DNA from: a virus
Length of the DNA stretch: 64,000 nt
Reading direction: 5' to 3' (one strand)
IMG/VR virus record: IMGVR_UViG_3300044691_000566
Coordinates: 95,747 to 159,746 of that record
Position numbers and translations under genes: made by a program. The notes under the pieces were generated by a model, which made no database searches, was not told the origin of the DNA, and saw only the letters and a program-made list of their open reading frames with translations. This document shows positions 1 through 64,000 of the stretch, piece by piece; positions within the stretch are counted from its first letter, which is position 1; each line of letters begins with the position of its first letter.

Positions 1-2118
1 ATCCACCACTGGGACCTGGCCTCCCCCGAGGAGAAGGCACAGGGCAAGCGCTGGTACCCCGACGCGCACCTGGTGGCTCGATCCATTGCCCGACTGGACA
101 CCCGCATCAAGACCGACAAGGAGGCCGCCCACAAGGGCGGCGGGGTCCTGAGCGCGTACAGCCCGCAGCAGAACTGGTGGGCCAACCAGCACAACGCGGC
201 GCGGTCCTTCCACGAGCAGCGGGCCCTGGGCAAGGGCGAAGGCATCATGATCATGGCCAGCCACGCCAAGGCGGCCCAGCGGATCATGGACGGCGAAGAC
301 AGCCAGAAGGTGCTGAAGGGGCCGAAGACCTCCGACTTCGCATCCCTGATCGAGCACGGCGGCAACGACGAGCACGGCAACCCCTCGCAGAAAGTCGTCG
401 TCGACCGGCACGCCCTTTCGGTGGCCGCCGGACGCCGCCTGAAGGCCGACGACGTCAACGGCTTCCCCTCCCAGAGTCGGCACTACTACGAGCACGCCGC
501 CGAGCACTACCGCCGCGCGGCAGCCGTCATCTCCGACCGGGAGGGACGCACCGTGCCCCCGCACGAGGTCCAGGCCACCACGTGGCTGGTGCGCCAGCGC
601 CTCAACGCCGAACAGGACAGCTCCCCCGGCCAGAAGGGGCGCGACTCCCTCCAGCGCAAGCACAAGGACGAGTGGCAGGGCCTGACCCATGAGCACGCCC
701 CGGAACTGCACGAGCCGCCCACGAACTCTCATGTGGCCGGGGCCAACGGGGACCTTCCGGAGGGTCTGCACTTCACTTACCACGGTGGACCGGACTACAA
801 GTACCACGTACTGCGCGCCCACACTCCTGATTACAAGCAGGCCGGGAAGTTGGAATGGACGAAGAAGCGTGAAGAGTACTGGGACGAGAAGGGGCCCGCC
901 GACTTCCAGCCCGACAAGCAGTGCGACCACTGCAACATGAACGGTCACGGCGATTCCTGGCACGTCAAGCCCGCCGGTCACATCAATTGGATCGGCGTGG
1001 TCCCTGAATATCAGCGTCGGGGGGTGGCTTCGGCCATGCTGGATCACGCTGCGGCCAATTACGACCCGGCTCCGGTGCACACTGCGCACACCACCGACAG
1101 CGGCAAGGGCCTCCAGCAGAGCCGAAGTGCCGTCCTGCCGAACGACTCCCAGCGCCTGCTGGGCCGCAAGCTGGCCTACGGCGAGCAGCGGGCCCCCGAA
1201 GACGTCGACACCCTGCGTGAGGACGCCTGCCCGGTGTGCGGCGACCGTGACGCCTTCAACGGCGCCACATGCCAGGTGTGCGGCTACGTCGCGCCCCCGA
1301 AAATGTTCCAGGACCCGGACTTGGAGAAGGCCCGGCAGATGGACCTGCGGAAGGACATCGCAGAGTTCAACGATCCGGCCAGCCCCGACCAGCTCGGACC
1401 CGACGGCCAGCCCGTCGCCAACCCGATGGACCCGGCAGCCCTGGACGAGAACGGCAACCCGGTCAACCCCGACGCTGCGGACCAGCAGGCGCAGCCCGGC
1501 ACGCTCCCCGGTGAGGTACAGGCCGAGGTGCAGCCGGGCGGTGACCCGATGGGCGGAGGATCGCCCATGGACCCCGACGCGCTCGGGCAGGACGGCCAGA
1601 TCCCCGAGGAAATGGGTGCGCCGGTCGATCCGGCCATGCTCGGGCCCGACGGCCAGCCGCTGCAACAGCCCGGCCAGCAGCAGATGGTCGGACCGGACGG
1701 GATGCCCATCGGTCCGCAGGCGCTGCCGCCTGACGCGACCACCAGTGAAGGCCAGCCGTTCACCCCGGGGCCCGACATGCCCCAGGGACCGGGCCAACCG
1801 GCAGGACCCCAAGGCCCGGCCGGGCCCGAGGACCTGGACCAGGACGGACAGATCCCCAACCCGGACGCGGGCCAGGGAGTCCCCGGAACCCCCGGGGACG
1901 GTGTACCGGATCTCCAGTGCCCGGCGTGCGGCTTCACCGTGGACGCCACCGCGCCGGTCTCGGTGGACATGGACACCTCGATCATGCCGCCGAGCGGACA
2001 GGCCACCCCCGACGGCGTCCAGGCGGGCGACGTCTGCCCCAACTGCGGTACCGCACAGCTCATCAGCCCCGCCGAGGGGCAGGGCGAAGTACCGCCTCCG
2101 ATGCCCGCACAGATATGA
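1..2118 (+). CDS. 5'-truncated multidomain head-region protein: HhH/glycosylase-like domain, GNAT acetyltransferase, zinc ribbons, P/G/Q-rich linker
   Basis: Frame open from base 1; motifs VVVDRHA...PHEVQATTW, GNAT motif A (VVPEYQRRGVASAML), CPVC/CQVC and CPAC/CPNC; lies upstream of scaffold and capsid genes. Confidence 0.6.
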   Translation: MHHWDLASPEEKAQGKRWYPDAHLVARSIARLDTRIKTDKEAAHKGGGVLSAYSPQQNWWANQHNAARSFHEQRALGKGEGIMIMASHAKAAQRIMDGEDSQKVLKGPKTSDFASLIEHGGNDEHGNPSQKVVVDRHALSVAAGRRLKADDVNGFPSQSRHYYEHAAEHYRRAAAVISDREGRTVPPHEVQATTWLVRQRLNAEQDSSPGQKGRDSLQRKHKDEWQGLTHEHAPELHEPPTNSHVAGANGDLPEGLHFTYHGGPDYKYHVLRAHTPDYKQAGKLEWTKKREEYWDEKGPADFQPDKQCDHCNMNGHGDSWHVKPAGHINWIGVVPEYQRRGVASAMLDHAAANYDPAPVHTAHTTDSGKGLQQSRSAVLPNDSQRLLGRKLAYGEQRAPEDVDTLREDACPVCGDRDAFNGATCQVCGYVAPPKMFQDPDLEKARQMDLRKDIAEFNDPASPDQLGPDGQPVANPMDPAALDENGNPVNPDAADQQAQPGTLPGEVQAEVQPGGDPMGGGSPMDPDALGQDGQIPEEMGAPVDPAMLGPDGQPLQQPGQQQMVGPDGMPIGPQALPPDATTSEGQPFTPGPDMPQGPGQPAGPQGPAGPEDLDQDGQIPNPDAGQGVPGTPGDGVPDLQCPACGFTVDATAPVSVDMDTSIMPPSGQATPDGVQAGDVCPNCGTAQLISPAEGQGEVPPPMPAQI

Positions 2119-2126
2119 GGAGAGGC

Positions 2127-2360
2127 ATGCCCAGGCCGATCGACGCAGAGCTGAACAGCTCACCGTTCCGCATCAACTTCGAGGTCACCCTCGCCGACGG
2201 CACCAGCGTGGCGTCCCGGGGCTTCATCCCGGAGGAGAGCTGGAACGCCCTGAACGACGAGCAGCGTCTCGCCGAGGTGAGGGCCGGTCTGGAGGCCACC
2301 ACGGCGGCCATCTTCGCTCTGGTCGAGAAGCACGGCTTCCCGGACGTGACCGTCGGATGA
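2127..2360 (+). CDS. hypothetical protein (77 aa)
   Basis: RBS GAGGAGAGG before ATG 2127; high-GC3 codon usage. Confidence 0.65.
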   Translation: MPRPIDAELNSSPFRINFEVTLADGTSVASRGFIPEESWNALNDEQRLAEVRAGLEATTAAIFALVEKHGFPDVTVG

Positions 2361-2575
2361 GCGGCGACATGGCGACCACGGCCGTGATTACGGTCGAAGG
2401 CATCGAGTACTACCCGTGGGACGTCTGCGGTGCCCCCGACGGCTGCGTGATGGGCCGCGAGCGGGGCTACGTCAAGAACGGCGTGATTCACGTGCGGGCG
2501 GACATTCAGCCGCCCGCCGAAGGCTGGGGCGAGCACATCTGTTCGGGCACCTGCTCTCGTCCTGTCCTGGTGTGA
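2357..2575 (+). CDS. small Cys-containing hypothetical protein
   Basis: ATGA overlap with the previous stop; typical codon usage. Confidence 0.55.
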   Translation: MSGDMATTAVITVEGIEYYPWDVCGAPDGCVMGRERGYVKNGVIHVRADIQPPAEGWGEHICSGTCSRPVLV

Positions 2576-2596
2576 CCCAGGCCCCGTAAGGGGTGA
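2563..2596 (+). promoter_or_regulatory. bipartite late-promoter motif TGTC-N20-(G/T/A)AAGRGGTGA
   Basis: One of 9 copies with exactly 20-nt spacing, all upstream of virion genes. Confidence 0.7.
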
Positions 2597-2646
2597 AGAC
2601 CACCGCCCACGGCCTCCGTGAGCCCGCATCCGAGGAAGTACATCTC

Positions 2647-3567
2647 ATGGCATCTGGTAACCGCCCGCTCATGCAGGCCATGGCGTCCCAGCAGAAGACG
2701 CTGGAGGCCACCCGCCAGCACATGGCCAGGGTCACTGCCCGCAACGCCGAACTGGAGCGTCAGTTCGCCATCCAGGGCCTCCAGCTCGCGTACGTGGCGC
2801 GGCTGGCGGGGGTGACGAAGGAGGTCGAGGCGATCAAGCGCCAGGCCGACATCGACAACCCGGCGCAGCCCGTGCCCAACCCGCCCTCGGAGGCCCCGGT
2901 GGAGACCACCGAGCAGGCCGCCACCCCGGAGGCGTACGACAACCCCAACCAGATCGGGCAGACCCCCGGAGCCAACCAGGGCGTCGCGGCCGAGACCACC
3001 GCCACGCCGATGGACCCGGGCGTGACCCTGCCGACCGCGCCGTACAACCAGCTCCTCAACGTCTCCGCCCCGGTGGCCGGAACCGAGACCCACACCCCGC
3101 CGGACACCACGCGCATCGAGACCGACGTCCGCGTGGGCGACCCGATGAACCCGGAGACGGCCTACCCGCTCAACCCGGCGTTCGGGCCGTCCGCGCAGCA
3201 GGGCACCACCCCGCCGCGTGACGGGGAGATGAGCCAGACCGGTTCCCGCAACCGGACCCTGGCCTCCATGCGCCTGGCCCGTCACCGGATCACCGCCGGT
3301 CTGGTCCGGGGTGACGAGTTCGCGGTGGCCGCCTCCATCGAGGGCGACCAGAACCTGAGCGACGCGATGATCCGCCACGAGATCGCCACCCTGTCGCAGG
3401 TGACCAAGGCCGCCGCGCGGCAGGCCCGGCCGCAGGGCCTGGTGCCGCGCTCGGCTTCCGGTGTGCAGCGCACCACGCCGTCCCTGGTGACGCAGCCCGC
3501 CCCCATCACGTCGGTGGCGGGGTCCGTGGGCGCCTACGACGAGGACGCCGAGAGCCTTTTCGACTAG
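2647..3567 (+). CDS. putative capsid scaffolding protein
   Basis: N-terminal coiled coil and P/T-rich low-complexity body; directly upstream of decoration and major capsid genes; RBS GAGGAAG. Confidence 0.55.
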   Translation: MASGNRPLMQAMASQQKTLEATRQHMARVTARNAELERQFAIQGLQLAYVARLAGVTKEVEAIKRQADIDNPAQPVPNPPSEAPVETTEQAATPEAYDNPNQIGQTPGANQGVAAETTATPMDPGVTLPTAPYNQLLNVSAPVAGTETHTPPDTTRIETDVRVGDPMNPETAYPLNPAFGPSAQQGTTPPRDGEMSQTGSRNRTLASMRLARHRITAGLVRGDEFAVAASIEGDQNLSDAMIRHEIATLSQVTKAAARQARPQGLVPRSASGVQRTTPSLVTQPAPITSVAGSVGAYDEDAESLFD

Positions 3568-3583
3568 GGTCTCTCCTCGGATC

Positions 3584-3617
3584 GCAGCCCCCTCACAGCG
3601 CTATGGGAGGGGGCTGC
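3584..3617 (+). terminator. hairpin after the scaffold gene
   Basis: GCAGCCCCCTC...GAGGGGGCTGC followed by ATGTTTT. Confidence 0.5.
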
Positions 3618-3641
3618 GGCATGTTTTCAGGCCCTTGATCC

Positions 3642-3675
3642 TGTCTTCCCCGGCCCGAGCCCTCGAAAGGGGTGA
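3642..3675 (+). promoter_or_regulatory. late-promoter motif TGTC-N20-AAAGGGGTGA
   Basis: Motif copy upstream of the capsid operon. Confidence 0.7.
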
Positions 3676-3747
3676 GAAGGGCCTGTCTCGTATCGGACAT
3701 CGAGCAGACGGCCCATATGTCCGAATAGACGAGATGGGAGGGAAAGC

Positions 3748-4272
3748 ATGCTCCGTACCCGTATGGCGACTTCGTACATCAAGCGTACGATTCGACCGCT
3801 TTATGGTTGGACGCAGGCGACGCCCGCTTCCTGCTTCCTGGACGCAGCTTGGGACCGTTCCGTCCCGATCTGGCCTGGAATGGTGTTCATGAAGACCGCC
3901 GGGGAGAACGTGTCCCTGATAGGCGCGACCAGCAGCATCCCCTACGGCCTGGGCGCCCTGTACGTCGGCGGCGACGGCATCGACGAGCCGCTGGACTCGG
4001 GCATCAACACCTTCTCGGTGTGGAAGCTCGCCCCCGACGCCGAGTTCGAGATCCTCGCCCCCGCCTTCGACACCACTCAGGCGTGGGTCGAGCCGGGCGA
4101 CGGCACCGAACAGCTCATCTACGGTGCCGCCACCGGCACCGGTCGTGGCAAGCTCGCGCTCGCCACCAACGGGTCGGTCGTGACTGCGCTCACCGTGCAG
4201 CCGGTCGCCCGCCTCCTGAAGGTCAACTCCGCGACGAAGATCACCATCGGTGGACTTCGTCAGAAGTACTAG
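3748..4272 (+). CDS. capsid decoration / minor capsid protein
   Basis: 174 aa immediately upstream of the major capsid gene, the position of the decoration protein in Bxz1-like phages. Confidence 0.6.
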   Translation: MLRTRMATSYIKRTIRPLYGWTQATPASCFLDAAWDRSVPIWPGMVFMKTAGENVSLIGATSSIPYGLGALYVGGDGIDEPLDSGINTFSVWKLAPDAEFEILAPAFDTTQAWVEPGDGTEQLIYGAATGTGRGKLALATNGSVVTALTVQPVARLLKVNSATKITIGGLRQKY

Positions 4273-4285
4273 GAGCTGACTGACG

Positions 4286-5275
4286 ATGACGACTCAGACT
4301 CTCGCCGCCACCTCGTCCCTGCGCGGCCGTATCGCGCGCAAGTCCGACGACTACGCCAACGCCATCATGGAGCGCCGCAAGAGCAACGCGCCGCTCACCC
4401 ATGAGGCCAAGGTCAAGAAGATGGCGTTGATCCTCTCCGACGAGACCAGCGGCATCCGCCGCCTGGGCGTCGGGATGGTCGGCCCCATCCAGCTCAAGCT
4501 GCGCTACCAGGGCATCACCAGGAACGTGCTGGTGGAGGACCCGGTTACCCCGGGTACCCCCGTCGAGTACGACGTCTGGGATGATCTTGGTCAGGCGTAC
4601 ATCATGTCCGGCACCGAGGGCGAAGTCCGTGTGACTCCGTTCGAGGGCAAGCGCGTTCCGGTGCGGTTCTTCCGTATCGCCTCGCGCCCGGCCATCCGCA
4701 AGGAGGACCTGTTCTACCTGCGTATCAACGCAGTTGAGCAGGCCCAGGACGAGACCAAGCAGGCCATCCTCAAGCAGGAGGACACCCGCCTGCTCGTCCT
4801 GCTCCAGGCGGCGCTGACCGACTACGCCACCCGGCCGGACCACACGGTCACCCCGAACCACAACATCACCGAGGCGTCGGGCTACCTGACGCCGGGCTCG
4901 CTGTACTCGGCCGTCGCCATGACGGACATGCACGAGTTGCAGAGTGCCAGGATCTTGATCAACCCGTTCGACTTCCGGGACCTCTACCGCTGGGACATCA
5001 ACCAGACCGGCTGGGCGTTCAAGGACCGGGTCGTCGCGGGCGAGACGATCACCTCGTTCGGCGAGTTCCAGATCCAGCGGTCGATCATCGTGCCGCAGGG
5101 CAAGGTCTTCCTCACCCCGGAGCCCAACTTCTTGGGCGTTTTCCCCGTTTTGTACTCCTTGGACGTCGAGGAGAACCACATGGTGGAGGCGTTCTGGAAG
5201 GGCTGGGTGTTCGACGAGATGGTGAACATGACCATTTTGAACGCAAGGGGAATTGCCACGATTACCAAGGCTTAG
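4286..5275 (+). CDS. major capsid protein (Bxz1/cluster C-like)
   Basis: GPIQLKLRYQGITRNVLVED, DDLGQAY, GEVRVTPFEGKR and FRIAS closely resemble the cluster C mycobacteriophage MCP as recalled. Confidence 0.9.
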   Translation: MTTQTLAATSSLRGRIARKSDDYANAIMERRKSNAPLTHEAKVKKMALILSDETSGIRRLGVGMVGPIQLKLRYQGITRNVLVEDPVTPGTPVEYDVWDDLGQAYIMSGTEGEVRVTPFEGKRVPVRFFRIASRPAIRKEDLFYLRINAVEQAQDETKQAILKQEDTRLLVLLQAALTDYATRPDHTVTPNHNITEASGYLTPGSLYSAVAMTDMHELQSARILINPFDFRDLYRWDINQTGWAFKDRVVAGETITSFGEFQIQRSIIVPQGKVFLTPEPNFLGVFPVLYSLDVEENHMVEAFWKGWVFDEMVNMTILNARGIATITKA

Positions 5276-5290
5276 TCCCTGGTGTCCGGT

Positions 5291-5827
5291 TTAGCCCAAG
5301 TGGCCCCACCGGGCACCAGTGACGAGTCGGGAGATCGCGCCCTGGCCAACCCCGTAGACGGCGGCGAGAGCCCTCTGGCTTTCGCCGCCGTCGGCGTATC
5401 TGCGGCGTATCTCCAGAACCTGCCACTCCTCCAGCTTGGCGGCAGCGTTGCCTGACCCTCGTGAAGAGGTGCCGTGCAGGATCTTGTCAGCTTCGTTCTC
5501 CCCAGAAGTGCCCCAGACGAGGTTCTCCTGCCGGTTGTCCGTAGAGTCACCGTTCAGGTGGCGCCCCTCCTGGCCCGGCTCCGGAAGACCCACAAAGGCC
5601 CCCAGGACGAGCTGGTGGACCAGGCGCTGGGCTCGGACACCGTCGATCGACATCATGATGTTCAGGTAGCCCCCGCCGTGACGGCCGGGCTTGAGTATGC
5701 GGCCCTGGACGTAGTGCCGCCGGGTCTGGCGCGACAGACTGCGCACGCGGCCAAGCGACGACACCTCGTAGAACTCATCGAACTCCGGTATGGGGACCGG
5801 CTTCCACTCTTCAGTCATGCGAGGCAT
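5291..5827 (-). CDS. NUMOD4-HNH homing endonuclease
   Basis: EEWKPVP...YEVSSLGRVRS (NUMOD4) and VHQLVLGAF...RHLNGDSTDNRQENLVWGT (HNH_3), with a C-terminal HTH. Confidence 0.9.
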   Translation of the reverse strand: MPRMTEEWKPVPIPEFDEFYEVSSLGRVRSLSRQTRRHYVQGRILKPGRHGGGYLNIMMSIDGVRAQRLVHQLVLGAFVGLPEPGQEGRHLNGDSTDNRQENLVWGTSGENEADKILHGTSSRGSGNAAAKLEEWQVLEIRRRYADGGESQRALAAVYGVGQGAISRLVTGARWGHLG

Positions 5828-5866
5828 CTTGTAGTACAGGACTTGACATCGTCAACTCCAAACGAA

Positions 5867-5970
5867 GGCCCCCGGATTTAAAAATCCGGGGGCCGTTCCC
5901 CTGCCCAGCCATGCCACGCCCAGCCAAACCCCACCGTGCCGGGCCATACCATGAGGCCCTGACTCTATCA
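5867..5970 (-). ncRNA. GGY/NN repeat RNA unit A5 (candidate guide)
   Basis: TGATAGAGTCA leader; NN = AT AT CC AC GG TT TG GT AT TG AG; hairpin GGCCCCCGGATTTTTAAATCCGGGGGCC. Confidence 0.75.
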
Positions 5971-5982
5971 TCTCCAACGACT

Positions 5983-6078
5983 GAGGGGCTCCCCGTAGGA
6001 AGCCCCTCCCATGCCTTGCCACGCCGAACCGGGCCCTGCCTTGCCCTGCCAGGGCATGCCAGGGCCTTGACCCTGTCA
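5983..6078 (-). ncRNA. GGY/NN repeat RNA unit A4
   Basis: TTGACA-N17-CAGGGT; NN = CT AT CT AG AA AG CC TC GT AA AT (one GCC triplet); cUACGg hairpin. Confidence 0.75.
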
Positions 6079-6104
6079 TCTCCAATGGCACCTGTCAAAC
6101 GACT

Positions 6105-6207
6105 GAGGGCGCCACCCCGAAGGATGACGCCCTCCCATGCCCCGCCTGGCCCTGCCAGACCTCGCCACGCCGAGCCTCGCCCAGCCCCGCAAGACCTGAC
6201 TCTGTCA
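6105..6207 (-). ncRNA. GGY/NN repeat RNA unit A3
   Basis: TTGACA-N17-CAGAGT; NN = GG TG GA TC GT GA CT AG CA GG AT; cUUCGg hairpin. Confidence 0.75.
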
Positions 6208-6231
6208 TCCCTGCCCGCATCTGTCAAAGCT

Positions 6232-6324
6232 GAGGGCGATCACCCGTAGATGATCGCCCTCCCATGCCCTGCCCGGCCAAGCCGAGCCGCGCCATGCCTA
6301 GCCCTGCAAGACCTGACTCTATCA
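6232..6324 (-). ncRNA. GGY/NN repeat RNA unit A2
   Basis: TGATAGAGTCA; NN = AG TA AT GC TC TT CG AG AT; cUACGg hairpin. Confidence 0.75.
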
Positions 6325-6335
6325 GCCCCAATGAC

Positions 6336-6436
6336 GAAGGGGCCCGAAGGACCCCTTCTCCCTGCCCTGCCCGGCCTAGCCCCACCGCGCCAGACCTTGC
6401 CCAGCCGTGCCTAGCCACGCGGCCCTGACTCTATCA
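6336..6436 (-). ncRNA. GGY/NN repeat RNA unit A1
   Basis: TGATAGAGTCA, whose TGA is the upstream ORF's stop; NN = GT TA AC TG AA CT GC GG TA CG AG AG; cUUCGg hairpin. Confidence 0.75.
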
Positions 6437-6748
6437 GGACTTCTCCGGCGTCGGCTTGGGCGTGTGGATGCCGGTCTTCCGGACCCACCCGGCCTCGAAA
6501 TCCTCCACCTGGTCCTTCGTCCACATGCGGCCCATGCGCAGCACCCGCCAGGGCTGGCCCAGGCGCCCGGTGGCCAGCTCGTCGGCCCGCTGCTTGGTCA
6601 CGCCCCAGCGGTCGGCCAGCTCGGCGAGCCCGAAGACCTGCATGTCCTCCAGGAGTTCCGCCACCCGCTGGAGGACCACGTCCTCGGCCTGCTCGCTCAG
6701 GTGGTCGTCGAAGGTGGGGGTACCCGGGAGTTCACGCTGATCGTTCAT
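6434..6748 (-). CDS. small HTH DNA-binding protein (AlpA/excisionase-like)
   Basis: FGLAELADRWGVTKQRADEL...GRMWTKDQVEDF pattern; the start could instead be 6778. Confidence 0.7.
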   Translation of the reverse strand: MNDQRELPGTPTFDDHLSEQAEDVVLQRVAELLEDMQVFGLAELADRWGVTKQRADELATGRLGQPWRVLRMGRMWTKDQVEDFEAGWVRKTGIHTPKPTPEKS

Positions 6749-6902
6749 ACGTCCAGTGGAACACATACGCCTTGACATCGTCTACCCCATCGTGCCACGC
6801 TCCATCTGCACGAGAGGGCCTTGCTCCGCCCCCACGGACCCCGGTCCGTGGCCCCTCGTCGCCGAAAGACCCCGGCTCGGACCCCCTGGCCGGGGTCTTT
6901 CC

Positions 6903-6936
6903 TGTTGGACCGGCAGCGACTCCGCGTAAGGGACGA
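6903..6936 (+). promoter_or_regulatory. variant late-promoter motif TGTT-N20-TAAGGGACGA
   Basis: Same spacing as the other copies; upstream of gene 6962. Confidence 0.5.
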
Positions 6937-6961
6937 GAACCCCTCACGAACGGAGACCCCC

Positions 6962-7501
6962 ATGCCTGTCGGCGGAACGATCGTCGCGCGCAACCGGATG
7001 GACAGCATCACCGTCCTCGCCTCGGACATCAAGGGCACCCACTCGGTGGAGTGGGCCGCCTACAAGGACCCTTCCGGAGATGACATTCAGTTCATCCCCG
7101 AGGAGGTCCTGGCCTCCGTCGCCTTCAAGAAGGCCCTCGCCAGGGGCGTCGTGGAGCTGCTGGAGGACGAGTCCGACCCCGAGGTGGTGCTGGCCCTGGG
7201 CAAGCAGGTCGACGCGTTCAAGCGCCGCCAGGAGGGCGCCAAGGAGACCGCCGAGGCGCTGATCGAGAAGCCGACCACCCGGGACACCGTCCGCGCCTTC
7301 TGCGTCGGACCGGACACCCGGGGCACCGGTACCTGCGAGGAGGCGGTGGCCATCTCGGAGAAGCTCCTCAAGGACGTGCCGCCCCTCTGCACCCGTCACC
7401 AGAACCTCGCGCACCAGTACGTGCCCGAGGTCGACACCAAGGGCGACGAGACCAAGACGAAGTGGGTCCGGGTCATCATCGGGTCCCGCGAGCGTGACTG
7501 A
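6962..7501 (+). CDS. conserved head-region hypothetical protein (C-terminal Zn-binding motif)
   Basis: RBS GGAG; CVGP...TCE...LCTRH. Confidence 0.7.
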   Translation: MPVGGTIVARNRMDSITVLASDIKGTHSVEWAAYKDPSGDDIQFIPEEVLASVAFKKALARGVVELLEDESDPEVVLALGKQVDAFKRRQEGAKETAEALIEKPTTRDTVRAFCVGPDTRGTGTCEEAVAISEKLLKDVPPLCTRHQNLAHQYVPEVDTKGDETKTKWVRVIIGSRERD

Positions 7502-7514
7502 GAAGGGCGGACAG

Positions 7515-7859
7515 ATGACCGAGCAGGAGACCGGCCAGGTCCCCGAAGCCGTGGAGGACGACACCCCCGTGGCCTCCACGCACGTCCCGGACCCGACCGC
7601 CATGTCCGGCACCCTGGAGACCTCCGGGACCGGTGGGGGCCGCAACGAGCGCATCACCGGCACCACCAACATCTTCGGCCGGATCGAGCGGGACATCGTC
7701 GCGGTGCGCAACGTCGTCCTCAAGGACGGCGAACGCGTCGTGGAGACGGTCGAGCACGTCCTGCGCAAGGAGCCCGACCCGCAGGAGGACGCCGGGAAGG
7801 CGACGGCGGCCGACGGCAAGCAGGCCGGGAAGACCACCCCGGCCGCCAAGAAGAAGTAG
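7515..7859 (+). CDS. hypothetical virion protein
   Basis: Typical codon usage; SGTLETSG motif also echoed in the next gene. Confidence 0.65.
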   Translation: MTEQETGQVPEAVEDDTPVASTHVPDPTAMSGTLETSGTGGGRNERITGTTNIFGRIERDIVAVRNVVLKDGERVVETVEHVLRKEPDPQEDAGKATAADGKQAGKTTPAAKKK

Positions 7860-7883
7860 CCGAGCAGAGAGAGAGCAGCACCC

Positions 7884-9278
7884 ATGACGACACCGCCCGG
7901 ATACTCGGGGCAGGAGATCGACACCGAGGGCGTATACGGCAACGCGGGTGCTGCTCCTCGGGGTACCCAGAACCTGGTCTCCAACACGGAGACCGCCACC
8001 CCGGCCGGTGCCGCATACGGTGGCGGCGCCAACGTCGTGACCGGCGGCACCCTCACCGGCACCCCGGACACCGAGGGGATCGGCACGGGCGCCAACGGCC
8101 CGTACGTGCCCAACCCGCCGCCGCTGCTCACCGGCACCCTGGACACCCAGACCCTGGGCTGGCCGCTGACCTCCGGGGTCACCCAGGCGTACCGGGCCCC
8201 CAACACCACCATCGGCCTGGTCGGTGCGGCCGGTGCGTTCGACACCACCCGCACCGACACCCCGATCACCGACGGCTCGATCCGCAACGACTACCAGCAG
8301 AACCTGAGCGGCACCCTGGAGTCGGGCAACATCGGCGCCATCGGCCCCGTCAGTGCCCTCGTGCCGGTCGCCCCCTCCGGCACCCCCACGGTGGCCGCAG
8401 GCGCCCGTACCGCGACCGTGACGTGGTCCACGGTGGCCGACCCGGACGCCACGGCGCCCGTGCTCGGATACGTGATCATCGGCTCCACGGGCGGCACCAC
8501 GTACACGGGCCGGGGCGTCACCACCGCCGTGGTGACCAACCTGGTCCCCGACCTGCCGTACTCGTTCCAGGTGCTGGCCCGGAACCGCAACGGCAACGGC
8601 CCGCTGGGCACCGCCTCCGCCACGGTGACGCCGTACAACCCGGACGAGCCGGACGTCGGCAAGCCCGGCGGCCTGGACCCGTACTGGGCCCAGAACCCGA
8701 TCTACGGCCCCGACGGCACCGTGAAGGCGGGCTCGGGCCTCGCGGGACGCCCCGCCGCGCCCACGAGCGTCGTCCTGACCGGCAATGGCACCGTGGGCGG
8801 CGTGGTGGCCACCTGGGTTGCCCCGGCGACCGGCGGCACCGTGAGCAGCTACACCGTCACCCTGTCCTCGGGACAGACCAAGTCGGTGTCGGCCAGCACC
8901 CTGACGACCACCTTCACCGGGGTCGCCAACGCCACCGCGATCACCGCGACGGTCACCTCGGTGGGTTCGGTGGCCAACGCCACCTCCACGGCTTCGGCTG
9001 TCTTCGGCAAGCCCACGGCCCCGGCGGCTCCCACCGCCACCAGCCCGTCGGCGGGCACCATCCACGTGGTGTGGACCGCCCCGACTTCGGGCGCCCCGAT
9101 CAACTACATCGTCACCCTCGCCGGTCAGGACACCACCTCCCACACGGTGGCGGGCACCATCTTGACCAACGACTTCACCGCCCTGACCACCGGCCACGTC
9201 GACACCGTCACGGTGGGGGCGCAGGGGTCGGTGTCCACCACCACCTCGGCCGCCTCCGGCAACGTCACCGTCACCTGA
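7884..9278 (+). CDS. fibronectin type III repeat virion protein
   Basis: Three Fn3-like repeats (ATVTWS...YSFQVLARNRNGNG; VATWVAP...SYTVT; VVWTAP...NYIVT). Confidence 0.8.
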   Translation: MTTPPGYSGQEIDTEGVYGNAGAAPRGTQNLVSNTETATPAGAAYGGGANVVTGGTLTGTPDTEGIGTGANGPYVPNPPPLLTGTLDTQTLGWPLTSGVTQAYRAPNTTIGLVGAAGAFDTTRTDTPITDGSIRNDYQQNLSGTLESGNIGAIGPVSALVPVAPSGTPTVAAGARTATVTWSTVADPDATAPVLGYVIIGSTGGTTYTGRGVTTAVVTNLVPDLPYSFQVLARNRNGNGPLGTASATVTPYNPDEPDVGKPGGLDPYWAQNPIYGPDGTVKAGSGLAGRPAAPTSVVLTGNGTVGGVVATWVAPATGGTVSSYTVTLSSGQTKSVSASTLTTTFTGVANATAITATVTSVGSVANATSTASAVFGKPTAPAAPTATSPSAGTIHVVWTAPTSGAPINYIVTLAGQDTTSHTVAGTILTNDFTALTTGHVDTVTVGAQGSVSTTTSAASGNVTVT

Positions 9279-9286
9279 TCCGGCCG

Positions 9287-9321
9287 CGAGGAGCCCCGTA
9301 CACCGCGTACGGGGCTCCTCG
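9287..9321 (+). terminator. hairpin
   Basis: CGAGGAGCCCCGTAC-ACCGC-GTACGGGGCTCCTCG perfect stem. Confidence 0.6.
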
Positions 9322-9352
9322 TACCGCTGCCGGTCGTCGCATCATGCGGTCC

Positions 9353-9386
9353 TGTCGGGCGCCCCCGGTCCCCCCGGAAGGGTTGA
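9353..9386 (+). promoter_or_regulatory. late-promoter motif TGTC-N20-GAAGGGTTGA
   Basis: Motif copy. Confidence 0.65.
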
Positions 9387-9415
9387 AGGCCACCACCCAG
9401 CGGATCGGGAGCGGA

Positions 9416-10063
9416 ATGTCCACCACCAGCCAGCACGTGGGATACAAGATCCCGGATGGGTCGGACCCCTTCCTGCGGACCGACTTCGTCCAGAACCTCA
9501 ACCTCCAGGACCAGTACACGGGCGACTGGATCTGCACGAGCACCACCCGACCGGCCTGGGGCAGCGGCCAGGCGGGCATGAAGATCGTCGAGACGGACAC
9601 CCGCCGCACCCTGATGTGGACCGGCACCACGTTCCGGGAGATGCTCTACGGCCCCGCCGTCTGGTGGGGCTCCATCCGCCCCAACGCGACCATCTCCCAC
9701 GGCACGGTGGTGTCCTACACCGTCGGCACGTTCACCGTGAACCGCCCCGGCACGCTGCTCGGGTTCGCCAACACCGAGTACGCGATGCCCAACACCGGCT
9801 ACATCGGCGCCTCCACCCGCGTCACCATCGACGGCGCGGTGGCGAGCTGGGACACCTCCGGCGTCGACTTCATTGAGACCAACTTCCCCAGCGGCGGCAC
9901 CGACTTCTGGGGCGTCACCATCCCGGCCATGGGCGTCCGCAACATATCCGCCGGAACCCACTCGGTCGGCATCCAGATCCTGGGCACCGTCACCGGCACC
10001 AACACCCTCAAGATCGTCTCCAACCGCACGCTGGCCATGTTCGTCAACGCGACCGACCGCTAG
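9416..10063 (+). CDS. virion fibre-like protein
   Basis: RBS GGGAGCGG; CTSTTRP...GMKIVETDT motif typical of actinophage minor tail/fibre proteins. Confidence 0.65.
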   Translation: MSTTSQHVGYKIPDGSDPFLRTDFVQNLNLQDQYTGDWICTSTTRPAWGSGQAGMKIVETDTRRTLMWTGTTFREMLYGPAVWWGSIRPNATISHGTVVSYTVGTFTVNRPGTLLGFANTEYAMPNTGYIGASTRVTIDGAVASWDTSGVDFIETNFPSGGTDFWGVTIPAMGVRNISAGTHSVGIQILGTVTGTNTLKIVSNRTLAMFVNATDR

Positions 10064-10072
10064 GACCGCCAC

Positions 10073-10942
10073 ATGGCGCTCTTCTGGAACGACCGGCAGT
10101 ACGTCTCCCAGTACGCGGTGGACGTGGTGGGCATCCACCTGCTCCGCAACCAGGTCCCGGTGGACGCCGACTCCGGCGTCGCCCTCACCATGGTCTCGGA
10201 GAACACCGGCAGCGAGGTCTTCTCCCGCGCCGCCACCCACAACGCGACCGGCGACTACTCGGCGTCGTTCAACAGCGTGGAGACCTCTGTCCCCGGGTCC
10301 TACACGCTGGCGTGGACCTACGTCCTGACCGGGCAGCCGGAGTACCTGGAGTCCGGCATCGAGGTCGGCCCGGCTGCCCCCTCGTACGACAATCTCGCGC
10401 CGGGGATGAAGGACATCGTGGAGGGGGTCATGATCCGCATCGCGGACACCATCGACTCCCCGGGCGGTGGCCCGAATTTGTTGACATATGTCCAGAGCAA
10501 GTTCGGCCGGGGCCGGATCGCCGAGCTGATGCGGATCGCCCTGGGCCGCCTCAACACGGTCGCCCAGCCCCATCAGACCTACACCCTGGACGGCAATGGG
10601 GGCGCCACCTTCCCCTTCGCCCAGTGGGGTCCGCTGCTGGAGGCCGTGACCTGGGCGGAGACGCTCAAGCATCTGATCCGCAGCTACAACGAGCAGCCGA
10701 ACTTCATCGGCTCCGGCAACATCTCCCGCCTGGACCGCCGGGACTACGTCCAGCGCTGGCGCGACTCCCTCATGGACGAGGAGGCCGCGATCAAGGGGCA
10801 GCTCGATGTCTTCAAGATCGCGTCCATGGGCCTGGGCCGACCGGCTGTGCTGATTTTCGGGGGCGTCTATGGTCGGTACGGGCCCACTCGCATGTCGGGT
10901 AGCGTGGCCGCGCGGCCCCGTTACTGGACGAGATTCTACTAA
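10073..10942 (+). CDS. putative head-to-tail adaptor
   Basis: Position, and motifs LKHLIRSYNEQP and LDRRDY.QRW reminiscent of cluster C adaptors. Confidence 0.55.
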   Translation: MALFWNDRQYVSQYAVDVVGIHLLRNQVPVDADSGVALTMVSENTGSEVFSRAATHNATGDYSASFNSVETSVPGSYTLAWTYVLTGQPEYLESGIEVGPAAPSYDNLAPGMKDIVEGVMIRIADTIDSPGGGPNLLTYVQSKFGRGRIAELMRIALGRLNTVAQPHQTYTLDGNGGATFPFAQWGPLLEAVTWAETLKHLIRSYNEQPNFIGSGNISRLDRRDYVQRWRDSLMDEEAAIKGQLDVFKIASMGLGRPAVLIFGGVYGRYGPTRMSGSVAARPRYWTRFY

Positions 10943-10960
10943 AACCGGACATTACGGCCA

Positions 10961-11065
10961 TGATAGGGTCAGGTCCTGCAAGGCACGGCAGGGCTAGGCG
11001 AGGTCTGGCAGGGTACGGCTGGGCACGGCAGGGGGAGGGCGATCACCTACGGGTGGTCGCCCTCC
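10961..11065 (+). ncRNA. GGY/NN repeat RNA unit B1
   Basis: TGATAGGGTCA; NN = AA AC AG TA GA CT AG AC TG AC AG; cUACGg hairpin. Confidence 0.75.
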
Positions 11066-11089
11066 GTTGTTGACAGATCCAGTAGGACA

Positions 11090-11185
11090 TGACAGAGTCA
11101 AGTCGTCCTCATTCACCTGGGGCGGGCGTCGGTCGATCCGTGGTGCTCCCTTTCGCAACAAGGGCACGGATTGACCGACGTCTTT
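11090..11185 (+). ncRNA. non-repeat hairpin small RNA inside array B
   Basis: TTGACA-N17-CAGAGT leader, then an 18-bp stem GGCGTCGGTCGATCCGTG/CACGGATTGACCGACGTC with two G.U pairs and a TTT tail. Confidence 0.55.
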
Positions 11186-11204
11186 GTACTCCCGTCGGTA
11201 ACCC

Positions 11205-11288
11205 TGATAGAGTCAAGTCCTCGGCACGGCTAGGTAGGGCAGGGTTTGGTAGGGCAGGGAGAAGGGGTCCTCTACGGAGGACCCCTTC
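11205..11288 (+). ncRNA. GGY/NN repeat RNA unit B3
   Basis: TGATAGAGTCA; NN = TC AC TA AG AG TT AG AG; cUACGg hairpin followed by GTTTT. Confidence 0.75.
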
Positions 11289-11344
11289 GTTTTGCCCCCG
11301 CAGGCCCGGTAGAGTCCGGCCTCCACCGTCAGAGAGGACCCTCA

Positions 11345-11554
11345 ATGCCCGACAGCGAGATCATCAGGGACTGGTACACCTCCAGCGCCTGCGGGGCGAA
11401 CAACTCCTGCCTGGAGGCCCGCACTTACGCCGACGGGTCGGTCGAGATCCGCAACTCCCAGGACCCGAAGGGCACCCTCCTCCGGTTCACCGAGGACGAA
11501 TGGTCCGCCTTCCTCGTGGGCGCCCGCGCCGGGGAGTTTTCCACCGGGGCATGA
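11345..11554 (+). CDS. DUF397-family protein
   Basis: WYTSSACGANNSCLEA...VEIRNSQDP...LRFTEDEWSAFL matches the actinobacterial DUF397 consensus. Confidence 0.85.
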   Translation: MPDSEIIRDWYTSSACGANNSCLEARTYADGSVEIRNSQDPKGTLLRFTEDEWSAFLVGARAGEFSTGA

Positions 11555-11556
11555 CC

Positions 11557-11640
11557 TGATAGAGTCAAGTCCTCGGCTAGGCATGGCGGGGCTCGGCTTG
11601 GCACGGCAGGGAGAAGGGGTCCACTACGGTGGACCCCTTC
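11557..11640 (+). ncRNA. GGY/NN repeat RNA unit B4
   Basis: TGATAGAGTCA; NN = TC TA AT GG TC TT AC AG; cUACGg hairpin. Confidence 0.75.
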
Positions 11641-11656
11641 GTCGTTGGGAGGACGG

Positions 11657-11836
11657 ATGCGCATCGGTCAGGAGCCGCCCCGGCGGGAGAAGCTGCGGGG
11701 CTACGTGATCACCGGCTGCATCAAGTGCGGCGGCCGGTCCAAGTGGATCCGGCGTGGACCGCACGACTGCTGCTTGCGCAAGGACATGAGCCGGGCCCGG
11801 GAGAAGCAGGAATGGCGCCGGACCCTCAGGGATTGA
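11657..11836 (+). CDS. small basic Cys-rich protein (59 aa)
   Basis: RBS GGAGG; CIKC...HDCC; its stop is the TGA of the next leader. Confidence 0.6.
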   Translation: MRIGQEPPRREKLRGYVITGCIKCGGRSKWIRRGPHDCCLRKDMSRAREKQEWRRTLRD

Positions 11837-11932
11837 TAGAGTCAAGTCCCTGGCAAGGCTGGCCAAGGCCCGGTAGGGCACGGCTTGGCCCGGCAGGGCA
11901 GGGAGAAGAGCCCCACTACGGTGGGGCTCTTC
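11834..11932 (+). ncRNA. GGY/NN repeat RNA unit B5
   Basis: TGATAGAGTCA; NN = CT AA TG AA CC AG AC TT CC AG AG (one GCC triplet); cUACGg hairpin. Confidence 0.75.
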
Positions 11933-11956
11933 GTCGTTGACGGACCCCGCAGTTCA

Positions 11957-12070
11957 TGACAGAGTCAAGTCCTGCATGGCCGGGCGGGACGTGGCGCGGT
12001 GTGGCATGGCTAGGTAGGGCCGGGCAGGGCATGGGCTGTGGAGATGGGGCCTCTTTCGGGAGGCCCCATC
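11957..12070 (+). ncRNA. GGY/NN repeat RNA unit B6
   Basis: TTGACG-N17-CAGAGT; NN = AT CG GG GT GC GT AT TA AG CG AG AT (one GAC triplet); UUCG hairpin. Confidence 0.75.
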
Positions 12071-12074
12071 GTCT

Positions 12075-12172
12075 TGATAGAGTCAAGTCCCTGGCTGGGC
12101 TTGGTATGGCTGGGCTTGGCGTGGTGAGGCATGGCAGGGGGAGAGGGCCCGGATTTTTAAATCCGGGCCCTC
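12075..12172 (+). ncRNA. GGY/NN repeat RNA unit B7
   Basis: TGATAGAGTCA; NN = CT TG TT AT TG TT GT GA AT AG; hairpin GAGGGCCCGGATTTTTAAATCCGGGCCCTC. Confidence 0.75.
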
Positions 12173-12182
12173 CGCCATATGG

Positions 12183-12212
12183 TTGACACTCCAGGAATCC
12201 TTGGAGTACAGT
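12183..12212 (+). promoter_or_regulatory. sigma70/HrdB-type promoter with a palindromic operator in the spacer
   Basis: TTGACA-N18-TACAGT; spacer holds ACTCCAGGAATCCTTGGAGT. Confidence 0.7.
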
Positions 12213-12250
12213 CACCTTCGCCAGAGAACGCCGAGCCCCAGGGAGGGCCC

Positions 12251-12829
12251 ATGCAGGTCCGTTTGACTCTTACCGGAACCACATCGCTGCTCATGCACAA
12301 CGCGCGGCTGTCCGACCCGTTGGACCCCTACACCAAGATGCTCAAGGCCATCTCCTCCAAGCGCACCAAGACGGAGGACGACCACGACGACATGGCGCGC
12401 GTCGAATTCCTCGGCGGCCTGTACTTCGACCCGGAGGCCGGGCCGTACGTTCCCGGCGTCAACGTCCACCGCTGCCTGGTGGAGGGCGCCAAGCTCAACA
12501 AGCTGGGCCGCCACGTGGAGCGCGGCATCATCGCCCTGGACGAGATCTGCCCGCTGGGCTACGCGGGGCCGCGCACGGAGGAGGCGCTGTGGAAGGACAA
12601 AAACTTCGTCTCCCGGCTGTCCGTCGGCGTCACCACCTCGCGCGTCATGCGCACGCGCCCCGAATTCCCGGTGTGGGGCCTGGAGGCCGACATGCTGGTG
12701 GACACCGGCCAGCTCGACCTGGAGCAGGTCCGCACCATCGCCGAGAAGTCCGGACAGATGATCGGTCTCGGCGACTACCGTCCCCGGTTCGGGCGATTCA
12801 CCGTCGAGGTCGTCGAACTCCAGGGCTGA
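12251..12829 (+). CDS. stand-alone RAMP / Cas7-like RNA-binding protein (Vipr-like effector candidate)
   Basis: 192 aa; N-terminal strand VRLTLTGTTSLLMH, PYVPGVNVHRCL, RTRPEF..W and C-terminal G-rich loop IGLGDYRPRFGRFTV are RAMP hallmarks; adjacent to the GGY/NN array; RBS GGGAGG. Confidence 0.8.
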   Translation: MQVRLTLTGTTSLLMHNARLSDPLDPYTKMLKAISSKRTKTEDDHDDMARVEFLGGLYFDPEAGPYVPGVNVHRCLVEGAKLNKLGRHVERGIIALDEICPLGYAGPRTEEALWKDKNFVSRLSVGVTTSRVMRTRPEFPVWGLEADMLVDTGQLDLEQVRTIAEKSGQMIGLGDYRPRFGRFTVEVVELQG

Positions 12830-12868
12830 TCCCGCCAGAATCTGTACCACCGAACAGAAGGAGGACGA

Positions 12869-13432
12869 ATGGCCGCCAAGCCGTTCGAGCCCAAGGGCGA
12901 TGTCGCCCGCTGGGTCCCCGTCTACGAGAATCTGCGCGACCTGGAGCCGGGGGTGCTGGTCACGTACGAGCAGCTCTCGGAGTGGGCCGGAGTCGATGTC
13001 CGGCGCGACCGCAGCCCCCTCGTGCAGGCCGAGGACAAGCTCCTGAAGGAGCACGGGCGCGGCGTCGCCAACGAGCGGGGCGTGGGGTACCGGATCATGC
13101 TGGCCTCCGAACACGGTGAGGCCGCCCGGCGCCAGACCCGGAAGGCCGACCGCCGGATCAGGAAGGCCATAACCCTTCTGACCGTGGCCGACCGCAATCA
13201 CCTGACCCCGCAGCAGCGGCAGAAGTACGAGAGTCAGGCCGGGGCTCTCCAGGCCGTCCGGGACATGACCAACCGCCTGGCGCGGCGGACGGCCGCGCTG
13301 GAGGAGGGTCTGAAAGCGGTCCGTCGGGAGACCAAGGAGACCACGGCCGGTCTGTCCGACCGCTTGGAGCGGCTGGAGGCCCGGTTCGCGAACGTTCCGG
13401 GCGATGCCCCGGCGGACAGCACCACGACCTGA
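12869..13432 (+). CDS. winged-helix plus coiled-coil protein, co-transcribed with the RAMP gene
   Basis: VTYEQLSEWAG...NERGVGYRI wHTH-like N-terminus and long helical C-terminus; RBS GAAGGAGG. Confidence 0.7.
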   Translation: MAAKPFEPKGDVARWVPVYENLRDLEPGVLVTYEQLSEWAGVDVRRDRSPLVQAEDKLLKEHGRGVANERGVGYRIMLASEHGEAARRQTRKADRRIRKAITLLTVADRNHLTPQQRQKYESQAGALQAVRDMTNRLARRTAALEEGLKAVRRETKETTAGLSDRLERLEARFANVPGDAPADSTTT

Positions 13433-13507
13433 TAAGGTCACCCCCATCGGGATTTTAAAATCCCGCACAGACGACAGGCCCGTTCATGGGGAACGGGCCT
13501 GTCGTCA

Positions 13508-13541
13508 TGTCCGGAGTCCTCCAAGCCCGGCGAAGAGGTGA
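13508..13541 (+). promoter_or_regulatory. late-promoter motif TGTC-N20-GAAGAGGTGA
   Basis: Motif copy. Confidence 0.7.
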
Positions 13542-13563
13542 AACCGCACCTCTGGAGGACGTC

Positions 13564-15336
13564 GTGCCGTACACCGTCACCCTCAACCCCGGGCTGGTCG
13601 ATGTGGCGCTGCCCGGCGGCGTCCTGGCCCAGGGCAGCCACTCCTACACCTTGACGGACGAGCAGTTCCTGATGCTGAGCCCCACGGCCGCAGCAGTGCT
13701 GTTCTCCGCCTCCGGCCAGACCGGCGGGGGCTCGGCCTGGTCGATCGACCCCACCGCCTACGGCGCCAAGGGGGACGGCAAGATCGTCACCGACGGCGCC
13801 ATGACCTCCGGGTCCGCTGTCCTGACTTGCGCCACGTCGACCCCTTTCGTCTCGGCGGATGCCACCGCAGGCAAGCTGGTCATGGTCAAGGGCGCCGGGC
13901 CCAACGGCGTGACCTGCCTGATCACCACGGTCAAGACCTTCACCGACTCCGGGCACGTGGTGCTCAACGCCAGCGCCGCCACCACGATCAGCAACGCCCT
14001 GGTCATGTGGGCCACGGACGACACGGTGGCCTTCCAGGCGGCCATCGACGCCGCCGTGGCGTACGGCCTGGCGCACAGCTACACCGCGACCATCAAGGTC
14101 CCGGCGGCCACCGGCCGGTTCTACGGCATCGGCGGGGCCCTGAAGACCGGCGGCGCCACCAAGGGCAACAGCCAGCTCACGCTGCCGGTGGTGCCCACCA
14201 CCGGGGACAAGCTGACCATCGTCTTCGACGGTCCGGGGGACAGCTCCGCCGTGCAGCACTGGCAGCAGCTCGTCCCGCAGACCGGCGGCGCCACCCTGGT
14301 CAGCTTCTTCGTGCACGCCTCGTCGTCGGCGCAGATCACCAGCATCAACAACGGCGGCAACTCCGCTGTCATCGGCGGCCCGTCCCAGCCGGGCGGCTTC
14401 GGCGTCAACCCGGGCGTCTACACCAACGTCAACGCGGTCTTCCGCAACCTCTCGATCCTGACCAGCCACAGCGCCTTCGGCCTGACCCTGAGCGCGCTGG
14501 ACCTGTCCGGCATCGCCAACGCCAGCCTGGAGAACTTCGCCTACGGCACCGCCGGATCGGTCACCGGCACCGACTACGTGAGTCCCGGGGTCTTCGCGAC
14601 GGGCCTGTCCATCGGCCTGTTGATGCCCGCCTCCGGCAACAACGACAACTGCGTGGTCCGCAATGTGACCTGTCACGGCGGGTTCACGTACGGGTTTTTC
14701 GCCACCGAGCACTGCGACATCTCCGCGATGCGCATCCTGTACTGCTGGGCGGCCTTCTGCCCGGTCGGCACCTACTACAGCTCGGTCGGCTCCACGCACG
14801 CCATCGTCGCCACCAATCTGAGCATCGAGTCGTGCACCTACGTCCTCTACGTCATCGGCGCGGGCGGTGGCGGCCTGGGGCCCTTCCTGCACCTGAGGAT
14901 CGACACGGAGACCTCCACCCCCCGGTTCGGCGACAACAACGGTGGTGTCGGCCTGGCCGCCGCACGCGGGGACGTCTACCTGAGCGGCCTCTACACGGCG
15001 GCGTCGCTGACCCTGGACAACCCGGTGGGCTTCGACATCATCGACGGCCAGCGGTCCTACCCGGTGATCTCGGTCGCGGCCAACTACGCCGTGCTGACCA
15101 CCGACGAGGTGATCCAGGTGGACTGCACGGCAGCCGCCCGGACCGTCACGCTGCCGACGGCCGTGGGCCGCAACCGCCGGATCCTGATCACCAAGATCGA
15201 CTCCAGTGCCAACGCGGTGGTCGTCGCCACCACGGGGGGACAGACCGTCAACGGTGCTGCCCCGGCGACCATCACCGGTCAGTGGACCTCGAAGGAGTAC
15301 TTCCCCACCCCGGCCGGGGTATGGATCGCCCGATGA
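13564..15336 (+). CDS. beta-helix (pectate-lyase-like) spike/fibre protein
   Basis: YGAKGDG...TDDTVAFQAAIDAA motif; RBS GGAGG before GTG 13564. Confidence 0.75.
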   Translation: MPYTVTLNPGLVDVALPGGVLAQGSHSYTLTDEQFLMLSPTAAAVLFSASGQTGGGSAWSIDPTAYGAKGDGKIVTDGAMTSGSAVLTCATSTPFVSADATAGKLVMVKGAGPNGVTCLITTVKTFTDSGHVVLNASAATTISNALVMWATDDTVAFQAAIDAAVAYGLAHSYTATIKVPAATGRFYGIGGALKTGGATKGNSQLTLPVVPTTGDKLTIVFDGPGDSSAVQHWQQLVPQTGGATLVSFFVHASSSAQITSINNGGNSAVIGGPSQPGGFGVNPGVYTNVNAVFRNLSILTSHSAFGLTLSALDLSGIANASLENFAYGTAGSVTGTDYVSPGVFATGLSIGLLMPASGNNDNCVVRNVTCHGGFTYGFFATEHCDISAMRILYCWAAFCPVGTYYSSVGSTHAIVATNLSIESCTYVLYVIGAGGGGLGPFLHLRIDTETSTPRFGDNNGGVGLAAARGDVYLSGLYTAASLTLDNPVGFDIIDGQRSYPVISVAANYAVLTTDEVIQVDCTAAARTVTLPTAVGRNRRILITKIDSSANAVVVATTGGQTVNGAAPATITGQWTSKEYFPTPAGVWIAR

Positions 15337-15338
15337 CC

Positions 15339-15424
15339 TGATAGAGTCAGGGCCTCGGTATGGCTGGGCCGGGCTCGGCTGGTCGGGGCATGGCAGGGGA
15401 GGCCCCCACTTCGGTGGGGGCCTC
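15339..15424 (+). ncRNA. dispersed GGY/NN repeat RNA unit C
   Basis: TGATAGAGTCA; NN = TC AT TG CG TC TG GG AT AG (one GTC triplet); cUUCGg hairpin. Confidence 0.7.
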
Positions 15425-15429
15425 AGCCG

Positions 15430-15463
15430 TGTCCGGGGTCCGGCGAGCCCGGTGAAGGGGTGA
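15430..15463 (+). promoter_or_regulatory. late-promoter motif TGTC-N20-GAAGGGGTGA
   Basis: Motif copy. Confidence 0.7.
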
Positions 15464-15490
15464 AGAGATCCCCTTGACCCGGAGGCCGAC

Positions 15491-15916
15491 GTGGCGCGGT
15501 GGCTGTTCCCCTCTGACCGTCTGGTCTTCCGGTACGGCACGCCCGGAACTCCTCTGTACTCGCCTGCGGCCGAGAGGGTCGTCATCTGCACCGACTCGGC
15601 CGGAACGGCCCTCGCGGGCATCCAGGCGCCCGACGGGACCACGATCGACGCCACCTTGAGCATCGGCCAGGACTGCCTGATCCCCGAGTTCCTGGGCCCC
15701 GACGGCCTCACCACGCTGTACGCCAGGAACAGCGCCGGGATCGTCTCCAAGCTGTACGCACAGTCCGGCCAGTTCTTCGCGGGCTCCGCGATCAACCTGC
15801 CCAACGTCACCGCGCCCCCGGCCACCCCGACCGGCGGCGGTGTGCTCTTCGTCCAGGCGGGAGCACTGAAGTACAAGGGCAGCTCCGGCACGACCACCAC
15901 CATCGCTCCGGCCTAG
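15491..15916 (+). CDS. virion fibre-associated protein
   Basis: C-terminal PTGGGVLFVQAGALKYKGSSGTTTTIAPA, common in actinophage fibres. Confidence 0.7.
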   Translation: MARWLFPSDRLVFRYGTPGTPLYSPAAERVVICTDSAGTALAGIQAPDGTTIDATLSIGQDCLIPEFLGPDGLTTLYARNSAGIVSKLYAQSGQFFAGSAINLPNVTAPPATPTGGGVLFVQAGALKYKGSSGTTTTIAPA

Positions 15917-15924
15917 GAGACACC

Positions 15925-16632
15925 ATGCCCCTGGGGATCCCGCAGCCGAGCGGCATGGTGCCGCACAGCCGCAGCACCATGCAGCCGTACTACATTCGCG
16001 AGCCCCAGCGGTGGGCCGTCGACCAGGAGCGCCAGCGGCACCTCCAGGCGCTGTACTCGGTCGGCGAGTGGACCATCTTCTGTCTCATGTGGCACCTGGA
16101 GGACTTCCAGAACGGCCTCGTGACGCGGTGCTCGGTCTGCTACAACCGCTTCTCCCAGGCGTACAAGCAGGGCGAGCGCAACAAGTGCCCGGACTGTTTC
16201 GGGACGACTTTCGAGGGCGGCTTCAAGGCGATCATCGTGCGCCCGGCGATCTTCGGCGACACCGACGAGGCCACCAAGTACCAGGCGCGTGGCGTCGTGG
16301 ACTCCGACGACCTGGACATGGAGTCGACCCCCGACTTCCGTGTCCGGAGCGGGGACTACTGCTTCCGCTCCACGGGCCACAGGTTCTTCCTCCGGGTGCC
16401 GGAGCGCGTGACCCTGCGGACCGGCTTCGCCACCCCGTACCAGCGCTCCATGGCCGTCGGCTACAACCACGCGCGGGCCTCCCTTGAGGACCGCAGCGCG
16501 GTGGCCTACACCATCCCTCCCAACGAGGCCGACCTGATCCAGATCCTCAGCGTCGCGGTCACCGAGCCGGTGTCGTTCGGGGCTTTCGAAGTGATCAGAA
16601 GCCCCCTGATCCCCATCGACGACCTCGCGTAA
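15925..16632 (+). CDS. putative neck / head-closure protein with Zn ribbon
   Basis: RCSVC...KCPDCFGTTFEGG; position in the neck region. Confidence 0.55.
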   Translation: MPLGIPQPSGMVPHSRSTMQPYYIREPQRWAVDQERQRHLQALYSVGEWTIFCLMWHLEDFQNGLVTRCSVCYNRFSQAYKQGERNKCPDCFGTTFEGGFKAIIVRPAIFGDTDEATKYQARGVVDSDDLDMESTPDFRVRSGDYCFRSTGHRFFLRVPERVTLRTGFATPYQRSMAVGYNHARASLEDRSAVAYTIPPNEADLIQILSVAVTEPVSFGAFEVIRSPLIPIDDLA

Positions 16633-16642
16633 GGATTTTAAA

Positions 16643-17401
16643 ATGTCGCTGCTGTATGCCCGGGTACGCCGGGAGGCCATGGCCTGGCGCAATGAGAGTG
16701 GCGAGCACCACCCCGTGGTGCATCCCGTCAAGCACGTCGGGTTCGCCGGGCACGTGGGCCAGTCCCCCGAAGGCCGTGAGGAGTGGGGGATGGGGGACGA
16801 GGACGAAGACGAGGATGAGGGCGGCTTCGACGAAGACCTTCGCGACAGTGTGCGGCCCGAGCCGACGCCAGAGGAGGAGGAGCACAACGACCTCCACGGG
16901 GAGTACCCGGAAAGCTTCTACGACCGGCACGACGAGGCGTACGACCACGCCCTGGACCAGCGGCAGCGGAAGAACCATGAGGAGAACCGTCCTGACGATA
17001 CGGACGACGAGCTGATGGACTTCATCGGCAATCACGGCACCGACAAAGAGTTCTGGCACAAGCACGCCACCCACGGACCCGTGGACATCAAGCAGCCGGT
17101 CTACGCCACCCAGTCCCACGTCTCCCAGACCCACCTGGACAAGTACCGCCACGCCCCGAATGCCCCCACCCACCGGGACAAGGGCGACGACAGCTACCTG
17201 GGCGACGAGTCCCCGCTGATGGTCACCCACCGAGGCGCCCTGCACACCATCGAAGGCCATCACCGGGTCGCTGCCGCTCTCCAGCGCGGCGACAGCCACA
17301 TACCCGCCTGGCACTTCAATGCCGACGAGCACGGTGGCCTGCCGGACTCCGAGGGCCACATGCCGGACCACGAGGACTACGAGGAGCACTGGAGCGCATG
17401 A
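16643..17401 (+). CDS. acidic His-rich protein with a ParB/Srx-like C-terminal domain
   Basis: YATQSHV...IEGHHRVAAA motif. Confidence 0.7.
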   Translation: MSLLYARVRREAMAWRNESGEHHPVVHPVKHVGFAGHVGQSPEGREEWGMGDEDEDEDEGGFDEDLRDSVRPEPTPEEEEHNDLHGEYPESFYDRHDEAYDHALDQRQRKNHEENRPDDTDDELMDFIGNHGTDKEFWHKHATHGPVDIKQPVYATQSHVSQTHLDKYRHAPNAPTHRDKGDDSYLGDESPLMVTHRGALHTIEGHHRVAAALQRGDSHIPAWHFNADEHGGLPDSEGHMPDHEDYEEHWSA

Positions 17402-17877
17402 GCACCCTGTGGGCTCAGGCGGCCTGGGTCCAGGACGACGCCGAGGACGAGTCGACGCACCCCGAGGTGCGGCCGGTGGAGAAGGCCGGGTTCGCCGGGT
17501 GGGTGACCTCCCCCGGGATGGAGGAGGAGGGCGACCAGCCCCACCACCACAACGAGCCGCTCATGGACCACCTGCTCTCCCACGGCGGGGATGAACTGAG
17601 GGAGATGTCCCAGCACGGCCGGATCCCCCTCAACGAGCCCGTGTACGGCACCCAGAGCCACGTGACCGAGCGGGGCCTGGCCAAGCACGCCTTCCCCGCC
17701 AAGCACGTCCCCGCCGAGCAGAAGCCCCGCTTCATCCGGCACCAGGGGCGCCTGTACGTGGACGACGGCCACCACCGCGTGGGGGCGGCCCTCCTGCGCG
17801 GGGACCCTTCGATCGAGGGCTACTACTTCAACGCCGACAAGAAGGGCTTCCCGGAGCCCGAGAACAGGTGGTGGTGA
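17398..17877 (+). CDS. ParB/Srx-like domain protein, paralog of the previous gene
   Basis: YGTQSHV...VDDGHHRVGAA. Confidence 0.7.
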   Translation: MSTLWAQAAWVQDDAEDESTHPEVRPVEKAGFAGWVTSPGMEEEGDQPHHHNEPLMDHLLSHGGDELREMSQHGRIPLNEPVYGTQSHVTERGLAKHAFPAKHVPAEQKPRFIRHQGRLYVDDGHHRVGAALLRGDPSIEGYYFNADKKGFPEPENRWW

Positions 17878-17879
17878 GC

Positions 17880-18623
17880 ATGAGCTTGCTGTGGAGAACT
17901 GCCATGGTCCGTACCGCCTCCTGGGAGCCCCAGGACTCCGAGGAGCATATCCACCCCGGGGACATGGAGGGCGACAAGATCCGGTACGAGCTGAACGACA
18001 AGCACATCGAGGACCTCGCGTCCTCGATCAAGCAGCACGGCTACAGCCCCGAGAGGCACGGCCAGCTCGGGATCAACGTCACCGACAACGGCGAGAACCT
18101 CTACACGCACTCGCGCGGGACCGAGGCCCACCCGGACCACCCGAACGACCACCACGAGCACCTGTTGCACGCCCTGCGCGACGCCGGGCACGGCGAGGTG
18201 CCGGTACACATCCACGACCAGTCCTCGAACGAGTCCGGCACGGCCCCGACGTACTACCACGGCACCACGGAGGAGGATCTGGATCAGGTCTATCCCAACC
18301 ACGGCACCCGGGGCACCTTCGGTAACAACGGCGGCATTCATGAACCCGGCTACGCCTACGCCACCAGTCGGAAATGGGCCGAGCACTACGCCGACCGTGC
18401 AGCCGAAATGCGTGATGGCGTGCGCCCCCACGTCTACCAGGTCGAGCCCAAAGGGCCAGTGGAAGACGACCCTTCCCGCGACGTCCACGGCAACCTGCGA
18501 GGCAACTTCGCCGAGGACATGCGGTCCAAACACGGCTTCCAGGTTGTCGGCGAGGAGGACCTCGGCCATGACGACAACTACGAGGACGAGTGGGGCGAGC
18601 ACGACCACGAGCATGAGGACTGA
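17880..18623 (+). CDS. degenerate ParB-like domain fused to an Arr-like ADP-ribosyltransferase domain
   Basis: IEDLASSIKQHGY; YYHGT...AYATS...YA...VYQVEPKGPVEDDP. Confidence 0.6.
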   Translation: MSLLWRTAMVRTASWEPQDSEEHIHPGDMEGDKIRYELNDKHIEDLASSIKQHGYSPERHGQLGINVTDNGENLYTHSRGTEAHPDHPNDHHEHLLHALRDAGHGEVPVHIHDQSSNESGTAPTYYHGTTEEDLDQVYPNHGTRGTFGNNGGIHEPGYAYATSRKWAEHYADRAAEMRDGVRPHVYQVEPKGPVEDDPSRDVHGNLRGNFAEDMRSKHGFQVVGEEDLGHDDNYEDEWGEHDHEHED

Positions 18624-18628
18624 TCGCA

Positions 18629-19336
18629 TTGTTGCTCGAATCGGCCGAGATGAGGCTGTGCGAGACGCCGGACCGGATCATCATGGTGGTGGCCGGACTG
18701 ACCCCGGGCCGTGCCCGCTCATGCGCTCTGGCGGCCGTACGCGAGTGCCGCAGGAAGATGCCCAAGATGAGCGGCGCCTCAGCGGCCCGGCTCCAGCCCC
18801 TGTACGGCAAGGGCTACTTCGGGATCTGGTGGGCGGACAGCTACGTGTTCTTCCAGGACCACGGCATCCGGCCTTTCACCATGCGGTCCCTGGCGGGCAA
18901 GATCATCCCCATGTGGATCGACGACCCCACCGGCAAGGAGCGGTCCAAAAACCCCAAGGCCAAGGTCCGCACCACGATGTCCGGCAAGATCCAGGTGCTG
19001 ATCTTCCGCAAGGCGGCCAACATCGGCCAGCGGGTCACCAAGTACGGCCGGGACGCGGGAGGCAACCGTGTCGTCGTCTCCGACAAGCCCGCGTCCTATC
19101 CGGGTGCCCCGGGCCGGATCGGCGTGCGGGAGGCCGGGAGTCCCAACACCCGGGCGGGCAAAGCGGGCGGCCAGATCGCCAAGGGCAACGTCGGTGTGCG
19201 CTGGCGGCACCCGGGCACCGCACCCCGGCTGTTCCTCAACAACGCGCTGACGCTGGCGGCGCAGTGGAACGGCATCCTCCCCATCCGCGTATACCTGTGC
19301 GACCGCACCTGGCGGTTGCAGGTGAAGGTGAGCTGA
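18629..19336 (+). CDS. basic neck/tail-joining morphogenesis protein
   Basis: Position; WRHPG..PRLFL motif; the start may be 18650. Confidence 0.5.
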   Translation: MLLESAEMRLCETPDRIIMVVAGLTPGRARSCALAAVRECRRKMPKMSGASAARLQPLYGKGYFGIWWADSYVFFQDHGIRPFTMRSLAGKIIPMWIDDPTGKERSKNPKAKVRTTMSGKIQVLIFRKAANIGQRVTKYGRDAGGNRVVVSDKPASYPGAPGRIGVREAGSPNTRAGKAGGQIAKGNVGVRWRHPGTAPRLFLNNALTLAAQWNGILPIRVYLCDRTWRLQVKVS

Positions 19337-19340
19337 CCCC

Positions 19341-20003
19341 ATGTACGTCGCCCCACTGAAGACGCTGCTGAACGAGGCGCTCAACCTGACCTTCGACGGT
19401 CAGTACCCGGTGCCGGAGTTCCGGGGCATCCACATCGGCCTGGAGTACCCGGTCGACCAGCAGATGTACCCCTCGGTGTGGATCGACTTCGAGGACACCC
19501 AGCCGCTGCTGCGGGCAGGCATCGGGCACCTGGAGTACGTCAACCCCAGCGACGGCGTGACCCCGGTGGCTCCCTTCACCCGCTGGCGTTTCACGGGGTA
19601 TGTCTCCCTCACCGCCGTGGCCCTGACCTCCCTGGAGCGGGACCGGCTGTACGACGAGCTGGTCCGGGTGGTGGCCTTCAGCAATGAGGACGGCGTGGTC
19701 GGCCGCTTCAAGACCACCATCGCCAGCAACGACCTGATCGCCGCCACACTCAACACCGACAAGATCGAGGCCCGGGGCAACGCGGCGGCTCCCGGCACCC
19801 CCTGGGGCACCGACGAGATCATGTACGAGAAGTCCCTGAACCTGGAGCTGATCGGGGAGTTCGTGCCGGATCCGGCCACCGGGACCCTGGTCAGCCTCTC
19901 CCGGATCGTGATGATCCCGACCGAGGAACTGCCGGGCCACCTCACCTACGTCCCGGACAACGGCGTGGATCTCTCCTCCGGCCAGTTCTCCGAGTGGCAC
20001 TGA
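19341..20003 (+). CDS. tail terminator/completion protein
   Basis: Directly upstream of the sheath gene; EYP...YPSVW motif. Confidence 0.55.
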   Translation: MYVAPLKTLLNEALNLTFDGQYPVPEFRGIHIGLEYPVDQQMYPSVWIDFEDTQPLLRAGIGHLEYVNPSDGVTPVAPFTRWRFTGYVSLTAVALTSLERDRLYDELVRVVAFSNEDGVVGRFKTTIASNDLIAATLNTDKIEARGNAAAPGTPWGTDEIMYEKSLNLELIGEFVPDPATGTLVSLSRIVMIPTEELPGHLTYVPDNGVDLSSGQFSEWH

Positions 20004-20009
20004 CCCTCC

Positions 20010-20043
20010 TGTCCTTCGGGACCCCGCTCCCCGGAAGAGGTGG
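20010..20043 (+). promoter_or_regulatory. late-promoter motif TGTC-N20-GAAGAGGTGG
   Basis: Motif copy upstream of the sheath gene. Confidence 0.7.
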
Positions 20044-20082
20044 AAGCACGATCTGACCACCGTTCCGGAGGGGTGGAACACC

Positions 20083-21648
20083 TTGCCCGACTTCACCAGT
20101 TACGTCCCACCGGGCGTATACGTCCAGGACACCTCGCAGCCGGTGGTGACGCCCACCACCGTTGCCACCAACGTCGTGACGGTGATCGGCCCGGCGCAGG
20201 GGTACCAGACCCAGACGGACGCGGTCCAGGTCTACTGGAACTCGAACACTCTGCTGACCCAGCGCGGGGCCTTCGTGACGGCGGTGACCGGTCCTCCGGT
20301 CATCGGTGCCCCGGTGGTCAAGAACGCGGCCGGGCTCGTCATGACCTACGCCATCGACTACACCTTCATCGTCGACTCCTCGGGCGGTGGGGGCGCCGCC
20401 AACGCGGTGACCTACATCAAGCGCCTGGGTACCAGCGGGAGTCCGTCGGCGACCTCCCCCAACGGCCTGGTGGACGGCGCTGTCGTCTTCGTCACCTACA
20501 GCTACGCGGACGCGGACTACTTCACTCCGCAGTCGTTCACCGACCCGAGTCAGATCTCTGCCACCTACGGGGCGGCTCTGACCAGCACGGCGCCCGCCAA
20601 CCCGAACAGCTCCCAGGTCCTGTGCGCCCTGACCCTGGCCGCCCAGCTCGCCATGGCCAACGGGGCCAGCACGGTGCTCGCCCTGGCCACCAACCCGGCC
20701 GACGGCCCGATCCGGGACCAGTTCGTCGCGGCATATGCCAAGCTCCAGGCGAAATACCAGGCGTCCCTGCTCGTCCCGCTGTTCGTGGACGGCTCGCCGC
20801 AGGCCAGCGGGTCAGCAGACGCCCACAGCGCGGACGCGGTCCTCGCCCTCATCCAGGACGTCAACGCCCACTGCGTGAACGCGTCGGCCGACGGCTACGG
20901 CCGGATGGCCTTCGTCGGCGTGGAGACCAATTACGACGCCACCACGCGGCCGTTCAGCACGGTGGCCACCACCGTCTCCTCCAAGCGGACCGTGCTGGCC
21001 TACCCCAACCAGCTCAGCTTCTACAACTCGCTGCTGGCGCAGACCACCACGGTCTCCGGCTACTACCTGGCAGCGGCCATGGCCGGGCGTCTGGCCGGTG
21101 GCGATGTGGAGCGCGGCCTGACCAAGATCTCCGTCACCGGGTTCAACGGTCTGCCCGCCGTCCTGGCGCAGCAGCAGACCAAGGCGTTCAAGGACTCCCT
21201 GTCCAAGGCGGGCGTCTCTGTCCTGGAGCAGATCCAGTCCGGGGCCCTCCAGATCCGCCACGGCGTGACCACGGACATGTCGGGCCTGACCACCCGGGAG
21301 ATCTCCCTGGTGCGTGTGGGCGACGTCCTGTTCGAGCTGGTGCAGACCGGCATGGACTCTGCGGGACTGATCGGGCAGCCGATCGACGCGGACATGACGA
21401 CCAAGGTGAAGGGCGCCCTCACCGGGGTCCTGGAGACGGCCGTCAGCAACAACGTCATCGACTCGTACGGCAACGTCGTGGTGCGCCAGCAGCCACTGCC
21501 GAGCGGTGACCCCTCGATCATCGAGGCCCAGTTCGCCTACGCCCCGGCAATTCCCGCGAACTACATCACCGTCTCGTTCGCCATCGACCTGACGTCGGGC
21601 GCGTTCACCAACACCACCGACACGACGACCACCCCGACCTCCGGCTGA
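20083..21648 (+). CDS. tail sheath protein
   Basis: Y.PPGVYVQ N-terminus, IRHGVTTD, REISLVRV and YAPAIPANYITV sheath motifs. Confidence 0.9.
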   Translation: MPDFTSYVPPGVYVQDTSQPVVTPTTVATNVVTVIGPAQGYQTQTDAVQVYWNSNTLLTQRGAFVTAVTGPPVIGAPVVKNAAGLVMTYAIDYTFIVDSSGGGGAANAVTYIKRLGTSGSPSATSPNGLVDGAVVFVTYSYADADYFTPQSFTDPSQISATYGAALTSTAPANPNSSQVLCALTLAAQLAMANGASTVLALATNPADGPIRDQFVAAYAKLQAKYQASLLVPLFVDGSPQASGSADAHSADAVLALIQDVNAHCVNASADGYGRMAFVGVETNYDATTRPFSTVATTVSSKRTVLAYPNQLSFYNSLLAQTTTVSGYYLAAAMAGRLAGGDVERGLTKISVTGFNGLPAVLAQQQTKAFKDSLSKAGVSVLEQIQSGALQIRHGVTTDMSGLTTREISLVRVGDVLFELVQTGMDSAGLIGQPIDADMTTKVKGALTGVLETAVSNNVIDSYGNVVVRQQPLPSGDPSIIEAQFAYAPAIPANYITVSFAIDLTSGAFTNTTDTTTTPTSG

Positions 21649-21665
21649 TCTGAGGGGATTTTAAA

Positions 21666-22172
21666 ATGCCGCAAACCAAGGTGAGGGTCGTCGGCTCGGG
21701 CTACACGACCTTCTTCTACAAGGGGAAGGCCATCGCCTTCTGCGAGGGCGTGGAGGACTCCGGCCAGCGGGCCTTCTCCGACCTCGGCCAGCCCTACCAG
21801 TTCATCCAGCCCCTGGGCGCCACGCATCCGGTGGAGATAGCCACCTCGCGTGTCCTCCAGGGCGGCACGCTGATGCTCACCATCCGCGAGCTGTGGAACA
21901 CCCTCGTGTGGGAGCAGCTCTCCGGTCTGGCCGGGACCAAGAACATCGTCGACATCTTCGCGGTCCTGGCCAACGACCCGAACTACGTCACCTGCCAGTT
22001 GGTGATCAAGCCTCCGGGCACCCAGAACAACCCGGGCGCGTGGCGCGGCAAGAACTACCACAACTGCGTCGTCGTAGACATCAACGACGGCGACACCATC
22101 ACGGTGGGGTCACTCGCTGTAACCAAGGGGATCACTGTGGCCTATACCCATACGAGTGCGCTCAACAAGTAG
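21666..22172 (+). CDS. tail tube protein
   Basis: 168 aa directly after the sheath; GTLMLTIRELW. Confidence 0.8.
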   Translation: MPQTKVRVVGSGYTTFFYKGKAIAFCEGVEDSGQRAFSDLGQPYQFIQPLGATHPVEIATSRVLQGGTLMLTIRELWNTLVWEQLSGLAGTKNIVDIFAVLANDPNYVTCQLVIKPPGTQNNPGAWRGKNYHNCVVVDINDGDTITVGSLAVTKGITVAYTHTSALNK

Positions 22173-22635
22173 CGAAGCGGTCGGAGCTGAGTAGACCCCG
22201 GTTGCGCAGCTCCATGCAGGTGCGGCAGCGGCGGCTCCCGTCGGAACGGATCATGGTGTTGGAGGAGGTGAAGGCGTGGCCACGCAGACAGTGCGTCTTG
22301 CGCGCGTTGAGCGCGCACACGCCGTTGCCCCGTATGACGTTGACGGTCCCCGGCACGATCTCCATGTGGGCCGTGAAGTTGACGCAGTGCTTCATGGTGC
22401 AGCCCCAGGCCCGCACATGGTCGATCGTCATATGATCCGGGACGGCCTTGACGAAGTGGTGAAAGCCCCAGCGGTGGGCGGGCCAGATGCGGCCCTCCAC
22501 CCGGAACTGGCCGTACCCCCACCGATCGGTGCCCGCCGTCCACGGCCAGCACTCGGTGCTTCCGCGCCGGTCCACATGGGACCAGAAGCGGGCTTCGTCG
22601 TCTCCTTTGATGAAGGCGCGCGAGAGCTTGGTCAT
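22162..22635 (-). CDS. HNH homing endonuclease
   Basis: RFWSHVD...CWPWT...GYGQF...AHR...IDH..C...CVN..H...N; KTHCLRGH...RRCRTC. Confidence 0.9.
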   Translation of the reverse strand: MTKLSRAFIKGDDEARFWSHVDRRGSTECWPWTAGTDRWGYGQFRVEGRIWPAHRWGFHHFVKAVPDHMTIDHVRAWGCTMKHCVNFTAHMEIVPGTVNVIRGNGVCALNARKTHCLRGHAFTSSNTMIRSDGSRRCRTCMELRNRGLLSSDRFATC

Positions 22636-22670
22636 AGTCGGATGGTTACCACATATATGCGGAGCGTGAG

Positions 22671-23204
22671 ATGAATTCGGGACCCACGTCCTACGATCCG
22701 ACGACACTGGGGGCCCAGTCGGAGGACGAGCCGGGCACGCTCCGGGATGATCAGGGCAACGTTCTGCCGACGTTCGACCCCAAGCATGCAGAGTCCTTCA
22801 CCGGCTTGCTGTACCTGGGGGCCCTGTCGGACACCTTCGACTGGCTCGGGCACACCTTCAGCATCCGGACCCTGCGGGACGGCGAGAAGCTGGCCGTCGC
22901 CACGATCATCAAGCCGTACGTGGAGACGATGGGCGCCGACCGGGCCTACGCGGACGCCATGGTCGGCATGTGCGTCACAGGCGTGGACGGCGACGACCTC
23001 CCCGTCCCCATCGGCGAGACCAGGCGGGCCCACGAGTGGGGGTACCAGCGCTTCGAGTACGTCAAAGACAACTGGTTCTCGTACACCACCGACGTGGTCT
23101 TCAACCGGTATCTGATGCTCGAAGACCTGGCCCGTCAGGTTCTGGACGCCATGGGAAAAGCATCGGCCCCCGAGGACTCGAACCCTTCGTCGAACGGCAT
23201 CTGA
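22671..23204 (+). CDS. tail assembly chaperone (G-like)
   Basis: Between tube and tape measure genes; ends with slippery GGGAAAA. Confidence 0.8.
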   Translation: MNSGPTSYDPTTLGAQSEDEPGTLRDDQGNVLPTFDPKHAESFTGLLYLGALSDTFDWLGHTFSIRTLRDGEKLAVATIIKPYVETMGADRAYADAMVGMCVTGVDGDDLPVPIGETRRAHEWGYQRFEYVKDNWFSYTTDVVFNRYLMLEDLARQVLDAMGKASAPEDSNPSSNGI

Positions 23205-23668
23205 GACTCGCTCAGGCCCGGGGGCTCCTCAGCGGCGACAACTTGTCGGACGTCGCTCTGCTCGGGCTGGACTATCTCGCTTTCGCCGACGGCCTGGTGG
23301 CGGCCGACCTCCGGGCGCAGGCGGATGCGCGGCAAACGGCCCTCCTGAACACCATCGTGCGCGGGGCGCTGGTCGCCTCCGGCAACTACGAGGAGAAGGT
23401 CCTCTTCGAGGACTACTTCCCGGCGCCGGAGATCCCCGACGGCATCGCCACCACCAGCGATGCGGACGTGGATCTGGACTACAGCGGTGTCGACTTCGGG
23501 ACCCCGGACGAGAGCGAGATGGAGATCCTCCAGCGCATGCTGGCCGACACCATGGTGACCGTCTCCGGAGTGGACGGGGCGGACGAGTCGGAAGCTCCCG
23601 CATCAGGTCTTCCGGCGCCGCGTGAGATCGCCCTCGCGGACATCGAGCAGGACAGGGAGTGGGTGTGA
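23153..23668 (+). CDS. -1 frameshift extension of the tail assembly chaperone (GT-like)
   Basis: G GGA AAA at 23153-23159; the -1 frame is open to 23668 with coding-like codon usage. Confidence 0.75.
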   Translation, partial: GKSIGPRGLEPFVERHLRLAQARGLLSGDNLSDVALLGLDYLAFADGLVAADLRAQADARQTALLNTIVRGALVASGNYEEKVLFEDYFPAPEIPDGIATTSDADVDLDYSGVDFGTPDESEMEILQRMLADTMVTVSGVDGADESEAPASGLPAPREIALADIEQDREWV

Positions 23669-26196
23669 TGGCGCAGGGCGAACCGGACAACGGCGTCAAC
23701 GGCAATCTGGACCTGGGACGGCTCTTCGAGCTGATGATCCGCAGCCAGGAGGCCCAGACGCGGATCCTCAACGACATGCGGGACTCCGCCCAGCGCAACC
23801 TGCACATGGCCCAGACCTTCATGACGTCGCCGGGAGCCGCCCAGCAGGCCCAGCAGGCCCGTTACGGCATGAACGGCGACCCGCGTGCCGGGCAGACGAC
23901 TGCCCCGGGCGGCAACAACCGCGTCTGGAACGTCACCTCCCAGGGGGAGGCCGCCCCGGGGCAGCCGCAGGGGCTGATCGGCACCCCCGTCCAGCCGCCG
24001 GGACCTCCGGTGGGGTCCACCACGACGGGGGGCGACGGGGAGGGCCTCACGATGGCGGGAGCGCCCGCGAGCTTCTCCACGATGAGGACCGAGACCTCCA
24101 AGCAGCTCCGCAACTCGGTCCGCAACGCCGCCTTCGGGGTGTGGTCCTCCTCGTGGCAGGCCGGAGGGGGACGCGGGAACGGCGGTGGCCAGGGCGGGGG
24201 AGGGGGCGGCGGTGGCGGCGGCCAGATGGGCCCCGGGCCCTACGGCATGGGTCCGCAGGGGCTGCCCCCCAACCCGATCTACATTGGCGGCCCCGGCTCC
24301 CCCCTGGGCCCCTACGGTCCGTACGGCCCCTACGGTCCTGCCGGACCCGGTGCGGGCGGCGGCCTCGGCGGTGGCGGCCATGGCGGCGGCCATGGCGGCG
24401 GTCACGGCGGTGTCGCGGCCGGAGGAACCTATGGCGGCCTCCAGAGCGGTGGTGGCGGAGGTGGCGGTGGTCAGGGTGGCCACGGCGGCGGTGGTGGCTC
24501 CGGCATCGGCGGCTGGCTGAGTAGGAACGTGCCCTTCGTGGGTCTCGTCACCTCGGGACTCGCCGAGATGAGGAGCCAGCGGGACAAGAACGCCTATTAC
24601 CAGAACGTGGAAGGCGGCTCGAACTTCGCCGGTTTCGGCGAGCGTGCGCACGAGGAGGCGTACGCGGCGTCGACCGGTGCCGTCTTCAGCGGCGACGAGG
24701 CCCGGACCGCCTTCAAGGGCGTGACCCGGCTCGGCTTCAACGGCCGGGTCGACCCCGTCTTCTCCCGTCAGGGCGGCCGTCAGAATGCCCTGGATTTCGC
24801 GTATCACGCGAAGACGTCCTACGGCGCCTCGGTCAACGAGTCGCTGAGCACCTTGGAGAAGGTCTCCCAGAATTCGACGTTGAGCCTCAACGGCCTCAAC
24901 AAGGCCCTCAAGGACATCTCCGACACGGCGGGCAAGGCGGGCGTCAACGCTCAGATGGCCCGTGCGCAGTACATGGCGCTGCTCCAGCAGGGGGTGCAGG
25001 CCGGATACGGCGCGGGCGCGGTCCCGACCGCCCAGAACATTCAGATGGGCAAGACCAGCCTGGGCCGGTCGTACCAGGACGTCGACCTCAGCGGCCAGAT
25101 GTCCCAGCAGTACACGTACATGGCGTCCTCCAACATGGGGATGACCTACAACCAGTACACCGCCATGCAGACCACCAACCCGCTGGCGGCGGCGCAGGGC
25201 CGCGCCGGGGAGAACCTGGCGCTGCTGTCCCAGATCTTCTCCCAGGAGGAGATCAACTGGGTCAAGGACAAGGCCAACTCCCTCGGGGGCAAGCTCGATC
25301 CGGACTCCGCGCTGAGCATCGTGCCGGAGTTCCTCCAGAAGTTCCCGAACCACAACATCTCGGTCATCCAGCAGCAGCTCTCCGCCTTCGGGATCGTCAC
25401 CACCAGCGACCCCCAGAAGGCCCTCGCGTACGCCTTCAACCTGATCGGCGGCAACAACGGGGACCTGGCCAACGCGCAGAAGACCAGCGCCAGCACGGCC
25501 CCCATGTCCGCCTCGGCCGCCAAGGCCGCATCGGCCAACTCCAGCAGCGGTCTGATCAAGGGCTTCAGCACCAAGATCGACAACGGCTCCAGCGTCGCGG
25601 CACAGATCGGCGGCACCCTCCTGGGCGTGGCCACGGGCGGCCTCGACCGCAGCGTGGGCAACGACAAGGGCGACAGCTCGGCCATGAAGAGCTACAAGGG
25701 CGTCGTCCAGGGCAACAAGGGGCAGCGCAACCCCGTCATCGAAAACCTGCTCCAGAGCGTCAAGGATCCCGACAAGGCCAAGGTCGTCGTGCACACAGGC
25801 GGCGGCCAACGGGTGATGAGCCTGTCCGACGCGATCAAGAGCCACTCCACGGAGCTGTCCTCCGGCTCGGTGTCCTTCGTCTCCGGCGACGAGACCGGCA
25901 AGTCCATCGCGGACATCGTCGGCACCGGCAACGTCAACACCTCGGCCGACTGGACCAGCGAGGCGTCGGGATCCTCCGGCAAGACCGGGCAGGCGCTGAC
26001 CGACTGGCAGAAGACCCACAAGACCGACTCCACGGCCGGGACCGGCTCCGGTACCGGCGCCAACGGCCAGGTCGTGGTGGACCTGACCGACGCGGCCAAG
26101 CAGCTCCTGAAGATCAGCTCGGCCACCGGCATCGCCGGGGCCAACGGCGAGGGCGCCCCGCCGCTGAACTCCTACAACTGGAATGCGAGCCGCTGA
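23668..26196 (+). CDS. tape measure protein
   Basis: Follows the chaperones (TGATG overlap); A/G/Q/S-rich helical sequence with a poly-Gly segment. Confidence 0.75.
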   Translation: MAQGEPDNGVNGNLDLGRLFELMIRSQEAQTRILNDMRDSAQRNLHMAQTFMTSPGAAQQAQQARYGMNGDPRAGQTTAPGGNNRVWNVTSQGEAAPGQPQGLIGTPVQPPGPPVGSTTTGGDGEGLTMAGAPASFSTMRTETSKQLRNSVRNAAFGVWSSSWQAGGGRGNGGGQGGGGGGGGGGQMGPGPYGMGPQGLPPNPIYIGGPGSPLGPYGPYGPYGPAGPGAGGGLGGGGHGGGHGGGHGGVAAGGTYGGLQSGGGGGGGGQGGHGGGGGSGIGGWLSRNVPFVGLVTSGLAEMRSQRDKNAYYQNVEGGSNFAGFGERAHEEAYAASTGAVFSGDEARTAFKGVTRLGFNGRVDPVFSRQGGRQNALDFAYHAKTSYGASVNESLSTLEKVSQNSTLSLNGLNKALKDISDTAGKAGVNAQMARAQYMALLQQGVQAGYGAGAVPTAQNIQMGKTSLGRSYQDVDLSGQMSQQYTYMASSNMGMTYNQYTAMQTTNPLAAAQGRAGENLALLSQIFSQEEINWVKDKANSLGGKLDPDSALSIVPEFLQKFPNHNISVIQQQLSAFGIVTTSDPQKALAYAFNLIGGNNGDLANAQKTSASTAPMSASAAKAASANSSSGLIKGFSTKIDNGSSVAAQIGGTLLGVATGGLDRSVGNDKGDSSAMKSYKGVVQGNKGQRNPVIENLLQSVKDPDKAKVVVHTGGGQRVMSLSDAIKSHSTELSSGSVSFVSGDETGKSIADIVGTGNVNTSADWTSEASGSSGKTGQALTDWQKTHKTDSTAGTGSGTGANGQVVVDLTDAAKQLLKISSATGIAGANGEGAPPLNSYNWNASR

Positions 26197-26897
26197 TGGG
26201 AGTCGCCTCGATCGGCTTCCCCCGGGGAGCGTCGCGCACGTTCCGGATCGACCCGGACTCGATCGACTACAACGTCACGGTGCACACGTCGGTGCAGCAG
26301 ACGGTGGGCGGCCGGGTCATCCAGATCCTGGGCACCTCCATCTCCGACGTCATCGTGCGGGGCTCCATCGGTGAGTCGCACACCCTCGGCCGGGACACCG
26401 ACGGCGAGCACAAGGGGACGTCCTGGAAGCTCGCCGTCGACTTCTTCCTGGCCATGCAGGGCTTGCAGCAGCTCCAGTCCAGCGGTTCGGCCACGCCCGG
26501 TCCCGCCACGAGGTCCGCCTTCCTCCAGCCCCTGACCTTCATCTACGCGCCGAAGAGCCTGCGCTTCCAGTGCTACATCAAGTCCATCGTGGACGCCGAC
26601 GGCGACGGAACAGCCGGTGTGGTGCACAAGGTGGGAAGGGCCAACTACCGGTACACCCTGACCCTGTTCCCGGTGCAGGAGGGCTCCACCAACCTGGTGA
26701 AGGCGGGGACGTCCAACGGTGTCCTGGACAAGGCCCGAGCCGCTGCAATCGACGCGTATATCGGACGTATATCGCAGGGTATCGGCTGGAAGTTCACCGC
26801 CTACAACGGCGGTTCCACTCCCGATGCCTCGTGGAACTCCGACTTCCAGAAATCGAACACGACTGTCACTCCGAATTCGACATTGGGGGGGGCATGA
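26196..26897 (+). CDS. baseplate/tube-initiator protein
   Basis: FRIDPDSI...QTVGGRVIQI; position after the tape measure gene. Confidence 0.55.
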   Translation: MGVASIGFPRGASRTFRIDPDSIDYNVTVHTSVQQTVGGRVIQILGTSISDVIVRGSIGESHTLGRDTDGEHKGTSWKLAVDFFLAMQGLQQLQSSGSATPGPATRSAFLQPLTFIYAPKSLRFQCYIKSIVDADGDGTAGVVHKVGRANYRYTLTLFPVQEGSTNLVKAGTSNGVLDKARAAAIDAYIGRISQGIGWKFTAYNGGSTPDASWNSDFQKSNTTVTPNSTLGGA

Positions 26898-27112
26898 CCG
26901 AGCCCACGCACTGGGGCGCCGACGTACCGATCTCCCTGCCTCAGCCGCTGACCGCCGACAACCCGGGCATCATCCCCATGGACGGCTTCTGCTTCACCTC
27001 CAGCGGGCTGTTCTTCGACCTCTCGGACGCCGACTACCAGCGGATCGCGGTGCCCGCGTACGCCCCGGCGCAGCCCAAGCACCAGACCATCCGCTACGAC
27101 GAGGGGCTGTAG
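26894..27112 (+). CDS. small hypothetical tail protein
   Basis: ATGA overlap; typical codon usage. Confidence 0.55.
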   Translation: MTEPTHWGADVPISLPQPLTADNPGIIPMDGFCFTSSGLFFDLSDADYQRIAVPAYAPAQPKHQTIRYDEGL

Positions 27113-27799
27113 GTGGTCCGGCTCGGGCTCAACACGAGCCTGACCTACCAGTACGGGGGCAAGAACTACGCCTTCAGCGTGCGCACCGCCGAGGTCGACT
27201 TCGGCTCCCAGATGGTCGCCGACGAGGCGCAGGCCCGCACCCGCAGGGCGTTCTACCCGCACACGGTCTCCGCCGTGCCCTTTTCCCTGGTGGTGATCAT
27301 CAAGGGGTACCGGGAGCGTGTGCAGTTCAGCAACTTCCTCAACGACTTCGTCAGCCGGACCCTGGACCCGTCCCTGTCGGTGAGCAGCTTCCCGACCATG
27401 CGCGTGCAGGTGGCCAGCCGGAACTTCATCCGCTGGGGGATCCCGCTGAGCGGCCTGGAGTGGGGGGACCACATCGGCTCGATGGTCTGGACGCCCCGGG
27501 TGGTGTTCGAGACCCACGTGGACCAGAGCCTGGGGGAGACCGTCAAGGACTACAAGTGGGTCTCGTACTTCCAGCTCGACGCCTCAGCCGTGCAGGCGTC
27601 GCCGCAGATCAAGTACTTCTACCCGAGCGGAGTCCAGCTCTCGGGCAGTCAGGTGCCGGACGCGGGGGCCTTTGACAAGGTCACCTCGATCCAGGACATT
27701 CAGAACATCATCAACGGGGGTACCAGCGGCGGTTCCGACGTCGGGTCCGTGGACCCGGTTACCGGGGTCAATCCCATCAACAACGGAATGCCGAGGTAA
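27113..27799 (+). CDS. minor tail/baseplate protein
   Basis: Operon position and codon usage. Confidence 0.55.
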   Translation: MVRLGLNTSLTYQYGGKNYAFSVRTAEVDFGSQMVADEAQARTRRAFYPHTVSAVPFSLVVIIKGYRERVQFSNFLNDFVSRTLDPSLSVSSFPTMRVQVASRNFIRWGIPLSGLEWGDHIGSMVWTPRVVFETHVDQSLGETVKDYKWVSYFQLDASAVQASPQIKYFYPSGVQLSGSQVPDAGAFDKVTSIQDIQNIINGGTSGGSDVGSVDPVTGVNPINNGMPR

Positions 27800-27802
27800 C
27801 CG

Positions 27803-30352
27803 GTGGCCTCCTTCCTGTACGCCCCACAATTGCAAGTCCTCATAGAGACCGGTGGCAACCTCAACCGGGGGAGCACCAAGACCACCGTGCTGGACGTCTC
27901 GGACGACCTGGTCGGCGGTCAGATGACGAGGCGGGTCGACGGCGTCTCCGACTTCTCTTTCACGCTGCTCAACCCCCGCAGGAAGTACGACGAGGTCTTC
28001 ACGCCGAACGACCGGATCACCGTGCTGATGAAGCGCGTGACCTGGGTCCGGGTGTTCACCGGGTATCTCAACCGGGTCCCGCTGCTGACCGCGTGGCCGC
28101 GCAACGTCACGCTGACGGCCTCGTGCTCCCTCAAGCGTCTCCAGTACTGGTACTGGGACCCGGAGTCGGCGTTCACCCAGCAGATGATCATGAACGCTCT
28201 GTCGGCGGCCTCCGGGACCGGGCAGACGTCCGACGGCGGCATGACCAATGTCGTCCTGTCGATTCTGAAGAACGTCGTCGGCTGGCCCGAGTCGAAAGCC
28301 CACATCGCCAAGATCCCCGACGACTGGTTCAAGGTCGCCTACAAGATCGCCGAAGCGGTCAACAAGACGGCCGCCGAGAGCGACCAGCTCGCCCAGCAGT
28401 TCTTCCAGTCCCTGGGGGGCGCCGGGACGGTGGGAACCAACGGCGGCCAGTCCTCTTCGGGCTCTCTCACCGGCAACTACGGCGAATTCAACGGGGCCGA
28501 CCAGAAGACCAACGCGGCCACCATCTACAACACCGGTCGCTCCATGGGCGCCACCGACCGGGACAACATCATCGCTCTGATGACGGCCATGCAGGAGTCC
28601 ACCCTGCACAACCTGACCCACGGCGACCGGGACTCCATCGGCCTGTTCCAGCAGAGGCCCTCCCAGGGCTGGGGCACCGTGGCGCAGATCCTCGATCCCG
28701 TCTACGCCTCCAAGCGCTTCTTCACCGCGCTGTTCAACATCGGCAACCGCGATCAGATGACCACCTCCCAGGCGGCCCAGGCGGTGCAGCGCTCGGCCTT
28801 CCCTCAGGCATATGCCAAGTGGGAGGGTGTCGCGACCCAGATGGTTGCCGACCTGAAGAAGTCCGGCGGCATCAACCCGATCACCTCCTCCGGGGTCCCG
28901 GGCGCCAACGCCATCGGCACCACCTCCAACAAGCAGATCGTCCAGGTCGCCAAGGACCTGGTGACGACCTACCCGACCATCCCGTACACCGAGAAGTACG
29001 GCGGCACCCAGGTATCCATCATCAGCATGAATCCCCCGCCCGGCCTGGACTGCTCGTCCTTCCAGCAGGCGGTGGTCCTGCGGTCCCTGGGCGGCTTGTA
29101 CGGCTTCCCCAGGACGTCGGAGACACAACTCCCCGCCTGCCGCGAGATACCCGTGGACGTGGCCCTCAAGACGCCGGGAGCGCTGCTCTTCAAGGGGTCT
29201 CCGCCGTTCCACGTGGAGATGTCCATCGGGGACGGCAAGAACGCGGTGGGGGCCCACCACACCGGGACGTTCGCCTCGATCGAGGCCACCTCGGCGGCCT
29301 ACTGGGACCACGGCGGCCTGATCCCCCGGGTGGACTACGGGAAGCTGGGCCAGGGGGACGGATCGACGGGCGGCGGCCTGACCACCGGCACCCCTGGCTC
29401 CAGCGCGGCCAACAGTTCCAGCATCTACACCGATCAGTACAGCAACACGCCCGGCTACAACCCGAACGACCCCTTCGACCGTCTTTTCGGGGACACCGCC
29501 TGGGGAGCCCTGGCCGCCCAGAAGAGCGACCCGGCCTACATCATCAGCCAGTCCCTGACCGGCGTGAAGAGCCTGCTCAACGACCAGCCGCTGCTGCCCT
29601 ACCTCAAAAACCTGTTCAGCTCCGGCATGCGGTCGTTCTCCTCGGCCCCCAACGGGGACCTCATCTCATGGTTCCCGGACTACTACGGCCTGTGGGGGAC
29701 CGCCGCGACGATGACCCTCCAGCCGATCGAGATCAAGGACTTCTCCGTCGACTGGGACGACAGTTTCTTCGTCACCCACCAGTTCACCGCGACCACCCCG
29801 CAGGGCGGCGCCGGGCAGAACGTGCTGGACCTGTCCACCGGCCAGGTCTCCTCCCAGGCGAGCGCGGCCCTGGATCCGCTGGTGGTGGCCCAGAGCCTGA
29901 GCTACACCCGGGGCATCGCCTCGATCGACATACCGGCCCTGATGTACGCGCTTTTTAAAATCTCCCCGACGACGGCCCAGGCCGCCAACTTCGCCAAGTT
30001 CATCTACCAGCGCTTCGGGGCCCGCCCCGACTTCCAGAGCCTCCCCAACCTGGTGGGCCCCAGCGCCCAGTTCTTCGCCGCGATCTACTTCTTCATGCGG
30101 CAGTGGGCCTACCAGTACAACGCCGATATCCCGCTGACCTTCATGCCCGAGCTGTTCCCCGGCATGCTGGTCAAGATCCCGGCCTTCTCCTTCCAGGCGT
30201 ACGTCAACCAGGTCACGCACACCTTCCAGATGGGCGACGGCGGCTACTTCAACACCACCATCAACATCTCGGCCCCGGCCAAGCTCAACGACACCGGGGC
30301 AGCGGCCAACGTCCTCATCGGCCTGCCCCGTGCGGGCGGACTGCTCGGCTGA
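27803..30352 (+). CDS. baseplate hub with lysozyme-like and NlpC/P60-like peptidoglycan hydrolase inserts
   Basis: IALMTAMQES...DRDSIGLFQQRPSQGWG...AAQAVQRSAFP; GLDCSSF...HVEM; C-terminal FMPELFPGM hub motif. Confidence 0.8.
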   Translation: MASFLYAPQLQVLIETGGNLNRGSTKTTVLDVSDDLVGGQMTRRVDGVSDFSFTLLNPRRKYDEVFTPNDRITVLMKRVTWVRVFTGYLNRVPLLTAWPRNVTLTASCSLKRLQYWYWDPESAFTQQMIMNALSAASGTGQTSDGGMTNVVLSILKNVVGWPESKAHIAKIPDDWFKVAYKIAEAVNKTAAESDQLAQQFFQSLGGAGTVGTNGGQSSSGSLTGNYGEFNGADQKTNAATIYNTGRSMGATDRDNIIALMTAMQESTLHNLTHGDRDSIGLFQQRPSQGWGTVAQILDPVYASKRFFTALFNIGNRDQMTTSQAAQAVQRSAFPQAYAKWEGVATQMVADLKKSGGINPITSSGVPGANAIGTTSNKQIVQVAKDLVTTYPTIPYTEKYGGTQVSIISMNPPPGLDCSSFQQAVVLRSLGGLYGFPRTSETQLPACREIPVDVALKTPGALLFKGSPPFHVEMSIGDGKNAVGAHHTGTFASIEATSAAYWDHGGLIPRVDYGKLGQGDGSTGGGLTTGTPGSSAANSSSIYTDQYSNTPGYNPNDPFDRLFGDTAWGALAAQKSDPAYIISQSLTGVKSLLNDQPLLPYLKNLFSSGMRSFSSAPNGDLISWFPDYYGLWGTAATMTLQPIEIKDFSVDWDDSFFVTHQFTATTPQGGAGQNVLDLSTGQVSSQASAALDPLVVAQSLSYTRGIASIDIPALMYALFKISPTTAQAANFAKFIYQRFGARPDFQSLPNLVGPSAQFFAAIYFFMRQWAYQYNADIPLTFMPELFPGMLVKIPAFSFQAYVNQVTHTFQMGDGGYFNTTINISAPAKLNDTGAAANVLIGLPRAGGLLG

Positions 30353-30363
30353 TCGGAGAAGGC

Positions 30364-31086
30364 ATGTACCAGTCCGTTCTCGCCAAGCGACAGGGTTCCG
30401 GGTCCTCCGCCGTCGGTTTCGCCTTCACCCTGGTCGACGTCAGCGAGGTCCACCCGGACACGAACATCTGTCTGGTCTCGGACGTGCAGACCGGCGCCTT
30501 CACCCAGGTCGGCCTGGACAAGCGCGACTCCATCGCGTGGCCCCAGGTCGGCGACCGGTGGATCATCGACCGCTCCCTGGGTCACTGGGCGCTGCGCTGC
30601 AAAGTCACCGCGACAGCCCCTCCGGTCATCACCGGATCCCGGAACTCCATCGGCGCCTCGGCCCAGATGCTCCTGGACGCCCTGGAGGAGTTGGGCCTGG
30701 TCAACGACCAGACCACCCCGGCAACGCTGCCGGTCGGCGTCTGGCAGGTGGTGGGCTCCGGCGCTCCGGTGGCCCCCTTCACCGCCCCTTGGGCCAACTA
30801 CGACGCGACGACCTACCAAGGGGCCCGCTACATGATCGAGACCAGCGGGATCGTCCGGGTCGAGGGACTGGCCAAGACCACCGCAGCCGTCAGCGGCGCC
30901 TCCGAGATCTTCGTGCTCCCCCCGGGGTTCCGGCCTCTGAAGCACCAGGAGTTCTGCGTCTTCCGCAACGGCGGCTTCGCCCACCAGTACGAGATCTTCA
31001 GCACGGGATCCGTCCAGCTCGCCAACGTGCCCTCCTCCACCACCGTGGGCTACGTGAACTTGAGCGCCGCGTTCTCCACTCTCTGA
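30364..31086 (+). CDS. baseplate spike-like protein
   Basis: WPQVGDRW OB-fold motif; IFVLPPGFRP C-terminal domain. Confidence 0.6.
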   Translation: MYQSVLAKRQGSGSSAVGFAFTLVDVSEVHPDTNICLVSDVQTGAFTQVGLDKRDSIAWPQVGDRWIIDRSLGHWALRCKVTATAPPVITGSRNSIGASAQMLLDALEELGLVNDQTTPATLPVGVWQVVGSGAPVAPFTAPWANYDATTYQGARYMIETSGIVRVEGLAKTTAAVSGASEIFVLPPGFRPLKHQEFCVFRNGGFAHQYEIFSTGSVQLANVPSSTTVGYVNLSAAFSTL

Positions 31087-31120
31087 TGTCACCGCCACCC
31101 CCTCCCCGCTGAAGGGGTGA
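31087..31120 (+). promoter_or_regulatory. late-promoter motif TGTC-N20-GAAGGGGTGA
   Basis: Motif copy. Confidence 0.7.
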
Positions 31121-31124
31121 GGAG

Positions 31125-31556
31125 GTGGCCGTGGAGACGTTGGCCCTGTCCGGTGGCGACCTGGTTGTGGGGCCCGGCGGATTGCAGATGCAGAACGGCA
31201 CGGCGAAGATCCGCCAGGATCTCGCGCTTGCCCTGGGGGAGGACTACGGTGCCGACCCGTACCACTCCGGCTGGGGCTCCGTCCTGGGGCAGTATCTGGG
31301 GGAGCCGGTCACCACCGACACCCCCATGCTCGTCCAGGCCGAGGTCAACCGGATCCTTCAGCAGTACATGGGCGGGCAGCAGCAGCAGCTCGCGGCAGCA
31401 GCGGCGAACAACTACCAGCACACCATCAGCACGGCCGAGATCATCCAGACCGTCAACTCTGTGGACGTCTCCGTACTGTACGACTCTGTTCGGGTCGTCA
31501 TCAGCCTGACGACCATGGCAGGCCAGAGCCTGAAGATCTCCCGGACGGTGAGCTGA
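31125..31556 (+). CDS. baseplate wedge gp25-like protein
   Basis: KIRQDL...DPYHSGWGS.L motif. Confidence 0.75.
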   Translation: MAVETLALSGGDLVVGPGGLQMQNGTAKIRQDLALALGEDYGADPYHSGWGSVLGQYLGEPVTTDTPMLVQAEVNRILQQYMGGQQQQLAAAAANNYQHTISTAEIIQTVNSVDVSVLYDSVRVVISLTTMAGQSLKISRTVS

Positions 31557-33386
31557 GTGGCGACCACCCAAGCAGACATTTTCTCCCAGTTGAAGGCCGC
31601 CCTGGCGGCCTCGATGCCGGAGATGGACACCTCCATCGGCACGCCGATGGCCAAGATCATGGATTCGCTGGCGGCCACCATCGCCGATGCGTACGTGGAG
31701 AACCAGCTCCAGACCTACACCTACGACATCGACAGCAAGACCGGCGCGGATCTGGACGGCTTCTGCCAGCTCTTCGGCATCGCCCGGCTCCCGGCCAAGC
31801 GGTCCTCCGGCACCGTGACCTTCACCCGGGGCTCCAGCAACACCGACGCGATCGTGTTCATCCCGATCAACCTCCAGGTCACCAGCAGCACGGAGACCCC
31901 GATCATCTTCCAGACGGTGACCGGCGCGACCATGAACGTCGGGGTCCTCTCCACCACGGTGCCCATCCAGGCGGTCAACGCGGGCCCGGCGGGCAACATC
32001 GGGCCCAACCTGATCACCAACCTCTCCTCGCCCGTCCAGGGCGTAGCGGCGATCACCAACGTCTCGGCCACCTCGGGCGGCCTGGACCAGGAGACCGACA
32101 CGGCCCTGCGGGCCCGCTGGAAGGCGACCGTGTTCCGCAACATGGCCGGGACCCAGGACATGTTCCTGGGTATCGCGCTGAACGATGCCGACTGCTTCGC
32201 GGCCAACGTCGTCACCGCGACCAAGCCGGTCCGCGAGCAGATCCAGGTGGCCTCCGGGGCCGCGACCAGCACGGTGAACGACGCCAAGTACGTCTTCGGC
32301 ACCCCGGTCAGTTTCGGGACCGACATCGACAACGGCGTGATCTTCGTCGGCGGCCACGACTACACCTTCAACGCGACGATCCCGCCGACGATCACCGTGA
32401 ACAACAGCGGGGCGATCCCCAACGGGACGATCGCCGACCTGGAGTACCAGTACACCCCGGTGTCCAGCCGGTCCGATCCGTCCACGGGCATCGTGAACAG
32501 GATCGACGTGTGGTGCGCGGGGTCCCGGGCGGTCTCCGCGCAGCAGTCCATGGTTTTTAAAAACACGAAGCTGTTCGCGGGTTCCGGCACCTACAACCTC
32601 ACCAATTTCGTCCGGCCGGACGGTACCCACCCGGTCAGCGGCAACGTCTTCATCCCGCTGGCCTTCGGGCCGGTCCTCACCGTCTCGCCGACCATCCTCA
32701 TCGGTCCCACGACGTACGGCCTGGCCACGGTCGCCAACCCTCTGGGCACCGTGACCGGCGGGGTCACCTACGCCTACCAGATCGTCCATGACAACACCGC
32801 CAGCGGCTGGACCCCGCAGTCGATGTTCGGTCTGGAATGGAACGCCGCCAACCTTCCGGCCAACAACGCGGTTTTCACCGTGGGTTCCGACGGCGCCTAC
32901 ACCTACAACCAGGTGCCGACCTCGATCCAGCGGGAGATCGACTCCTGGCGGCTGGCCGGTACCGACGCCCTGGCGCACCAGGCGCAGACGGTCCTGCTCC
33001 GTTTTTCGCTGGCCGTGATGTACGACCGGATCTCCTACCCGCCGCAGGTCAACCAGGCCATGGACGCGGCCCTGTCGGGCTGGCTGAACAGCTTGGGCAT
33101 CAACTCCCAGCTCCAGGTCTCCGACGCGATCAAGGTGCTGCACGGCGTGCCCGGCGTGGACAACGTCCGGTTCCTCAACGGCTCGGACTGGCCCGGCTTC
33201 ACCTTCGGCGGCGCCAACAGCTACCAGGTGGGGATCCAGCAGCTCTCGTCCACCGGGGCGGTACAGACCTCGTACGTCGACAGCTCGGGCCGACCCCATG
33301 ACGTCCTCTTCACGGACTCCCAGGTGCCCCAGTTCGGCGCCTCGCTGTACCAGCAGAAGGCCCAGAACAGTTTCGGCAGCTACTGA
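31557..33386 (+). CDS. baseplate J-like wedge protein
   Basis: GADLD...FGIAR; VPIQAVNAGPAGN; SGGLDQETDTALRAR. Confidence 0.9.
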   Translation: MATTQADIFSQLKAALAASMPEMDTSIGTPMAKIMDSLAATIADAYVENQLQTYTYDIDSKTGADLDGFCQLFGIARLPAKRSSGTVTFTRGSSNTDAIVFIPINLQVTSSTETPIIFQTVTGATMNVGVLSTTVPIQAVNAGPAGNIGPNLITNLSSPVQGVAAITNVSATSGGLDQETDTALRARWKATVFRNMAGTQDMFLGIALNDADCFAANVVTATKPVREQIQVASGAATSTVNDAKYVFGTPVSFGTDIDNGVIFVGGHDYTFNATIPPTITVNNSGAIPNGTIADLEYQYTPVSSRSDPSTGIVNRIDVWCAGSRAVSAQQSMVFKNTKLFAGSGTYNLTNFVRPDGTHPVSGNVFIPLAFGPVLTVSPTILIGPTTYGLATVANPLGTVTGGVTYAYQIVHDNTASGWTPQSMFGLEWNAANLPANNAVFTVGSDGAYTYNQVPTSIQREIDSWRLAGTDALAHQAQTVLLRFSLAVMYDRISYPPQVNQAMDAALSGWLNSLGINSQLQVSDAIKVLHGVPGVDNVRFLNGSDWPGFTFGGANSYQVGIQQLSSTGAVQTSYVDSSGRPHDVLFTDSQVPQFGASLYQQKAQNSFGSY

Positions 33387-34732
33387 TGACGACGCCGATC
33401 TTCCAGCAGAGCACGAGCTTCTTCGACGTCTCCTCGGCCCCCAACACCGGCTTGATCCCCCTCCAGTCCGACCCGGCCGGACCGCTGGTCTCCGGTATCG
33501 ACCGGGCCACCAACATGCTGCTGCCGGACGCCCCGACCATGCAGCAGCTCCGCAACTTCCCCGAAGACCTGTACGACCTGCGCGAGTCCAGCCACCTGGT
33601 GCGGCTGATGAAGGTTCTGCTGGGGGACTCGGGGGCCGGACAGCTCCGCAAGCGCACTCTGGTCGCCCGGCTGGGGGCATCGCTGAGCGGTGCCAACTTC
33701 TTCGACCTGGACCGCTTCTACGGGGCCCTGTTCGGGGCTCTGCGCAGTCCGGCCGAGGCCCTGGCCATCAACCCCATGGACTCCACGGCCACCCCGGACG
33801 AGTGGGACGCCATCATGGCGGCCGACGCCTCCTACCGGGAACGCATCGCCGAACTGGCCAAGGCCATCGCCATGGGCGGTACCGTCCCGGGCCTCCAGCA
33901 GGTCGCTGAGGCCATCGTGCAGGCCCCGGTGGACATCTACGAGTCCTGGCAGCTCCTGGACTCCTACGGCTCCCTGGTGCTCTCCCCGACCAACACCTGG
34001 AGCGACGTCCAGACTTTGTTCCCGACGTGGGGCTCCTTCGCGCCCAGTGACACCTGGAACCACGTGGAGGGGACGATCAGCGTGGGGCGCACCAACACGC
34101 AGACGCGCTCCGAGATCGTCATCAGGCCCCGCAAGGACTACTCCTCCATGCCCGGGGCGGTCTCCGATCTGCCCCGGGACGAAAACGCCCTGATCCGGGT
34201 GCTCCAGAAGCTGCGCCCGGCGGGGACGATCATCACGGTGGACCCGAATCTGGGCAGCCCGCATGTGGCCTACCCGATTTCGGGTCTGGAGGCCGACAGC
34301 GAGTACTGGGAGATCGCCCCCAAGGTGCAGCCGAAGGGCTCGCTCACGGGAGGGATCGCGTCGGTGTACCCGATTTCGGTCAGCCAGGGGGTTTTCGGCG
34401 TCGATCCCATGACGCGCCGGGTGCTGCCCCGGCCGCCGTTCGCCGGGGTGCAGGGCAGCGCCTGGACATACAACCCCCAGATCTCTGCGGCGACTTCGTA
34501 CACCTTTCCTGCGTCTGATCCGCTCAACTCTGTGGCCCCGCAGGACGGGACGCCCTCCCCGTTCGCCGACGACCAGATAGTGGTCTACCGGGACGGAACA
34601 GAGATCCGCTACACGGCCAAGAAGGGCGCCCTCAGTGCCCAGCACGCGCTGGCCGCCCAGGTGGTCTCCGACGGCGCCCTGGTGGCCCATCCGTACACCG
34701 GGGACCGCAAAGCCGTCCCCGGCCACGACTGA
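33386..34732 (+). CDS. baseplate wedge protein (I-like)
   Basis: Follows the J-like gene; YRERI...GGTVPGL, KLRPAG. Confidence 0.6.
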   Translation: MTTPIFQQSTSFFDVSSAPNTGLIPLQSDPAGPLVSGIDRATNMLLPDAPTMQQLRNFPEDLYDLRESSHLVRLMKVLLGDSGAGQLRKRTLVARLGASLSGANFFDLDRFYGALFGALRSPAEALAINPMDSTATPDEWDAIMAADASYRERIAELAKAIAMGGTVPGLQQVAEAIVQAPVDIYESWQLLDSYGSLVLSPTNTWSDVQTLFPTWGSFAPSDTWNHVEGTISVGRTNTQTRSEIVIRPRKDYSSMPGAVSDLPRDENALIRVLQKLRPAGTIITVDPNLGSPHVAYPISGLEADSEYWEIAPKVQPKGSLTGGIASVYPISVSQGVFGVDPMTRRVLPRPPFAGVQGSAWTYNPQISAATSYTFPASDPLNSVAPQDGTPSPFADDQIVVYRDGTEIRYTAKKGALSAQHALAAQVVSDGALVAHPYTGDRKAVPGHD

Positions 34733-34741
34733 GAGGGGCAC

Positions 34742-37700
34742 TTGGTGACCACCCCCACCGGGATGCCGGGAGACACCGGTCTCCCCACGCTGTCCACGCT
34801 GTATGTGAACGGCTCGCCCCTGGACGCCCTCAACAACGCGTTGCGGCTCAACACCTCTCTGGTGGCCAGCCAGCGCGAGAGCACCGAGCAGCAGTTCTTC
34901 TCCACCCCTACGCGGCCCAACGGGGACACCACCCGGGACGTCTTCGCGGTGTCGCTGTCCACCGCGCAGCGGGTGAACCTGCTCGGTTTCTCCCTGGCCC
35001 ACTTCCCGCAGCGGGCCTGGGTGCAGTACCTGGCCGCCAACGGCGTGTGGACGACCTGCACCCAGCAGAACGGTCTGGCGGCCGAAGCGTCCATCCAGGA
35101 CTGCATCCCGCAGGTGATCTCCTCCGGCGTCTCCGACAACAGCCACCTGCATCCGCAGCATTTCGGCGCCGGGCACTGGACGCCCTACCTTTTTAAAATC
35201 GCTCCGGTCACGGCCTCCCGCTTCCGGATCGTCATGACCCGGATCTCCTCGGAGAACGTCCCCGTCTCCTCCCTGAGCAACCCGGTGGACTACTCCCTGG
35301 GCGTCAAAGACTTCAACATCGGCTACCAGGCCACCACCCGGGCCGACATACCGGTGGTCACGCGGGCCGACAGCGTGGTGACCGAGACCGCCACCATCGC
35401 CTCCTCCGCCGACCTGCTCGGCTCCTCTGTGGAGTACGCGGTCCGGGAGAACCGGGCCACCGACCTCCTGGCCGGTACCGGCGCCATCTGGAAGTGCGCC
35501 CCGCAGCCGCTCGCCTCGGCCGTGGTGAACCTGTACGCCGACACCCGGGACCCCTCCGGGCGCCCGCAGGTGATCGAGAAGTTCTACCTGGAGCCCCTGC
35601 ACACCGGCTCCACGGTGAACATCTACTACTCCCTGGACGTACCCGACCCACTGGTCTTCACGGCCTCCCAGACCCCGCTGGTCTTCCCCGCCACCCGGCC
35701 GTTCGGTGCGGCCCTGCCGCAGGCCGCTGCCGACGGGATCCTCTTCCCGGGGACCCCCTCGTTCCTGGATCTCGACAACACGGTGATCCAGTTCGACTCC
35801 ACCCAGCCGTTCCAGGTCGGCATGCTCGTCCAGCCCCAGTTCCCCTCCACCTCGACCACCCCGGCGGTGGTCTATGACGACGGGGTGCTGAAGGTCTTCT
35901 TCGGCCCGGACCCCCTGGGCACGGTCGGCGGCGCCCTCCTTCAGGCGTCCTTGGGCACCATGCTGCTGAGCTGGCCCGGCCTGACCTTCGACTTCAACAC
36001 CCAGCTCCGGTTCGTCCTGGTCTACGACGGGGCCAGCCTGATGCTGTACGCCCCGGTGCAGACCCTGGGGGACAACACCAACGAGGCCGTCCCCCCGGCG
36101 CCCTACCAGGTCGTCACCGCCATGTCCGGAGGGATCGTCCCGGGCACCAATCCGCCGTCGGTGCTGCGGATCGGGGGGTCTCTCACCGCCGCTCCCCAGA
36201 ACTCGGTCCCGGCCAACTCGCGGCTGGTGTCGCTGTACGTCAAGCAGGGCACCCCGGACGGCCCGGACGTCATAGCCCAGTACTGGAACGCCCCCTCCGC
36301 CTTCGTGGTGACCCCCGAGTACCCCACGGGGCCGCAGACCACCGACAACATGCTGCTGAGGTACGACCCCCGGCAGCAGACCACCGGTCCCGACTCGCTG
36401 AACCCCTACGGGTTCCTCGGTGGACCCGGGGTGGTCTACGAGGATCTGAACTGGACCCCGATCGGCCGGGACTACCAACTCAAGAAGGGGTTCTACGACT
36501 TCCACCCGACCAAGGCCCGGTTCTTCAAGTTCGAGTTCTCCAACCTGATCGCCGAGCCGTACGAGACCGACTCGCCGATGGTCACCACGGCGAAGATCTT
36601 CGCCCAGAACGCCCACGCGCCCACGGCGGCGGCCCAGGCCGCAGCGCAGTCCTCCAACACGGGCGGCTCGGGTGTCCTGACCAACGTGGCGCTGGCGGCG
36701 GTCAACCGGTACGACGACCAGAACCGGCTGACCGCCACGGGCAGCGCGGCGGTGAACACCAACGCGGGATCGAGCACCACCTACCTGCCGACCGAGGCCC
36801 AGTTCGTCACCGACCCTCAGGGCGCCGCGCGGATGGCGCTGGCCGCTCCGTACTGGAACTTCTCCCGGCACCAGGCCAGTCCGACGATGCCCCGGCAGTC
36901 GGCCACCGGCAAGCACTACTACGAGTACGTCACCGTCGCGGCGACTAAGCGCCTGGCATATTTCGTCGGCCTGTCCAAGATCCAGATGTACCGGACCAAC
37001 GTCCAGATCGCCGACGACACCGACGTCTACCTGGAGCTGTTCCACGACGCCGCCAACCTCGTCTACGACCCGGCCATCCCCAACTGGGCACTCCACGACG
37101 GCCTCACCACGCCGCCGTCCCTCAACGTCCCCCTGACGATGACCTCGAAGCCCTACAACAGCTTCCGGACGGTGCGGGCCGTCCAGTTCGCCACCACCCA
37201 GTCGCCGCCCAAGCAACTCCTGCTGGACCCGGACTTCGACGACACCTCGCTCCAGTACTGGCGTCCGCTGGGGGACACCACCATCACCCCGGACCCGTTC
37301 TTCAACACCGAGGTGGGGTCCCTGGTCCGGGTCAACCGCGCCGGAGCCCCCGTGACGTGGTCCTCGATGGAGGAGTTCCCCACCTGGAACGCCATCGAAG
37401 ACTCCGACCCCAACCCGTACGCGCCCACGTGGGACATATTGGAGGGCACCGTCAGCCAGACCTCCCTGGGCGGCATCCAGTCGTTCCAGGCGGTGGAGGT
37501 CTCGGCGATCGGGAAGCTCTACGCGGCGGCCCGGGTGCTGTCCGCCGAGACCCTGGCCGCTCCGCTGATCCTCCAGCTCGTCAACGGGGACGGCACGGTC
37601 CTGGCCGAAGAGTCCGCGAACGTGTCGGCCGGGCAGATCGCCGAATGGTTCATCGAATACGACATCGGCTCGGGCGGCATCCCCACCGGAGTGCGTACCT

Positions 37701-38371
37701 GGAACACCGTGGAGACCCTGGGCACCTGGAACGCCCTGGAGGCCGTCGGCACCTGGAACGACGTCGCCCAGATCCCGGTCGTGGTGGACGTCCACGACGT
37801 CACCGTGCAGCTCTTCCAGAACCAGGCCACCGACGACGTCTGGTACGTCGACAACCTCTCGATCTTCAACGACGCCGTCATGTGGGAGTTCAGCCGGGAC
37901 GGCGGCCAGACCTTCTGGCCCGTCTGGGATATCCGCAACGATCCCCACGGCGTCTTCCAGTTCCCCAACGAGGACGCGGCGATCCCCGGCGGAGGCGCCT
38001 CGATCGTCTGGAGGGTGACCGGAGCGGCACCCGACCTGAGCGTGAACGCGATCCAGGTCCGGCCCTGGTTCGATTCGGTGATGCCCGGCAGTCCCGGCAA
38101 ATACACGGTGCAGCGCGGCGGACCGCACCTGACCCCGCTGGACCAGACCCCGGCGATCGAGGACGACCCGATGTTCCGGGCCTGGCACAACGTCATCCCC
38201 CAGGACTGGTGGTTCATCTACCGCCAGGCCATCCGGCAGAACGTGCAGACGCCGCTGATCACTCAGCGCTCCTACCTGCCCGACACTGTGCCCGAAGGTG
38301 TCGACGAGGGCACTCCGGCCGCCCCGCAGTCCCTGGTCACCCCGCCGTCCGTCGTCTACACCGGTTCCTGA
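34742..38371 (+). CDS. large baseplate/minor tail protein (1209 aa)
   Basis: Long ORF in the operon with TWN repeats and beta-rich domains. Confidence 0.65.
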   Translation: MVTTPTGMPGDTGLPTLSTLYVNGSPLDALNNALRLNTSLVASQRESTEQQFFSTPTRPNGDTTRDVFAVSLSTAQRVNLLGFSLAHFPQRAWVQYLAANGVWTTCTQQNGLAAEASIQDCIPQVISSGVSDNSHLHPQHFGAGHWTPYLFKIAPVTASRFRIVMTRISSENVPVSSLSNPVDYSLGVKDFNIGYQATTRADIPVVTRADSVVTETATIASSADLLGSSVEYAVRENRATDLLAGTGAIWKCAPQPLASAVVNLYADTRDPSGRPQVIEKFYLEPLHTGSTVNIYYSLDVPDPLVFTASQTPLVFPATRPFGAALPQAAADGILFPGTPSFLDLDNTVIQFDSTQPFQVGMLVQPQFPSTSTTPAVVYDDGVLKVFFGPDPLGTVGGALLQASLGTMLLSWPGLTFDFNTQLRFVLVYDGASLMLYAPVQTLGDNTNEAVPPAPYQVVTAMSGGIVPGTNPPSVLRIGGSLTAAPQNSVPANSRLVSLYVKQGTPDGPDVIAQYWNAPSAFVVTPEYPTGPQTTDNMLLRYDPRQQTTGPDSLNPYGFLGGPGVVYEDLNWTPIGRDYQLKKGFYDFHPTKARFFKFEFSNLIAEPYETDSPMVTTAKIFAQNAHAPTAAAQAAAQSSNTGGSGVLTNVALAAVNRYDDQNRLTATGSAAVNTNAGSSTTYLPTEAQFVTDPQGAARMALAAPYWNFSRHQASPTMPRQSATGKHYYEYVTVAATKRLAYFVGLSKIQMYRTNVQIADDTDVYLELFHDAANLVYDPAIPNWALHDGLTTPPSLNVPLTMTSKPYNSFRTVRAVQFATTQSPPKQLLLDPDFDDTSLQYWRPLGDTTITPDPFFNTEVGSLVRVNRAGAPVTWSSMEEFPTWNAIEDSDPNPYAPTWDILEGTVSQTSLGGIQSFQAVEVSAIGKLYAAARVLSAETLAAPLILQLVNGDGTVLAEESANVSAGQIAEWFIEYDIGSGGIPTGVRTWNTVETLGTWNALEAVGTWNDVAQIPVVVDVHDVTVQLFQNQATDDVWYVDNLSIFNDAVMWEFSRDGGQTFWPVWDIRNDPHGVFQFPNEDAAIPGGGASIVWRVTGAAPDLSVNAIQVRPWFDSVMPGSPGKYTVQRGGPHLTPLDQTPAIEDDPMFRAWHNVIPQDWWFIYRQAIRQNVQTPLITQRSYLPDTVPEGVDEGTPAAPQSLVTPPSVVYTGS

Positions 38372-38380
38372 GGAGGCCCC

Positions 38381-39157
38381 GTGCGCGCCCACTACACCCG
38401 TCCGGTCACCGATCAGCAGGGCAACCTCCTGCCGAACGCCCAGATCAACCTGTACGACCCGGCCACCACCAATCCGATCACCCCGGTCGTCTACTCCACG
38501 GACACCGGAAGCAACGTGCTGTCCAATCCGTACGTCTCGTCCACGGGACTGATCGACTTCTACCTGGACGTTCCCGCCCGGGTCCGGATCGGCATCGTCC
38601 AGGGCGGTCTGCCCATGCAGTTCTTCGAGGACGTGGACGTTCTCATGGCCGGATCGGACTCCCAGCACATCGGGACCGGTGCGTCCTCCCTGGTGATCGG
38701 AGTCGGCGCCACGTCGGCGGGTACCACCTCGGCCGCGCTGGGACCGGCGGCCACCTCGGGCGGCAACAGCGCCCTGGCCGTGGGCCCCACGACGAATGCC
38801 CTCGGCGACTACTCGGCCGCCATCGGCTCCGGGGCGGCCACCTCCGGCACAGGGGGCACCGCCGTGGGCCGCAACGCCCAGGGGACGGGCCCGGCGTCCA
38901 CCGCGCTGGGCAACGGCGCCCAGGCGGCAGCACAGAGCGGCGTGGCCCTCGGTGACGGCGCGGTGTCGGCATCCCCCCACTCTTCGGCGATCGGTCCGGG
39001 AGCCCTGACCACCCAGTCCAACCAGGTCATGCTGGGCACCACCGTAGACATCGTGGAGCTGCCGCCGGGCTCGGCCCTGGTGATGAGCGACCCCGGCGGG
39101 ATCCGCTGGCAGATCACCATCAACGCCGACGGGAGCCTGAACACCGTTCTCGTGTGA
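38381..39157 (+). CDS. tail fibre protein with YadA-head-like repeats
   Basis: ~14-residue repeats SAALG/ALAVG/SAAIG/STALG. Confidence 0.7.
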   Translation: MRAHYTRPVTDQQGNLLPNAQINLYDPATTNPITPVVYSTDTGSNVLSNPYVSSTGLIDFYLDVPARVRIGIVQGGLPMQFFEDVDVLMAGSDSQHIGTGASSLVIGVGATSAGTTSAALGPAATSGGNSALAVGPTTNALGDYSAAIGSGAATSGTGGTAVGRNAQGTGPASTALGNGAQAAAQSGVALGDGAVSASPHSSAIGPGALTTQSNQVMLGTTVDIVELPPGSALVMSDPGGIRWQITINADGSLNTVLV

Positions 39158-39191
39158 TGTCGCTGAGTCGTCCTCACCGCTGAAGAGGTGA
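39158..39191 (+). promoter_or_regulatory. late-promoter motif TGTC-N20-GAAGAGGTGA
   Basis: Motif copy. Confidence 0.7.
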
Positions 39192-39206
39192 GGACGAGGA
39201 GGATCC

Positions 39207-42011
39207 GTGGCCCGAGCACACCTGTTCCGCCCCATCACCGACCGTGAGGGGAATCTGCTCTATGGCGCAACGGTGACGGTGCGGGAGACGAACTTCGCCA
39301 TCCCCATCGGCCAGAGCCTGTTCAGCGGGCCGACGGCTCCCGACACCCTGGCCAACCCCTTCACCGCCGACAACGGGGTGATCGACTTCTGGGTGGACGA
39401 GCCGCAGCGTGTCTCGCTCCTGGTGCAGTCCCCCACGGTGGCGGACATTCTGGTCTACCTCGATGCCCAGCCGCCGCCGGAGCAGATCGTCACCACCGAC
39501 TCCCCCCTGGAGATCGTCAACGTCCCCACCACCTCCGGCCAGGTGCTGCTCAGCACCAGCACCCCCGGACAGGTGCAGTGGGGCAACCCGCCCTCCGGTA
39601 CCGGCCTGACCCCGGTGGTGGTGGTCTCCTCGCAGAACTTCTCCACCGGGGGCGACCCGGTGGGCTGGACCTTCGTACAGACCAACGGCGCCGGGCACAG
39701 CTACGATCCGCTGACCGTCCCGCCGGGGACCAACTACCCGCGCTCCCTGAAGATGGTCCAGTCGGCGAACTCCGGCCTGCTCACCCTGACCGGTCCCACC
39801 TTCACGCTGCTGGAGTCCGGGCGCGTCTCGATGTGGATCAAGACGGACATCGCCCCCACCGAGACGTTCACCGTCAAGATCGTGGACGCCTCCTCGGTGC
39901 AGACCACCCTGGCCACCATCGTTCAGGACCAGGACTGGGGGTTCTACTCCTTCAACCTGGCCGCCGGGACCTGGCATCCGCTGCTCACCTACACGGGCGC
40001 CGCCAGCTACAGCGGCACCACCCCGCATTCGGTGTGGACAACCGGCTACATCGCCCAGTACGGCGCCAACATTCCCCCGCACAGCCACAACGGCACCGGC
40101 ACCAATTCGGTGGCCCTGGGCACCGGCTCTACCGCCACCGCCACCGGCTCCACGGCCGTGGGCGCCACGGCGCACGCCACCGGTACCAACGCGACCGCCT
40201 TCGGGTACAACGCCGTGGCCGCCGGGAACAGCGCCGTGGCCGCCGGGTACAACGCCAGTGCGTCCACCGATTTCTCCCTGGCCGTCGGCTCCGGCGCCAC
40301 CGGCAGCGGCACGGCCACCGCGTGGGCCGCCGTGGGCTACAACGCCAACGCGGGCGGCCTGGAGGCCGTGGCCGTCGGCAAGAACGCCACGGTGGGCTCC
40401 GACTACGGCGTGGCGGTCGGCTCCGGCACCACGGTGGGCGCTTCGGCCAGTGCCGCCGTGGCCATCGGCGCGGGAGCCCAGGCCCAGGCCCCCAACTCCC
40501 TCGCGCTGGGCACCGGGGCCTTCGTCCCGTCCTCCCACAACAACTCGATCGCCCTCGGCGCGAACGCGGCCACCAACAGCGCCAACCAGATCATGATGGG
40601 CAACGACGGGGCGATCACCACCGTGCTGGGGTCCCTCCAGAACTACGGCATCGCGTCCCTGGGATCCCCCTCCTCCCGGATCGGCTTCTACGGCTCCCCT
40701 GGCAACATTGCCCAGACCGTGTCCGGCTCCGACGACGGCAACGTGACGCTGAGGACCCTGGTCCAGGCCCTGGCCAGCATGGGCCTGATCGTCAACAACA
40801 GCCTCCAGCAGCCCGCCCCGTTCCGGTCCCCGGTCGGCGTGATCGACTTCTTCTACCACCAGGACCCCGGGGACGGCTCCCTGGGTGTGGCCGACTTCGA
40901 CTTCCAGCCGTACGCCTACGCCCCGCTGGCCTACTCCAGCAAGAACCCCTACCCGTCGGGTCCGCAGTGGTTCGTCGGCGCGGACCACAACGGGTACAAG
41001 GGCTTCGCCACCGGCATCGGCGTGCTGAAAAACATGCTGACCACCAAGCAGAGTTTCGCCTTCGGTATCGCCACTGCCGGTACCGGTAACAGGCTCTGCC
41101 TGGCGCTGCGGCACACCGGGGCGGCCGGGAACGCGGCGGCGGCCGGGTACGTCCTCCTCGACCAGGCGGCCAACACGATCAGTTTCGCGGTGAAGGCGGC
41201 CGGGGTCGATTCGGACACCTTCACGGTCATCGGATCCCCGGTCGACCTCACTTCGATCGGCTCCACGCCCTTCGACGGCAACACGCACACGCACTTCGTC
41301 TCCGCCTCCGGCAACAACGTGATGTGGGCCGACGGGGCCTCCGGCATGCCGATCACGTGGTCCACGGGCACCCTCAACAACACGGGCACCTACATGGGCG
41401 TCGACTTCGCCCAGACCACCACCAAGCTCAACAACGTGTTCTTCCGCCCGCAGGAGACGTGGGACGCCTTCCAGACGACGGGCGCCCTGGTCAACGCGCC
41501 GTCCGGCGAAGCATGGTGGCCGGTGCTGTCCGGAGGGGGGACGACCGCCACCGTGAACACGGCGGCCAACCTCCAGCTCACCGGGGCGACCAGCGGCTCC
41601 GCCATCGCGTACGTGCTGACGGGGACCAACACCACCGGCAAGTGGGCGAACCTCCGCTGGGCGCCCGGTACCACCCCCACCACCGGGATGGGCATGGTCG
41701 GCCGGTACGTCGATCCCAACAACTACTTCTTCATCAACAACAGCCAGATCACCCGGGTCCTGTCCGGCACTCAGACGACCCTGCTCACCCTCAGCCAGAC
41801 CTTCATCGCCGGGGACCGCATGCAGGTGTTCTTCAACGGCACCACGGGCCTGATCCAGGTCTACCGCAACAACAATCTGATCGGCACCACCACCGATACG
41901 AACTTCCTGACCAGCAACCGGTTCGGCCTGGGGATACGCGGCGCCGGTACGGCGAACTTCGGCTATCTGTGGGTCTACGACCAGTACAACCTGGCGGTGA
42001 CGTACAAGTGA
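39207..42011 (+). CDS. tail fibre protein with YadA-head-like repeats and a C-terminal lectin-like domain
   Basis: NSVALG/STAVG/ATAFG repeats; N-terminus paralogous to gene 38381. Confidence 0.75.
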   Translation: MARAHLFRPITDREGNLLYGATVTVRETNFAIPIGQSLFSGPTAPDTLANPFTADNGVIDFWVDEPQRVSLLVQSPTVADILVYLDAQPPPEQIVTTDSPLEIVNVPTTSGQVLLSTSTPGQVQWGNPPSGTGLTPVVVVSSQNFSTGGDPVGWTFVQTNGAGHSYDPLTVPPGTNYPRSLKMVQSANSGLLTLTGPTFTLLESGRVSMWIKTDIAPTETFTVKIVDASSVQTTLATIVQDQDWGFYSFNLAAGTWHPLLTYTGAASYSGTTPHSVWTTGYIAQYGANIPPHSHNGTGTNSVALGTGSTATATGSTAVGATAHATGTNATAFGYNAVAAGNSAVAAGYNASASTDFSLAVGSGATGSGTATAWAAVGYNANAGGLEAVAVGKNATVGSDYGVAVGSGTTVGASASAAVAIGAGAQAQAPNSLALGTGAFVPSSHNNSIALGANAATNSANQIMMGNDGAITTVLGSLQNYGIASLGSPSSRIGFYGSPGNIAQTVSGSDDGNVTLRTLVQALASMGLIVNNSLQQPAPFRSPVGVIDFFYHQDPGDGSLGVADFDFQPYAYAPLAYSSKNPYPSGPQWFVGADHNGYKGFATGIGVLKNMLTTKQSFAFGIATAGTGNRLCLALRHTGAAGNAAAAGYVLLDQAANTISFAVKAAGVDSDTFTVIGSPVDLTSIGSTPFDGNTHTHFVSASGNNVMWADGASGMPITWSTGTLNNTGTYMGVDFAQTTTKLNNVFFRPQETWDAFQTTGALVNAPSGEAWWPVLSGGGTTATVNTAANLQLTGATSGSAIAYVLTGTNTTGKWANLRWAPGTTPTTGMGMVGRYVDPNNYFFINNSQITRVLSGTQTTLLTLSQTFIAGDRMQVFFNGTTGLIQVYRNNNLIGTTTDTNFLTSNRFGLGIRGAGTANFGYLWVYDQYNLAVTYK

Positions 42012-43909
42012 CGCGCTCCCACCTGCATCTTCCTCTGGTCAACAGCGCGGGGACGATCTTTCCGTACGCCTCGGTGACGATCACCGACGACTCCGGGGGA
42101 CCGCTGCCCGTCGCCACCTTCGTCCAGGCCAGCGGCGGCAATCCGGTCCCGTTCCCGCTGTTCGTCGACCCCGGCGTGATCGACGTGTGGCTGGACGGCC
42201 CGGCCCGCGTGCGGATCGTCGCCGAGGTGTCCGACAACGTCCGGATCGTGCTGGACGGCATCGACGTCCTGCCGCCCCCCGACGAGATCGTGCAGGCTCC
42301 CGCGCCTCTCGCGATCACCGGGGCCGCCACGTCGGTCTACCAGGGCGTGCTGATGTCCTCGACTCCCGGCGGAGGCGCCTTCCGGGTGGCCGACCCGATC
42401 GGCACCCACCAGCACCGGGGCGACTCGGTGGGCTCGGTGGTGCTCACCGGGGAGGACGCGACCGACTTCAACCCGTACCAGTCCTGGATCGGCTACCACG
42501 CCGGGGAGAACGCTGCGGCCAGCTCCGCCGGGTCCTCGGCTCTGGGCCCGCACGCGGCTGTCTACGGCGCCTCCGCGACCCTTCTGGGCGTGGGGGAGGT
42601 CGCCGCCCAGACCTCCACGGGAATGGCGGGGGACACCGCCACCGTGCTGTCCTCCGAGGACAGCAACGCCACCGCCAACTCCACGGCCGTCGGTGCGGCC
42701 AACCTGACCCAGCAGGGCCGGGACATGACGGTCCTGGGCTCCCTCAACGGCCCCTCCACCTCCGGCTCGGTGCCCAACAGCTCCACGGTGATCGGGCCCG
42801 GCAACATCATCGGAGCGGCCGGGGCCCTCAAGATCGGTGCCAACCACCCCACCTCCGGCGCCGGGAACAACCACACCGCCATCGGCGTGGGCAACACGGC
42901 CCAGCAGAACGGCCTCCCATGGGCCGGGGTGCAGACCCCCATCGCCCTGGGAGCCAACAAGACCCTGGCCGGAGACCCCTCCGACGTGACCTCCACCGAC
43001 GACTGGTTCGGCGGGACCGGCCCCCTGGCCGTGGGGACCAACAGCCCGGCCTTCAACCCGTCCCTGATCACGGTGGGGGGCAACATGGCCACCCAGGTTG
43101 CCCTGCGGGTGAACGGCGACACGATCGTCAACGGCCACCGCACCTACTCCAACACCGCGACCACCCTGGGGTTTTTCGGGGCCACCGGTACCGCCCGCCC
43201 CCAGGTGGCCATCAACTCCGGGGACGTCACCAGCACCATGCTGTCGGCCCTGCTCGGCTACCTGTCGAAGCTCGGGCTGATCTACACCACGGCGACCCCC
43301 GTCCTCACCGAATCGGGCACCCACCCCGACGGCGCAGCCCTGGAATTCGCCGAGACCGGCCAGGCCCTCCAGTGGAAGCTCCCCCCGACCTCCGTGGACT
43401 ACCGGGCGGTCAACGCCTTCACGGTGGCCTCCAACAAGGTGGTGCTCAACTCGGCTCTCGCGCCGTTCCCGACCAACGGCCTGCCCGCCTTCTACTCCTG
43501 CGGCCGGGCCGACGTGACGGTTCAGGGGCGTTTCGGTTACAGCGCGGCCACCTCGGGGTTCCCCACCGGGGACCTCTACACGGGCCTGATGGTCCGCTCG
43601 TACCTGGCCACGTCGATCGTGGGCGGCCAGACTGTCGCCGTGCCCACCGGATACCTGGTGGGCCGCTCGGCTGTGTACTCGGTCACCGGCAACACCATCG
43701 GCGCCACAGTGGCCACCCTCAGCGCCTCTCCCGCTGCCGGTGACCTGCTTCAGGCCGACTGCTCCGGCACCTCCGTGACGGTCCGGGTCAACGGGTCCTC
43801 GGTGGCCACGTTCACCGACAGCACCCTCACCACCCGCGTGAAGCACGGGTTCCGGATCCTCGCCAGCACCTCGGCCTGGGCGTTCCAGGTCTCCCCCTTC
43901 GGGTTCTGA
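42008..43909 (+). CDS. third paralogous tail fibre protein
   Basis: GTG overlapping the previous stop; TRSHLHLPL N-terminus paralogous to ARAHLFRPI and RAHYTRPV. Confidence 0.7.
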   Translation: MTRSHLHLPLVNSAGTIFPYASVTITDDSGGPLPVATFVQASGGNPVPFPLFVDPGVIDVWLDGPARVRIVAEVSDNVRIVLDGIDVLPPPDEIVQAPAPLAITGAATSVYQGVLMSSTPGGGAFRVADPIGTHQHRGDSVGSVVLTGEDATDFNPYQSWIGYHAGENAAASSAGSSALGPHAAVYGASATLLGVGEVAAQTSTGMAGDTATVLSSEDSNATANSTAVGAANLTQQGRDMTVLGSLNGPSTSGSVPNSSTVIGPGNIIGAAGALKIGANHPTSGAGNNHTAIGVGNTAQQNGLPWAGVQTPIALGANKTLAGDPSDVTSTDDWFGGTGPLAVGTNSPAFNPSLITVGGNMATQVALRVNGDTIVNGHRTYSNTATTLGFFGATGTARPQVAINSGDVTSTMLSALLGYLSKLGLIYTTATPVLTESGTHPDGAALEFAETGQALQWKLPPTSVDYRAVNAFTVASNKVVLNSALAPFPTNGLPAFYSCGRADVTVQGRFGYSAATSGFPTGDLYTGLMVRSYLATSIVGGQTVAVPTGYLVGRSAVYSVTGNTIGATVATLSASPAAGDLLQADCSGTSVTVRVNGSSVATFTDSTLTTRVKHGFRILASTSAWAFQVSPFGF

Positions 43910-43925
43910 CCCAGAAGATCGCGCG

Positions 43926-43973
43926 TAGACGGGGATTGTTCCAGGTAGCTAATATCCTGTTAGGAACAATCCC
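43926..43973 (+). promoter_or_regulatory. promoter candidate overlapped by an 11-bp inverted repeat at the late/early boundary
   Basis: TAGACG-N18-TAATAT; GGGATTGTTCC...GGAACAATCCC. Confidence 0.45.
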
Positions 43974-43983
43974 TGGAGGAGTC

Positions 43984-44295
43984 GTGACACTCGACATGAT
44001 GGCGGCGCAGATCGTGATGCGCGCCCGCCAGATCGAGCGCGCCCTGCACGATCCCGGACCCTGGACCATCAGGAACCACGGCCACACCTACCCGGCGCGC
44101 AAGGTCATCGGTGACGACCACGTGACCTTCTATGCCGTCGTGGACATTCACCACCCGGTCCTGGAGCTGTGCGCCGGAGAGCGGTCGATCCAGAACGGGG
44201 GACTGGTGGCCTTCAAGACCGTGGAGAACGTGGAGGGCCCGACCCAGGTCTCCTGGGAGTTCCTGGTGGCCAATTTCGAGCAGGTTGCCGCATGA
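43984..44295 (+). CDS. hypothetical protein
   Basis: RBS GGAGGAG before GTG 43984. Confidence 0.6.
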   Translation: MTLDMMAAQIVMRARQIERALHDPGPWTIRNHGHTYPARKVIGDDHVTFYAVVDIHHPVLELCAGERSIQNGGLVAFKTVENVEGPTQVSWEFLVANFEQVAA

Positions 44296-46880
44296 CGGCT
44301 ACGGCGACCGAGGCCCCCTCCGGCCAGTCGCCGGAGGGGGCTCTCTACTTTTCGCCTCGCGGTCTGTACCCGTTCCAGGCCGACCACATAGCGCGGATCT
44401 ACCTGGGCATCCAGTCCGGCATACCGGAGTGGATGATCGTCTGGGACACCGGGCTGGGGAAGGCGGAGCCCATATCCGAGCCCGTGCTGACTCCGGTTGG
44501 CTGGGTTCCCATGGGCGACTTGCGAGTGGGACATCAGGTCATCGCGGCGAACGGCCGACCGGCGAAGATCCTTGCTGTGCACCCGCAGGAGTCCCGCGAG
44601 GTGTACCGAGTGGCCTTCTCCGACGGCTCCTGGACCAGGTGCAGTCCCGAACACCTGTGGACGGTCTCCTACTGGGGACCTGACCGATCCTCGGGCAAGC
44701 AGGTTCGGGTCCGGCGGAGCAAGACCGTCACCTTGCGCCAGCTCATGGCTGAGGGGGTCACCACTCCGAAGGGGCGTCGGAAGTTCTCCATCCCCATGAC
44801 CGCCCCGGTGCAGTACCCGGAGCGCAATCTGCCCATGGACCCGTATGCCCTCGGGGTCGTCCTCGGCGACGGCAATGTGAACCCTCGCGGATATGTCTCG
44901 CTGACCACCGACAAGGAGATCATCGACGCCTTGGCCGTCCCGGGGTCCCGGTACGAACACCGTTCTGCTGGCGTGGCGGTCCTGAACACCAACGCGTGGA
45001 GAGAGGTCCTGACGGGCCTCGGACTGGCCGGACGCCGGGCCTGGGAGAAGTCCGTCCCAGAGATCTACCTGCGAGCCCCAGAGGACAGCCGCAGGGCCCT
45101 CCTGGCCGGTTTGCTGGACACGGACGGGTCGCCGATCGAAGAGGGCGGAGTCGAGTTCTCCACGACCTCAGAGGCCCTGCTGGACGCGGTGATCGAGCTG
45201 ACCGAGTCGCTCGGCGGACAGGCCCGCAGCAAATCGTCTCGGTTCACGACCTACACGCACAACGAGGAGACGAAGCGGGGGCGCAAGTCCTGGCGGGTAA
45301 ACGTCAAGCTCAACGAGCAGCCGTTCCGTCTGGCGCGCAAGATGATCCGCTGGACCGAGCCGACTAAGTACCCGGTCCAGCGAATCATCGAGTCCATCGA
45401 GCGCGTGGAGGATGAGGATTCGGTCTGCATCACCATCGACCGCTCAGACGGCCTCTACCTCACCCGCAGCCACATCGTCACGCACAACAGCCATGCCGCC
45501 ATGCGGCTGACCACCCTCGGCTTCGAGGACGACGCGGTGGACTTCGTGCTGCTGGTGTGCGAGCGGGGGAAGCTCAAGGAGTGGCAGGCGGACTTCGAGG
45601 AGTTCACCACGCTCGACACCCGGATCCATCACGGGCCGTCCCGGAACGGGAAGCTGGCCAAGCTCGGGCTACCTCAGGTCTTGATCACCACCTTCGAGAC
45701 CGGCAAGGCCGATCTGGTGGTGATGGAGAAGACCGGCCGCAAGCGGCGCACGTTCGAGACCGGTCCGCTGCTCACGCGGATACTCGAACACTCCAGACGT
45801 CCCATGATCATCTTCGACGAGGCCGACCGGCTGAGCAACCGGTCGGCCGCAAACTATCGGGCGTATGAACACGTCCTCAGGACCTTCCGTAAGGTTTTTA
45901 AAATCCCCGTCCTCATGCTGACCGGGACTCCGATCCGGCGGGACTGGGAGGGCTCATTCAACCAGCTCCGCCTGCTCCGACCTGCATCAATGCCTCTCGT
46001 AGGGGAGTTCGAAAAGTACTTCGTACGGGGGAGGGACGACTACGGCCGGGCCCGGTACCACGACTACCGCATGCCGGAGTTCGCCAACCTCTGCTCGCCC
46101 ATGCTGCTGGCCAAGTCCAAGACCGACCCCGACGTCATCGCCCAGTTCCCCGTGTCGACCGAGGAGGCGTTCTGGGTGGACCTGGAGGGGGAGCAGAGGA
46201 AGTTCTACGATTTTGTCGCGGAGCTGGACGCCCCGGGTCAGATGGCGGCTCTCCGGCAGATCTGCGCCCACCCGGCGGCCCTCCTCCACTCGGCCACCGA
46301 GGGCAAGTCCAAGCTGGCCAGGGCCCTCGTGGACGAGTTCGGCGAGGACTACATACGCTCGCTGCCCTCGGCGAAAACCGACGCCCTGGTCCGCTACGTG
46401 GAGCCGATCGTCAAAGGTCAGGACGCCAAGGTTCTGGTCTTCACCTTCTTCGGCCCCTCGGTGATACCGCACCTGCGCGCGGCACTGACCGCCCGGCACG
46501 TCCCGGTCTTCACCCACGACGACGAAGACGGCATCGAGAATTTTAAGAAGCACCCGGGGGGTGGCGTCCTGCTCGCCTCCGACGCGGTGGCCCGGGGGAT
46601 CAACCTGCCCGAGGCCAGCTACCTGATCGAGTACGACGTGGCTTCGACGTTCGGCCTGCGGACCCAGCGGCTGAACCGGGCCTCCAGGATCGGCAAGGGC
46701 GGCCCCACACTCACCATCCGGACCATGCTGGCGCGGGAGAGCCTTGAGATCGCGCTGCTGCACAACATGCTGGAGGGCAACGCCCAGGCCGACGCCCTGC
46801 TCGGTCACGGTGTGGACGGCTCGGAGTTCATGACGGCCGCCATGCGGCGGAAGATCCTCACCGAGGGCATGGGGGAATGA
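44292..46880 (+). CDS. SNF2-like SF2 helicase interrupted by an intein
   Basis: LYPFQ, DTGLGK|S (split by the intein), FDEAD, LTGTP, ARGINL, QRLNRASRIG. Confidence 0.85.
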   Translation: MTATATEAPSGQSPEGALYFSPRGLYPFQADHIARIYLGIQSGIPEWMIVWDTGLGKAEPISEPVLTPVGWVPMGDLRVGHQVIAANGRPAKILAVHPQESREVYRVAFSDGSWTRCSPEHLWTVSYWGPDRSSGKQVRVRRSKTVTLRQLMAEGVTTPKGRRKFSIPMTAPVQYPERNLPMDPYALGVVLGDGNVNPRGYVSLTTDKEIIDALAVPGSRYEHRSAGVAVLNTNAWREVLTGLGLAGRRAWEKSVPEIYLRAPEDSRRALLAGLLDTDGSPIEEGGVEFSTTSEALLDAVIELTESLGGQARSKSSRFTTYTHNEETKRGRKSWRVNVKLNEQPFRLARKMIRWTEPTKYPVQRIIESIERVEDEDSVCITIDRSDGLYLTRSHIVTHNSHAAMRLTTLGFEDDAVDFVLLVCERGKLKEWQADFEEFTTLDTRIHHGPSRNGKLAKLGLPQVLITTFETGKADLVVMEKTGRKRRTFETGPLLTRILEHSRRPMIIFDEADRLSNRSAANYRAYEHVLRTFRKVFKIPVLMLTGTPIRRDWEGSFNQLRLLRPASMPLVGEFEKYFVRGRDDYGRARYHDYRMPEFANLCSPMLLAKSKTDPDVIAQFPVSTEEAFWVDLEGEQRKFYDFVAELDAPGQMAALRQICAHPAALLHSATEGKSKLARALVDEFGEDYIRSLPSAKTDALVRYVEPIVKGQDAKVLVFTFFGPSVIPHLRAALTARHVPVFTHDDEDGIENFKKHPGGGVLLASDAVARGINLPEASYLIEYDVASTFGLRTQRLNRASRIGKGGPTLTIRTMLARESLEIALLHNMLEGNAQADALLGHGVDGSEFMTAAMRRKILTEGMGE
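44463..45488 (+). mobile_element. class 3-type intein with a LAGLIDADG homing endonuclease (342 aa)
   Basis: Starts AEPISEPVLTP, ends IVTHN|S; EHLW (block B Trp), SVCITID (block F Cys), LLAGLLDTDG. Confidence 0.85.
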
Positions 46881-46881
46881 C

Positions 46882-46968
46882 GAAGAGGTCCTCCGTAGAG
46901 GACCTCTTCTCCCTGCCGTGCCTGGCCTCGCCTCGCCTAGCCATGCCCCGCAAGACCTGACTCTATCA
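46882..46968 (-). ncRNA. dispersed GGY/NN repeat RNA unit D
   Basis: TGATAGAGTCA; NN = GG AT TA GA GA CA AC AG; cUACGg hairpin. Confidence 0.7.
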
Positions 46969-46983
46969 GCCCCAGGAGACCCC

Positions 46984-47268
46984 GTGGTGGACCTCGGTCC
47001 TCTCGACGATCCGGCCTACCAACCCGTTCACGCGCCGCAGGACGGCCGTGTGCCGCCCGTGGTGGCCCGCTGGGGGAAGAACTCCCAGCTCCGCTGGTTC
47101 AGGCGCTTCGGGGCCAAGCTGAAGCTCCGGGAGAACGAGGTCTCCGGGTTCTGGGTCTGGTCCGAGCACCATCGGGGGTCTCACTGCGGAGCGTGCCTCA
47201 ACGAGGAGTACGAGGGCACCGGAGTGATCATGGACGGCTGGTGCTGCTGCCGGGACAGCCGAATGTGA
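46984..47268 (+). CDS. small Cys/His-rich hypothetical protein
   Basis: RBS AGGAG; HHRGSHCGAC...WCCCR. Confidence 0.6.
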   Translation: MVDLGPLDDPAYQPVHAPQDGRVPPVVARWGKNSQLRWFRRFGAKLKLRENEVSGFWVWSEHHRGSHCGACLNEEYEGTGVIMDGWCCCRDSRM

Positions 47269-47269
47269 T

Positions 47270-47900
47270 CGACTTGCTACTACGGCATTCGTTGGAGTAG
47301 CGTCTTCCACGTCAGCCCGAGCCGCACTTGGACGCAGCTCGGTAGGGCGATGCACAGCATGACGGCGGCCAGGGGTCTGAGGAAGTCCCCGGCCGCCCAG
47401 AAGCTCCCATGAGATCAGTCCGACTAGGTAGTTCCGCTGATGGGAAGGCGGGGCGTAACGAATCCGGACCCCTGCGGGGAAGCACGGTCTCATGGGCTCC
47501 CAGGCGCTAAAGCTGAGGTCCAGCCCACCTTGCGCCGAAACGGGTAGGTCGGGACACCTCTATGAGGTGTACAGCTCCTGGTCAGCCCCACCAGGGACCG
47601 CAACGGGGCACCTATACGCACGCGGGGCCAGTCGTGATCGAGCCGGTGAATCGACTGGTCCCGCGTGTCCTCGACCGGTATGGCCTCGTTAGGCCATCCG
47701 CGCGACGGGTCAGCCCCACCCGTGGTCGGAAACGGGGCACCCTGGATCCGCGTCGGTCTCCGTTCCGGCGTGACCGGGTAGATCCGGTTTCATCCCTACC
47801 GGATCAGAAACGGTGAGCCGCGTCCTCTTGCCAGCCCGGAAACAAGGACGTAGGGGAGAGCGCACCAGTTCTAGGATCCCCTTCCGTGCAGGCGGAGGGG
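47270..47900 (+). ncRNA. large structured non-coding RNA candidate
   Basis: No ORF with phage codon bias; many stems with G.U pairs and GNRA-like loops; duplicated hairpin/pseudoknot module; boundaries approximate. Confidence 0.6.
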
Positions 47901-47952
47901 GATGGTGCGGGGCAACGACCGTACAGCCCGAACGGCCCCGGATCGGGCACAA

Positions 47953-47991
47953 AGAAGGGCCTGGACAACTCGTGGAGTCCGGGCCCTTCTT
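47953..47991. terminator. hairpin between convergent units
   Basis: AGAAGGGCCTGGAC...GTCCGGGCCCTTCT. Confidence 0.55.
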
Positions 47992-48019
47992 CATGCCCGG
48001 GAACGAGAGGTCCAACAAC

Positions 48020-48121
48020 GAAGGGGACCACCCGGAGGTGGTCCCCTTCTCCCTGCCAAGCCAAGCCCCGCCACGCCATACCCTGCCGCGCCTCGCCATG
48101 CCTCAAGACCTGACTCTATCA
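48020..48121 (-). ncRNA. dispersed GGY/NN repeat RNA unit E
   Basis: TGATAGAGTCA; NN = GA AT GA GC AG AT GT GG TT TT AG; cUCCGg hairpin. Confidence 0.7.
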
Positions 48122-48128
48122 GCCCCCA

Positions 48129-48344
48129 TTACACGGGCGGGTGCGAGTGCAGATGGTTCGTACGCTTCCTGCCGCCGCAGGAGTCCCGGTTCTGGCAGAA
48201 GGCCCCGACACCCCGGCAGTGGTAACAGGTGCTCTCGCCGGGGAGTTCGCTCGTCGGCAGCATCCCCACGTAGTGCTTGCCCTCCGCGACGCGCCCCTGG
48301 CCGAAGCACCCCTGGCAGTGCAGATGGGGTCCGGGACACAGCAT
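48129..48344 (-). CDS. small DnaJ-type CxxCxGxG zinc-finger protein
   Basis: CQGCFGQG and CYHCRGVG. Confidence 0.6.
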   Translation of the reverse strand: MLCPGPHLHCQGCFGQGRVAEGKHYVGMLPTSELPGESTCYHCRGVGAFCQNRDSCGGRKRTNHLHSHPPV

Positions 48345-48514
48345 CAGCGGCTACCGCCCCGGACCTGTCCGGTGCCCTTGCAGGTGTCGCAGCGCTCGGA
48401 CTGGACGATGGTCTTGCCGTCTGTGTTCTGCCGCTCGACCATGTTGAAGCCCCGGCCCTCGCAGGATCCGCAGTCCTGGAAGACCTCGGATTTCTTGCCG
48501 CGTCTGAATCCCAT
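48344..48514 (-). CDS. small DnaJ-type CxxCxGxG zinc-finger protein (56 aa, absent from the ORF track)
   Basis: MGFRRGKKSEVFQDCGSCEGRG...RCDTCKGTGQV; RBS GAGGGGG; TGATG overlap with the next gene. Confidence 0.65.
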   Translation of the reverse strand: MGFRRGKKSEVFQDCGSCEGRGFNMVERQNTDGKTIVQSERCDTCKGTGQVRGGSR

Positions 48515-48537
48515 GTGTGCCCCCTCGGGCCTCGTCC

Positions 48538-48555
48538 GTGGACCTGACTCTATCA
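48538..48555 (-). promoter_or_regulatory. leader/promoter TGATAGAGTCAGGTCC without a GGY tract, upstream of the zinc-finger genes
   Basis: Same leader as the repeat units, followed directly by an RBS and ATG. Confidence 0.6.
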
Positions 48556-48585
48556 GGGCGTGTTGGTCGCGTCACGCAGAATGAC

Positions 48586-48686
48586 GAAGGGGCACCCCCG
48601 TAGAGGTGCCCCTTCTCCCTGCCGTGCCAAGCCCTACCCTGCCCTGCCATGCCAGGCCGAGCCATGCCAAGGACTTGACTCTATCA
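48586..48686 (-). ncRNA. dispersed GGY/NN repeat RNA unit G
   Basis: TGATAGAGTCA, whose TGA is the antirepressor stop; NN = TT AT TC CT AT AG AG AG TT AC AG; cUACGg hairpin. Confidence 0.7.
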
Positions 48687-49565
48687 GGACTTGCGCCCTA
48701 TCGGGATCACGTCGGCGTTGCGGTCCGGCACCGCGCTCAGGGCCGGGCGCTGCTGCTGCTGGCGCAGACGCTGCTGGATCCAGACCAAACCGTCCGGAGT
48801 CACCCTTATCTCCGCAAATCCGCTGGGATTGATCCGGAGCCGGAGATGGATCAGGTGCTCGCTGTACGGCACCGGCTGGCCGTCCCTGCGGCGGTAGACC
48901 ATGCGCACCTCCTCGATCCACCTGAACAGCCGTCCAGGCCCGGTGGAGATCCCCGGGTCCCGGTTGAGGATCGCGGCGGCCTCGGCCACCGAGCAGTCCC
49001 CTTGACCGGCCGCCAGGGCGTTCCACGCCTCCGCCGGAGGCCGCAGCTCCTCCACGAGCTGCTCGGCCCTCTGTTGGGCCTCCAGGGCATCCGCCCAGCC
49101 CCTCAGGGCCTCGGCATGGCTCGGCATCTGCGGAGCCGGGGGAGCAGGCGCGGGAGGGGCGTTCAGGGCCTCCTCGATGGCCTCCATACGCATGGTCTTG
49201 ACCACGAAGTACTGCTGGGCCAGGGCGATCTGGGATTTTTTCACGTCGCCGCTCATGGCGGCGAAATAGCACGCCGCCCGGGTCAGCCGGAAGTCCACGG
49301 AGGGGCGTCCGCCCTGGTCAGGGGTTTGTGTCGGTTTGCCGACATTAACCTCCGGGGTCCGCTTGATCAGCCGGAAGTGGTCCCGGACGTCGTACAGGGA
49401 GTCGGTGCTCATCGCGGTGCGGGCCTTGCCGATCACCCCGTTGAAGTGCCGCCACTGCGTGTATCCCATCAAACCGGCCAACTCCCGGGCGAACCAGTAC
49501 TCTCCGTCGTCGTCCACGTACTTGATCGTGTCGAAGGGGGATGACGCTCGTCTCTCAATTGCCAC
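48684..49565 (-). CDS. phage antirepressor (BRO-N/DinD-like N-terminus, KilA-C/ANT-like C-terminus)
   Basis: EYWFARELAGLMGYTQW, DFRLTRAACY, IALAQQYF; AEALRGWAD...SVAEAA...VTPDG. Confidence 0.85.
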   Translation of the reverse strand: MAIERRASSPFDTIKYVDDDGEYWFARELAGLMGYTQWRHFNGVIGKARTAMSTDSLYDVRDHFRLIKRTPEVNVGKPTQTPDQGGRPSVDFRLTRAACYFAAMSGDVKKSQIALAQQYFVVKTMRMEAIEEALNAPPAPAPPAPQMPSHAEALRGWADALEAQQRAEQLVEELRPPAEAWNALAAGQGDCSVAEAAAILNRDPGISTGPGRLFRWIEEVRMVYRRRDGQPVPYSEHLIHLRLRINPSGFAEIRVTPDGLVWIQQRLRQQQQRPALSAVPDRNADVIPIGRKS

Positions 49566-49668
49566 GTATGCTCCTCAGCGGTTCCCACAGGGCCATCAGG
49601 TGCGGTCGTCCCCGAAGTCCGGAGGGGGCGGCCGTCCTGCTTTCCCGGGATCCTAGGCCCCCAGGCCC

Positions 49669-50754
49669 TTACGCGGTCAAGGGCTGCACCATAAAGGGCT
49701 TCAGCTCCTCGTAGATCAGGTCCTCGGCCTCCCACCGGGTCAGGCCGTCCCGGCGGGCCTCCCGCTTGGACTTCCGGCTGAGGATCCCGACCAGGCGGTC
49801 CCAGCACTGGTTGGTGCCCAGGTCCTCGATCCAGTCCTTCAGCATCCGGACCTCCACGATCCGGTCCCGCCACATGTCGCGGACGGTCCGGCCGACCACG
49901 GTCCCCAGGCGCTTGAGCGCGTTGTGCTCGTGGTGCTGGATCAGGGCCTTGACCGCGCGGCGCCCGAACTTCAGGAAGCTCTCCCGGTGGTCCTCGTGGA
50001 CCATCATCGAGAAGTCGACGGTGACCAGGACCCGGCGGCCCTCCTTGGCCCGGCGGGCGAAGCCGTAGTCCACCAGGCCGCCGACGATCCGCCGGAGCTG
50101 GCGTTCCCCCACACGGAGGATTTTCTCCAGCTCGTCCAGGCCGAAGGTCTGCGCCCTCATCCCCGTCACCATGGCCAGGACCCACCCAGCGTCACCGAAA
50201 TGCTGTCCTCCCCCGTTGTGCTCCGAGGGGTTGGACCAGAGGTCCATGCCCGGGTCCAGGGCCTTCAGCACCTCCGGGGGGATACCGGCCGGATGCCGAG
50301 CACCTCTGGTCTTCTCCTCTTCTTCTTTCAGTACTACTAGCTTTTCAGCACCTATCTCCTGGTCTTTTTTAGAGGTACTTCTAGTAGTAGACCAAGGGTG
50401 CTCGACGTCCGACCGGTACCGCCTGACGTGCAGGGACATGGGCCTGCGCTCGGTCTCGTCGGGGGAGAACTGCCCACGGTTGGTGCAGGAGAGCAGGACC
50501 GTCCCGGCCCCGGCCTCGGGGATGACCTTCAGGATCGTGTCGTCGCAGAGTCCGGACGCCAGCTCGATCTGCCGCAGCCCCTGGGGGTTCTGCATGACCA
50601 GCCCGAGGGCGATGCGGGCCTCGGCGGCAGTGACCGCTCCGTCACTCAGCGCGTGGGCGATGGCGTAGACCGGATGGTCGGTATTGACGACGTCAGGACC
50701 ATGATCGACGTGACTCGTCGATTCGCTTCCGCTACGGTGATCGAACAACTTCAT
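49669..50754 (-). CDS. HTH-containing protein, possibly a replication initiator
   Basis: 3' part of the 1003-aa track ORF; ELEKILRVGERQLRRIVGGLVDYG wHTH; internal AT-rich linker; start uncertain. Confidence 0.5.
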   Translation of the reverse strand: MKLFDHRSGSESTSHVDHGPDVVNTDHPVYAIAHALSDGAVTAAEARIALGLVMQNPQGLRQIELASGLCDDTILKVIPEAGAGTVLLSCTNRGQFSPDETERRPMSLHVRRYRSDVEHPWSTTRSTSKKDQEIGAEKLVVLKEEEEKTRGARHPAGIPPEVLKALDPGMDLWSNPSEHNGGGQHFGDAGWVLAMVTGMRAQTFGLDELEKILRVGERQLRRIVGGLVDYGFARRAKEGRRVLVTVDFSMMVHEDHRESFLKFGRRAVKALIQHHEHNALKRLGTVVGRTVRDMWRDRIVEVRMLKDWIEDLGTNQCWDRLVGILSRKSKREARRDGLTRWEAEDLIYEELKPFMVQPLTA

Positions 50755-50947
50755 TGGGCGGTTCCCGGGATTAGAGATCGGACGGGGGCCGCAACAGGGC
50801 GGCTCTCGTAGGGGGAGCAGGCCCTGGAGGATGCGGGATTGCCGTCCCAACTCCTTGACCTGTGACAGGGATCGTACACGCGAGTGTCCCCTGGACATGA
50901 ACCCCCCGGACCGTCTGGTCCTGGGGGTTTCGGTTTTTAAAATCCCT

Positions 50948-50977
50948 CTTCCACTCCAAGGATCCTTGGTGTAGTCT
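50948..50977 (+). promoter_or_regulatory. promoter with operator ACTCCAAGGATCCTTGGTGT
   Basis: Palindrome CCAAGGATCCTTGG followed by -10-like TAGTCT; homologous to the RAMP-gene promoter spacer. Confidence 0.6.
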
Positions 50978-50982
50978 GGTGC

Positions 50983-53145
50983 ATGCCAGAGAGCGACACC
51001 GAGGAGGGCCCTATGACCGTTGTGGACACCGTGACCCAGCTCCCGCACATACCCGAGAACTTCTCCGTCGTGGAGGGGGCCTTCGCCGCGCACCTGCCGG
51101 GCTACGAGCCCCGCAAGCCGCAGCAGGCCATGGCGAGCGCGATCGAGGTGGCCCTGGCCGACAGCAGGTCCCTCTACGTGCAGGCGGGCTGCGGTACCGG
51201 CAAGTCCCTCGGCGGCATGGTCCCCGCGCTCCTCCAGGCCCTGCACCAGAAGACCCGCCTCATCGTGGCCACGGCCACCAAGGCCCTCCAGGAGCAGTAC
51301 GCCAACAGCGACATTCCGTTCCTCCAGGAGCACTCCGGCATCCCCTTCACCTGGGCGCTGGTCAAGGGCCGCAGCAATTACACCTGCCAGGTCAAGCTGA
51401 ACAGCGACGACATGGAGCACGACGCCACCGCCCAGGCCGTCAAGGCCGAGCTGGCCGCCGACGAGGAGCACTCCGGCGACCGCGAGCACTTCGGTGTCCA
51501 GATCGACGACCTGGCCTGGCGGAAGCTCTCCAGCGGCAGCAGCGAGTGCCCGGGAAAATCCCAGTGCCCGTTCGGCGAGGTCTGCTACGCCGAGAAGGCC
51601 AAGAAGAAGGGCAACGAGTCCGACCTGGTGATCACCAACCAGGCGATGCTCGCCACCGACCTGGTCATCCGGGAGAAGACGCGGAGCGAGAACAGCGACG
51701 GCATCGCGATGCTCGGCGACTACGGCATCGTCCTCCTGGACGAGGGCCACGAGTGGCCGGAGATCGTGGCCAACACGCTGGGCAACGAGTTCACCCCGCG
51801 CGGGGTGCCCTTCCTCCTGCGGGACGCGCTGTCGTTCGTCTCCCTGCACGGCGGCAACGGGGACGACGAGAACCCTGCTGCGGCGGCCATGCAGCAGCGG
51901 GTCGACGAGTGCTCGAAGATCATGAACCAGCTCGACGAGCTGGCCCTCCCGCTGGTCGGCGAGGCCCTGACCCAGAGCTGGTTCGTCGACCACTACGGCC
52001 CCTTCGCGGACCTGAACGACCTGCTCAAGTCGGTCTACCTGGACCTGCGGGGCGTGAAGGTCCGCAACGACGTGGACCGCCAGCAGGGCAAGCTGAAGCT
52101 GCTGCTGACCCGCATCGAGAACACCCTCAAGGTCCTGGAGGAGCTGCTGTTCTCCGAGGACCACGAGCGCGTCCGCTGGGTCGATGGCTACAAGGTCCGC
52201 GAGGAGGACCACTGGCGCCTGAAGGTCGCGCCGGTCGACGTGGCCCCGTTCCTGACGAAGATGCTCTGGGAGGAGACCCCCACCATCGTGATGTCCGCGA
52301 CCCTGTCGGCGGGCAAGGACCGGAACGGCAACGCGGACTTCGGCTACATCAAGCGGACCTCGGGCCTGGAGGACGCCGGGACGGTGGACGTCGGCACCCC
52401 GTTCGACCTCCCGAAGCAGGCCCGCATGTTCGTGCCCGCCCCCACCCAGCCGTCCCCCAAGGAGTACGGCGCCTGGTCCGGCTACGCGATCCGGACGACC
52501 CTGGAACTGGTCGACGCCGCCAAGGGCGGGGCGCTGCTGCTCTACACGAGCCGCAAGGCGATGGAGGCCGCGCACGAGGACCTCAAGGACCGCCTGGAGG
52601 ACCGGGGGTTGACCGTGCTCATGCAGGGCGACGGCCGGAGCAACAAGGAGCTGGCGAAGATCTTCAAGGCGGACACCCACTCGGTGTTGTTCGCTCTGAA
52701 AAGTTTTTTCGTCGGAGTGGACGTCCCCGGTGACGCCTGCCGCCTGGTCATTGTGGACAAGCTGCCTTTTCCGGTCCCTTCCGACCCGATCTTCCAGGCG
52801 CGTGCCCTGGCCGAGGAGCGGGCCGGACGCCGGTCCTTTTCGACCCTGAGCATCCCGATGATGACCCTGTCGCTGGAGCAGGCCGTCGGCCGCCTGATCC
52901 GGACAAAGACCGACAAAGGCGTGGTTGCGATCTTGGACAGTCGCCTGACCAGCACCCCGTACGGCCGGGGCATCGTCACCGCCCTGCCGAACTTCCCGGT
53001 GACCACCAAGATCAGCGACGTCCAGGAGTTCTACGGCGGCCAGACGACTTCCGACCGCCCGGAGTCCACGCTCGCCGACCTGGCGGCCGGGCCCCAGGCG
53101 ACCGTGGGAGAGGTCACCACGGCTTGGAAGAACGGCCTCCGGTGA
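50983..53145 (+). CDS. dinG: DinG/YoaA-family helicase
   Basis: GYEPRKPQ, QAGCGTGKS, TATKALQEQ, KGRSNY.C, FeS cysteines, LDEGH, SATL, GVDVPG, DKLPF, QAVGRLIR. Confidence 0.9.
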   Translation: MPESDTEEGPMTVVDTVTQLPHIPENFSVVEGAFAAHLPGYEPRKPQQAMASAIEVALADSRSLYVQAGCGTGKSLGGMVPALLQALHQKTRLIVATATKALQEQYANSDIPFLQEHSGIPFTWALVKGRSNYTCQVKLNSDDMEHDATAQAVKAELAADEEHSGDREHFGVQIDDLAWRKLSSGSSECPGKSQCPFGEVCYAEKAKKKGNESDLVITNQAMLATDLVIREKTRSENSDGIAMLGDYGIVLLDEGHEWPEIVANTLGNEFTPRGVPFLLRDALSFVSLHGGNGDDENPAAAAMQQRVDECSKIMNQLDELALPLVGEALTQSWFVDHYGPFADLNDLLKSVYLDLRGVKVRNDVDRQQGKLKLLLTRIENTLKVLEELLFSEDHERVRWVDGYKVREEDHWRLKVAPVDVAPFLTKMLWEETPTIVMSATLSAGKDRNGNADFGYIKRTSGLEDAGTVDVGTPFDLPKQARMFVPAPTQPSPKEYGAWSGYAIRTTLELVDAAKGGALLLYTSRKAMEAAHEDLKDRLEDRGLTVLMQGDGRSNKELAKIFKADTHSVLFALKSFFVGVDVPGDACRLVIVDKLPFPVPSDPIFQARALAEERAGRRSFSTLSIPMMTLSLEQAVGRLIRTKTDKGVVAILDSRLTSTPYGRGIVTALPNFPVTTKISDVQEFYGGQTTSDRPESTLADLAAGPQATVGEVTTAWKNGLR

Positions 53146-53426
53146 CCCGGCCGGTGCTGTACTTCGTGCTCGCGTGCTCCCGGCACCAGTCCATGGACTG
53201 GTGCCGGGAGCACGACGTTCGCCCTCACCGGCCCGGGGTCTCCATCGATAATCGCGAGGAACCGGTGGCGCTCCACGTCACAGACATCCAGCGGCTCCGG
53301 GGCCTCCAGGGGTCCGGCCCCATTGAGGTCGTCACGACGGGGAACTGGTATCACCTCCGGGCTTCCGGAGAACTGCTGGAGGTCGCCGAGCGCATTGCCC
53401 AGGTCGCCAACGAGGACAGGTCCTGA
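53142..53426 (+). CDS. hypothetical protein
   Basis: GTGA overlap with the dinG stop; its stop is the TGA of the next leader. Confidence 0.55.
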   Translation: MTRPVLYFVLACSRHQSMDWCREHDVRPHRPGVSIDNREEPVALHVTDIQRLRGLQGSGPIEVVTTGNWYHLRASGELLEVAERIAQVANEDRS

Positions 53427-53532
53427 TAGAGTCAGGACTACATGGTGCGGCTTGGCCTGGTGAGGCGTGGCTAGGCAGGGCAAGGCATGGGTATGGACAG
53501 TGGCTCTCCTCCGGATGGGGGAGAGCCACTGT
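53424..53532 (+). ncRNA. dispersed GGY/NN repeat RNA unit H
   Basis: TGATAGAGTCA; NN = AT GC TT CT GA GT TA AG AA AT; hairpin ACAGTGGCTCTCC...GGAGAGCCACTGT. Confidence 0.7.
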
Positions 53533-53545
53533 TGCGTTTTGGGGG

Positions 53546-53574
53546 TAGAAATACTCCAAGGATTCTTGTAGCAT
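53546..53574 (+). promoter_or_regulatory. promoter with operator ACTCCAAGGATTCTTG
   Basis: TAGAAA-N17-TAGCAT containing the third operator copy. Confidence 0.55.
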
Positions 53575-53614
53575 GGCGTCTAACGCCAGAGATCGTTACC
53601 ACCAGGAGGCACCG

Positions 53615-54358
53615 ATGACCACCACTGCTCTCGTCCCCGTCAGCCGGACCATGCGGACCAAGCTGAGCGACGCCCCGATCGAGGACCTCGCCCAGGAGCT
53701 GCTCGGCGGCATACCGCAGGACGACGCGCCGACGGAATTCCCGGAGGTGCCGACGCCCCTCACCGCGTCCAAGGAGATCCGCGACGCCCTGAAGGTTCTG
53801 TCGGCCAACTTCAACCGGGTGACCCCGGAGGGGCGCCGGAGCTGGACCGACGATGAGACCACTGCCCTCGGCACCGAGCTGTCCGCGATCCAGCAGGTGG
53901 CCAAGCTGATCACCGCCCGCGAGAAGCAGATCAAAGAGCTGGCCCGGATCCACCAGGACGTCGAGGCAGAGGAGCAGGGCCGGGCGTTCCCCAAGGACGT
54001 CTACCTCAACGGCAACCTGGTGGCCTCGGCGACCCCCCGGGACGCCAACGGGCACTACATTCTGGCGGCCCCTGAGGTCTCGCAGGACACCCCGGTCCCC
54101 GGCACGACTTTGCGGTTTTCGAACCAGTTCGTGACCGGCAAGATCACCCGCGACCTGGGGGCGATCGACCGGGCGTTCGCGGCCGGGGAGATCGACGAGA
54201 GGACCTACAAGGCGTGCACCGTCGTCAAGCGGGTGCCGGACCCGGACCGGATCCGCACGTACGTCCTGCGCTCCGGGGACGCCAGCCTGCTGGCGCGGAT
54301 CGTCAAGCGGGGACGGAACTCCTGCTCGATGTACCTGCGCCCGCTGAAGAAGAACTAA
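53615..54358 (+). CDS. hypothetical protein
   Basis: RBS AGGAGG; typical codon usage. Confidence 0.7.
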   Translation: MTTTALVPVSRTMRTKLSDAPIEDLAQELLGGIPQDDAPTEFPEVPTPLTASKEIRDALKVLSANFNRVTPEGRRSWTDDETTALGTELSAIQQVAKLITAREKQIKELARIHQDVEAEEQGRAFPKDVYLNGNLVASATPRDANGHYILAAPEVSQDTPVPGTTLRFSNQFVTGKITRDLGAIDRAFAAGEIDERTYKACTVVKRVPDPDRIRTYVLRSGDASLLARIVKRGRNSCSMYLRPLKKN

Positions 54359-54428
54359 TCGACCGCACAGGAGCCGGGGGAGCCCACCATGGGCTGCCCC
54401 GGCTCCCGCACGTAGGAGGAGCACAGTC

Positions 54429-54887
54429 ATGACGGACACCGGCAACGGCGGACCGCAGGTGACGTTCACCCTGGACAAGATCGAGTCTTTCGGGCTCCGG
54501 CCACAGAAGGATCCCCGGTACGGGATGAGTTTCTACTTGTGGGACCACATGTTCCCCCGGGACGGATCCGGAATGTTGCGCCCCGTCTACACGGTGCAGG
54601 AGACGGCCAGGCTCTTTTTCGGCAAGGGGTCGGACTGGCTCCGCTGGCGGTACCGGGAGGCCCCGCATTACCCCCACGGCTACTTCGTGCTGCGGGGCAT
54701 CCAACTGGAGCCCAAGCGCACGGAGAAAGACAACCGGTACTACACCCTGGCCGACATCGAGCGCATGGCGTACGCGCTGGTCGAGAACAACGCCATCGAC
54801 GGCGACCACCTCTCGGTGATTCTTCAGATCGTGCTGCTGGAAGCGCGGCTCTACCACATCATCGGCGAGCCCTTGAGGGAGAACTAA
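54429..54887 (+). CDS. MerR-like HTH DNA-binding protein
   Basis: YTVQETARLFFGKGSDWLRW...NRYYTLADIE. Confidence 0.7.
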   Translation: MTDTGNGGPQVTFTLDKIESFGLRPQKDPRYGMSFYLWDHMFPRDGSGMLRPVYTVQETARLFFGKGSDWLRWRYREAPHYPHGYFVLRGIQLEPKRTEKDNRYYTLADIERMAYALVENNAIDGDHLSVILQIVLLEARLYHIIGEPLREN

Positions 54888-55886
54888 GTGGTTGAGAAAT
54901 ACAACAAGCCGGAGCGCAGCCCGGACGCGGAGACCTATGTCGCCAAGGCCGTGGGGGACAACGACCCGAAGAAGATCATCCTGGCGGGCGACACCCACGG
55001 GGACGCCAACCACGTGAAGACCCTGCTGGAGAAGGCCCGGGACATCGAGGCCGACGCGGTCTTCGTCCTCGGCGACTTCGGCATCTGGGACCACCTGGAC
55101 GGCGGGAAGTTCACCGACCAGGTCTCCGTGTTCGCCAACCGGTACGGGATCCCGGTGCTGTTCCTGCCGGGCAACCACGACAACTACGACCTGCTGTTCG
55201 AGTGGGAGGCCACCTACCCGAAGACGGCCGACGGTTTCCTGGAGGTCAAGCCGGGCCTGTTCTACTCGCCCCGGGGCCACCGTTGGACCTGGAACGGCGT
55301 GAAGTTCCTGTCCCTGGGCGGCGCGTACTCGGTGGACAAGGAGTGGCGGGTCCACGATGACGAGGCCAACGTGCGTCGGGCCGAAATGCGACACGACCGG
55401 AACATGATGCTGACGCCCAAGGAGCGTTACTTGCTGCGGGTCGGCCAGTGGTCCTGGTGGTCCCAGGAGGAGATCTCCGAGCAGGAAATGCGGGACGCCA
55501 TGAAGGGCGGCCCGGTGGACGTCATGCTCGCCCACGACAAGCCGCGCGACGCCGTGCCGGGCTGGAACCGCAAGGACCTGACGGAGTGCTGGCCCAACCA
55601 GGAGAGGCTCCAGGCCGTAGTGGCCGCCACGCTGCCCCGGCTGTACGTCCACGGGCACCTGCACTACGCGTACGAGACGACCCTCCCCCGGACCGAGACG
55701 TTCGTGAAGGGCCTGGACTGCGACCCGTCGGCGTCCAAGTCCTCGGGCGGCTCCGGTAAGGCGAACCAGTCGTGGGCCGTCCTGAGCATTCAGGACCACG
55801 ACTACAAGCTGGACTGGCGGGGCAAGGACGGCAGCAGCCATATCGGCAAGGACTTCATCCCGGACCGCGTGGAGCAGGGATCATGA
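54888..55886 (+). CDS. calcineurin-like metallophosphoesterase
   Basis: GDTHG, LGDFG, PGNHD, LAHD, VHGHLH. Confidence 0.9.
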   Translation: MVEKYNKPERSPDAETYVAKAVGDNDPKKIILAGDTHGDANHVKTLLEKARDIEADAVFVLGDFGIWDHLDGGKFTDQVSVFANRYGIPVLFLPGNHDNYDLLFEWEATYPKTADGFLEVKPGLFYSPRGHRWTWNGVKFLSLGGAYSVDKEWRVHDDEANVRRAEMRHDRNMMLTPKERYLLRVGQWSWWSQEEISEQEMRDAMKGGPVDVMLAHDKPRDAVPGWNRKDLTECWPNQERLQAVVAATLPRLYVHGHLHYAYETTLPRTETFVKGLDCDPSASKSSGGSGKANQSWAVLSIQDHDYKLDWRGKDGSSHIGKDFIPDRVEQGS

Positions 55887-56296
55887 CCCTCTCCCTCGCG
55901 AATCGGACCAAGCTCCTGGGCCGGGGCATCCTCATCTGTATCAAGTGCGAGGAGCCCAAGAAGGTCGAAGAGTTCGCGCCACAGCGCAGTGGTCCTGGTG
56001 GGTACCGACCCCGTTGCAAGGTGTGCATGGTCGAGGACCAGTTGAAGTACAACCTGAAGTACCTCTACAACGTCTCGCTGGAAGAGTTCCGGGAGATGGA
56101 GCAGCGCCAGGGTGGTCGTTGCGCGCTCTGCGAGAATCCCCCGGAGCCCAAGGAGGATCGGCTGGGCGTTTTCCTGAACCGGAAGACGAAGGCGTTCCAG
56201 GCGCTTCTGTGTGTGAACTGTGTCCAGGCTCTGGGGAAGTTCGGTCATGACCCGGAGCAACTGCGGGTAGCTGCTCGCTTCCTGGAGTCGGGATGA
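55883..56296 (+). CDS. endonuclease VII-like protein, possibly inactive
   Basis: CIKC...CKVC, YNVSLEEF..M...QGGRCALC...ALLCVNC; the usual VDH.H motif is replaced by VFLNR. Confidence 0.7.
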   Translation: MTLSLANRTKLLGRGILICIKCEEPKKVEEFAPQRSGPGGYRPRCKVCMVEDQLKYNLKYLYNVSLEEFREMEQRQGGRCALCENPPEPKEDRLGVFLNRKTKAFQALLCVNCVQALGKFGHDPEQLRVAARFLESG

Positions 56297-57186
56297 TCTT
56301 GCTGGTCGACGCCAACAACCTCTTCATGAGGGCCTGGTTCGCCACCCAGCACGAGGCGATGACGGCCGACGGGGAGTCGACGGCGGCCATGGTGGTCTTC
56401 GTCAACACCCTGACCCGGCACCTGCGTGAGGAGCGGCCGGAGCGGGTGGTGGTGTGCTGGGACGGCGGGGGATCGGACTACCGGCTCCGGCTCTCGCCGT
56501 CCTACAAGGCCAACCGACGGGAGAAGGCCGAGGACTCCCGGGCCTCCCGCGAGCGCAGGACGATCAAGGAGTTCCTTTCCCTGGCCAACATCTTCCACGT
56601 GGAGCGGCCCGGGGTGGAGGCGGACGACCTGATCGCCAAGTACTGGCACGACGCCGACGAGGACGTGGTGGTCGTCTCGGAGGACAAGGACTTCCTGATG
56701 TTGGCGGGACCGACACCTCGTGGGTCTCTTGTGGAGGACGGGGTTTGCAAGATTCTCCGGTCCACCGGAGAGCGATGGGACGAGGCTGACGTTCATCGCA
56801 AGATGGGGGCCCCGCCGCAGCATCTGCCGTCCGTCATGGCCCTTACGGGCGACACCTCGGACAACGTCATCGGGGTGCCCGGGATAGGGCCTGTGCGGGC
56901 CGTACAGCTCCTGGAGGAGGCCGGGTGGTACCTGCGGGCCATCGAGGACCCCAGGGTCCGGGAGATGCTCCCTCAGGTCCTCACCAACCGGGTCCTGGTC
57001 AACCTCCGACTGCCGCTCCCGGGCCTGGAGTTGGCCGCTCCGCCGTACTTCGCGCCGACCCGCAGCCACTCGGCCCTGTACCCGGAACTTCTGGCCTTCC
57101 TGGACCGCTATCAGTTGAAGGGGTTGACGGCAAGGCTGCTCACGACCACGCTCTGGGACGATGGCTCACGGACTGTCGATGGGTAG
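56293..57186 (+). CDS. 5'-3' exonuclease (PolI N-terminal/FEN family)
   Basis: LVDANNL, YKANR, EADDLI, SEDKDF, LTGDTSDNVIGVPGIGP. Confidence 0.9.
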   Translation: MILLVDANNLFMRAWFATQHEAMTADGESTAAMVVFVNTLTRHLREERPERVVVCWDGGGSDYRLRLSPSYKANRREKAEDSRASRERRTIKEFLSLANIFHVERPGVEADDLIAKYWHDADEDVVVVSEDKDFLMLAGPTPRGSLVEDGVCKILRSTGERWDEADVHRKMGAPPQHLPSVMALTGDTSDNVIGVPGIGPVRAVQLLEEAGWYLRAIEDPRVREMLPQVLTNRVLVNLRLPLPGLELAAPPYFAPTRSHSALYPELLAFLDRYQLKGLTARLLTTTLWDDGSRTVDG

Positions 57187-57438
57187 CGTTTCAGGTGGTC
57201 AGGGCATGTCGGAGCGTCCGGCCACTTGATACGATCCGGGGGGTCTCCACCCCCTCCGGTCCGCCAGACGAGAGGCGCAGACATAATGCGCCCCGCCCCG
57301 CCTGATTCGACCTCAGGACGGGGCGGGATTTTAAAACTTGAGGGGGTTTCAGTGAGAGTCGGTTCAAACGTCCACGAGCTGGTCACGGACGGTCCGGGGA
57401 AACTCCGGGAGTCACGCAAGAGGACCACCGGGTCGGCC

Positions 57439-57771
57439 ATGTCGGACAAACAGGTGGCCCGAGCGGCCGTGAACGGCCAGATGATCGTCTTCCGTACGGG
57501 GCTCTTCGTCCCGGTGGAGGGCTACATCATCGTGGAGGGCTACGTCGTCGGGATGGACGATTACCACTGGCTCGTGGCGACTCCGAGCGATGACCGGCTC
57601 CCGGTCCAGACGGTCCTGGTACACAAGACCTGTCCCCTGGTGACGTTCATAGATCAGCACCTGGCGGACGAGACCGAGGACGACCGCAAGAAGATCCAGA
57701 CGATCGGCAACGCGTTCTGGGATTACTGCGTCACCACCGGACTGACCCGGTCCGTCCCTGCCACCGCTTAG
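57439..57771 (+). CDS. hypothetical protein (Sm/SH3-like)
   Basis: VEGYVVGMDDYHWLV; RBS GAGG. Confidence 0.6.
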   Translation: MSDKQVARAAVNGQMIVFRTGLFVPVEGYIIVEGYVVGMDDYHWLVATPSDDRLPVQTVLVHKTCPLVTFIDQHLADETEDDRKKIQTIGNAFWDYCVTTGLTRSVPATA

Positions 57772-57782
57772 GAGCGCAAACC

Positions 57783-58184
57783 GTGATCGATTTCGACGCC
57801 ATCCGCCGGGCCGCCGCCGGGGAACAGCCGGTGGTGAAAACGACCCCCGCCGCTCCGGTCGTCCAGGAGACCGTCCGCCTCACCCCGGTGGCCGGGGCCG
57901 CCTATCTGATGAAGCCCGACGGGTCCTGGTCCTGGGAGGACCTGAGGGACTACGCCGTGGGGCAGATCGTCATGTACCACGGACCCCAGGTCCGCAACTC
58001 CGTCAAGGAGGCGGCGATCTTCAAGGGGTTCCTGGCCCGGTACGGCGCCAAGGCCGTCCCCATCGCCCGCTTCGCCTTCGAGCAGCAGCGCGGCATGTGG
58101 CAGCGGGCCCCGATCTCGGTGACCCGCTTCGCCAAGGGGTCGGACCCGTACTTCGCCGACATCATCGCCAAGCGCCTGCCGTAG
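57783..58184 (+). CDS. hypothetical replication-operon protein
   Basis: RBS AGGAG; upstream of the DnaC-like gene. Confidence 0.7.
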   Translation: MIDFDAIRRAAAGEQPVVKTTPAAPVVQETVRLTPVAGAAYLMKPDGSWSWEDLRDYAVGQIVMYHGPQVRNSVKEAAIFKGFLARYGAKAVPIARFAFEQQRGMWQRAPISVTRFAKGSDPYFADIIAKRLP

Positions 58185-58236
58185 TTGTTCCACGGTCCGA
58201 CCCGCCACGGACCTAAAGAGATCTCTGAGGAGCTCA

Positions 58237-59085
58237 ATGCCTCGCTTGCCCGATTTCAGTCCCCAGTGGGTGCTGGAAGACCCTGATTCGCAGCGCCTGA
58301 AAGCTCAGCACAAGAAGTTGTGGGCCGACCCCCGAACGTCCTGTATCACCTGCCATTTCGAGCGCAGGGCGGACGGGTCGCGGACGTTCCGGTGGTGGAA
58401 CAAGTCGCGTACGGACATTGTGGAGTGGCAGTGCAACTGCACTGCCCAGTGGGTCATGTACCGCTACATGCTCAGCAACGGCATCGGCAAGAACTACCAG
58501 CGGCTTTCCTGGGACGACGCCTCCGACGTACCCAGGGACACCCAGCTCCAGGTGATGACCTACCTGGACAGCTCCGACGCCTACACCGAGCGCGGCATAA
58601 ACCTGATCCTGAACTCGCCCGACGCGGGCACCGGCAAAACCCTGATGTTCATGCTGGGCGCCAAAGGATTGATGCTCCGTCACCACGACGTGTTCGTGGC
58701 CCAGATGAACGACATCGTGGAGATGTACACCTCCGGCTGGCGGGACAAGGCCGCCCAGGACTACTTCGAGTACCGGATCATGAACTGCGGGGTCCTGTGC
58801 ATCGACGACCTCGGCAAAGAATCCGGCGAGAAGGGGATCGACTTCATCGACAAGCTGCTGGACCGCGTCTTCCGCCACCGGGTGGGCGCCGCCGCATCCA
58901 CGTGGGTGACCACCAACCGCACGCGCGAGCAGCTTGAGACGGGCTACGGCAAGTACGTGGCCTCCCTCCTGACGGAGTCGTGCATCCTCGTGGAGACCTC
59001 CGGTCGGGACTGGCGCCCCAGGGCCATGCTCCGCACCCAGGACGAGATCTCGCGGGGCCTGGTCCGGCCCCTGGTGATGCAGTGA
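58237..59085 (+). CDS. DnaC-like helicase loader (AAA+)
   Basis: AGTGKT, LCIDDLGKE, WVTTN; N-terminal Zn motif. Confidence 0.85.
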   Translation: MPRLPDFSPQWVLEDPDSQRLKAQHKKLWADPRTSCITCHFERRADGSRTFRWWNKSRTDIVEWQCNCTAQWVMYRYMLSNGIGKNYQRLSWDDASDVPRDTQLQVMTYLDSSDAYTERGINLILNSPDAGTGKTLMFMLGAKGLMLRHHDVFVAQMNDIVEMYTSGWRDKAAQDYFEYRIMNCGVLCIDDLGKESGEKGIDFIDKLLDRVFRHRVGAAASTWVTTNRTREQLETGYGKYVASLLTESCILVETSGRDWRPRAMLRTQDEISRGLVRPLVMQ

Positions 59086-60386
59086 CCACGTCCCGCTCCG
59101 AGGACACCCTCTACTCCTCCCTGACCGATGTGGACGCCCTGGAGCGGATCTTCCAGATCGGACTGAACCTCAAGGCCGTTCCCACCATCGAGATGCGGCC
59201 GGTCGTCCAGTGGGCGATCGACTACTTCGAGCGCTCCGGACAGGCCAAGGCCCCGTCCCGGGAGGCCCTGATGGAGACCTGGGGCCAGGCGATCGAGGAC
59301 GCCGAGGTGGAGATCGCCGAGGACGACGTCGAACTGGACCAGGTCGAGTGGGCCATCGACGCCCTGCACGCCCGCTACGTCGACTACATGTTCCAGAAGT
59401 GGAACAAGGAGTCCGCCATCGCCATGTCGGCGTCTTCGACCATGGATCGGCTCAACGTACTGGAGATGCAGGTCCAGGAGCTGAACGCGCTGCTGCTGTC
59501 CCTGCGGGACAAGACCCTGGAGGTCGAGGGGGTCGACGGTTTCCAGCGCTCCCTGACGGAGTACCACCACCGTGCGGAGACCGCCCAGACCCACCGGGGG
59601 CTGGCGTTCGGCATCCCCGAGATCGACGCGTACACCTACGGCATCCACGAGGGCGAGCTGGCCGTCCTGGCCGCCGGGCCCAAGGTGGGCAAGAGCGTCG
59701 CGCTTGCGTACGTCCTGGACAAGGAGTGGAAGCAGGGGCGCCTGGCCACCTACTACACGCTGGAAAATTCGGTCCGCATGTCCTACGACCGGCTGGTGTG
59801 CATCCGCCTGGGTGTCGACCACGACCGGTACCGGATCGGCGAGTGCATGCCGGAAGAGGTCGACCGCGTCCAGACCTTCATCCACGAGCACGGCGAAGAG
59901 CTGAGAAACCTCATCCGGATCGTCCAGCCCCAGCGCGGCAACCGCACCGTGCAGTGGATCACGCGCCATGCCCGCAGCATCGGTACCCAGTCCCTGCTGA
60001 TCGACCAGCTCACGTTCATGGAGCCCTCCCACCGTTCCCTGAGAGGCCCCGACAAGATCACCGACGTCATGCACGACCTGAAGGACGCCATCGGCGGCCG
60101 GGCCCCGATGTCCGCCCTCCTCGCCCACCAGATTAACCGCGAGGGCATGAAGGAGGCCAAGAAGAACGGGATGCTGGAGATGTGGATGCTCGCCGAGGGC
60201 AGCGAGGTGGAGCGCACGGCGGACTGGGTCTTCAGCCTCTACGCCTCTGCGGATGAACGCCGGGCCCAGATGGCCAAATGGCAGACGCTGGCCACCCGCC
60301 GGGGATCCCGGAACCTCAACGTCCGTCTGGCGTGGCGCCCCTGGCTGAACCAGGTCGAGTTCCTGGACGAGATCGGAGAGGTATGA
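59082..60386 (+). CDS. dnaB: DnaB-like replicative helicase
   Basis: AGPKVGKS, TLEN, LLIDQL, HQINR, SEVERTAD. Confidence 0.85.
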   Translation: MTTSRSEDTLYSSLTDVDALERIFQIGLNLKAVPTIEMRPVVQWAIDYFERSGQAKAPSREALMETWGQAIEDAEVEIAEDDVELDQVEWAIDALHARYVDYMFQKWNKESAIAMSASSTMDRLNVLEMQVQELNALLLSLRDKTLEVEGVDGFQRSLTEYHHRAETAQTHRGLAFGIPEIDAYTYGIHEGELAVLAAGPKVGKSVALAYVLDKEWKQGRLATYYTLENSVRMSYDRLVCIRLGVDHDRYRIGECMPEEVDRVQTFIHEHGEELRNLIRIVQPQRGNRTVQWITRHARSIGTQSLLIDQLTFMEPSHRSLRGPDKITDVMHDLKDAIGGRAPMSALLAHQINREGMKEAKKNGMLEMWMLAEGSEVERTADWVFSLYASADERRAQMAKWQTLATRRGSRNLNVRLAWRPWLNQVEFLDEIGEV

Positions 60387-60691
60387 GCAACGTGGACGAG
60401 CCCGAAGAGCCGGGTGACGGCGGGGCCCTCCAGTTCGGGCTGCGGCCCTTCCAGCACGAATCCATGTGCCCCAAGTGCGGCTCCACCGGCATCCGGGCCG
60501 TCTACCATCCCTGCGTCGTGCTGACTCTCGGCGACGGGCAGTTCCCCTGCGCGTCCTGGATGCTGTCGGGGATTCTGACCCCGGAGGTCAGCCAGCACCT
60601 GTGCCTGCGGTGTGCGCGCTGCGGCTACGGCTGGCCGACCAAGACCGCCGACGTGGCCCCCGTGGAGGGTCTGGAGGAGGATCTGGGATGA
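60383..60691 (+). CDS. zinc-ribbon protein
   Basis: CPKCGS...HLCLRCARCGYGW. Confidence 0.7.
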   Translation: MSNVDEPEEPGDGGALQFGLRPFQHESMCPKCGSTGIRAVYHPCVVLTLGDGQFPCASWMLSGILTPEVSQHLCLRCARCGYGWPTKTADVAPVEGLEEDLG

Positions 60692-61821
60692 GCTTCTTCG
60701 AGGCGGCAATGCTTCCCGATGCCAGCAAGCTGGCCCTGTGCCAGGAGCTGCTGGCGGAGTTCGGGGCCAACGTGCAGCGGATCAACGACCGGTCCGGTGA
60801 GATGATCCACGGCTGTCTGGTCTCACCGGGCCTGCACAGGGACCAGGACACCAACCCCACCGCGTCGCTGAACTACCAGAAGCTGACGTACAACTGCCTC
60901 GGTTGTGGATCTTCAGGAGGTCTCCTGTGGTTCATCGCCACCTGCCGGGGAGAGTCCTCGCTGGAGGCGCGGCGGTGGCTGGAAAGGGTGGCGGGGCTCG
61001 GCGGCCAGGTCATGGAGCTGGATGCCCTGCTGCGGTTCCTGGACGCCGTCTACGCCCGTCCGGCGGCCACCCCCATCCCGACGTACTCCGAGAAGCTCCT
61101 GGGCGCCTGGGCGTACAGCCACCCCTATCTGCTGGAGGACCGGGGGATCTCCGAGGAGATGTACCAGCGGTTCCGGCTGGGGTGGGACCCTACGACCGAT
61201 CGGGTGGTCCTCCCGCATTTCTGGCGGGGCAAGCTGGTCGGCTGGCAGACTCGCAAGCTGCCCTTCGAGTGGCGCTCGATGTCGGTCGGCGACGACTCTC
61301 CCCTGATCCACTCGGGGATGGCCAACGCGCCGAAGTACCACTCCAGTCCGGACTTCCCCAAAGACTCCACGATTTTCAACTACCAGCCGGGAGCGTCAAC
61401 TGTCGTCATGGAGGCCGCGCTCTCGGCGATGACCCACGAACCCGTCTTCCACTGCGAGGCCGTCTTCGGGGCGACGGTCACGGACCTTCAGATCCGGCGC
61501 CTGGTCAAGCACGACGAGGTCATTCTGTGGATGGACAACGACCGGGCCGGGTGGGATGCGGTGCTGGGACACCCGGAGGAGAAGCCGACCAAGGAGAAGC
61601 CCGAGGGCAAGGAGCGCGTCCCGGGCATGGCCGAACTCCTCTCTGCCTACACCGGGGTTCGGGTGGTGGACTCCCCGTGGCAGCAGGACCCGCAGGCCCT
61701 CCCGACCGACGCGGCAGCGGAGTTGAAAGACGCGGCGGTCCCCTGGAGTATCTGGAGACCCCCCAAGCAGCTCTACTGTTTCGAGTGCAAAGGTCGGGCC
61801 CATTCCGGACCTTGCCCCTAG
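60688..61821 (+). CDS. DNA primase (Zn-binding plus TOPRIM domains)
   Basis: H.DQDTNPTA...YNCLGCG, DRGI, LVGWQTR, KY, VVME, WMDNDRAG. Confidence 0.85.
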   Translation: MSFFEAAMLPDASKLALCQELLAEFGANVQRINDRSGEMIHGCLVSPGLHRDQDTNPTASLNYQKLTYNCLGCGSSGGLLWFIATCRGESSLEARRWLERVAGLGGQVMELDALLRFLDAVYARPAATPIPTYSEKLLGAWAYSHPYLLEDRGISEEMYQRFRLGWDPTTDRVVLPHFWRGKLVGWQTRKLPFEWRSMSVGDDSPLIHSGMANAPKYHSSPDFPKDSTIFNYQPGASTVVMEAALSAMTHEPVFHCEAVFGATVTDLQIRRLVKHDEVILWMDNDRAGWDAVLGHPEEKPTKEKPEGKERVPGMAELLSAYTGVRVVDSPWQQDPQALPTDAAAELKDAAVPWSIWRPPKQLYCFECKGRAHSGPCP

Positions 61822-61825
61822 CTGG

Positions 61826-61863
61826 TGCAGAGTTAGTTACACCCAGGAGTAACTAACTCTGCA
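61826..61863. repeat. perfect 15-bp AT-rich inverted repeat
   Basis: TGCAGAGTTAGTTAC-N8-GTAACTAACTCTGCA. Confidence 0.8.
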
Positions 61864-61890
61864 AGATCAAATCCAGAGGTCGGAGGACCT

Positions 61891-62043
61891 ATGAGGAAGT
61901 ACGGCAGCGCCAACCCCATGGAGCTGGACGACGACGGCAATCCGGTGCCGCTCCGGCGTACGGCTTCGCGTCCCTTGACGTCGGATGACGTCTCCGACAT
62001 CGAGTACGAGGACGGTCCGGCCGTCCAGGAGCCGGAGGAGTAA
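61891..62043 (+). CDS. small acidic protein (50 aa, absent from the ORF track)
   Basis: RBS GGAGG; MRKYGSANPMELDDDG...QEPEE. Confidence 0.6.
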   Translation: MRKYGSANPMELDDDGNPVPLRRTASRPLTSDDVSDIEYEDGPAVQEPEE

Positions 62044-62910
62044 GTGCCCGCACGATCCCCGCTGGACCTGTTCGGCATCCTCCCGCAGTACAAACTGTTC
62101 GCTCCGGCCACGCCGGAGCGGTCGATGGTGCCCGATGACCAGGATTCGGGTCTGTGCTTCCAGGTCCCGGTCCGGCGCGGCATGGGCCCGGATCTCTGGT
62201 CCACCTCCACGGCGTTGGTCCCGGTCCAGCGCATCTGCCATGACGTCAACGGCTATTACCGCGAGCTGGGGGTGAACTGGCGGGCCACCCGCAGAGAGTT
62301 GGCCGTGGCGTACATGGCCCGCAACGGCATGGCCTCTTCCCGGCTGACGTACATCTTCAAGCAGCTCCTGAACCCCAAGGTCCGCGAGGCGTACGACCGT
62401 ACGGGGCCCGGGGGAGAGTTCTTGGACGACTACACCCAGACGGACTTGAAGCGCCGGGCGTCCGATGAGGCTGTCCGGCGGTCCACGCTGGGGCAGACGG
62501 CGTCGGCCGACGACATCATGGACGAGTGGGGGTATGTGACGGTCCCCGAGGATGGAATTGACAGCGTCAGCCCCATGGGGAAGGATCGGGGGCAACGCCG
62601 GAACGGCCCCTGGAATTACTCCTATTACGCCTGGAAGACCAGCGGCTACCTCCAGAACGAGGAGCGGCTCCAGCAGTGGCAGGAACTCCTTTCCATGGCG
62701 GCGGCCCGGCAGCGTGTGGCACCCGTGTTGGCCATCGGCCTGACCGCGATGTCAGACCGTCCCTTCATGCTGGAAGACATCAACGGCAAGCCGGTGGTCT
62801 TCTTTCCTGAAGAATCTCAACCCGATCTCTCGGTCGCGGAAGATGCGATCGAGCATTCTCTCCAATTCTCCCCGAATCCCCTCGAATCCTCCGAAAGTGA
62901 AATCTCGTGA
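62044..62910 (+). CDS. J-domain-like protein lacking HPD
   Basis: GYYRELGV...ATRREL..AY...LLNPKVREAYD. Confidence 0.6.
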   Translation: MPARSPLDLFGILPQYKLFAPATPERSMVPDDQDSGLCFQVPVRRGMGPDLWSTSTALVPVQRICHDVNGYYRELGVNWRATRRELAVAYMARNGMASSRLTYIFKQLLNPKVREAYDRTGPGGEFLDDYTQTDLKRRASDEAVRRSTLGQTASADDIMDEWGYVTVPEDGIDSVSPMGKDRGQRRNGPWNYSYYAWKTSGYLQNEERLQQWQELLSMAAARQRVAPVLAIGLTAMSDRPFMLEDINGKPVVFFPEESQPDLSVAEDAIEHSLQFSPNPLESSESEIS

Positions 62911-63836
62911 CGATAGACCAGATCATCGAGAGCGACGACGATCTCATTGAGCGTGGCGACGACGACGAGCGCAGCGCCAGCTACCGGCAGGTCCCCTGGT
63001 GGTACATCAAGAACGAGGGCGACACCGCGATCCTCCGCCTCCTGGAGGAGTCCCCGGACTGGCGCAAGGTCCTCACGCACCGGTTTTTCCCCACGAAGCC
63101 GGAGCCGGAGGGCCACGAGGGCAAGTGGCCGGACATGATGCCCGCCACCTGCCGTGCGGGCGGCAAGATCGGCCAGCGGTACCCGCAGGGCTGCGCCATC
63201 GACCGCTCGGGCTACAAGGGCAAATACGGCAAGGGCTCCACGGCCGAGATCGTCCACTACACGATGGCCGTGGAGCGTGAACGGTACGAGGACGCCAACG
63301 GTCGCCGGAGGTACCGGGACAAGTCGATCCAGGTCCCGGCCTTCGACGACGAGGGCAACGAGATCGAGGGCCAGACCCTGGAACTGCCGTCCATCGTCCT
63401 GATCGGCGAGACCATGTTCCGGATGATGAGCAGCGTCAAGGGGACCGGTGAGGCCCTGAGCAGCCTGCGCACCCAGGACCTCCAGATCAAGCTGATCAAG
63501 AATCCCAGCGGCAAGAACGGGCTGATCGCCCAGGTCATCCCCCTGGACAAGGACCCGTCGATCCAGCCGGGCACCGAGCACTGGGAGATCTACCAGCACG
63601 CCCAGCAGCTCTGGAAGCCGGGCGGCCTCGTCCTCAACCGCGAGATCCTGAGCCGCGCCAGCGAGGAGTACTGGAACAGGTTCTTCCTGCTGCCCGACGG
63701 CAAGACCTTCGCCCAGCACCAGATCGAGCGGGGTGCCCCGGCGGACCTGCCCACCGCCACCGCTTCGGCCGCCTCGGTGCAGACGCCGGACGCCGACAAG
63801 CTCGCGGCCATGAAGGCCCGCATCACCAAGAGCTGA
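62907..63836 (+). CDS. single-stranded DNA-binding protein (gp32-like)
   Basis: IKNEGDTAILRLL, H...TC...C Zn site; position in the replication cluster. Confidence 0.55.
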   Translation: MTIDQIIESDDDLIERGDDDERSASYRQVPWWYIKNEGDTAILRLLEESPDWRKVLTHRFFPTKPEPEGHEGKWPDMMPATCRAGGKIGQRYPQGCAIDRSGYKGKYGKGSTAEIVHYTMAVERERYEDANGRRRYRDKSIQVPAFDDEGNEIEGQTLELPSIVLIGETMFRMMSSVKGTGEALSSLRTQDLQIKLIKNPSGKNGLIAQVIPLDKDPSIQPGTEHWEIYQHAQQLWKPGGLVLNREILSRASEEYWNRFFLLPDGKTFAQHQIERGAPADLPTATASAASVQTPDADKLAAMKARITKS

Positions 63837-63851
63837 CCTCCTTGCCCCTGA

Positions 63852-63886
63852 CGGCCGCCCACCCGATCGTGGAGTGGGCGGCCGTC
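63852..63886 (+). terminator. hairpin after the SSB gene
   Basis: ACGGCCGCCCAC...GTGGGCGGCCGT. Confidence 0.55.
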
Positions 63887-63908
63887 CTGATCGTGCTCGG
63901 GGGGACCC

Positions 63909-64000
63909 ATGCGCATCATCGAGTCGTACGCCAGTCATGGTCTCGTGATCGAGATGGACGGCCGCACGTATCCGTGCCCGGCCCTCCTGGAGGACGACGA
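63909..64000 (+). CDS. 3'-truncated hypothetical protein
   Basis: ATG 63909 after GGGGGA; open to the window end. Confidence 0.5.
   Translation, partial: MRIIESYASHGLVIEMDGRTYPCPALLEDD

What the first reader, a model, noticed from the sequence alone, without database searches (positions are those of the whole stretch)
5843..6784. Second, orphan five-unit GGY-NN array inserted antisense behind the major capsid gene
Seen: units A1-A5 in tandem on the minus strand between an HTH gene and a NUMOD4-HNH gene, about 6 kb from the RAMP gene, each with a different NN string. Antisense skip-one readings: A1 LLRYPA(S/R)(F/L)(H/Q)VYT; A2 (I/M)LR(K/N)(D/E)A(I/M)YL; A4 (I/M)(F/L)T(D/E)GL(F/L)L(S/R)(I/M), loosely like DEAH helicase motif Ib; A5 L(H/Q)(I/M)T(H/Q)(K/N)PVG(I/M)(I/M). 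I found no convincing self target by eye. Inference: guides act in trans, and the array may spread by hitch-hiking with the homing endonuclease.
Basis: partly seen in the sequence, partly recalled or inferred. Interest (0 to 1): 0.8.

Follow-up and report, generated by a model that had tools for sequence, protein, structure and literature searches.

The report
Distal VIPR guide-RNA array in actinophage
The five repeat units are real genes for guide RNAs of the VIPR system (a CRISPR-related phage DNA silencer first described in 2026); one guide spells a conserved motif of the Ro60/Rsr RNA-quality-control gene of Streptomyces and some phages, and another nearly spells a DNA-methylase motif, so this is a new member of a known kind with target classes that the main texts of the VIPR preprints do not mention.

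Summary
Five tandem minus-strand units lie at 5860-6436. Each has an extended -10 box, 10-12 GGY-NN pentamers and a perfect GC hairpin. They sit between an HTH gene and a NUMOD4-HNH gene, behind the major capsid gene.

They are vrRNA genes of a type II VIPR system. The same 160-kb phage genome encodes a Vipr protein at 12179-12829 (E 6e-40 to PDB 'SUSP1 Vipr protein') followed by a vap1-like gene. The array is therefore distal, not orphan.

Under the published one-base-skip rule, A1 read in sense gives (V)YTWNLAGYR:
- It matched 138 of 138 sites in frame in TROVE/Ro60 (Rsr) genes.
- It hit 36 of 81 Streptomyces species, against 0 of 81 for the reversed control. That is 36 of the 40 genomes that carry the gene.

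A5 read antisense gives HITQKPVG(I/M). It matches the HITQKPVE(I/V) motif of PF01555 DNA methyltransferase genes with 1-2 mismatches in 13 of 61 genomes (control 1).

I found no convincing target for A2, A3 or A4, and no self-target.

The HNH hitch-hiking idea is not supported. In relatives, arrays occur without the HNH gene and the HNH gene occurs without arrays. Array content is hypervariable.

This scan has already noted VIPR in hundreds of other genomes. Silencing itself is untested here.

The parts
6330..6436 (-). vrRNA gene A1. The -10 box TGATAGAGT is at 6428-6436; its TGA is the stop codon of the HTH gene. Leader 6417-6427, 12 pentamers 6357-6416, hairpin 6333-6361. Guide units (GT) TA AC TG AA CT GC GG TA CG read as (V)YTWNLAGYR.
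   Evidence: The target is the TROVE/Ro60 gene.
6228..6324 (-). vrRNA gene A2. Pentamers 6254-6303, hairpin 6232-6261. Guide (AG) TA AT GC TC TT CG AG. No target identified.
   Evidence: Searches.
6100..6230 (-). vrRNA gene A3. TTGACA-N17-CAGAGT promoter, pentamers 6127-6186, hairpin 6105-6134. Guide (GG) TG GA TC GT GA CT AG CA GG. No target identified.
   Evidence: Searches.
5980..6100 (-). vrRNA gene A4. TTGACA plus CAGGGT promoter; pentamers 6001-6050, preceded by the degenerate units GGCAT GCCCT; hairpin 5983-6008. Guide (AT CT) AG AA AG CC TC GT AA. No target identified.
   Evidence: Searches.
5860..5970 (-). vrRNA gene A5. The -10 box is at 5962-5970, pentamers 5896-5950, terminator hairpin 5867-5894. 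Guide (AT) AT CC AC GG TT TG GT AT TG; read antisense it gives HITQKPVG(I/M)(I/M).
   Evidence: The near-target is a PF01555 DNA methyltransferase motif.
5291..5827 (-). NUMOD4-HNH homing-endonuclease-like gene downstream of the array. It is not linked to arrays in relatives.
6434..6778 (-). HTH (excisionase-like) gene upstream of the array; the probable start is the ATG at 6748. A homologue sits next to the capsid gene in the closest relatives.
12179..12829 (+). vipr gene, the RAMP protein that should bind these guides in trans.
   Evidence: PDB 36pp 'SUSP1 Vipr protein', E 6e-40 over 185 aa. 38% identity to SUSP1 28492-29052. phrog_4652.
12869..13432 (+). vap1-like accessory gene.
   Evidence: Weak homologue (E 5e-5, 26% identity) directly downstream of vipr in SUSP1. 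A 39% identical homologue lies about 460 bp downstream of vipr in relative G504, with vrRNA units in between.
10961..12165 (+). Main six-unit vrRNA array directly upstream of vipr. Listed as context, not studied here.

Best explanation
The five units are independently transcribed genes for about 100-nt VIPR guide RNAs (vrRNAs). They belong to a type II VIPR system whose vipr-vap1 genes lie 5.7 kb away in the same 160-kb lytic-type actinophage.

Inferred from the published mechanism: Vipr protomers polymerise on the GGY triplets and present each NN dinucleotide. The filament then binds double-stranded DNA whose sequence reads NNxNNx..., with x mostly at the codon wobble position, and blocks transcription.

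Shown here by sequence: the units have the vrRNA anatomy. A1 spells (V)YTWNLAGYR, one of the three or four best-conserved blocks of the TROVE/vWA Ro60 (Rsr) gene of Streptomyces and other actinomycetes, and of some unrelated (pro)phages. A5 spells, with 1-2 mismatches at its 5' end, the HITQKPVE(I/V) motif of N6/N4 DNA methyltransferase genes that lie in mobile or defence islands.

Inferred: during infection the phage silences these genes, in the host or in co-resident elements. A2-A4 probably address rarer elements that I could not find. The array is a modular, fast-turnover insertion in the capsid-HTH spacer and is independent of the HNH gene.
For: Anatomy.

Vipr and vap1:
- Vipr homology: E 6e-40 to PDB 'SUSP1 Vipr protein'.
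- SUSP1 has the same vipr-then-vap1 order.

Published rule: GGY/NN guide, one-base skip, wobble alignment, targets on either strand, hits at 80% or more NN match taken as natural targets (bioRxiv 10.64898/2026.04.26.720920; structure in 10.64898/2026.04.26.720927).

A1:
- The exact 18-base pattern hits 18 IMG/VR contigs and at least 120 actinomycete genome stretches. All 138 are in frame in TROVE genes.
- 36 of 81 Streptomyces species have a site with at most 1 mismatch, against 0 of 81 for the reversed control.
- 40 of the same 81 genomes carry a TROVE gene. Every genome with an A1 site is among them, which makes 36 of 40; the sites I compared lie about 460 bp from the TROVE-domain match.
- The skipped positions vary (0.3-1.8 bits) and the leader unit GT matches the preceding Val codon in 110 of 138 hits.
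- The window ranks 20th of 430 for NN conservation in 30 TROVE genes chosen independently of the pattern.

A5:
- 9 of 151 genomes have a 1-mismatch hit (control 0), all in PF01555/phrog_67 genes.
- At up to 2 mismatches there are 15 hits in 13 of 61 genomes (control 1). 12 of the 15 decode to HITQKPV(E/D)(I/V).

Self:
- The phage has no TROVE gene and no PF01555 gene.
- It has no self-target.

Turnover.
Against: - Nothing here shows expression, Vipr binding or silencing.
- A1's site is about 40-50 codons from the 3' end of the gene, so a transcription block there might leave most of the protein made.
- A5 has no perfect match anywhere I searched. Its one exact IMG/VR hit is in a 39% GC contig in an ORF with no family. 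Its Streptomyces hits may represent only two or three orthologue groups.
- Three of the five guides have no target in 50-300 Streptomyces genomes (the number varied by guide and mismatch setting), in IMG/VR by exact patterns, or, for A3, in JGI metagenomes.
- The host is unknown. The capsid resembles cluster C mycobacteriophages.
- The 3' tail is a simple hairpin of variable sequence, not the conserved pseudoknot of the SUSP1 clade.
Confidence: 0.85

Rival explanations
1. The units are genuine vrRNAs, but their matches record where guides came from (copied from, or templated on, host or phage genes) or serve as decoys, not as working silencers. A1 and A5 would then have no effect on rsr or methylase expression.
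For: The A1 site is near the 3' end of the gene. Satellite vrRNAs that send Vipr to decoy sites are published (10.64898/2026.10.15.759431). A5 is imperfect.
Against: A1 matches only the first two codon positions, and the wobble bases differ among the 138 targets. It therefore fits a family-wide consensus and not a copy of one gene. It sits on one of the most conserved blocks. A single-copy site in only half of the species makes a poor decoy.
Confidence: 0.1
2. The true targets of A1 and A5 are rival mobile elements (phages or proviruses carrying Ro60 and methylase genes), as in the published inter-element warfare model. The chromosomal matches would be by-products of shared protein motifs.
For: 18 IMG/VR contigs, including two proviruses, carry perfect A1 sites. 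The methylases hit by A5 best match the phage family phrog_67 and lie beside transposases and a pPIWI_RE nuclease. Published natural targets are mostly mobile elements.
Against: In the three Streptomyces loci I examined, the TROVE gene lies among ordinary chromosomal genes (cysteine synthase, permease, TerD), and half of the Streptomyces species sampled carry it. The five TROVE-bearing viral contigs tested share no capsid with this phage.
Confidence: 0.3
3. The array is a mobile cassette that spreads with the adjacent HNH homing endonuclease.
For: The HNH gene directly follows A5. A degenerate leader-like motif (GATGTCAAGTCCT) precedes it. A 12-bp repeat, GACGATGTCAAG, flanks the HTH-plus-array block.
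Against: The two do not co-occur in 80 related loci. Arrays occur without HNH in six; HNH occurs without an array behind the capsid gene in five, one of which has a single unit about 3.5 kb away. The 12-mer lies 25-33 nt upstream of both start codons, which fits a shared promoter. Pairs of 12-mers within 1 kb are expected about 10 times per genome by chance.
Confidence: 0.05
4. The pentamer RNAs are protein-sponge or TRAP-like regulatory RNAs, or G-quadruplex elements, unrelated to guided DNA binding. This was my first reading, before I found the VIPR literature.
For: The 5-nt periodicity with 8-12 repeats resembles TRAP binding sites, and the G-tracts are regularly spaced.
Against: A close homologue of a structurally solved Vipr is encoded nearby. 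The NN strings decode to in-frame conserved motifs far above the controls.
Confidence: 0.02

Closest known systems
Type II VIPR system of Escherichia phage SUSP1 and the Pseudomonas fulva prophage (bioRxiv 10.64898/2026.04.26.720920 and 10.64898/2026.04.26.720927)
   Same: Vipr homologue (38% identity) followed by a vap1-like gene. Roughly 100-nt RNAs of 9-12 GGY-NN units with a structured 3' end. One-base-skip targets aligned to codons. No self-targeting.
   Different: The host range is actinobacterial. About 19 vrRNA genes are scattered over at least 8 loci of a 160-kb genome; in SUSP1 four vrRNAs flank vipr. Each unit has its own phage-type promoter. The tail is a plain hairpin of variable sequence with a semi-conserved GGCA(G/T)-GGRRR junction, not a conserved pseudoknot. 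The predicted targets include a widely conserved chromosomal gene (Ro60/Rsr) and DNA methylases, not a satellite or prophage regulators.
Solo/orphan vrRNAs of F5 satellites and VIPR-null Felix O1-like phages (bioRxiv 10.64898/2026.10.15.759431)
   Same: vrRNA genes that lie away from any vipr gene and act in trans on a Vipr protein encoded elsewhere.
   Different: Here the same genome supplies Vipr, so the array is distal, not orphan. Its targets are not vipr, other vrRNAs or REP decoys.
Class 1 CRISPR crRNA-Cas7 backbone
   Same: A RAMP protein polymerises on a guide RNA, with periodic thumb insertions interrupting the guide-target pairing (as described in the VIPR preprints).
   Different: There are no repeat-spacer array, no adaptation genes and no contiguous 5+1 pairing. 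Guide information is 2 of every 5 nucleotides. Each guide is a separate gene.
Phage-encoded CRISPR-Cas of Vibrio phage ICP1 against the PLE element (from my own knowledge, not checked here)
   Same: A lytic phage carries an RNA-guided system aimed at DNA resident in the host cell.
   Different: ICP1 destroys a parasitic element by cleavage. Here the predicted action is silencing, and one target is an ordinary host gene family.

Membership tests
VIPR system, type II | Vipr protein (minimal RAMP) encoded in the element | tested here: met
   Window 12179-12829: phmmer E 6e-40 over residues 28-212 to PDB 36pp 'SUSP1 Vipr protein'. 38% identity to SUSP1 28492-29052.
VIPR system, type II | vap1 accessory gene next to vipr | tested here: met
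   Window 12869-13432 has a weak homologue (E 5e-5, 26% identity over 92 aa) directly downstream of vipr in SUSP1. Relative G504 has a 39% identical homologue about 460 bp downstream of its vipr, with vrRNA units in between. The similarity is weak and no Pfam family was found.
VIPR system, type II | vrRNA made of 9-16 tandem pentamers with conserved GGY and hypervariable NN | tested here: met
   A1-A5 have 10-12 units. GG is in phase throughout, position 3 is C or T in 8-11 units each, and the NN strings all differ.
VIPR system, type II | Conserved structured 3' tail (a pseudoknot in the SUSP1 clade) | tested here: inconclusive
   Every unit ends in a perfect 11-13 bp hairpin. However, stem sequences differ between units and no pseudoknot was tested. 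Only the GGCA(G/T)GGRRR junction is conserved.
VIPR system, type II | Targets follow the one-base-skip rule, with the skipped base at the codon wobble position | tested here: met
   A1: 138 of 138 exact hits are in frame, with variable x positions. A5: the 9 one-mismatch hits are in frame on the antisense strand of PF01555 genes. A2-A4: no target found.
VIPR system, type II | No self-target at 80% or more NN match | tested here: met
   The best self-matches are 68-75%, equal to the shuffled-guide null.
VIPR system, type II | vrRNAs are expressed, co-purify with Vipr and repress transcription of matching DNA | not testable with these tools
   Needs small-RNA sequencing, pull-down and reporter assays.
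Solo/orphan vrRNA (VIPR-null element) | The carrying element lacks vipr and vap | tested here: not met
   vipr and vap1-like genes are present 5.7 kb away in the same complete genome.
CRISPR array | Identical direct repeats separated by unique spacers, processed from one transcript | tested here: not met
   No such repeats are present. The units are promoter-to-hairpin genes with 5-nt periodicity, and Rfam found nothing.

The most novel reading that the evidence does not exclude
A lytic actinophage uses VIPR guides written against family-wide protein motifs to switch off conserved host genes, not rival mobile elements. One such gene is the chromosomal Ro60/Rsr RNA-quality-control gene, carried by about half of the Streptomyces species sampled. 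This would mean that Ro60/Rsr (possibly with its RNA-repair partners) restricts phage growth in actinomycetes, and that VIPR is also a host-takeover and anti-defence tool.
Probability: 0.3. Interest if true: 0.7.

Novelty: new member of a known kind. Interest (0 to 1): 0.45.

Why it matters
VIPR was published only in 2026, and its characterised natural targets are satellites, prophage regulators, rival VIPR loci and host REP decoys.

This locus gives a clean, statistically strong case of a guide written against a conserved motif of a widespread cellular gene family (Ro60/Rsr), and a second guide close to a DNA methyltransferase motif. Both come from an actinophage lineage in which VIPR is patchy and its guide sets turn over quickly.

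If the silencing is real, three things follow. It extends VIPR from inter-element warfare to control of host genes. It suggests an unrecognised role of bacterial Ro60 in phage infection. It also shows how the wobble-skipping code lets one guide cover many species.

The locus also shows that guide genes can be scattered far from vipr, which matters for annotating such systems.

Tried and rejected
- My first reading was TRAP-like or sponge RNAs. I dropped it once the VIPR preprints and the Vipr homology were found.
- Rfam and tRNA scans of the window found nothing. Rfam also found nothing on eight TROVE loci, so no Y RNA was detected.
- Self-targets: none above the null.
- All 19 guides of this phage and 43 guides from relatives were scanned against the 138 TROVE loci. 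Only A1 hits them.
- A2-A5 were scanned against 2.08 Mb of fetched loci, including the capsid regions of the relatives: nothing.
- A3:
  - IMG/VR gave 0 exact hits with 9 units. With 8 units it gave 8 hits in unrelated ORFs and low-GC contigs.
  - JGI metagenomes gave 2 hits consistent with chance.
  - In Streptomyces, 1 of 301 genomes had a hit at up to 1 mismatch; it was intergenic and the control also gave 1. There were 7 hits against 4 control hits at up to 2 mismatches, and 1 against 1 for the seven 3' units.
- A4: 0 of 101 genomes matched exactly. There were 2 hits against 1 control at up to 2 mismatches; one of the two reads LTDGLLLR, but in an ORF with no Pfam family. The five IMG/VR hits are one identical non-coding 23-mer in 42-46% GC contigs. 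The DEAH motif Ib idea is rejected.
- A2: 0 of 121 genomes matched exactly. The five IMG/VR hits look like chance. At up to 2 mismatches the hits did not exceed the control.
- A5: 0 of 201 in a class-level sample. The IMG/VR hits fall in unrelated proteins.
- The five TROVE-bearing viral contigs I tested are not relatives of this phage.
- None of five complete relatives carries the A1 guide.

Full report
**What is there**

The window is the last 64 kb of a complete 159,746-bp virus record with terminal repeats and 67% G+C. Its major capsid protein is about 60% identical to those of cluster C mycobacteriophages, Gordonia phage Skog and Rhodococcus phage E3.

Between the capsid gene (4286-5275, +) and the next plus-strand gene lies a minus-strand island. 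It holds an HTH/excisionase-like gene (6434-6778), five tandem non-coding units (about 5860-6436) and a NUMOD4-HNH gene (5291-5827).

Each unit has three parts:
- An extended -10 box, TGATAGAGT. In A3 and A4 it is a weaker CAGAGT/CAGGGT box with TTGACA 17 bp upstream.
- After 11-12 nt, 10-12 pentamers with GG in strict phase and C or T at position 3.
- A perfect 11-13 bp GC hairpin.

The stems of these hairpins differ in sequence from unit to unit. The whole genome holds at least 19 such units at about 8 loci. The leader motif occurs 29 times, also in front of other genes, so it is a general phage promoter type.

**What it is**

VIPR comprises a minimal RAMP protein (Vipr), an accessory Vap protein, and vrRNAs built of GGY/NN pentamers. 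The NN dinucleotides pair with double-stranded DNA while skipping one target base per unit, mostly the wobble base. Binding represses transcription.

I tested the defining features here:
- The 216-aa gene at 12179-12829 matches the PDB chain named 'SUSP1 Vipr protein' at E 6e-40 over its whole length.
- In SUSP1 the homologues of this gene and of the next gene (12869-13432) are adjacent and in the same order.
- The phage has no self-target. The best self-matches are 68-75% identical, equal to the shuffled-guide null.

The array is therefore a distal vrRNA array of a VIPR-positive genome. It is not an orphan in the published sense.

**Guide A1**

The nine variable units TA AC TG AA CT GC GG TA CG, written as NNx, matched 18 IMG/VR contigs exactly. 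The equivalent A3 and A5 patterns gave 0 and 1 hits. In the species-genome collection A1 matched at least 120 stretches, all from actinomycetes and mostly Streptomyces.

All 138 hits are in frame and read YTWNLAGYR, in the C-terminal part of 530-700-aa TROVE (plus vWA) proteins. These are Ro60/Rsr orthologues of family phrog_850.

- The skipped positions vary among hits.
- The leader unit (NN = GT) matches the preceding Val codon in 110 of 138 hits.
- The conserved 3' units (AG AG GA) do not match, so they belong to the handle and not the guide.

In an even sample of 81 Streptomyces species, 36 have a site with at most one mismatch. The reversed-pattern control gave 0. Forty of the same 81 genomes carry a TROVE gene, and all 36 site-bearing genomes are among them.

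In 30 TROVE genes picked by Pfam score alone, the A1 window is perfect in 21 and has at most one mismatch in 24. It ranks 20th of 430 ten-codon windows for conservation of the first two codon positions.

The phage itself has no TROVE gene. The five TROVE-bearing viral contigs I tested are unrelated to it by capsid, and two of them are proviruses.

**Guide A5**

With up to one mismatch, 9 of 151 Streptomyces genomes are hit (control 0). All nine hits fall at the same place in PF01555 N6/N4 DNA methyltransferase genes (phrog_67). There the antisense reading is HITQKPVEIM, against the guide's HITQKPVG(I/M)(I/M).

With up to two mismatches there are 15 hits in 13 of 61 genomes (control 1), and 12 of them decode to HITQKPV(E/D)(I/V). 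The mismatches lie in the two 5'-most units, and the seven 3'-proximal units match perfectly. NN identity is 89-95%, above the 80% cut-off of the preprints.

In one complete genome the methylase lies beside transposases, a DUF5655 protein and a pPIWI_RE-associated nuclease. The phage has no PF01555 gene.

Because the hits may represent only a few orthologue groups and no perfect match was found, I rate this assignment at about 0.6.

**Guides A2, A3 and A4**

No convincing target emerged from any search:
- exact-pattern scans of IMG/VR;
- one metagenome scan (A3);
- exact scans and scans at up to two mismatches over 50-300 Streptomyces genomes.

In the preprints about half of the SUSP1-clade vrRNAs and about a third of the P. 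fulva ones also lacked identifiable targets.

**Relatives and the HNH idea**

I fetched 80 IMG/VR loci whose capsids are 82-96% identical to this one.
- The closest relatives have the HTH homologue 116-143 bp after the capsid gene, with no unit and no HNH gene.
- Others have 1, 3 or 4 units there, with unrelated NN strings and no HNH gene.
- Five have an HNH homologue there without an array behind the capsid gene; one of them (L189) has a single unit about 3.5 kb away.

Of four complete relatives, three lack both vipr and vrRNAs. One has vipr (68% identity), a vap gene and 10 vrRNAs at three loci. None of five complete relatives carries the A1 guide.

VIPR is thus an accessory module in this lineage with rapidly changing guide sets, and the array does not travel with the HNH gene.

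**How it most likely works**

Shown by sequence: the promoter-repeat-hairpin genes, Vipr and a vap1-like gene in the same genome, two guides with non-random codon-phased matches outside the genome, and no self-match.

Inferred from the published system: Vipr coats each RNA, and the filament binds the matching DNA on either strand and blocks transcription.

Inferred and open: whether the relevant DNA is the host chromosome or co-resident elements, and whether a block 40-50 codons before the stop of rsr is effective.

**Comparison and novelty**

This is a new member of a known kind, type II VIPR. It differs from the described exemplars in three ways:
- its guide genes are scattered and individually promoted;
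- its tails are plain hairpins;
- its predicted target classes (Ro60/Rsr, DNA methyltransferase) do not appear in the main texts of the three preprints. I could not see their supplementary tables.

This scan has already recorded VIPR in hundreds of genomes, including guides aimed at host defence genes on other DNA.

Noticed in passing
L327 (Mycobacterium phage Brocalys NC_031262.1, record about 32.5-32.74 kb): This cluster P temperate mycobacteriophage, and its relatives Donkeykong, Pippy, Clifton and LastJedi, share a 60-nt match to A3. Brocalys has staggered GGY-NN runs between gp44 and gp45. gp45 is weakly Vipr-like (24% identity over 198 aa, pairwise E 0.003). The locus sits next to the immunity cassette (repressor, antirepressor, excisionase).
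   Followed up: partly
window 5842-5853 and 6771-6782 (minus strand): The 12-mer GACGATGTCAAG occurs only twice in the 160-kb genome, 25-33 nt upstream of the start codons of the HNH and HTH genes. The two copies therefore bracket the HTH-plus-array block. It is probably a shared promoter or operator; an insertion scar is not excluded.
   Followed up: partly
window 6428-6436: The stop codon TGA of the HTH gene is also the 'TGn' of A1's extended -10 box (TGATAGAGT). The first guide gene therefore starts exactly at the end of the HTH gene.
   Followed up: no
whole genome G000 (e.g. 9935, 29098, 42492, 45326, 49003, 50367, 61576, 73177, 144289): The leader GAYANRGTCARG occurs 29 times. About ten copies are not followed by pentamer arrays. 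It therefore looks like a phage-wide promoter class that also drives other small RNAs or genes, including the tRNA-like region noted by others.
   Followed up: no
window 6254-6303 (A2) and 11575-11614 (B3): A2 (TA AT GC TC TT CG AG) and a unit of the main array (TA AT GG TC TT AC AG) share most of their first five dinucleotides. This suggests paralogous guides for variants of one site; the target is unknown.
   Followed up: no
G504 (IMG/VR relative, 154,156 bp): 56267-58054, 111493-111547, 151042-151367: This is the only one of four complete relatives with VIPR. It has vipr (68% identity), a vap gene and 10 vrRNAs at three loci, with a different leader and a different 3' junction (units ending AG TC).
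   Followed up: partly
L224-L228 (IMG/VR contigs, 42-46% GC): An identical 23-mer, CTAAGTAAAAGCCCATCCGTTAA, recurs in five low-GC viral contigs with differing flanks and no long ORF. It matches A4's eight units exactly. It is probably a conserved non-coding element hit by chance.
   Followed up: no
L323 (Streptomyces G125:C1:4420000-4438000): The PF01555 methylase hit by A5 lies in an island with rve and DDE transposases, a DUF5655 protein, a pPIWI_RE-associated REase and a 1088-aa protein with no Pfam family.
   Followed up: partly

Follow-up and report, generated by a model that had tools for sequence, protein, structure and literature searches.

The repeat units of the analyzed window, a 64,000-nucleotide stretch of the 160-kb genome of a soil actinophage, were identified by homology as vrRNA (guide-RNA) genes of the published VIPR system and not of a new one. 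We consider it probable (about 70%) that the vrRNA genes in the region belong to a type II-like VIPR system and that every guide forms a minigene driven by a host-type promoter of its own. The host is presumed to be a high-GC actinobacterium from two indications only, the GC content and a tail protein 46% identical to that of a Streptomyces phage.

VIPR was described in two 2026 preprints (bioRxiv 10.64898/2026.04.26.720920 and 10.64898/2026.04.26.720927) and is defined there by vrRNAs of about 9 to 16 YNNGG repeats in which GGY is conserved and NN varies, by an invariant, structured 3' tail capping the repeat tract, by the stand-alone minimal RAMP protein Vipr with a vap accessory gene adjoining vipr, and by DNA silencing by Vipr-bound vrRNAs via a one-nucleotide-skip code. 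Guide-RNA making is given in the preprints for ribozyme-interspersed and staggered arrays only, and neither vrRNA promoters nor type II biogenesis is mentioned in the two.

The protein encoded at 12251 to 12829 matched Vipr of phage SUSP1 (PDB 36pp_D; E value, 4.6e-40; residues 4 to 188 of 192) in a phmmer search against the PDB. The system was assigned to VIPR because this protein aligns end to end and the units show the published GGY/NN architecture; the label "guides" used in the original prediction was correct. The vap-like gene starts 39 nt 3' of vipr, and this synteny is kept in the relatives L058 and L062; a Pfam search with its 187-aa product returned no significant match. The locus is composed as follows.

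12183 to 12212, plus strand: predicted vipr promoter of the standard type of this phage, with TTGACA, a conserved 18-nt spacer, and TACAGT.
12251 to 12829, plus strand: vipr gene, encoding a 192-aa RAMP protein with a full-length match to PDB 36pp_D.
12869 to 13432, plus strand: vap-like accessory gene, 187 aa, whose terminal TGA also belongs to an "empty" leader.
13430 to 13440, plus strand: "empty" leader TGATAAGGTCA, followed by a terminator and no guide.

Type II VIPR (Escherichia phage SUSP1 and a Pseudomonas fulva prophage) shares with this locus a full-length homologous Vipr, an adjoining accessory gene for which the vap-like gene here is a candidate, and guides of 8 to 14 GGY-NN pentamers plus a structured 3' tail, about 70 to 100 nt long, some of which are grouped into arrays while others stand alone on the phage genome. 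The 3' tail is a pseudoknot in SUSP1, whereas the tail here is an ordinary GC hairpin capped by a UNCG loop. Further differences are the presumed high-GC actinobacterial host, the scattering of about 20 guides over 100 kb of genome, three of them antisense to their neighbors, and a recognizable, putative host-type promoter per guide within an operator-like palindrome. The units of the SUSP1-like phage wV8 likewise share a repeated leader, about 30 nt in length, and their tails end in a T-run, but no clear sigma-70 boxes are seen.

GGY-NN tracts numbered 16 in the window and 20 in the genome, each with 8 to 14 in-phase GG pentamers and a different NN string. All 16 window units begin with TGAYANNGTCA, which equals TGn plus a TANNNT -10 box, and every tract in the genome (20 of 20) has TGAYAGRGTCA or a TATAGT, TAAAGT, or TACAGT variant just upstream. 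The exact motif TGAYAGRGTCA occurred 18 times in the window and 26 times in the whole genome, compared to 2.8±1.9 occurrences with up to one mismatch in shuffled window controls; the sites proposed as TGn plus a TAGART-type -10 box held in both coordinates and motifs. In every unit, the pentamers run straight into a GC-rich hairpin whose stem varies in sequence and keeps its pairing. UNCG loops on this strand only were clear in 12 of the 16 window hairpins and ambiguous in one more (the 6436 unit), in agreement with the 13 reported before, and the units at 5970, 12075, and 53424 are without one. The units of the window and two related features are listed below.

5864 to 5970, minus strand: last vrRNA unit of the minus-strand array, with leader TGATAGAGTCA at 5970 to 5960, 11 GG pentamers, and an AT-rich terminator hairpin with T-run.
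5983 to 6098, minus strand: vrRNA unit with a predicted full promoter, -35 TTGACA at 6098 to 6093, 17-nt spacer, TGA-CAGGGT at 6078 to 6070, pentamers, and UACG hairpin.
6105 to 6227, minus strand: vrRNA unit with a predicted full promoter, -35 TTGACA at 6227 to 6222, 17-nt spacer, TGA-CAGAGT at 6207 to 6199, 13 pentamers, and UUCG hairpin.
6232 to 6324, minus strand: vrRNA unit with extended -10 leader TGATAGAGT, no -35 box, and UACG hairpin.
6336 to 6436, minus strand: first vrRNA unit of the minus-strand array; its leader TGA is the stop of the 114-aa gene at 6434 to 6778, and its hairpin is of UUCG type.
10961 to 11065, plus strand: first vrRNA unit of the plus-strand array, with leader TGATAGGGTCA, 13 pentamers, and UACG hairpin.
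11070 to 11204, plus strand: non-guide unit, -35 TTGACA at 11070 to 11075, 17-nt spacer, TGA-CAGAGT at 11090 to 11098, and a long-hairpin RNA of 104 nt that lacks a GGY tract.
11205 to 11288, plus strand: vrRNA unit with extended -10 leader, 8 pentamers, and UACG hairpin.
11557 to 11643, plus strand: vrRNA unit directly 3' of a 68-aa ORF, with extended -10 leader and UACG hairpin.
11834 to 11935, plus strand: vrRNA unit whose leader TGA is the stop of the upstream small ORF, with UACG hairpin.
11937 to 12070, plus strand: vrRNA unit with a predicted full promoter, -35 TTGACG at 11937 to 11942, 17-nt spacer, TGA-CAGAGT at 11957 to 11965, and UUCG hairpin at 12043 to 12070.
12075 to 12173, plus strand: last vrRNA unit of the plus-strand array, with extended -10 leader and AT-rich terminator-type hairpin.
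15339 to 15424, plus strand: solitary vrRNA unit 3' of a minor-tail-like gene, with extended -10 leader and UUCG hairpin.
46882 to 46968, minus strand: solitary vrRNA unit with extended -10 leader and UACG hairpin.
48017 to 48121, minus strand: solitary vrRNA unit with extended -10 leader and UCCG hairpin.
48347 to 48555, minus strand: guide-type leader (48555 to 48545) as a predicted mRNA promoter; 3' of it come a ribosome-binding site and the ATG start of a zinc-finger-like ORF of 56 aa.
48583 to 48686, minus strand: vrRNA unit whose leader TGA is the stop of the antirepressor-like gene at 48684 to 49565, with UACG hairpin.
53424 to 53533, plus strand: vrRNA unit with its leader in a perfect 19-bp palindrome, TGA serving as the upstream gene's stop, and a long hairpin without a UNCG loop.

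One line of evidence for the promoter reading is the relationship between the -10 and -35 boxes. Leaders with C at -12 (hexamers at 6075 to 6070 and 6204 to 6199 on the minus strand, and at 11093 to 11098 and 11960 to 11965 on the plus strand) have TTGACA (three) or TTGACG (the last) exactly 17 nt upstream in four of four cases, as had been stated before. None of the 18 T-variant leaders exceeded a -35 score of 4/6 at spacers of 16 to 18 nt (Fisher P = 1.4e-4), and the T-variant leaders 10961 and 11205, described earlier as free of a -35 box, scored 2/6 and 3/6. Three of these C-variants are guide leaders as supposed; the fourth, at 11090, precedes the 104-nt hairpin RNA. The spacers of the C-variant promoters are 36 to 64% alike, compared to 88 to 100% for the boxes, and a simple recent duplication is rejected because the spacers diverged while boxes and spacing were kept. 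The relationship extended to relatives, with a C-variant leader in L183 having TTGACA at 17 nt and a leader without TG in L058 having TTGACA at 18 nt. In total, a TTGACN box at 16 to 18 nt was present at six of six weakened leaders but at just one of the 30 intact leaders (Fisher P = 3.6e-6).

Across 35 leaders from nine phage contigs, a set chosen by at most two mismatches to the motif and thus a lenient test of invariance, -11A and -7T were invariant (35/35) and -12 was T in 31 and C in 4. The inner three hexamer bases varied (TAGCAT, TAGAAT, TAAAGT, TAGTGT, and TACCGT), and TG at -15/-14 was present in 34 leaders, the lone exception carrying a -35 box instead. In bacteria, including actinobacteria, TG one base 5' of the hexamer replaces a missing -35 box in extended -10 promoters, and a -35 box at 17 nt goes with a weakened hexamer. 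The leaders resemble these promoters in TG plus TANNNT and in the -35 box at 17 nt with a weakened hexamer; they differ in that the phage box is embedded in a 19-bp palindrome and the phage start site is a prediction. TANNNT is the -10 signature reported at 80% of Streptomyces coelicolor start sites (PMC4895711). In other VIPR lineages, 171 vrRNA units showed no clear -10 enrichment, so that the predicted per-unit promoter design is lineage-specific.

The leader would thus be a host-type (HrdB/sigma-70 class) promoter, mostly an extended -10 TGnTAGAGT without a -35 box, with a consensus -35 box 17 nt upstream in the units where -12T is changed to C. The predicted start site lies about 7 nt past the hexamer and 0 to 3 nt short of the first YNNGG repeat; in most units this +1 would be a pyrimidine, which is not the preferred start. 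The primary transcript would be the guide already, with 8 to 14 pentamers and a GC-rich UNCG-capped hairpin, 69 to 99 nt in total. This hairpin would cap the Vipr filament and also stop or pause the polymerase, and the palindrome common to leaders and early promoters would bring guides and early genes under one putative dimeric regulator.

Reading of the promoter via a phage-directed specificity, with a sigma-like or appropriator protein recognizing the conserved -10 flanks and not the host housekeeping holoenzyme alone, was judged quite unlikely. Conservation runs well past the -10 box, into the flanking palindrome and the GTCA R G K C C T stretch 3' of it, where it exceeds the need of a plain promoter and counts against the main reading; this and the unusually conserved 18-nt spacer of the early promoters suggest extra protein contacts. 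However, no sigma-70 region 2 gene was detected in the phage genome, and the hexamers and spacings fit the host consensus, including the textbook trade-off between the -35 box and the extended -10.

Independent evidence for the promoter reading was obtained from the coding DNA. No copy of TGNTANNNT lies on either strand of the 130 kb of called coding DNA, versus 28±5 occurrences in codon shuffles; the corresponding ratios were 0.94 for TGNTANNNC, 0.99 for TGNTANNNG, and 0.29 for TANNNT. All 23 genomic copies of TGNTANNNT are intergenic; guide-type leaders account for 19 of them, and of the four that remain, at least two precede mRNAs. Such complete purging from phage genes may be a useful general indicator of a motif read by the host polymerase. 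Three units (genome positions 71398, 72649, and 90379) are antisense to both neighboring genes, one of them running convergently to a gene for dCTP deaminase (Pfam E value, 2e-42), and hence were not excised from a neighbor mRNA.

Formation of the guide ends is predicted with more reserve. In a terminator scan of positions 5800 to 12300 for a GC-rich hairpin plus T-run, the one unit to pass was the final one of the minus-strand array; the inner hairpins are followed by CTTCGTC-type tails without T-runs, and the AT-rich standard terminator hairpin of the phage was confined to array-final units. Read-through, and hence a polycistronic RNA, is plausible because inner hairpins are without T-runs; read-through and trimming are possible, and the inner hairpins may pause or partly stop the polymerase. 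In three relatives, units without a -10-type leader were found, solely directly 3' of vap on the same strand; their 5' ends must form by other means, so that the VIPR family can make 5' ends without a private promoter.

These observations also bear on the unlikely alternative that an array, or a guide with its upstream gene, is one long precursor, in which the leader forms a small UAGAG-loop hairpin as an RNA processing signal, the RNA is cut or trimmed 5' to 3' down to the Vipr-protected tract, and the likeness to a promoter is secondary. The missing T-runs and the leaderless or degenerate-leader units behind vap, which need processing or trimming, are in line with it, as are the location of most solitary units directly 3' of same-strand genes (with the stop codon shared in five cases), the palindromic leader arms of up to 9 bp in relatives, and the ribozymes or tRNA-like punctuation of other VIPR lineages. 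However, arm covariation was no higher than column composition gives (all P > 0.07), the invariant bases match TANNNT and not the stem, three units are antisense to both neighbors, and an RNA hairpin leaves unexplained why all C-variants have a -35 box at a distance of exactly 17 nt and why genes are completely free of TGNTANNNT. The original prediction of a promoter for each unit was supported by the -35/-10 compensation, the motif purging, the antisense units, the leader before a protein gene, and the restriction of leaderless units to positions behind vap. Its extension to independent 70- to 110-nt transcripts of the host polymerase made without processing went beyond the evidence, given the inner hairpins and the promoter-less units of the three relatives.

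VIPR arrays punctuated by ribozymes or tRNA-like elements are described in fig. S19 of bioRxiv 10.64898/2026.04.26.720920, and in this analysis such arrays were seen in Mycobacterium phage LittleE and Gordonia phages Trine and MakoManhole. They likewise have GGY-NN guides in actinophages and a homologous Vipr (47 to 56% identity). Their guides are separated by T-arm-like GGTTCGA elements or hammerhead ribozymes, which implies a cut precursor, whereas the separator here is a predicted promoter. The closest analogue, in design and not in membership, is the processing-independent crRNAs of type II-C CRISPR in Neisseria meningitidis and Campylobacter jejuni, with a promoter inside the repeat (Zhang et al. 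2013, as summarized in PMC5965381). In those arrays, each guide has its own promoter in a conserved element 5' of the variable part, and guide production is independent of an endonuclease for this reason; that system differs in having Cas9, tracrRNA, contiguous spacers, an in-repeat promoter, and no individual guide terminators, while the units here are GGY-NN vrRNAs adjoining vipr. The phage suggests a third, nuclease-free guide route in VIPR with one host-type promoter and one hairpin per guide. If confirmed, this route would explain the scattering of the guides across the phage genome, offer a small, portable cassette with which programmable vrRNAs could be expressed in actinobacteria of high GC content, and indicate a regulator site that times guide expression.

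The leader lies in a 19-bp palindrome, GTCYTGAY-N3-GTCARGAC, with the -10 box at its center. This palindrome was found at 29 sites versus 0 to 2 in Markov controls, nearly all intergenic, and abuts the -10 box of at least 12 predicted early promoters, which makes it look like an operator and supports the earlier suggestion of such a second role for the leader. A dimeric regulator probably governs guides and early genes jointly. We propose more tentatively, as a possibility short of an even chance, that guide expression is both autonomous and gated, with portable promoter-guide-hairpin cassettes that could be placed anywhere, even antisense to their neighbors, the promoter lying within the early-promoter operator and one putative dimeric regulator switching all guides together with the early genes; if true, no circuit regulating VIPR guides would have been described earlier.

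That the leader serves solely for protein binding or recombination, as an operator or as the edge of a cassette in which guide units are copied around the genome, with transcription coming from elsewhere, was considered very unlikely. The palindrome shared with the predicted early-promoter operators, the cassette-like scattering of units at gene ends, the NUMOD4-HNH gene flanking one array, and the "empty" leader behind vap would suit such a role. The center of the palindrome, however, is free to vary at early promoters and fixed to the TANNNT pattern of a -10 box in the leaders, and the -35 compensation, the motif purging, and antisense units with no other promoter would be left unexplained. 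About nine TGAC-N3-GTCA sites outside the window lie in inverted orientation just 3' of an early-promoter -10 box and have no -35 box of their own, so that the rule linking C-variants to a -35 box is limited to guide-type leaders.

An open reading frame at 12251-12829, just 3' of the plus-strand guide array, aligned over its full length to the Vipr protein of Escherichia phage SUSP1 (PDB 36pp_D, E 4.6e-40). A search for GG recurring every 5 nt identified 20 GGY-NN units genome-wide, 16 of which lie in the window, each consisting of a leader made up of TGAYANNGTCA and then (A/G)G(T/G)CC, 8 to 14 GGY-NN pentamers, and a GC-rich hairpin that begins immediately past the final pentamer. The units match exactly the guide RNAs (vrRNAs) published for VIPR, a phage RNA-guided DNA-silencing system, which comprise 9 to 16 YNNGG repeats and a structured 3' tail in about 100 nt (2026 preprints, bioRxiv 10.64898/2026.04.26.720920 and 10.64898/2026.04.26.720927). 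Because of the Vipr homology and this architecture, the locus is assigned to VIPR, as a type II-like system whose tail is a hairpin rather than a pseudoknot. Two tandem arrays were found:

5864-6436, minus strand, tandem array of five units
10961-12173, plus strand, tandem array of seven units

The original prediction was correct in every motif coordinate, and among the 13 of 16 terminal hairpins to which it ascribed UNCG loops, 12 were clear and the thirteenth was arguable. The minus-strand array is flanked by genes for a NUMOD4-HNH endonuclease (5291-5827, minus strand, Pfam E 1e-13) and for a 114-aa protein without a Pfam match (6434-6778, minus strand), both on the minus strand inside the plus-strand structural region. 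In five cases (6434-6436, 11834-11836, 13430-13432, 48684-48686, and 53424-53426) the leader TGA doubles as the stop codon of the gene before it, and guide cassettes therefore abut gene ends without spacing. The 'empty' leader TGATAAGGTCA (13430-13470, plus strand) has as its TGA the stop codon of vap, the putative accessory gene beside vipr, and an AT-rich terminator comes immediately after it, with no guide; three relatives carry a leaderless guide at this position.

The IMG/VR virus record has 159,746 bp, 67% G+C, and direct terminal repeats, the window being its final 64 kb. Its nearest cultured relative is Streptomyces phage Frankenweenie, found via a tail protein at just 46% identity, and no pentamer tracts were found in that phage. 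Positions 5800-12300 gave no megablast match among GenBank phages, Rfam returned no family at gathering scores in the whole window and only chance-level matches at E ≤ 1 in 10900-12300, and ARAGORN found no tRNAs in the window. Scanning IMG/VR with the exact leader gave single chance matches only, after which related contigs were retrieved via the guide tail and Vipr. DNA contigs of two soil metagenomes yielded short fragments uninformative on leaders, no RNA run was listed among the public runs that contain this phage, and the literature search found nothing on pentanucleotide repeats in Streptomyces phage.

We read the leader as a promoter, one per guide unit, with a probability of about 70%. 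As the original prediction had proposed, the leaders with C at -12 (6078, 6207, 11090, and 11957) all have TTGACA or TTGACG at a 17-nt spacer (4/4). The 18 T-variant leaders of the genome have no -35 box, scoring 4/6 at best when spacers of 16-18 nt are allowed (Fisher p = 1.4e-4). The four had been taken for leaders of repeat units; their -35 boxes stood, but the leader at 11090 is not a guide leader. With its full set of -35 and -10 boxes it precedes a predicted 104-nt RNA inside the guide array (11101-11204, plus strand) that lacks a GGY tract, has no Rfam match, and adopts a long hairpin fold with interruptions (-46.5 kcal/mol, z = -3.5). Among the four C-variants the 14-nt spacers are only 36-64% alike and the boxes 88-100%, so box and spacing are maintained and not merely copied. 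Among the relatives, contig L183 has a C-variant leader with TTGACA at 17 nt, and in contig L058 the sole leader lacking TG has TTGACA at 18 nt. In this genome and its relatives together, a -35 box accompanies 6/6 weakened leaders versus 1/30 intact ones (p = 3.6e-6).

The leader set (n = 35) came from this phage and from eight related IMG/VR contigs, the contigs having been located via the guide tail or Vipr, not via the leader. Positions -11A and -7T were among those invariant, -12 was T or C, and the three inner bases varied, although the test is lenient since leaders were picked from the contigs as ≤2 mismatches to the motif. This pattern is that of the TANNNT motif, seen at 80% of the start sites in Streptomyces coelicolor (PMC4895711). 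In an E. coli-type promoter scan the vipr promoter was the only match; the guide leaders were missed because CAGAGT falls below the hexamer threshold and the T-variants lack a -35 box. A search of the phage for a sigma-70 region 2 gene was negative, and it is improbable that the leader is read through a phage-specific polymerase factor. Counting 7 nt downstream from the hexamer, the first YNNGG repeat begins within the next 0-3 nt in 20/20 units, so a primary transcript would already start at the guide; predicted transcripts are 69-99 nt long and would start with a pyrimidine in most units.

TGNTANNNT has 23 genomic copies, and neither strand of the called coding sequence (130 kb) contains one, versus 28±5 copies (minimum 17) in codon-shuffled genes; the control motifs TGNTANNNC and TGNTANNNG reached 0.94 and 0.99 of expectation in coding DNA. 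Guide-type leaders account for 19 of the copies, and of the remaining four at least two precede mRNAs. Evidently, TGNTANNNT would not be tolerated by the phage where transcription should not start. Across all genes of the genome, TANNNT was 3.5-fold depleted (130 observed versus 453±22 in codon shuffles, 0.29 of expectation) and TANNNC and TANNNG were not, which points to strong genome-wide selection against -10-like hexamers. A guide-type leader at 48555 is followed by the ribosome-binding site and ATG of a 56-aa zinc-finger-like gene.

Three units are antisense to both flanking genes:

Genome 71398, antisense guide unit
Genome 72649, antisense guide unit
Genome 90379, antisense guide unit

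The leader is the only upstream element common to them, and their orientation makes excision from a neighbour's transcript impossible. This speaks against a precursor transcript with subsequent processing, which is unlikely here. In the 2026 VIPR preprints consulted, the arrays described as processed are the ribozyme-interspersed and the staggered ones, and type II vrRNA promoters or biogenesis are not addressed. In three relatives, units without a -10-type leader occur only immediately behind vap and on its strand, a place where a vipr-vap transcript can supply them; such units show that a private promoter is not required to form a 5' end. One antisense unit lies in the gap that separates the end of a dCTP deaminase gene (Pfam E 2e-42) from the ATG of the plus-strand gene after it. 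The antisense guide hairpin at genome 72555-72587 (2556-2588 of L214, a stretch of this genome), 34 nt past the stop codon of the convergent dCTP deaminase gene, could double as the terminator of that gene.

Inner hairpins of the arrays lack T-runs, and the AT-rich terminator of the phage closes just the final unit in each array, which makes read-through transcripts likely to coexist with unit-length ones. The AT-rich palindromic hairpin, probably the standard phage terminator and probably bidirectional, was found at:

5864-5898, CCGGATTTTTAAATCCGG-type hairpin
12141-12173, CCGGATTTTTAAATCCGG-type hairpin
13450-13470, CCGGATTTTTAAATCCGG-type hairpin
Related contigs L062 and L058, equivalent hairpins

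The order guide, terminator, vipr promoter is kept in relatives.

Genome-wide, the standard phage promoter comprises TTGACN, a conserved self-palindromic 18-nt spacer (CTCCAACAATCCTTGGAG; 37 matches, both strands counted), and TAGNNT (TAGTCT on the plus strand). In the window it occurs at:

12183-12212, standard promoter
50954-50990, standard promoter
53554-53590, standard promoter

On its 3' side stands a TGAC-N3-GTCA palindrome or an CGCCAGAGA-type leader, then a ribosome-binding site and ATG. At least 12 early promoter copies have TGAC-N3-GTCA with matching outer arms directly after them, and guide leaders contain the same 19-bp palindrome, GTCYTGAY-N3-GTCARGAC, which has 29 genome matches, nearly all intergenic, versus 0-2 in Markov controls. 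The suggestion that the leader could serve as an operator thus gained ground. The pairing of C-variants with -35 boxes held in the four leaders but did not extend to the bare TGAC-N3-GTCA palindrome elsewhere, which has no -35 box of its own. The two kinds of site differ at the centre: its three bases are free to vary at early promoters, where C is the last base of the half-site, but are fixed in guide leaders, where that last base is mostly a T that creates TANNNT. No covariation beyond column composition was found in the arms, a pattern that fits a protein site and speaks against the leader being an RNA hairpin. That the leader is purely a binding or recombination site is very improbable. 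A restored operator was also rejected as the explanation of C at -12, since C-variants fit the palindrome no better (3-4 mismatches), the promoter spacer occupying their left arm.

VIPR itself is already known; new, and well supported by sequence, are the predicted promoter-per-guide minigene design, the apparent trade-off of the -35 box against the extended -10 box in guide leaders, and the embedding of guide promoters in a phage-wide putative operator. The design appears specific to this lineage. In other VIPR lineages, 171 units not preceded by another tract had about 10 TANNNT at -16/-15 versus 4 expected, at most a weak and no clear enrichment. Gordonia phages Trine and MakoManhole and Mycobacterium phage LittleE encode Vipr homologues (47-56% identity), annotated as hypothetical in GenBank, and have tRNA T-arm-like elements (GGTTCGA...) between their GGY-NN guides, a different guide-making route. 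In function, type II-C CRISPR arrays come closest, where repeat-internal promoters make crRNAs independently of RNase III (PMC5965381). In Escherichia phage wV8 (L068; SUSP1-like, Felix O1-type), each vrRNA has the same ~30-nt leader without obvious sigma-70 boxes, a tail, and then a T-run:

L068 3790-3830, vrRNA leader/tail site
L068 5055-5090, vrRNA leader/tail site
L068 5185-5220, vrRNA leader/tail site

The wV8 leader contains two GGTCTTT repeats ending in TTTAAT(A/G)A, part of which the record annotates as repeat DR_4.

What the first reader, a model, noticed from the sequence alone, without database searches (positions are those of the whole stretch)
10961..13465. Non-CRISPR RNA-guided system candidate: stand-alone RAMP/Cas7-like gene beside an array of GGY-NN small RNAs
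Seen: six units (B1, B3-B7) directly upstream of a 192-aa RAMP-fold gene (G-rich loop IGLGDYRPRFGRF) and a wHTH/coiled-coil gene. Each unit is a leader, 7-11 GGY triplets separated by variable dinucleotides, and a hairpin. No cas1, cas2, cas3, cas5, cas6 or CRISPR array is present in the window. Known: Cas7 RAMPs polymerise along guide RNAs with a fixed nucleotide step. Inference: one subunit binds each constant GGY and displays the NN for pairing, so each unit is a programmable guide. This matches my recollection of the recently reported phage VIPR systems (GGY/NN guides, gapped DNA recognition, transcriptional repression), which I cannot verify here.
Basis: partly seen in the sequence, partly recalled or inferred. 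Interest (0 to 1): 0.97.

Follow-up and report, generated by a model that had tools for sequence, protein, structure and literature searches.

The report
Actinophage VIPR guide-RNA silencing system
This stretch of a 160-kb soil actinophage is a genuine VIPR system (a CRISPR-related, phage-borne RNA-guided DNA silencer first described in 2026), and one of its guides spells a conserved helicase motif of bacterial restriction enzymes and Streptomyces plasmid-end helicases.

Summary

The six units are vrRNA genes. Each has its own promoter, 7-12 NNGGY repeats and a hairpin tail. Across 195 repeats GG is about 97% conserved and the third base is never a purine, while NN is near-random.

The complete 159.7-kb virus carries 20 such units at 11 sites, against 0.27 expected. 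In related loci, 79 of 84 with a Vipr homologue have the same tracts beside the gene. No guide matches the phage itself.

Under the published skip-one-base rule, guide B6 matches exactly the codons for helicase motif III, RLYMTATPRI. It does so in 38 viral contigs and at least 120 bacterial genomes. The genes are Type ISP restriction-modification enzymes and, in Streptomyces, ttrA-like helicases at replicon ends.

A second-array guide hits Ro60-like genes of rival actinophages. Guides B1, B5 and B7 gave only chance-level hits.

This is a new member of a known kind. This scan has already found VIPR systems, including guides against this same motif, on other DNA.

The parts
10961..11068 (+). vrRNA gene B1 (v10): extended -10 promoter TGATAGGGT, about 10 variable NN, terminal AGGGG unit, 16-bp UACG-loop hairpin
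   Evidence: (z -5.3)
11090..11200 (+). B2: same promoter type (TTGACA-17-CAGAGT) but no GGY tract; long hairpin RNA of unknown role, or a decayed unit
   Evidence: z -4.5
11205..11288 (+). vrRNA gene B3 (v11), 7 NN
11345..11554 (+). 69-aa DUF397 protein gene sitting inside the array
   Evidence: Pfam PF04149 E 1.2e-14, phrog_10815
11557..11640 (+). vrRNA gene B4 (v12), 7 NN
11657..11836 (+). 59-aa Cys-containing ORF inside the array; no family match, coding status unproven
11834..11932 (+). vrRNA gene B5 (v13), about 9-10 NN
11957..12074 (+). vrRNA gene B6 (v14). TTGACG-17-CAGAGT promoter. The 10 pairing NN (AT CG GG GT GC GT AT TA AG CG) are the antisense of the codons for RLYMTATPRI
12075..12176 (+). 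vrRNA gene B7 (v15), about 8-9 NN
12183..12212 (+). Promoter-like site of vipr: TTGACA-18-TACAGT, with the palindrome CTCCAGGAATCCTTGGAG between the hexamers
   Evidence: 10 of 12; shuffles mean 0.1
12251..12829 (+). vipr: 192-aa minimal RAMP, G-loop GLGDYRPRFGRF
12869..13432 (+). vap1-like accessory gene, 187 aa, predicted DNA-binding N-terminal half plus a helical C-terminal half
   Evidence: phrog_5926, shared with SUSP1 vap1; 27% identity over 86 aa to SUSP1 vap1; the MakoManhole homologue is annotated as a DNA binding protein
13470..13506 (+). 16-bp hairpin after vap, a likely operon terminator
   Evidence: read from the sequence
5867..6436 (-). Second array of five vrRNA genes (v05-v09). 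v09 matches the Ro60/TROVE-like genes of other actinophages
15339..15424 (+). Solo vrRNA gene v16
46882..46968 (-). Solo vrRNA gene v17
48020..48121 (-). Solo vrRNA gene v18
48586..48686 (-). Solo vrRNA gene v19
53424..53537 (+). Solo vrRNA gene v20. Its best partial match in the genome lies 862 nt away, in the phage's own dinG-like gene

Best explanation
This is a type II-like VIPR system of a complete 159.7-kb high-GC actinophage.

Each unit is an independent small gene. It has a phage promoter: either an extended -10 (TGATAGAGT), or TTGACA-17-CAGAGT where the -10 is weaker. It should give a vrRNA of about 70-100 nt with three parts: 7-12 NNGGY repeats, a constant terminal A(G/T)GGR unit, and a GC-rich UNCG-loop hairpin that probably both caps the RNA and terminates transcription.

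By homology with SUSP1 Vipr, one Vipr protomer binds each repeat. It hides the GGY using H16, R136, D175, Y176 and R177, and presents the NN. The filament then pairs with double-stranded DNA that reads NNxNNx... and blocks transcription. The vap1-like DNA-binding protein assists.

The guides aim at genes that this phage does not carry. They read protein motifs codon by codon, because the skipped base falls on the wobble position. B6 reads helicase motif III of Type ISP restriction-modification enzymes and ttrA-like replicon-end helicases. v09 reads a motif of Ro60-like genes in rival phages.

Shown here: homology, fold, repeat grammar, association across relatives, absence of self-targets, and exact natural matches. 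Inferred: transcription start and end points, RNP formation, DNA binding, repression, and which matched gene matters in the real host.
For: Protein:
- E 4.6e-40 over residues 4-188 to the PDB chain 'SUSP1 Vipr protein'.
- It falls in the same PHROG as SUSP1 Vipr.
- The residues whose mutation abolished (D177, R138, K33, K82) or reduced (R39) silencing in SUSP1 are D175, R136, K32, K81 and R38 here. H17 is H16, R179 is R177, and W178 is Y176. All are invariant or conservatively varied in 60 relatives.

vap:
- phrog_5926, as for SUSP1 vap1, and pairwise E 6e-6.

RNA units:
- 20 units against 0.27 expected.
- GGY is fixed and NN is near-random.
- All 20 units end in hairpins of -27 to -46 kcal/mol with different stem sequences.
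- The terminal (A/G)TGGG junction is also seen in SUSP1 units.

Association:
- 79 of 84 loci with a Vipr homologue have such tracts. Nearly all are on the gene's strand and most lie within about 1.5 kb of it; SUSP1 served as positive control.

Targets:
- No self-match reaches 80% under the skip-1 rule.
- The B6 10-NN pattern matches exactly in 38 viral contigs and at least 120 genomes. Every site examined, bar one cut off by its contig end, is the antisense of RLYMTATPR(I/M) with free wobble bases.
- The genes are Type ISP enzymes or HA-domain helicases.
- A sister phage carries a guide to the same motif shifted by two codons.
- v09 matches 59 viral contigs.
- Control guides gave 1, 1 and 8 incoherent hits.
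Against: - Nothing shows that the units are transcribed, or that the RNA binds the protein. The host is unknown, so no in vivo target is established.
- Only 2 of the 7 guides scanned against public collections gave clear natural targets. B1, B5 and B7 did not, and B3 and B4 are too short to test by exact scans.
- The tail is a plain hairpin, not the pseudoknot of the SUSP1 clade, so how the 3' end is capped is not known.
- The generic terminator scan found no U-tailed terminator.
- The type II assignment was not tested on the published phylogeny.
Confidence: 0.93

Rival explanations
1. It is a VIPR system, but a decaying or idle one. Most guides would be relics without live targets, and the B6 match would be a leftover from an ancestor in another host.
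For: B1, B5 and B7 gave only chance-level hits in IMG/VR. B1 and v01 gave none in the metagenome collection. B1 gave 1 hit in 401 Streptomyces genomes at up to 2 mismatches. B2 has lost, or never had, a tract.
Against: All 20 units keep promoter, register and hairpin. GGY is about 97% intact. The Vipr functional residues are intact. A sister phage keeps an overlapping guide to the same motif. In the published work only about half of the guides had findable targets. My scans were exact-match only.
Confidence: 0.05
2. The period-5 tracts are not guide RNAs. They would be DNA-level or structural elements, such as promoter-terminator cassettes, two-tetrad G-quadruplex tracts or regulator-binding arrays, that merely sit beside a RAMP-like gene.
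For: Each unit has a promoter-like motif that also occurs at mRNA promoters of this phage. Expression of the RNAs is not shown. G2N3 repeats could in principle form weak quadruplexes (own knowledge).
Against: The tracts travel with Vipr homologues in 79 of 84 loci spanning GC 0.40-0.72. The NN strings of two units spell conserved codon runs in unrelated genomes with free third positions, which a structural element would not do. Identical grammar is experimentally shown to be guide RNA in SUSP1.
Confidence: 0.01
3. It is a degenerate or minimal CRISPR-Cas (class 1) effector remnant that uses conventional contiguous guides supplied from elsewhere.
For: The fold resembles Csm3/Cmr4/Cas7.
Against: There is no repeat-spacer array in the window and no Cas1 in the complete genome. 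Sequence homology is to Vipr and not to any Cas7 chain: the PDB search returned only SUSP1 Vipr. Pfam gives no Cas family match.
Confidence: 0.01

Closest known systems
Type II VIPR system of Escherichia phage SUSP1 (Vipr + Vap1 + vrRNAs; bioRxiv 10.64898/2026.04.26.720920 and .720927; PDB 36pp)
   Same: The Vipr is homologous over its full length (38% identity) with the GGY-reading and DNA-clamping residues kept. The vap belongs to the same PHROG. The vrRNAs are built of YNNGG repeats that end in an (A/G)TGGG-type junction. It is phage-borne, lacks cas genes, does not target itself, and its natural matches follow the 1-nt skip rule with the skip on the wobble base.
   Different: - There are 20 guides instead of 4, spread over 11 sites of a 160-kb genome.
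- Six lie upstream of vipr and none directly downstream of vap.
- Every guide appears to have its own promoter and hairpin terminator.
- The tail is a simple GC-rich UNCG hairpin with variable sequence, not a conserved pseudoknot.
- Two small ORFs (one DUF397) and one non-GGY RNA sit inside the array.
- The host is a high-GC actinobacterium.
- One guide matches restriction-enzyme and ttrA-like genes rather than a satellite.
Pseudomonas fulva prophage VIPR clade (type II; same preprints)
   Same: The two-gene vipr-vap1 layout with flanking vrRNA arrays. The guides are aimed at other mobile elements.
   Different: Those guides concentrate on the lysis-lysogeny regulators of resident prophages. 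No such convergence on one element was found here.
Solo (orphan) vrRNAs of F5 satellites and VIPR-null SUSP1-like phages (bioRxiv 10.64898/2026.10.15.759431)
   Same: Single vrRNA genes located away from any vipr gene. Self-match scores are lower than scores against rivals (here v20 and v01).
   Different: Here the solo units are in a phage that keeps its own vipr-vap pair. In two cases they sit right beside the phage's own, non-matching version of the gene they resemble.
Class 1 CRISPR backbone proteins (Csm3, Cmr4, Cas7)
   Different: There is no repeat-spacer array and no adaptation or processing genes. The step is 5 nt, with only 2 of every 5 bases pairing. Sequence similarity is undetectable.

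Membership tests
VIPR system | Vipr protein homologous to an experimentally characterised Vipr | tested here: met
   E 4.6e-40, residues 4-188 against 5-190 of PDB 36pp 'SUSP1 Vipr protein'. Both are in phrog_4652.
VIPR system | Minimal RAMP fold: RRM core, glycine-rich loop, thumb | tested here: met
VIPR system | Residues that read GGY and clamp DNA in the SUSP1 structure | tested here: met
   H17, K33, R39, K82, G87, R138, D177 and R179 correspond to H16, K32, R38, K81, G86, R136, D175 and R177. W178 is Y176 (Y and W alternate in the clade). The Y3 pocket residues E71 and M72 differ: they are V70 and N71.
VIPR system | vrRNAs of at least 4 tandem YNNGG repeats with conserved GGY and hypervariable NN | tested here: met
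   There are 20 units of 7-12 repeats. Entropy is about 0.2 bit at GG, 0.6 at Y and 1.9-2.0 at NN.
VIPR system | Structured 3' tail after the repeat tract | tested here: met
   All 20 units have a constant A(G/T)GGR junction followed by an 11-20-bp hairpin. It is a hairpin with variable sequence, not the clade-specific pseudoknot of SUSP1.
VIPR system | Adjacent vap accessory gene | tested here: met
   The 187-aa gene lies 40 nt downstream of vipr. It hits phrog_5926 at E 5.6e-9, the family that holds SUSP1 vap1 (E 3.6e-75). BLASTP against SUSP1 vap1 gives E 6e-6.
VIPR system | No CRISPR array or cas genes; viral context | tested here: met
   The record is a complete virus with direct terminal repeats. 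There is no repeat-spacer array. No Cas1 was found, with a positive control. Other cas families were not searched one by one.
VIPR system | Natural targets obey the 1-nt skip rule, with the skipped base at the codon wobble position; no self-targeting | tested here: met
   B6 gives 38 viral and at least 120 genomic exact sites. All sites examined, bar one cut off by its contig end, lie in one codon frame of one motif. v09 gives 59 sites. The best self score is 77% or lower. The other five guides scanned gave nothing above chance.
VIPR system | vrRNA expression, co-purification with Vipr, gapped dsDNA binding, transcriptional repression | not testable with these tools
   This needs sRNA-seq, pull-down, EMSA and reporter assays.
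VIPR type II (SUSP1 / P. fulva type) | Position in the published Vipr phylogeny together with vap1 and the array architecture | tested here: inconclusive
   The closest characterised Vipr is the type II exemplar, and the vap is vap1-like. The published tree and type table were not available to place it.
Class 1 CRISPR-Cas effector | CRISPR repeat-spacer array and partner cas genes (Cas5/Cas6/large subunit, Cas1-Cas2) | tested here: not met

The most novel reading that the evidence does not exclude
The phage uses VIPR not only against rival phages but also to switch off bacterial or plasmid genes.

A single guide (B6) reads the wobble-proof codon string for helicase motif III. It can therefore recognise Type ISP restriction-modification genes and ttrA-like replicon-end helicases in any host, whatever the codon usage. 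That would be RNA-guided anti-restriction or anti-plasmid silencing, a target class not mentioned in the three VIPR preprints held here.

The genome-wide scatter of self-promoted guide genes would then be a library of such motif readers. Some sit beside the phage's own escaped allele of the targeted gene.
Probability: 0.35. Interest if true: 0.7.

Novelty: new member of a known kind. Interest (0 to 1): 0.45.

Why it matters
The finding extends a system known mainly from enterobacterial and Pseudomonas phages to a large high-GC actinophage. It also gives a clean natural example of how the gapped code works.

Because every third base is ignored, one guide reads a protein motif rather than a DNA sequence. 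The motif is matched exactly in over 150 sites from Bartonella (GC 0.32-0.42) to Streptomyces (GC 0.72).

If the match to Type ISP restriction genes or ttrA is functional, VIPR would also serve as an RNA-guided counter-defence or anti-plasmid weapon. The compact promoter-guide-hairpin genes are also a ready-made design for expressing guides in actinomycetes.

Tried and rejected
- **Single-sequence fold.** The AF2 fold of the protein without an alignment failed (pLDDT 32). It was replaced by the MSA-based model.
- **No named families or close phages.** Pfam gave nothing for vipr and only sub-threshold hits for vap. Rfam gave nothing above gathering for the RNAs. Megablast of the locus against GenBank phages found nothing.
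- **vap structure.** No solved structure resembles vap by sequence.
- **Targets next to other VIPR loci.** Scoring all 20 guides on 1.24 Mb around 80 Vipr homologues gave only v09 (20 of 24) and weak v05 and v12 hits.
- **Targets in whole-genome relatives.** G001-G003 (72-75% nucleotide identity) gave none except v20 at 16 of 20. The TROVE genes of G001 and G002 do not match v09.
- **v16 against rival vap genes.** This was suggested by a 14-of-18 match to the phage's own vap. It was not borne out in the 80 loci.
- **Exact scans for B1, B5 and B7.** They gave 1, 1 (6 with a shorter pattern) and 8 hits. The hits lie in low-GC contigs and not in wobble-aligned long ORFs, so they are chance. An earlier frame offset in my script was corrected.
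- **Wider scans.** B1 and v01 gave 0 hits in the metagenome collection. B1 gave 1 hit at up to 2 mismatches in 401 Streptomyces genomes.
- **Convergence of guides.** No other guide lands on the loci that B6 or v09 hit.
- **tRNAs.** ARAGORN found none near the arrays.
- **Neighbouring genes.** They gave no informative PHROG names.
- **Complex prediction.** None was run.
Full report
**What is there**

The window is the last 64 kb of a complete 159,746-bp IMG/VR virus with direct terminal repeats and 67% GC. Between 10961 and 12176 on the + strand lie seven short units that begin with TGAYAGRGTCARG.

Each then has a final A(G/T)GGR pentamer and a 12-16-bp GC-rich hairpin, usually with a UACG or UUCG loop. 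B2 has the same start but no GGY tract. It folds into a long hairpin instead.

A DUF397 gene (11345-11554) and an unassigned 59-aa ORF sit between units. The 192-aa gene (12251-12829) and a 187-aa gene (12869-13432) follow. A promoter-like TTGACA-18-TACAGT precedes them and a hairpin follows at 13470-13506.

**Is it more than chance?**

- A scan for at least 6 period-5 GGY units finds 20 tracts in the whole genome, against 0.27 in Markov shuffles.
- Over 195 repeats the two G positions are 97-98% G. The third position is C (166) or T (29), never a purine.
- The NN positions carry 1.92-1.97 bits of entropy, and all 16 dinucleotides are used.
- The starting motif occurs 18 times in the window against 0.5 expected.

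**What the 'leader' is**

The motif contains TAGAGT preceded by TG, which makes an extended -10 element. Units whose hexamer is the weaker CAGAGT or CAGGGT have TTGACR 17 nt upstream (v06, v07, v14 and B2).

The same motif stands before an ordinary gene with a ribosome-binding site (48555, minus strand). Its near-palindromic core recurs at promoters of the early operons.

I therefore read it as a promoter, so that each unit is a separate small gene. The predicted RNAs are about 70-100 nt, close to the roughly 100-nt vrRNAs measured for SUSP1. Start and end points are inferred and not shown. The generic terminator scan finds no U-tailed terminators.

**The protein**

- Pfam is silent.
- The protein matches phrog_4652 at 1e-57. 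It has 130 tblastn matches in GenBank phages, including Gordonia, Mycobacterium, Pseudomonas and Felixounavirus-type coliphages.
- Its only match among PDB sequences is 'SUSP1 Vipr protein' (36pp), at E 4.6e-40 over the whole length. SUSP1's own gene falls in the same PHROG.
- The cryo-EM preprint names the residues that read the two guanines (H17, D177, R138, W178), hold the pyrimidine (R179 and others) and clamp DNA (K33, R39, K82). Here they are H16, D175, R136, Y176, R177, K32, R38 and K81. They are invariant or conservatively varied in 60 relatives.

**The second gene**

It shares phrog_5926 with SUSP1 vap1. It aligns to vap1 at 27% identity over 86 colinear residues. The Gordonia phage MakoManhole homologue is annotated as a DNA-binding protein.

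**Association across relatives**

I fetched 80 viral loci with Vipr homologues and added SUSP1 and MakoManhole. Of these, 79 of 84 have at least one NNGGY tract. Nearly all tracts are on the gene's strand and most lie within about 1.5 kb of it.

**The wider set of guides**

Besides the six units, the window holds a five-unit array on the minus strand (5867-6436) and five solo units (15339, 46968, 48121, 48686, 53424). The rest of the genome holds four more.

A 154-kb relative also has guides at four separate sites. Scattered solo vrRNAs are published for satellites and for phages that lost vipr. Here they coexist with an intact vipr-vap pair.

**Targets**

I applied the published rule, in which the guide NN pair with DNA reading NNxNNx.

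- No site in the phage itself reaches 80% of NN. The skip-3 control finds each guide's own gene.
- For v01 and v20 the best partial match in the whole genome lies 87 and 862 nt from the guide. In each case it is in a neighbouring gene whose protein resembles the decoded peptide. In the dinG-like gene beside v20 the Ser, Arg and Leu codons differ.
- Guide B6: the ten NN after the constant start, written ATNCGNGGNGTNGCNGTNATNTANAGNCG, match exactly in 38 IMG/VR contigs.
- Every site examined, bar one cut off by its contig end, is the antisense of the codons for RLYMTATPR(I/M). The third positions vary freely across GC 0.32-0.73. The two NN beyond the 3' end of the match, and those before the 5' end, do not pair. 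This sets the guide's limits.
- The genes are about 1,650-aa Type ISP restriction-modification enzymes, with the domains Mrr_cat_2, ResIII, ISP_coupler, N6_Mtase and Type_ISP_C. PADLOC calls them REase_MTase_IIG at E 0. About 88 of the 120 genomic hits are of this kind.
- In 18 high-GC actinomycete genomes (many named Streptomyces; also Actinomadura) the gene is instead an 820-1,270-aa helicase with HA domains.
- On the complete linear Streptomyces plasmid NZ_CP108702 that gene lies 0.8 kb from the right end and points inward. This is the position described for ttrA, a helicase needed for conjugal transfer of linear plasmids (PMC8743542).
- The phage has no such helicase.
- A sister phage (Vipr 72% identical) carries, just upstream of its vipr, a guide that decodes to (F/L)RRLYMTAT. 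This is the same motif shifted by two codons, which argues that the motif is a selected target in this lineage.
- Guide v09 matches 59 viral contigs. The high-GC ones are about 545-aa TROVE/Ro60-like RNA-binding proteins with the motif VYTWNLAGY, some in phages that themselves carry VIPR. The phage lacks a TROVE gene.
- Scans with B1, B5 and B7 returned 1, 1 and 8 hits that are not in wobble-aligned ORFs. This sets the chance level.
- B1 and v01 found nothing in the metagenome collection. B1 found 1 hit in 401 Streptomyces genomes.

**Mechanism and its limits**

By homology, Vipr should polymerise one protomer per repeat, hide GGY and display NN. It should form the gapped R-loop on double-stranded DNA and block transcription, with the vap1-like protein enhancing the effect. 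None of this is measured for this phage.

Which B6 match matters is open, because the host is unknown. The nearest isolated phages by a neighbouring structural protein infect Gordonia, Mycobacterium and Rhodococcus at 31-36% identity. In those bacteria the perfect sites are in Type ISP genes. In Streptomyces they are in ttrA-like genes.

Silencing a restriction gene after entry would not remove enzyme that is already made. An anti-plasmid role, or an effect on a defence gene carried by a rival prophage, is at least as plausible as direct anti-restriction.

**Comparison and novelty**

The system meets every sequence-level criterion of VIPR and is closest to type II (SUSP1 and P. fulva). It differs from that type in five ways:
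- the number and scatter of guides;
- one promoter and one hairpin per guide;
- a hairpin in place of a pseudoknot tail;
- genes interleaved in the array;
- a guide that matches bacterial or plasmid genes.

The three VIPR preprints held here do not mention restriction or host-defence genes as natural targets. Earlier notes of this scan report VIPR systems in other genomes, including guides to this same helicase motif and to other restriction genes. Those notes are unchecked AI notes. What I rely on here is my own scans.

**Verdict**

This is a new member of a known kind.

Noticed in passing
window 11090-11200 (+): Unit B2 has the vrRNA-type promoter (TTGACA-17-CAGAGT) but no GGY tract. It folds into a long, stable hairpin (-45.9 kcal/mol, z -4.5). 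It could be an unknown small RNA or a decayed guide gene.
   Followed up: partly
window 12183-12230 (+); genome sites at about 29.1, 42.5, 45.3, 49.0 and 50.4 kb: The vipr promoter carries the palindrome CTCCAGGAATCCTTGGAG between -35 and -10. A near-identical palindrome next to TGACTCTGTCA recurs at several early-region promoters. This looks like a phage-wide promoter and operator module shared with the guide-gene motif.
   Followed up: partly
window 11345-11554 (+): A DUF397 protein gene (PF04149, E 1.2e-14) sits between two guide genes. To my knowledge this family is typical of Streptomyces-like actinomycetes, so it may hint at the host.
   Followed up: no
L008 (sister phage contig IMGVR_UViG_3300048999_000131), about 160 nt upstream of its vipr: A guide with NN GT GC GT AT TA AG CG CG AA decodes to (F/L)RRLYMTAT. 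This is the same helicase motif III as B6, shifted by two codons.
   Followed up: yes
L001 (Gordonia phage MakoManhole) about 1650-1692 and 2975-3000: One vrRNA tract is immediately preceded by a T-arm/acceptor-like element (GGTGGGGTTCGACTCCCCACCCGAGC). The start of the same element recurs just after the second tract. ARAGORN calls no tRNA. This may be tRNA-like punctuation of a guide array, an architecture not listed in the preprint (which describes hammerhead-interspersed and staggered arrays).
   Followed up: partly
window 5867-5970 (-), guide v05: Read antisense, the guide decodes to H(I/M)TQKPVG(I/M)(I/M). This resembles the HxTQKP motif of N6/N4 DNA methyltransferases (own knowledge). 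An 18-of-22 match in L017 reads HVTQKPEGLI.
   Followed up: no
genome 55926 (outside the window) and window 52534-52563: For the solo guides v01 and v20, the best partial match in the whole genome lies in a gene right next to the guide. Near v20 the phage's own dinG-like allele escapes through alternative Ser, Arg and Leu codons. The layout suggests guides aimed at rivals' alleles of the neighbouring gene.
   Followed up: partly
L139-L197 (low-GC subset): The v09 pattern also matches a roughly 275-aa protein (motif YVYTCKLAGYD) in about 35 low-GC viral contigs. It is unclear whether this is a homologous motif or a coincidence of the degenerate code.
   Followed up: no
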